Shown here one piece after another: positions 1-555 of a DNA stretch of 555 nt. The stretch lies in sequence record EF517104.1. One strand, given 5' to 3'. Under the pieces are notes generated by a model. The model did not search any database, had not been told where the DNA came from, and was given only the letters and a program-made list of their open reading frames with translations. The translations under genes and the position numbers were made by a program. Numbering within the stretch: position 1 is the first letter of the stretch; every line of letters starts with the position of its first letter. This DNA is from a phage.

Positions 1-111
1 TAGAGTGCATAAAGTATGCATAATGGTGTACCTAGAGTGATCTCTAAGAATGGTGATTATATTGTATTAGTATCACCTTAACTTAAGGACCAACATAAAG
101 GGAGGAGACTC
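1..111 (+). other. Non-coding leader upstream of gene 19.5; presumably transcribed from a promoter upstream of the window
   Basis: Seen: the only ATG-initiated ORF is 21 codons (16-81) with no Shine-Dalgarno. No match to the T7 RNA polymerase promoter consensus (TAATACGACTCACTATAGGGAGA) and no convincing -35/-10 pair. Established knowledge (recalled): in T7 the phiOR promoter lies a few tens of bp upstream of this window start and transcribes through gene 19.5. Confidence 0.5.
100..107 (+). promoter_or_regulatory. Shine-Dalgarno / ribosome-binding site for the 112-261 ORF
   Basis: Seen: AAAGGGAGGAGACTCATG; GGAGG at 101-105, 6 nt before the ATG at 112-114 (AGGAG at 103-107 gives a 4 nt spacer). 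A canonical strong SD at near-optimal spacing. Confidence 0.75.
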
Positions 112-261
112 ATGTTCCGCTTATTGTTGAACCTATTGCGGCATAGAGTCACTTACCGATTTCTTGTGGTACTTTGTGCTGCCCTTGGGTACGCATCTCT
201 TACTGGAGACCTCAGTTCACTGGAGTTTGTCGTTTGCTCTATACTCACTTGTAGCGATTAG
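112..261 (+). CDS. 19.5: Small hydrophobic protein of unknown function, 49 aa (T7 gene 19.5-like)
   Basis: Seen: ATG at 112, 49 sense codons, TAG at 259-261, strong SD immediately upstream. Hand translation: MFRLLLNLLRHRVTYRFLVVLCAALGYASLTGDLSSLEFVVCSILTCSD. Basic N-terminus (R3, R10, H11, R12, R16) followed by a hydrophobic stretch (FLVVLCAALGYASL) suggests a membrane-associated or single-pass peptide. All three reverse-strand frames have stops inside 112-261, so there is no competing antisense ORF. Established knowledge (recalled): T7 gene 19.5 is a 49-codon terminal gene at about 39389-39538, which fits this window if position 501 is the start of the right terminal repetition. Confidence 0.8.
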   Translation: MFRLLLNLLRHRVTYRFLVVLCAALGYASLTGDLSSLEFVVCSILTCSD

Positions 262-354
262 GGTTTTCCTGACCGACTGATGGCTCACCGAGGGATTCAG
301 CGGTATGATTGCATCACACCACTTCATCCCTATAGAGTCAAGTTCTAAGATATA

Positions 355-500
355 CCCATAAAGAGCCTCTAATGGTCTATCCTAAGGTCTATACCTAAAG
401 ATAGGCCATCCTATCAGTGTCACCTAAAGAGGGTCTTAGAGAGAGCCTATGGAGTTCCTATAGGGTCCTTTAAAATATACCATAAAAATCTGAGTGACTA
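355..500. repeat. Short-repeat region flanking the terminal repetition (CCTAAAG-family heptamers; SRR-like)
   Basis: Seen: exact CCTAAAG at 394-400 and 423-429 (plus 517-523 and 541-547 inside the terminal repetition). One-mismatch variants CCTAAGG 381-387, CATAAAG 357-363, CATAAAA 481-487. Local tandem TCTATCCTAAGG (376-387) / TCTATACCTAAAG (388-400). Four exact copies of one heptamer in 555 bp is well above chance (about 0.03 expected per specific 7-mer). Established knowledge (recalled): arrays of this heptamer flank the T7 terminal repetition on its inner sides. Confidence 0.6.
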
Positions 501-555
501 TCTCACAGTGTACGGACCTAAAGTTCCCCCATAGGGGGTACCTAAAGCCCAGCCA
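501..555. repeat. Terminal repetition, first 55 bp (right-end copy of a direct terminal repeat; truncated by the window)
   Basis: Seen: 501-555 = TCTCACAGTGTACGGACCTAAAGTTCCCCCATAGGGGGTACCTAAAGCCCAGCCA. Established knowledge (recalled): this is identical to the first 55 nt of the T7 genome, whose terminal repetition is 160 bp. Its position immediately downstream of a 19.5-like ORF fits the right genome end. The window stops inside the repeat. Confidence 0.75.
526..538. other. Inverted repeat / potential hairpin CCCCC-ATA-GGGGG inside the terminal repetition, flanked by CCTAAAG direct repeats
   Basis: Seen: CCCCC (526-530), ATA loop (531-533), GGGGG (534-538). Bracketed by CCTAAAG at 517-523 and 541-547, giving CCTAAAG-TT-CCCCCATAGGGGG-TA-CCTAAAG. 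Function not determinable from sequence. Confidence 0.5.

Follow-up and report, generated by a model that had tools for sequence, protein, structure and literature searches.

A segment just inside the right end of the phage T7 genome, in a copy that most probably stems from a stock propagated in an alkylating mutagen

Introduction

Replication of bacteriophage T7 generates head-to-tail concatemers in which each junction contains one copy of the terminal repeat. The region at the right genome end was already part of the first T7 genome to be sequenced completely, and work on its involvement in concatemer processing and packaging dates back to the 1980s-1990s. The features of this region were described for T7 decades ago and are already known. 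The packaging signal Pac consists of PacB and PacC, and the gp18/gp19 terminase acts on the concatemer (PMC9860248). Moreover, pausing of the T7 RNA polymerase at the concatemer junction helps to start maturation (PMC3276506), and a T7 origin, a pac site and the terminal repeat are required for phagemids to be packaged (PMC13236587).

Here, we report the analysis of a stretch of 555 bases of phage DNA (henceforth, the window; all positions refer to this whole stretch unless T7 coordinates are given) by comparison with T7 and its relatives. We conclude, with a probability of about 95%, that the window is a segment of the T7 genome located just inside the right end and that this copy is non-wild-type, most probably deriving from a stock propagated in an alkylating mutagen.

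Results

Placement of the window on the T7 genome

The best megablast placement of the window is at 39278-39832 of T7 (NC_001604/V01146) on the + strand with 98.6% identity, and this match extends over window positions 1-555 without a break. In a pairwise alignment, 547 of the 555 bases are identical to T7 and there are no gaps; the near-identical match to T7 that the initial annotation had anticipated was thus borne out, and the coordinates that it had given were exact. Altogether, 190 phage records contain a match to the window; the top matches are Escherichia phage T7 genomes with 98.6% identity over all 555 bases, and in most T7 records megablast returned two query locations, the second of which corresponds to the terminal-repeat copy at the left end. 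Across the region, many natural Teseptimavirus genomes share 92-97% identity with the window. No match to the window was found by megablast in plasmids and complete E. coli genomes.

The match covers positions 1501-2055 of a 2160-base T7 locus that stops at the record end, i.e. the T7 reference record extends 105 bp past the window and then ends. This is exactly where an end about 105 bp beyond the window had been predicted; the source sequence itself comprises only the 555 bases and, as placed on the reference T7, lacks the last 105 bp before the physical end. No evidence contradicts the identification of the window as T7 right-end sequence. Thus, the earlier statement that the window is tied to the right end of T7 holds, but the sequence is a mutated T7 derivative differing at eight positions, which that reading had missed. 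Similarly, the description of the window as a DNA-end and packaging region rather than ordinary coding sequence is correct as to the right-end placement, but not for the 150 of the 555 bases that are the ordinary coding sequence of gene 19.5.

Two of the matching records carry other host names. The record of 'Enterococcus phage EFA-2' (MT350293) is 92% identical over the entire window, and that of 'Aeromonas phage PZL-Ah1' (MT681669) is 78% identical over window positions 282-536. Both carry T7-type 19.5 or terminase genes, and it may be that their host labels are doubtful or that the records represent contaminant coliphages.

The leader and gene 19.5

According to the annotation of NC_001604, the +1 position of the promoter phiOR is T7 39229, 49 nt upstream of window base 1, and the whole window is therefore predicted to be transcribed rightward by the T7 RNA polymerase. 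The leader downstream of phiOR (positions 1-111, + strand), which we delimited from this annotation, the base composition and the sequence, is AT-rich (GC 0.33 in 1-100), contains small hairpins at 5-21 and 52-77, holds one substitution (C41T), and includes the Shine-Dalgarno sequence GGAGG for gene 19.5 at 101-105. The leader RNA fold was no better than those of shuffled sequences (z -1.2). Moreover, no known RNA family was found in the window (Rfam, E up to 1), and scans of the window for sigma-70 promoters and terminators returned nothing beyond chance. The AT-rich stretch at 1-100 just after phiOR resembles the promoter-plus-AT-rich layout of T7 replication origins; phiOR is named for its origin function.

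Gene 19.5, which the initial annotation had correctly recognised, occupies positions 112-261 on the + strand, corresponding to T7 39389-39538, and was identified from the list of open reading frames, the T7p60 annotation, and matches to phrog_2193 (E 2e-24) and to Pfam DUF5465 (E 3.6e-10, over the cut-off). The product is a small hydrophobic protein of 49 aa that is annotated without a function (DUF5465). The reading frame stays open in 9/9 relatives. Of the differences from T7 in this gene, those at 136 and 153 are synonymous, and that at 227 changes codon 39 (S39F); the serine concerned is part of the motif LES and is invariant in all nine relatives examined.

The palindrome and a 189-bp deletion in evolved T7 genomes

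To the right of gene 19.5, positions 291-331 form an imperfect palindrome with 19-nt arms (291-309 and 313-331) that are 79% complementary. As a DNA fold it reaches -9 kcal/mol (z -2.3), a modest value given that 5 of 200 shuffles fold equally well. The block at 290-345 is nearly invariant in Teseptimavirus, even in genomes with an unrelated left flank (Ebrios and PZL-Ah1), and the palindrome centre (311) lies 190 bp to the left of the terminal-repeat boundary (501). Chung, Nardone and Hinkle reportedly described in 1990 a 'hairpin' end on T7 concatemers at ~190 bp to the left of the repeat boundary, and we take the palindrome at 291-331, as a lead, to be a candidate site of this end. Clustered substitutions in the palindrome occur in two laboratory-evolved genomes, i.e. 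three in T7_5t2 (OL964740; equivalents of 295, 313 and 315) and one in T7_160L (MZ375263; at 314, adjoining the loop).

The window also contains a 9-bp direct repeat, ATAGAGTCA, with a left copy at 143-151 (+ strand) and a partner at 332-340, a spacing of 189 bp. Three deposited genomes of evolved T7 (MZ375285, MZ375292 and MZ375282) have the same 189-bp deletion, which corresponds to window positions 143-331 and has the two ATAGAGTCA copies as its end points; the junction in T7_270L reads GGC-ATAGAGTCA-AGTCC. This deletion takes out most of gene 19.5 together with the entire palindrome. Because three evolved genomes exist without this segment, gene 19.5 and the palindrome are dispensable, and they cannot be essential for packaging under laboratory conditions. 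Their dispensability emerged as a new point from the genome comparison and is relevant to the design of minimal T7 pac cassettes. Moreover, the change of the invariant S39 is consistent with a relaxation of selection on gene 19.5, as a dispensable gene, in a mutagenised line.

The short-repeat array and the terminal-repeat boundary

Pattern scans and the T7 alignment place the right short-repeat array (SRR), consisting of CCTAAAG-like heptamers, at about 329-500 on the + strand. The window contains five exact copies of CCTAARG, all on the + strand and within 381-547, compared to 0.28 expected, and none of 200 shuffles reached five copies; the short repeats noted earlier are therefore real. With one mismatch allowed, there are 13 matches vs 2.2 expected. 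In the array itself, exact copies start at 381, 394 and 423 and degenerate copies at 329, 357 and 457, and all SRR heptamers share one orientation. In T7, the right end contains eight copies of the CCTAARG type, and the left 340 bp contain 12. In the window, C344T and G350A abolish the leftmost T7 copy (CCTAAGG; T7 39620-39626), at window positions 343-349; G444A is also located within the array.

Positions 501-555 (+ strand) are the first 55 bp of the 160-bp direct terminal repeat. In comparisons made with the reference genomes only, they are identical to T7 1-55 as well as to the start of the right repeat copy (T7 39778-39832), confirming the proposal that an exact 55-bp start of the terminal repetition is present and recurs at the left genome end. 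This part contains two CCTAAAG copies, at 517 and 541, and a small palindrome, CCCCCATAGGGGG, at 526-538.

In sensitive blastn searches with positions 262-555, distant relatives, i.e. Teetrevirus, Apdecimavirus, Pektosvirus and many Klebsiella, Serratia and Dickeya phages, retain only ~467-534. Based on these matches, the alignment and annotated repeat starts, we define a conserved boundary block at 467-534 (+ strand), ...AAAAATCTGAGTGACTA^TCTCACAGTG..., in which the caret marks the left boundary of the repeat. The aligned distant relatives have in common ...AAAAATCTGA(G/A)TG..TA^TCTCA(C/T)AG. Neither this block nor the terminal-repeat part of the window (501-555) contains any of the mutations. 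The annotated terminal repeat starts exactly at TCTCA in phiSG-JL2, AP10, SH2, phage Y and one annotated T7, and the ends of SH2 were mapped by run-off sequencing (PMC4925675). Thus, 500^501 is supported as the site of the mature left end because the boundary is conserved and agrees with annotated and mapped ends elsewhere. The block at 467-534 is conserved between genera of the Studiervirinae and is presumed to be the recognition and cutting region that makes the mature left end. In three other records, the annotated repeat start is off the TCTCA boundary, by 25 bases in VSG32 (OR287811), six in 13a (EU734174) and one in PPWS4 (NC_047819); these offsets probably reflect how the records were annotated and not a biological difference.

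The class II pause signal ATCTGTT is absent from the window, in which the sole near match is attributable to chance. In T7, this signal is at 161-167, past the terminal repeat and, therefore, outside the window, as is the right boundary of the repeat. A concatemer or a circularised assembly would run on from the repeat into ATCTGTTACAGTCTCC... (T7 161 onward). The window ends inside the repeat and is therefore equally compatible with a true end, with a junction and with a circularised assembly. Several T7-like public records (for example, OZ035731, with the region at 2755-3309, MN481365 and PZL-Ah1) were deposited in a permuted or circular form with this region internal. That the window belongs to a concatemer junction or to a circularly permuted assembly, rather than to the physical right end of virion DNA, is in our view somewhat doubtful yet a serious possibility; no evidence speaks against it, and it concerns the source assembly and not the identity of the sequence. 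A 555-base piece that ends within the terminal repeat may indicate either the end of the genome or a break in the assembly at the repeat.

Eight derived G:C>A:T substitutions

The window differs from T7 by C>T at 41, 136, 153, 227, 265 and 344 and by G>A at 350 and 444. In all seven relatives tested, the T7 base is retained at all eight sites, and therefore all eight changes are derived in the window. Natural relatives compared to T7 have a mixed spectrum with ~29% G:C>A:T, many transversions and A:T>G:C changes; given this natural share, the probability that eight of eight changes are G:C>A:T is ~5e-5. Moreover, all eight changes are in a 5'-RG-3'/5'-CY-3' context vs a baseline of 66%, which is weak evidence on its own (p 0.037). 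Nitrosoguanidine prefers a G preceded by a purine (5'-RG-3'), as known from work on the lacI spectrum. In the Hillis and Bull experiments, T7 was evolved in nitrosoguanidine, a mutagen that favours GC-to-AT changes (PMC5850294; PMC8923235). In total, the eight derived G:C>A:T changes in RG context are most probably a nitrosoguanidine-like signature, with the mutagen deduced from the spectrum.

The T7 isolates K, K115, P and P82 (AY264775-AY264778) have G:C>A:T changes at 6/8, 6/8, 6/7 and 8/8 of their differences in the same region, respectively, and a broadly similar density, with 7-8 changes per about 800-900 bp compared to eight per 555 bp in the window. We take these four genomes to be the nitrosoguanidine experimental-phylogeny and bottleneck lines of Hillis, Bull et al. 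(Bull et al. 2003, J Mol Evol 57:241). The 'Mutant T7 clone' genomes (MZ375xxx) were also considered as mutagen lines and were rejected, as they carry a mixture of substitutions and deletions in this region instead of G:C>A:T changes.

None of the eight variants is present in any deposited genome, and the best full-length matches are to wild-type T7 with eight differences. Scans with exact 27-28-mers over the variants in viral, genome and metagenome contigs returned no match, and neither did an exact-match look-up of the gp19.5 protein with S39F.

Alternative origins of the substitutions

Three other origins of the substitutions, i.e. natural variation, damage and an enzymatic deaminase, are less likely than a mutagenised lineage. 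If the source were a natural wild isolate close to T7, the eight differences would represent ordinary natural divergence, and a divergence of 1.4% is within the range of natural Teseptimavirus. However, all eight changes are derived, unique to the window and G:C>A:T, as opposed to the mixed spectrum of the natural relatives, and outside these eight sites the window is laboratory T7 even where YpP-R, Y, C5, 13a and Yep15 differ. We therefore regard a natural isolate as quite improbable.

We attach a similarly small weight to a non-biological origin, i.e. cytosine-deamination damage or sequencing or assembly errors in a wild-type T7 contig of low coverage. Deaminated template DNA also leaves C>T and G>A changes as its signature, and a source of 555 bases suggests a short and possibly low-coverage contig; however, eight errors in 555 bases would be very high for a consensus, and gene 19.5 remains open with two synonymous changes and one missense change. 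Moreover, the finished genomes of the mutagenised T7 lineages show the same spectrum and density, although none of these points is decisive.

More doubtful still is an enzymatic origin, in which a host DNA cytosine deaminase or an engineered cytidine deaminase tethered to the T7 RNA or DNA polymerase introduced the changes. T7-based deaminase-polymerase systems exist (PMC13236587), the entire window is downstream of a T7 promoter, and six of the eight changes are C>T on the non-template (+) strand. However, the 6:2 strand split does not reach significance (p 0.29), the bases on the 5' side of the mutated C vary (A, A, C, T, T, T, A, C) and show no known deaminase motif such as TC or WRC, and the dual adenine-cytosine deaminase of PMC13236587 would also yield A:T>G:C changes, of which the window has none. 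Moreover, the same pattern arose in the K and P lineages, in which no deaminase was involved. Finally, it is very improbable that the changes record natural hypermutation, in which a host-encoded DNA cytosine deaminase acted as a defence against phages and the phage survived because its end region tolerates change.

Discussion

The probable mutagenised-stock origin of this T7 segment bears on how the record should be read: for curators, the source is a T7 laboratory derivative, probably chemically mutagenised, and not an environmental phage. As to function, the features of the window fit into the packaging pathway of T7 in the following way. T7 RNA polymerase would transcribe the window rightward from phiOR, and the replication concatemers would be joined through a single copy of the repeat. 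The gp18/gp19 terminase would then recognise PacB and PacC around the junction, and cuts would be introduced at the two repeat boundaries, one of which would be at window position 500^501, while the repeat is duplicated.

Compared to the T7/T3 packaging signal consisting of PacB and PacC (Chung & Hinkle 1990; Fujisawa & Morita 1997), the window spans the DNA to the left of the terminal repeat and extends into it, where the signals lie. As judged from the sequence, it would include the conserved left cut boundary, but not the right boundary or the pause site.

Compared to K, K115, P and P82, the window has the same T7 backbone and the same spectrum, i.e. C>T and G>A changes, the former being more frequent on the + strand, but no substitution site in common with any of the four. 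Therefore, it belongs to neither the K nor the P lineage, and most likely represents another mutagenised laboratory lineage of T7 that is like K and P but separate from them.

Finally, compared to the T7 reference (V01146/NC_001604; Dunn & Studier 1983), the window is collinear and gap-free with the same open reading frame, palindrome and repeat array; the first 55 bp of the terminal repeat are identical in the two sequences, and what distinguishes the window from the reference is the eight G:C>A:T substitutions.

Follow-up and report, generated by a model that had tools for sequence, protein, structure and literature searches.

The window, by which we mean the whole 555-nt stretch of DNA analyzed here, is the right end of a variant of phage T7. 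It aligns without gaps to positions 39278 to 39832 of the T7 reference genome (NC_001604) with an identity of 98.6%, and the eight positions at which it departs from T7 (41, 136, 153, 227, 265, 344, 350, and 444) are all C-to-T or G-to-A changes. No match to this exact variant was found among the phage-collection records. The open reading frame (ORF) under study corresponds to T7 39389 to 39538, annotated as gene 19.5 (NC_001604), the final coding sequence before the right end of the genome. The 160-bp terminal repeat that follows is annotated in the phiA1122 record, and most T7 records hold a second place matching the window that would be the left-end copy of the repeat. The promoter phiOR starts at T7 39229, 49 nt upstream of the window.

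Table 1. Features of the 555-nt window (window coordinates)
Feature	Position	Strand	Source
Transcribed leader, AT-rich, downstream of phiOR	1..97	+	NC_001604 annotation and alignment
Shine-Dalgarno region AAGGGAGGAG, GGAGG at 101-105, 6-nt spacer to ATG	98..107	+	Sequence
Gene 19.5 coding sequence, ATG 112, TAG 259-261, 49 aa	112..261	+	ORF listing, T7 annotation
Candidate +1 slip site UUU_C, Phe17 TTT then C of Leu18 CTT; context CGA TTT CTT	160..163	+	
+1 reading frame, slip site to TGA 278-280, 19 nt beyond the 19.5 stop	161..280	+	
Non-coding block, 19.5 stop to terminal repeat	262..500	.	Diversity analysis
Imperfect palindrome, 19-nt arms, 3-nt loop	291..331	.	Repeat search
Right-copy terminal repeat, first 55 bp of 160 bp	501..555	.	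Map to 39937-bp T7 genome

The spacer between genes 19 and 19.5 changes quickly (π of 0.26-0.30 among close relatives), the segment from the Shine-Dalgarno site to the ATG has a π of 0.039 among close relatives, and the block downstream of the gene is conserved at the DNA level, with a π among close relatives of 0.08-0.11 versus 0.185 at the third codon positions of gene 19. This block is rich in CCTAAAG-like matches, of which the whole window contains 13 versus 2.2 expected. It also contains an imperfect palindrome centered at window position 311 (T7 39588), 190 bp to the left of the terminal repeat, for which the computed DNA fold has an energy of −7.2 kcal/mol (z = −2.8). This palindrome is probably the "M-hairpin" at which concatemers are processed, a site reportedly described in Chung/Hinkle 1990; Kim and Chung (1996) and Kim (1997) are cited for it in PMC2680503. 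Packaging (pac) signals are known near the T7 right end (PMC9860248); for the coordinates of pacB, the literature we searched gave a general statement only. Scans of the window for sigma-70 promoters and intrinsic terminators returned matches at chance level, and an Rfam scan of the window at E ≤ 1 returned no match.

Gene 19.5 and its probable membrane peptide

The ORF is T7 gene 19.5, a genuine and already annotated protein-coding gene. Its 49-aa product, MFRLLLNLLRHRVTYRFLVVLCAALGYASLTGDLSSLEFVVCSILTCSD, is identical to that of reference T7 at 48 of 49 residues, the sole change, S39F, falling at a variable position. The original prediction had described a real 49-aa ORF with a very strong ribosome-binding site, placed last before the genome end, and each of these points is borne out: the frame from ATG 112 to TAG 259-261 is kept in 95 fetched phage loci, the GGAGG at 101-105 lies 6 nt before the ATG and has an AGGAGG-type counterpart upstream of the start in all 95, and T7 19.5 is the last coding sequence, with the terminal repeat beginning at 501. 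The same prediction held the peptide to be too short for confident homology inference, which proved mistaken, since it matches the NCBIfam model NF040465 "T7_gp19.5" with 84.9 bits against a cutoff of 33 (E = 3.1e-24), PHROG 2193 with E = 2e-24, and Pfam DUF5465 with 39.6 bits against a cutoff of 25.

Homologs are numerous and confined to short proteins. By tblastn, the gene is present in 703 phage records, with identity falling to 39% in Pseudomonas phages. When the single peptide was the query, a word-index protein search recovered only six close relatives, and a profile search with an alignment as the query recovered 262 protein clusters (90% identity) at E ≤ 0.01; an exhaustive hidden Markov model search of 1.84 billion representatives returned just 30 clusters at 50% identity, all of 35-91 aa. 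The frame is intact across the T7-like subfamily Studiervirinae. It is open in the 95 fetched loci, which span at least eight genera, with a length of 48-57 aa and an ATG start in all but two loci that use TTG or GTG, and the gene is flanked by the large terminase gene (19) on one side and the right terminal repeat on the other, as expected for the family. Among 114 cluster representatives, 11 residues are at least 90% conserved (L8, H11, R12, T14, F17, L18, V20, G26, E38, C42, and C47), and the family motif HR.T[YW][RK]FL ... G ... E...C....C is fully present in the window protein, including Y15 and R16. Judged from these alignments, the conservation of the frame, the start, and the Shine-Dalgarno site far exceeds what a chance ORF would display.

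The predicted layout of the peptide comprises an amphipathic basic segment (residues 1-16), a hydrophobic core (17-31), a polar linker, and a C-terminal LE..VC....C segment. The first 16 residues contain four arginines and one histidine (R3, R10, H11, R12, and R16), and residues 1-11 are amphipathic with a helical moment of 0.77. The core scores −5.0 kcal/mol over 15 residues on the Wimley-White octanol scale, with a Kyte-Doolittle 19-residue maximum of 1.59. The arginine-rich N-terminus, hydrophobic core, and three cysteines (22, 42, and 47) of the original prediction are thus all present, and its suggestion of a membrane-associated product is probably right, as our hydrophobicity analysis agrees with published TMHMM results that place one transmembrane segment in gp19.5 (PMC2680503, PMC4283147). 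Conservation of the cysteines holds for C42 and C47 and fails for C22, which is found in just 11 of the 114 representatives. An AlphaFold2 model built from the 114-sequence alignment places helices at residues 2-9, 12-31, and 34-48 with low confidence (pLDDT 65, pTM 0.35), and a search of solved structures gave only spurious matches to antibody heavy chains (residues 4-21). Overall, the 49-aa product is probably a small inner-membrane peptide. Because of the positive-inside rule, its arginine-rich amphipathic N-terminus would remain cytoplasmic, with the short hydrophobic helix 17-31 in the membrane, and the C-terminal segment would carry the near-invariant E38, C42, and C47.

The view that no function had been assigned to this peptide is superseded by published lysis genetics (PMC2680503, PMC8365609, PMC12153263). 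Heineman, Bull, and Molineux found gp19.5-A24D as the one strongly compensatory change in a T7 line without the holin gene 17.5, and gp19.5-E38G arose in a T7 line without either endolysin activity; gp19.5 was proposed as a possible second holin-like factor (PMC2680503). Xu et al. recovered the same A24D and E38G changes, together with rising 19.5 mRNA, on passage of a holin deletion (PMC8365609). An older deletion of 19.5 also took out the adjacent M-hairpin (PMC2680503), and a seamless deletion of 19.5 alone gives small plaques and a drop in burst size from 224 to 152 (PMC12153263). The gene was dispensable in genome-reduction screens (PMC9825161), and late in infection no T7 RNA is more abundant than its transcript (PMC6938266). 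According to this published genetics, gene 19.5 is non-essential, matters for fitness, and modulates the timing and completeness of host lysis, and we infer that gp19.5 acts on inner-membrane permeabilization alongside the gp17.5 holin. This evidence is indirect and consists of compensatory mutations and deletions, which alter both the annotated frame and the +1 frame considered below, and possibly cis elements too; in the +1 frame, A24D reads as a P-to-T change and E38G as S-to-G.

We do not file gp19.5 as a member of a holin family. Its match to phrog_4712 "holin" has an E-value of 0.1, an hhalign comparison of the family profile with T7 gp17.5 gave a probability of 0.1%, and no Pfam holin was matched. 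The gene also lies outside the lysis cassette, separated from 17.5, 18.5, and 18.7 by gene 19 (1.76 kb) and a 258-bp intergenic region. With regard to the holin-like arrangement of a transmembrane segment and charged tail, the core spans only about 15 residues, and the C-terminus is hydrophobic with two acidic residues and no basic tail; the published TMHMM results, for their part, predict one transmembrane segment (PMC2680503, PMC4283147).

Constraint on synonymous sites and the +1 frame

Gene 19.5 encodes a protein and bears a second layer of constraint. We computed Nei-Gojobori distances for 19.5 and for the last 133 codons of gene 19 in the same genome pairs. The proportion of synonymous differences (pS) in 19.5 versus gene 19 is 0.20 versus 0.77 between T7 and the T3-like phage AP5, 0.03 versus 0.20 between T7 and phiA1122, and 0.28 versus 0.70 between T7 and KP32, and the low pS of 19.5 is systematic over 3570 binned pairs. 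Values of pN are similar in the two genes for the same pairs; because pN is not lowered alongside pS, recent horizontal transfer is excluded as the source of the low pS. Codon bias as a cause is contradicted both by permutation of codons within the ORF and by the frequent use of NTA codons at harmless sites. The dN/dS of 19.5 is 0.5-1.15 among enteric phages, and in a Pseudomonas-phage pair it is 0.10, with a pS of 0.59 that equals that of gene 19 in the same pair. In a set of 17 close relatives of T7, codon positions 1, 2, and 3 have diversities of 0.113, 0.049, and 0.107 in 19.5 and of 0.051, 0.029, and 0.185 in gene 19. The original prediction had named conservation as DNA rather than as protein as a pattern that would speak against it; synonymous sites are indeed strongly constrained, and conservation at the protein level is clear too.

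In each of the 85 enteric loci (55 unique ORFs), the +1 frame of the gene opens at or before codon 16, runs through the gene with no stop, and ends 13-31 nt past the 19.5 stop, at exactly 19 nt in 76 of the 85. Given each 19.5 protein sequence and the codon usage of gene 19, the last 33 codons should hold about two +1 stops; an open +1 frame has a probability of 0.02-0.2 per genus-level representative and of about 0.05 for T7 alone. When synonymous codons were permuted within each ORF, the probability of finding no stop ranged from 0.004 to 0.47, in a test that, calibrated on gene 19, returns the observed number of off-frame stops. Codons of the form NTA make up 34% of choices at sites where they are harmless versus 0 of 92 at sites where they would create a +1 stop. 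Parsimony on a neighbor-joining tree puts the number of changes in this region at 247 or more; 9-17 of these would be expected to yield a +1 stop, and none did (Poisson P ≤ 8e-5). In the other frames (+2 and the three of the minus strand), stops occur about as often as expected, and openness is not conserved.

Substitution patterns were also compared between frames, within the gene and just beyond it. Pooled over the stretch that begins at F17, the pN/pS values of frames 0, +1, and +2 are 0.95, 0.60, and 1.53, respectively; the +1 value is only moderate and is in part due to conservative first-position changes, which a membrane helix in frame 0 can accommodate. In the Pseudomonas trio, the corresponding ratios are ≈0.25 for frame 0 and at least 1 for +1. 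In the 16 nt past the 19.5 stop, 15, 13, and 29 changes fall on +1 codon positions 1, 2, and 3, and the first three full +1 codons of this stretch have 10, 3, and 18; beyond the +1 stop, no three-base periodicity was seen. The window substitutions at 227 and 265, both within the +1 frame, are synonymous in it. Two loci (L021 and L075) have a one-base change in the G-run just past the 19.5 stop that breaks the last ≈6 codons of +1. The +1 frame appears among gene-finder calls in a few genomes, as in phrog_30163 (E = 1.2e-8) and the Yep-phi record; the +1 layer proposed here is in no annotation of the gene 19.5 family. The stop counts and the parsimony result above indicate that the +1 frame is kept open by selection.

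A candidate +1 slip site and the alternatives

A plausible entry point into the +1 frame lies at Phe17. In all 85 enteric loci, the codon of this residue is TTT and the next one is a CTN leucine codon, while flanking codons vary synonymously, and the same TTT-CTN arrangement occurs in the Dickeya and soil clades; in gene 19 of the same phages, phenylalanine is encoded by TTC 77 times versus 13 for TTT. A metagenome scan added 33 further loci, including the soil clade. Across the 78 unique sequences, the +1 frame is open in 70 of 70 with TTT_C versus three of eight with TTC_C (Fisher 2.7e-6), where the TTC lineages may reflect just two or three independent events. Clustering at 70% identity gives 16 clusters, 13 of which are TTT-only and all open in +1, and a fourteenth (12 TTT, one TTC) is open throughout. 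In one TTC locus (L119), the +1 frame contains five stops, versus a random expectation of 4.6.

The UUU_Ynn sequence is described as especially prone to +1 frameshifting in bacteria in a 2016 recoding review (PMC5009743). We infer from these sequence patterns that ribosomes may shift by +1 at the UUU_C of gene 19.5, a claim that we hold tentatively and at slightly under even odds; some form of +1 translation, by whatever route, has an even chance or marginally better. The gene is transcribed late from phiOR and translated from its strong ribosome-binding site, and a fraction of ribosomes would slip at the conserved UUU_C as the P-site tRNA-Phe re-pairs from UUU to UUC. Slipped ribosomes would then read the +1 frame to the stop 19 nt past that of 19.5, giving a 55-aa isoform that shares residues 1-17 and ends in another hydrophobic C-terminus. 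This trans-frame product would read MFRLLLNLLRHRVTYRF-LWYFVLPLGTHLLLETSVHWSLSFALYSLVAIRVFLTD, in which the +1 part after residues 1-16 is FLWYFVLPLGTHLLLETSVHWSLSFALYSLVAIRVFLTD. The codon after UUU is CUU, CUC, or CUG. Because the A-site codon in the KP32 group is the common CUG, low efficiency is possible, and slipping may occur at about 1% or less. A search for a frameshift stimulator found no Shine-Dalgarno-like element upstream and no supported RNA structure in an alignment of 11 genera.

Some phages carry the two parts already joined. The exhaustive search also returned clusters with a frame-0 N-terminus and a +1 C-terminus, the largest of which is KP32-like, 55 aa in length, and contains 12 distinct sequences, one of them on 19 contigs of ≈40 kb from independent samples. 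In the DNA of the fusions, on eight contigs from different samples that differ mutually in their flanks and left-end genes, a run of four G's at codons G26-A27 is shortened to three. This G3 allele joins residues 1-26 to the +1 C-terminus, and the deletion therefore makes the +1 C-terminus the main product, with the frame-0 C-terminus lost. The allele fits a functional +1 peptide; it would also fit tolerated damage to a non-essential gene. Frame-disrupting indels, whose tolerance the original prediction listed as grounds against a protein product, are seen in part: a one-base deletion allele is common in KP32-like phages.

The strongest alternative, which we consider unlikely but appreciably more probable than the others, is that gene 19.5 has a single 49-aa product and that its low synonymous change and open +1 frame are by-products of overlapping cis-acting DNA, such as packaging or concatemer signals or a secondary replication origin. 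Some cis-acting DNA is surely at work in 262-500 and might extend into the ORF. Among close relatives, this block is conserved to the same degree as the first and third codon positions of the ORF (π of 0.08-0.11), and pac signals and the M-hairpin are known near the T7 right end (PMC9860248; citations in PMC2680503). With a probability of about 0.05 for an open +1 frame in T7, an open ancestral state could also simply have been frozen. Such an element does not, however, predict that no +1 stop would arise in 247 or more substitutions, that NTA codons would stand at 34% of harmless and 0 of 92 stop-creating sites, or that TTT would be retained against a 77:13 bias. Nor does it predict that TTT and the intact +1 frame would be lost together in the TTC lineages, or the three-base periodicity past the 19.5 stop, and a one-base deletion within the supposed element is common in nature.

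We regard as improbable a separate overlapping gene in the +1 frame that has a start codon of its own and needs no frameshift. The ORF listing has a TTG at 164 in this frame, the TTG at 185-187 is kept in all enteric representatives inspected in the alignment, and gene finders have called the frame (phrog_30163 and the Yep-phi annotation). Against this, no start codon with a ribosome-binding site is conserved in the +1 frame, none of the candidate starts has an ATG or a Shine-Dalgarno-like sequence ahead of it, the TTG at 164 has become TTA, TGC, or TTC in close relatives, and the upstream limit of the open frame varies while always lying before UUU_C. Slightly less probable still is that mRNA secondary structure, stabilizing the abundant 19.5 transcript or tuning its translation, accounts for the synonymous constraint. 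The 11-genus alignment shows a few compensatory pairs for a local hairpin at ≈138-183, folding of the window RNA is slightly more favorable than that of shuffled sequences (z = −1.84), and the transcript is highly abundant late in infection (PMC6938266); the consensus energy over the 11 genera is only −4.25 kcal/mol with a covariation term of ≈0, no Rfam family matches, and frame-specific stop avoidance goes unexplained. With so weak a consensus fold, no covariation, and that z-score, we rejected RNA structure as the main cause. That the ORF is nonfunctional as a protein, with DNA-only conservation and deletion phenotypes that are cis effects, would accord with the enteric dN/dS of 0.5-1.15, the early deletion that also removed the M-hairpin (PMC2680503), and the loss of the frame-0 C-terminus in the G3 allele, but is very improbable given the 11 near-invariant residues across 114 cluster representatives, the dN/dS of 0.10 in Pseudomonas phages, where synonymous sites change freely, a second codon position that is the most conserved, a start codon and ribosome-binding site kept everywhere, and reported adaptive changes that are missense (PMC2680503, PMC8365609).

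Overall, the reading that best explains the data, to which we assign a probability of roughly 0.55, is a coding gene 19.5 whose membrane peptide modulates lysis, plus a +1 slip at UUU_C. A fuller proposal, which we advance as a conjecture just short of evenly balanced, is that 19.5 is dual-coded in T7 and most of its relatives, that the two isoforms would set lysis timing in the manner of a holin and antiholin, and that in KP32-like phages the G3 allele would represent fixation of the second isoform as the sole product. The candidate recoding event is apparently unreported. The literature we searched, including proteomics and ribosome profiling, contains no report of direct detection of the 19.5 protein or a +1 product, and "19.5" is not mentioned in the available portion of the 2016 recoding review (PMC5009743).

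Relation to known systems

The T7 genome has served as a reference since 1983, and 19.5 is among the last of its genes still annotated as a hypothetical protein. Deletion of the gene costs about a third of the burst size and gives smaller plaques, which matters for minimal or engineered T7 chassis. A genuine +1 isoform would offer a reason why unexpected effects could follow from synonymous recoding or "seamless" edits at 19.5, would provide a concrete handle on the long-suspected second holin-like activity of T7, and would supply a bacterial-virus example of UUU_Y +1 frameshifting kept across many genera. It would also constitute an unannotated recoding event in one of the best-studied phages.

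The locus shares its gene position and all signatures with the T7 gp19.5 family, which is described as a single-frame hypothetical protein. Within T7 itself, the closest parallel is gene 10A/10B, where a −1 frameshift at G_GUU_UUC extends the capsid protein. Gene 19.5 would likewise give a second product by ribosomal frameshifting near a phenylalanine codon in this phage; the 19.5 shift, however, would be +1 and would occur early in the ORF. The lambda S105/S107 holin and antiholin arise from two start codons and differ by two residues. As in that system, one small membrane-protein gene would give two isoforms, putative in the case of 19.5, whose ratio could set lysis timing. Unlike S105 and S107, the 19.5 isoforms would differ over the whole C-terminal two-thirds, and 19.5 has no sequence similarity to holins and lies outside the lysis cassette.

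Similar in the proposed mechanism are systems that use UUU_Ynn, namely E. coli argI and, as covered in the review cited above (PMC5009743), Yersinia YopN-TyeA (proposed) and influenza A PA-X with UCC_UUU_CGU. Gene 19.5 has the same slippery tetranucleotide, the same potential re-pairing of tRNA-Phe on UUC, and no obvious stimulator, any shift would probably be of low efficiency, and its predicted product likewise would combine a shared N-terminus with a new C-terminus from a conserved overlapping frame. It differs in that the next codon is a leucine CUN rather than a rare arginine codon and in that the product here is a predicted one. The scale is also distinct, as 19.5 is tiny, and its trans-frame product would consist of a 17-aa shared part followed by a 38-aa +1 part.

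Reading-frame switching in annotations and natural alleles

The +1 frame of gene 19.5 turns up both in deposited annotations and in natural alleles. In the record of Yersinia phage Yep-phi (L008, 612-860), an 82-aa ORF in the +1 frame is annotated in place of gene 19.5, and PHROG 30163 appears to be made up of ORF calls of this kind. Among KP32-like contigs (L130-L137), a short homopolymer at CCCTTGGG(G)CTTC, corresponding to frame-0 codons 25-27, carries a G4/G3 length polymorphism that toggles 19.5 between 49-aa and 55-aa forms. The G3 form, a one-base deletion that joins the frame-0 N-terminus to the +1 C-terminus, is found in many independent assemblies.

Three further members of the gp19.5 family (P0144, P0145, and P0159) likewise pass from frame 0 to +1 close to the C-terminus. 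These proteins are encoded on very long bacterial contigs (671 kb, 721 kb) from Pseudomonas sp. genomes at NCBI, a location suggesting that soil pseudomonads carry T7-like elements in integrated form.

Variation around gene 19.5

The window differs from reference T7 in the alignment at eight positions (41, 136, 153, 227, 265, 344, 350, and 444), or 1.4% of its length, and all eight changes are C-to-T or G-to-A transitions. Differences of this kind are the signature of a T7 line that has been chemically mutagenised or heavily passaged and not of a natural relative. A search of the phage collection for a record identical to the window returned none.

Among close T7 relatives, the most variable part is the spacer between genes 19 and 19.5, including the phiOR promoter, with a nucleotide diversity (π) of 0.26-0.30. 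Certain phages (loci L034 and L056, and also L008 and L015) have an enlarged spacer of about 650-740 bp. Additional CDSs are annotated 5' of 19.5 in the Yep-phi and fPS-26 records, that of Yep-phi as an HNH endonuclease.

At the ORF's 3' end, ATACTCACTTGTAGCGA (242-258) looks by eye like the core of the T7 promoter, ACGACTCACTATAGGGA, shifted by one base. The region is probably not a promoter, however, because it appears, again by eye, to be kept equally well in phages with polymerases specific for other promoters.

The non-coding block and genome-end repeats

In close relatives of T7, the non-coding block between 19.5 and the terminal repeat (262-500) varies less (π of 0.08-0.11) than gene 19 does at its synonymous sites (0.185). 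The block contains an imperfect palindrome, centred 190 bp to the left of the terminal repeat, whose predicted DNA fold has an energy of -7.2 kcal/mol (z = -2.8); we take this element to be, probably, the M-hairpin, the site of T7 concatemer processing. Heptamers resembling CCTAAAG occur 13 times in the window when one mismatch is allowed, against 2.2 expected; short repeats of this type characterise the ends of T7 genomes.

Sequence elements of the window
Feature	Window position	Details
Imperfect palindrome	291-331	19-nt arms, 79% complementary; 3-nt loop; from repeat search
CCTAAAG-like heptamers	8-547	highest density 329-547
Exact CCTAAAG copies (n = 4)	394, 423, 517, 541

Follow-up and report, generated by a model that had tools for sequence, protein, structure and literature searches.

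The heptamer CCTAAAG is strongly clustered, in a single orientation, in the window (the whole 555-nt stretch of DNA that was analysed), and the array that it forms is almost certainly the right-hand short-repeat array of phage T7 together with the first heptamers inside the terminal repeat. The single-orientation architecture of this array is conserved across Autographiviridae, and the word itself is lineage-specific. The identity of the array was read from its sequence: the window matched T7 39278-39832 with 98.6% identity across its full length (dozens of T7 records matched), in line with the first-pass annotation, in which a T7-type genome end had been guessed. Window positions were obtained by subtracting 39277 from the T7 position. 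The 160 bp at both extremes of the T7 record are identical and form the direct terminal repeat (TR), the right copy of which begins at T7 39778 (window 501) with the sequence TCTCACAGTG; this boundary was taken from the T7 record, and the window alone cannot show it. From left to right, the window runs from gene 19.5 through an inverted repeat and a repeat-rich unique flank into 55 bp of the TR (Table 1). Eight C:G>T:A transitions separate it from T7, and two of these have degraded a heptamer unit that was already degenerate (C>T at heptamer position 1 and G>A at heptamer position 7 of the unit at 344-350), and the substitutions of the window were absent from every record in the phage collection.

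Table 1. Features of the 555-nt window (T7 coordinates in brackets).
Feature	Position	Strand	Remarks
Gene 19.5, 49 aa	112-261	+	ORF; T7 record annotation; Pfam DUF5465
Imperfect inverted repeat	291-331 (T7 39568-39608)		19-nt arms, 3-nt loop, 79% complementary
CCTATAG, one mismatch	329-335 (T7 39606)	+	Left margin of the right array; no variation in 16 T7-like loci
TCTAAGA, decayed copy	344-350	+	CCTAAGG in wild-type T7; exact CCTAAAG in four relatives
CATAAAG, one mismatch	357-363	+	13 nt past the unit at 344
CCTAAGG, one mismatch	381-387	+	From the mismatch scan
CCTAAAG, exact	394-400 (T7 39671, -107 from TR)	+	13 nt past the copy at 381
CCTAAAG, exact	423-429 (T7 39700, -78 from TR)	+	From the exact-word count
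CCTATAG, one mismatch	457-463	+	Within palindromic CCTATAGG, hence a match on the - strand too
Most conserved block	462-509	+	No variation in 16 T7-like loci (at 485-509, but not at 462-484, a product of the search pattern); spans the TR left boundary 500/501
Right TR, first 55 bp of 160	501-555	+	Starts with TCTCACAGTG; identical T7 ends
CCTAAAG, exact, first copy within the TR	517-523	+	From the exact-word count
CCCCCATAGGGGG palindrome	526-538		Between both in-TR heptamers of the window
CCTAAAG, exact, second copy within the TR	541-547	+	Kept in most T7-like loci

Exact CCTAAAG occurred four times in the window against 0.13 expected, a count reached by 0 of 200 dinucleotide shuffles. When one mismatch was allowed, the whole window held 13 copies against 2.2 expected, and again none of the 200 shuffles held as many. 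The first-pass annotation had described four exact copies and several one-mismatch variants between 355 and 547 as clustered far above chance and as straddling the boundary between unique and repeated DNA. This description held throughout, with two of the exact copies (394 and 423) in unique DNA and two (517 and 541) inside the TR; the one-mismatch copies in this range are those at 357, 381 and 457, and the exact and one-mismatch copies all lie on the plus strand. A third in-TR copy lies at T7 39837, just past the end of the window, and at 457-463 most relatives have CCTAGAG. The units of the right array are spaced 13, 24, 13, 29 and 34 nt apart in the window, more loosely than in the left array, and in the window Tandem Repeats Finder reported a 13-nt unit at 369-398 with no more than 2.3 copies. 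The palindrome at 526-538 folded no better than shuffles (z = -0.1), and a CCCC-(A/G)TA-GG element was found in K1F, gh-1 and SP6 at the position equivalent to CCCCCATAGGGGG. The inverted repeat at 291-331 had a DNA fold of -7.2 kcal/mol (z = -2.9); it presumably corresponds to the hairpin-end site reported by Chung, Nardone and Hinkle (1990). Scans of the window for RNA families (Rfam), sigma-70 promoters and terminators returned nothing relevant.

Across the whole T7 genome, exact CCTAAAG was found 22 times on the plus strand and three times on the minus strand. The terminal ~840 bp holds 16 of the 22 plus-strand copies (three per TR copy, eight at 161-400 and two at 39501-39777), and the 39.1-kb interior holds six on the plus and three on the minus strand, against an expectation from (mononucleotide) composition of 2.6 per strand. 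The density was therefore 17.1 per kb at the junction versus 0.154 per kb in the interior, a difference of about 111-fold, and all 16 terminal copies lie on the plus strand (p = 3e-5). It had been suggested that the heptamer is confined to the flanks of the TR and that a similar density throughout the genome would speak against an array. The strong concentration at the ends stood up to the genome-wide count, but strict confinement did not, given the nine interior copies. The left array of T7, at 174-340, is a true tandem array with a period of 13 bp, and its units include GACCTAAAGACCA repeats. In an unbiased scan, the concatemer junction (the TR with 300 bp of flank on either side) was scored for all 7-mers against the rest of the genome; CCTAAAG was the top junction 7-mer of T7, with 13 plus-strand and no minus-strand copies in 760 bp (p~1e-23). 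In the concatemer, the right array, the single TR and the left array make up one continuous stretch of ~600 bp, of which the array in the window is the left part. This stretch holds about 25 CCTAAAG-type units that run in one direction and are often 12-13 bp apart.

The feature is already known. Dunn and Studier reportedly described in 1983, alongside the genome sequence, the T7 SRL/SRR short-repeat arrays flanking the 160-bp TR, and we take the array in the window to be the right one (SRR). It agrees with SRL/SRR in position (T7 39606-39740 plus the TR), in its CCTAAAG consensus, in its single orientation, in its concentration at the genome end and in adjoining and entering the TR, and it has the same ~13-bp unit as the left array (174-340), although a unit spacing of this type is clear in the left array only. 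There is no difference in kind; the window is a T7 variant that carries the eight transitions.

We extended the 7-mer junction scan to eight genomes from seven genera, one of them in the subfamily Molineuxvirinae (Table 2). Each junction word was strand-pure at its junction, and in each of the eight genomes none of 200 equally long interior stretches drawn at random reached the junction score. In phiA1122, AGAGAGA outscored CCTAAAG and was set aside as low complexity; in K1F the enrichment was marginal (p = 1e-7 versus a null minimum of 1.8e-7). Thus, the T3 (CCTAAAG), Berlinvirus (CCTTATG), K1F (CCTACAG), gh-1 (CCATAGG) and SP6 (CTTAGTG) families are like T7 in architecture, whereas the word differs by genus, and word type coincided with clade across the compared phages. 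Spacing and copy number were also compared across relatives, as had been proposed from the window, and pairs 12-13 bp apart were present in T3, SP6 and phiA1122; in other Autographiviridae the words were often 12-16 bp apart, and their enrichment was limited to the TR and its inner flanks. In distant Studiervirinae, similarity at the DNA level was kept only at about window 467-535. A search of IMG/VR for three heptamers 4-8 nt apart returned, among the matches listed, mostly arrays with a period of 12 or 15 in contigs that were not T7-sized and included giant-virus bins; to judge by the lengths of contig and match, these are probably coding Pro-Lys repeats. The period-13 arrays among the matches listed occur in T7-sized contigs of 37-40 kb.

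Table 2. Junction words in eight genomes; counts are given as plus/minus strand.
Phage	Genus	Word	Junction	Interior	p
T7	Teseptimavirus	CCTAAAG	13/0	6/3	~1e-23
phiA1122	Teseptimavirus	CCTAAAG	13/0	8/3	~2e-22
T3	Teetrevirus	CCTAAAG	9/0	9/3	~7e-14
Kpn-11mx	Teetrevirus	CCTAAAG	11/0	6/2	~2e-19
P694	Berlinvirus	CCTTATG	10/0	4/4	~9e-18
gh-1	Ghunavirus	CCATAGG	8/0	2/3	~1e-14
SP6	Zindervirus (subfamily Molineuxvirinae)	CTTAGTG	7/0	9/4	~9e-11
K1F	Kayfunavirus	CCTACAG	6/0	11/9	~1e-7, marginal

The word switch between lineages could be followed at homologous positions. When the junctions of T7 and P694 were aligned pairwise, CCTTATG stood where T7 has CCTAAAG, with the flanks kept (ACCTAAAGATAGG versus ACCTTATGATAG), and the switch was seen in left-array units as well as at both unique-flank copies (394 and 423). 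Homogenisation of repeats would not easily produce a coordinated switch at dispersed, aligned positions, whereas a change of the trans-acting reader would be expected to. Among the T7-like loci from IMG/VR, the copy at 394 was intact in 16 of 16 and the copy at 423 in 15 of 16, with 3-4 nt on each side of the latter varying; the copy at 517 varied among relatives, in which CCCAAAG or CCCAAGG is frequent there.

Serially passaged T7 clones (MZ3752xx), which have lost 2-2.8 kb, served as a natural experiment. In clones 170S, 200L and 280L, the region from gene 19.5, which lies upstream of the array, through T7 39608 is deleted, the inverted repeat included, and the phages are viable. The exact copy at T7 39671 (window 394) was destroyed by 9-10 bp deletions in 170S and 280L, and in the third of these clones the spacer between the copies at 394 and 423 was shortened by 8 bp. 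Between passages 10 and 300, none of the 11 left-end CCTAAAG copies was lost. T7 can therefore do without individual copies and without an exact spacing, and the array as a whole persists. It follows that mutagenesis of a single heptamer would probably have little effect.

These data also bear on a neutral origin, in which slippage or unequal exchange adds short tandem duplications to the non-coding DNA beside the TR. The heptamer would then be simply the core of the 13-bp unit that chanced to be amplified, with no function tied to its sequence. Several observations fit such a by-product. The left arrays of close relatives differ in unit number and contain variant words; there are runs in which whole units are identical, spacers included (four identical 12-nt ATCCTAACGACC units in the relative L136, and the GACCTAAAGACCA repeats of T7); and the evolved lines lose single copies. 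In addition, heptamer columns were not significantly more conserved than spacer columns in the 16 T7-like loci (2 of 14 versus 21 of 67 variable, p = 0.33; p = 0.16-0.35 across tests), a comparison that is underpowered since these loci are too similar. The left arrays clearly grow by tandem duplication, some of their units being evident recent duplicates, and part of the heptamer copy number may be neutral. As an account of the whole array, however, the by-product is unlikely. CCTAAAG is the top junction 7-mer in both T7 and T3 despite diverged surroundings, the dispersed copies (394 and 423) and those inside the TR are not products of tandem duplication, and all eight genomes have a junction word in one orientation and no comparable interior window. 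The switch of word between T7 and P694 at aligned, dispersed positions likewise speaks against it.

The boundaries of the TR themselves lack heptamers. The most conserved block of the window (462-509) is heptamer-free and includes ATCTGAG at 488-494; it is probably the cis element for cutting or nicking at the left TR boundary. At the right boundary, ATCTGT(T) was found exactly at the end of the TR in all panel genomes (including T7, T3, phiA1122, Kpn-11mx and SP6). ATCTGTT has been described as the class II pause signal of T7 RNA polymerase at the concatemer junction, and in T7 it lies at 161-167, at the left genome end and outside the window. Since heptamer units lie on both sides of the TR boundaries and the boundary blocks are free of them, the heptamers bracket the end-forming sites and do not occupy them. 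Like the heptamers, the class II signal is 7 nt long, oriented and located at the junction; unlike them, it has a different sequence, is present in a single copy and was mutated (ATCTGTT to CTCTGTT) in evolved T7 lines that kept the left-end heptamers. We rejected the identification of the heptamer with the pause signal, because CCTAAAG differs from it and the window has only ATCTGAG. An identification with the T7 RNA polymerase promoter was rejected as well: the 23-bp consensus TAATACGACTCACTATAGGGAGA had no match in the window on either strand with up to six substitutions. The nearest promoter in the T7 annotation, phiOR at T7 39229, is just upstream of the window.

A looser connection with transcription would have the heptamers slow the phage RNA polymerase or act as promoter-like decoys, thereby aiding the ATCTGTT pause that is thought to recruit terminase. 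Phage RNA polymerase is needed for the initiation of packaging, the class II signal lies precisely at the right TR boundary and all heptamer copies share the direction of transcription. Furthermore, the T3 promoter core CACTAAAGGGAGA contains CTAAAG, and the CCTATAG variants of T7 resemble the T7 promoter core. Even so, we consider this coupling quite improbable. T7 and T3 have the same word and different promoter specificities, which argues against RNA polymerase as the reader, and the word does not co-vary with the polymerase; the window lacks a promoter match at the threshold given above. The pause site is also upstream of most left-array copies, and the evolved lines with a mutated pause signal and intact left-end heptamers show that the two are not an obligate unit.

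A role in replication, in which the units guide nicking, priming or strand displacement so that the single TR is duplicated before the left end is cut, was judged to be about equally improbable. The arrays do bracket the TR that needs to be duplicated, and the array in the window is interleaved with GGTC, GGGTC and GTGTC, presumably the recognition sequences of T7 primase; the heptamer, however, lacks the GTC core of primase sites. The inverted repeat, which has been proposed as the hairpin intermediate, is deleted in viable evolved lines. Selective replication of the TR is part of packaging termination according to the literature. Moreover, specific single-strand breaks in mature T7 DNA have been reported, which would suit a nicking role, but in the literature accessible to us we found no link between these nick sites and the heptamers.

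The reading that we prefer is that the heptamers are putative recognition sites for a phage-encoded protein of concatemer processing or packaging. We put this mechanism forward tentatively, as level at best with its alternatives combined, and we regard the explanation as a whole, array identity and mechanism taken jointly, as about evenly poised between right and wrong. According to this proposal, the heptamers would be redundant and individually weak sites, and their reader would be encoded by the phage. The array would flag the junction within 40 kb of DNA, would act as a multi-site landing pad that concentrates terminase and would load the machinery in a fixed orientation next to two cut sites. 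The cut sites themselves would be the heptamer-free blocks, 462-509 at the left boundary and ATCTGTT at the right boundary. The left end of T7 is ejected first, and packaging generally starts from the opposite end; the array of the window would thus lie on the first DNA packaged. It would be threaded into the prohead first, where a packaging-initiation ('pacB'-type) site is expected.

A host protein is a poor candidate for the reader, because three words are in use among four phages of the same host, E. coli (T7, T3, P694 and K1F). The same fact weighs against a structural role, in which TAAAG, recurring every ~13 bp, would supply phased A-tracts that bend the DNA or attract a nucleoid protein of the host. 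A-rich cores do recur at a regular spacing of 12-13 bp, and the single-strand fold potential of the right array was somewhat above that of shuffles (z = -2.2). Nevertheless, neither CCATAGG nor CTTAGTG is an A-tract, units that recur every 13 bp do not keep in phase with the helical repeat and the 8-bp change in spacing was tolerated, so that we hold such a role to be very improbable. More remote still is an action in the virion, where units at the ends would interact with portal or core proteins and thereby anchor the end that is packaged first or bring the end packaged last into position for ejection. The copies are present at both mature ends in one orientation, and the left array is within the first DNA to leave the capsid, as T7 biology is generally understood. 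However, the arrays reach 170-350 bp from the ends, beyond the capacity of the portal channel, and lineage-specific words would demand a sequence specificity of core or portal proteins for which we know of no precedent.

Under the recognition-site proposal, the prime candidate for the reader would be an oligomer of the small terminase gp18, with gp19. The DNA-interacting terminase subunit is reported to be gp18, which recognises a 'PacB' signal, with gp19 cutting at 'PacC', and initiation of packaging in vivo requires T7 RNA polymerase (gp1), gp18 and gp19. We compared proteins of T7, T3, Kpn-11mx, P694, K1F and gh-1; phiA1122 was seen to have a gp18 of the T3 type. Since word type equals clade in this set, no protein was singled out. 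The gp18 segment RSPQLYNAINKLLDRHKF (about residues 32-49) was almost identical in users of CCTAAAG and CCTTATG, and the identity of gp18 to that of T7 was 72% in Kpn-11mx, with the same word, and 70% in P694, with the other word; neither the segment nor the identities separate the users of the two words, and the comparison thus lends no support to gp18 specifically. A search for gp18 returned no solved structure and no relative in the PDB. Of the candidates, gp18 is the best, though a weakly assigned one, and the reader might be another protein, since the putative DNA-facing helix of gp18 barely differs between word users. During packaging, T3 and T7 distinguish their own DNA from that of the other phage despite their common word, and the heptamer is therefore not the determinant of specificity between these two phages.

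The proposed sites can be set beside other packaging sites. Repeats recognised by small terminases are present at P1 pac (hexamers) and at SPP1 pac (pacL and pacR boxes). The R elements of lambda cosB and gpNu1 have also been described, with gp18 named as the T3/T7 counterpart. The T7 heptamers are like these repeats in being short, clustered beside a terminase cut site, non-coding and variable between related phages; the units bracket both boundaries of the TR. By contrast, T7 has many more units, with ~25 spread along ~600 bp and flanking each of two cut sites on either side, its units are very short (7 bp) and singly dispensable, and initiation also requires RNA polymerase. By analogy, the T7 heptamers resemble recognition repeats of small terminases, and we do not claim membership of that class for them. 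The literature accessible to us assigned the heptamers no role and held no binding or mutational data on them, in keeping with the caution of the first-pass annotation that their function is not settled. A full-text literature search returned no description of the repeats or of pac coordinates, and literature matches to CCTAAAG were discarded as primers or guide RNAs, not the junction array. The lineage-specific pattern of words may already have been noted in individual genome papers.

What reads the repeats, and why about 25 units are needed at the junction, is a question some forty years old. The same architecture in eight genomes, the strand-pure words and the homologous switch make the question of the reader testable, and the comparative word pattern may serve as a handle for experiments. 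The matter is of practical relevance to T7-based transducing particles and to synthetic phage genomes, in which the region is included as a 'packaging signal' that is not further defined. It is conceivable, though rather unlikely, that the junction word is a lineage code read by a co-evolving phage protein, so that switching the word would lead to packaging incompatibility between co-infecting Autographiviridae; if this were true, the junction would be a cis/trans isolation locus.

Motifs related to the class II signal, a pause and termination site of T7 RNA polymerase, were found at both ends of the terminal repeat (TR). In T7, T3, Kpn-11mx, P694 and gh-1, a relative of this signal, ATCTGA(G/A)TG, lies 7-13 nt ahead of the left TR boundary, and the right boundary carries ATCTGT(T), which in T7 is the class II signal itself; thus, an ATCTG motif occurs at both cut sites. 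In addition, T7, K1F, gh-1 and SP6 share the element CCCC-(A/G)TA-GG(GG) 25-38 nt inside the TR, and its counterparts are CCCCCTATGG in P694 and CCCCCCCCATAGCCCC in T3. This element is kept between subfamilies, which the remainder of the TR is not, and its core is CCATAGG, the junction word of gh-1. A further kind of TR repeat was detected in two Berlinvirus-like contigs, in which six to seven copies of TGTGGATAAC, all in a single orientation, are spaced ~11 nt apart. The reverse complement of TGTGGATAAC is a perfect DnaA box (TTATCCACA), and the repeats suggest that the ends of the genome may recruit or titrate the DnaA protein of the host.

Coordinates of features in the window, in T7 and in related records (handles of retrieved records in brackets)
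Feature	Position	Records
Left-boundary relative of the class II signal, ATCTGAG	window 488-494	
Class II signal at the right boundary, ATCTGTT	T7 161-167	T7
ATCTGTT to CTCTGTT	first base past the left TR	MZ375266 (L163), MZ375271 (L165), MZ375287 (L164), MZ375291 (L167)
CCCC-(A/G)TA-GG(GG) element	window 526-538	
Inverted repeat	T7 39568-39608, window 291-331	
Deletion region	equivalent to window ~ -150 to 331	MZ375266, MZ375287, MZ375271 (L160-L162)
18-bp deletion within the TR	T7 39877-39894	MZ375266, MZ375287, MZ375271
Differences from wild-type T7	window 41, 136, 153, 227, 265, 344, 350, 444	
phiA1122 gp18	phiA1122 34184-34453	
TGTGGATAAC copies	TR ~45-160	IMGVR_UViG_2711768803_000001 (L140), IMGVR_UViG_2974600058_000001 (L137)

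The gp18 protein of phiA1122 is identical to T3 gp18 and 92% identical to T7 gp18, while most of the other phiA1122 proteins compared are 93-99.8% identical to those of T7 (gp3, 87%). This makes the phage mosaic in its small-terminase gene, with CCTAAAG as the word of both donors, T7 and T3. The phiA1122 concatemer junction also contains a simple (AG)n run, and AGAGAGA, counted 14 times, outscored CCTAAAG in a raw 7-mer scan of this junction. Among the IMG/VR matches listed (L013-L092), many contigs of a size other than that of T7, giant-virus bins among them, carried triple CCTAAAG arrays with a period of 12 or 15; on the basis of period and contig size only, these arrays are probably in-frame Pro-Lys coding repeats unrelated to the T7 arrays.

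The window differs from wild-type T7 at eight positions, and all eight differences are transitions (six C>T and two G>A). This transition-only pattern is characteristic of cytosine deamination or of an alkylating mutagen, and not of natural divergence. The eight substitutions were absent from every record of the phage collection searched. Those at 344 and 350 degrade one degenerate heptamer, the wild-type form of which is CCTAAGG.

Other changes were present in serially passaged T7 clones. Gene 19.5 and the entire inverted repeat, the proposed hairpin intermediate site, were deleted in three evolved clones, and are therefore dispensable for T7 growth; the same clones also carried an 18-bp deletion within the TR. 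Furthermore, the junction class II signal was altered by one base in clones from passages 170-300, the three deletion clones among them, and was still wild type in the passage-10 clone MZ375233 (L166). According to one paper, class II termination is lost upon any base change; if this holds, the pause thought to link transcription with packaging may have been lost in the passage 170-300 clones.
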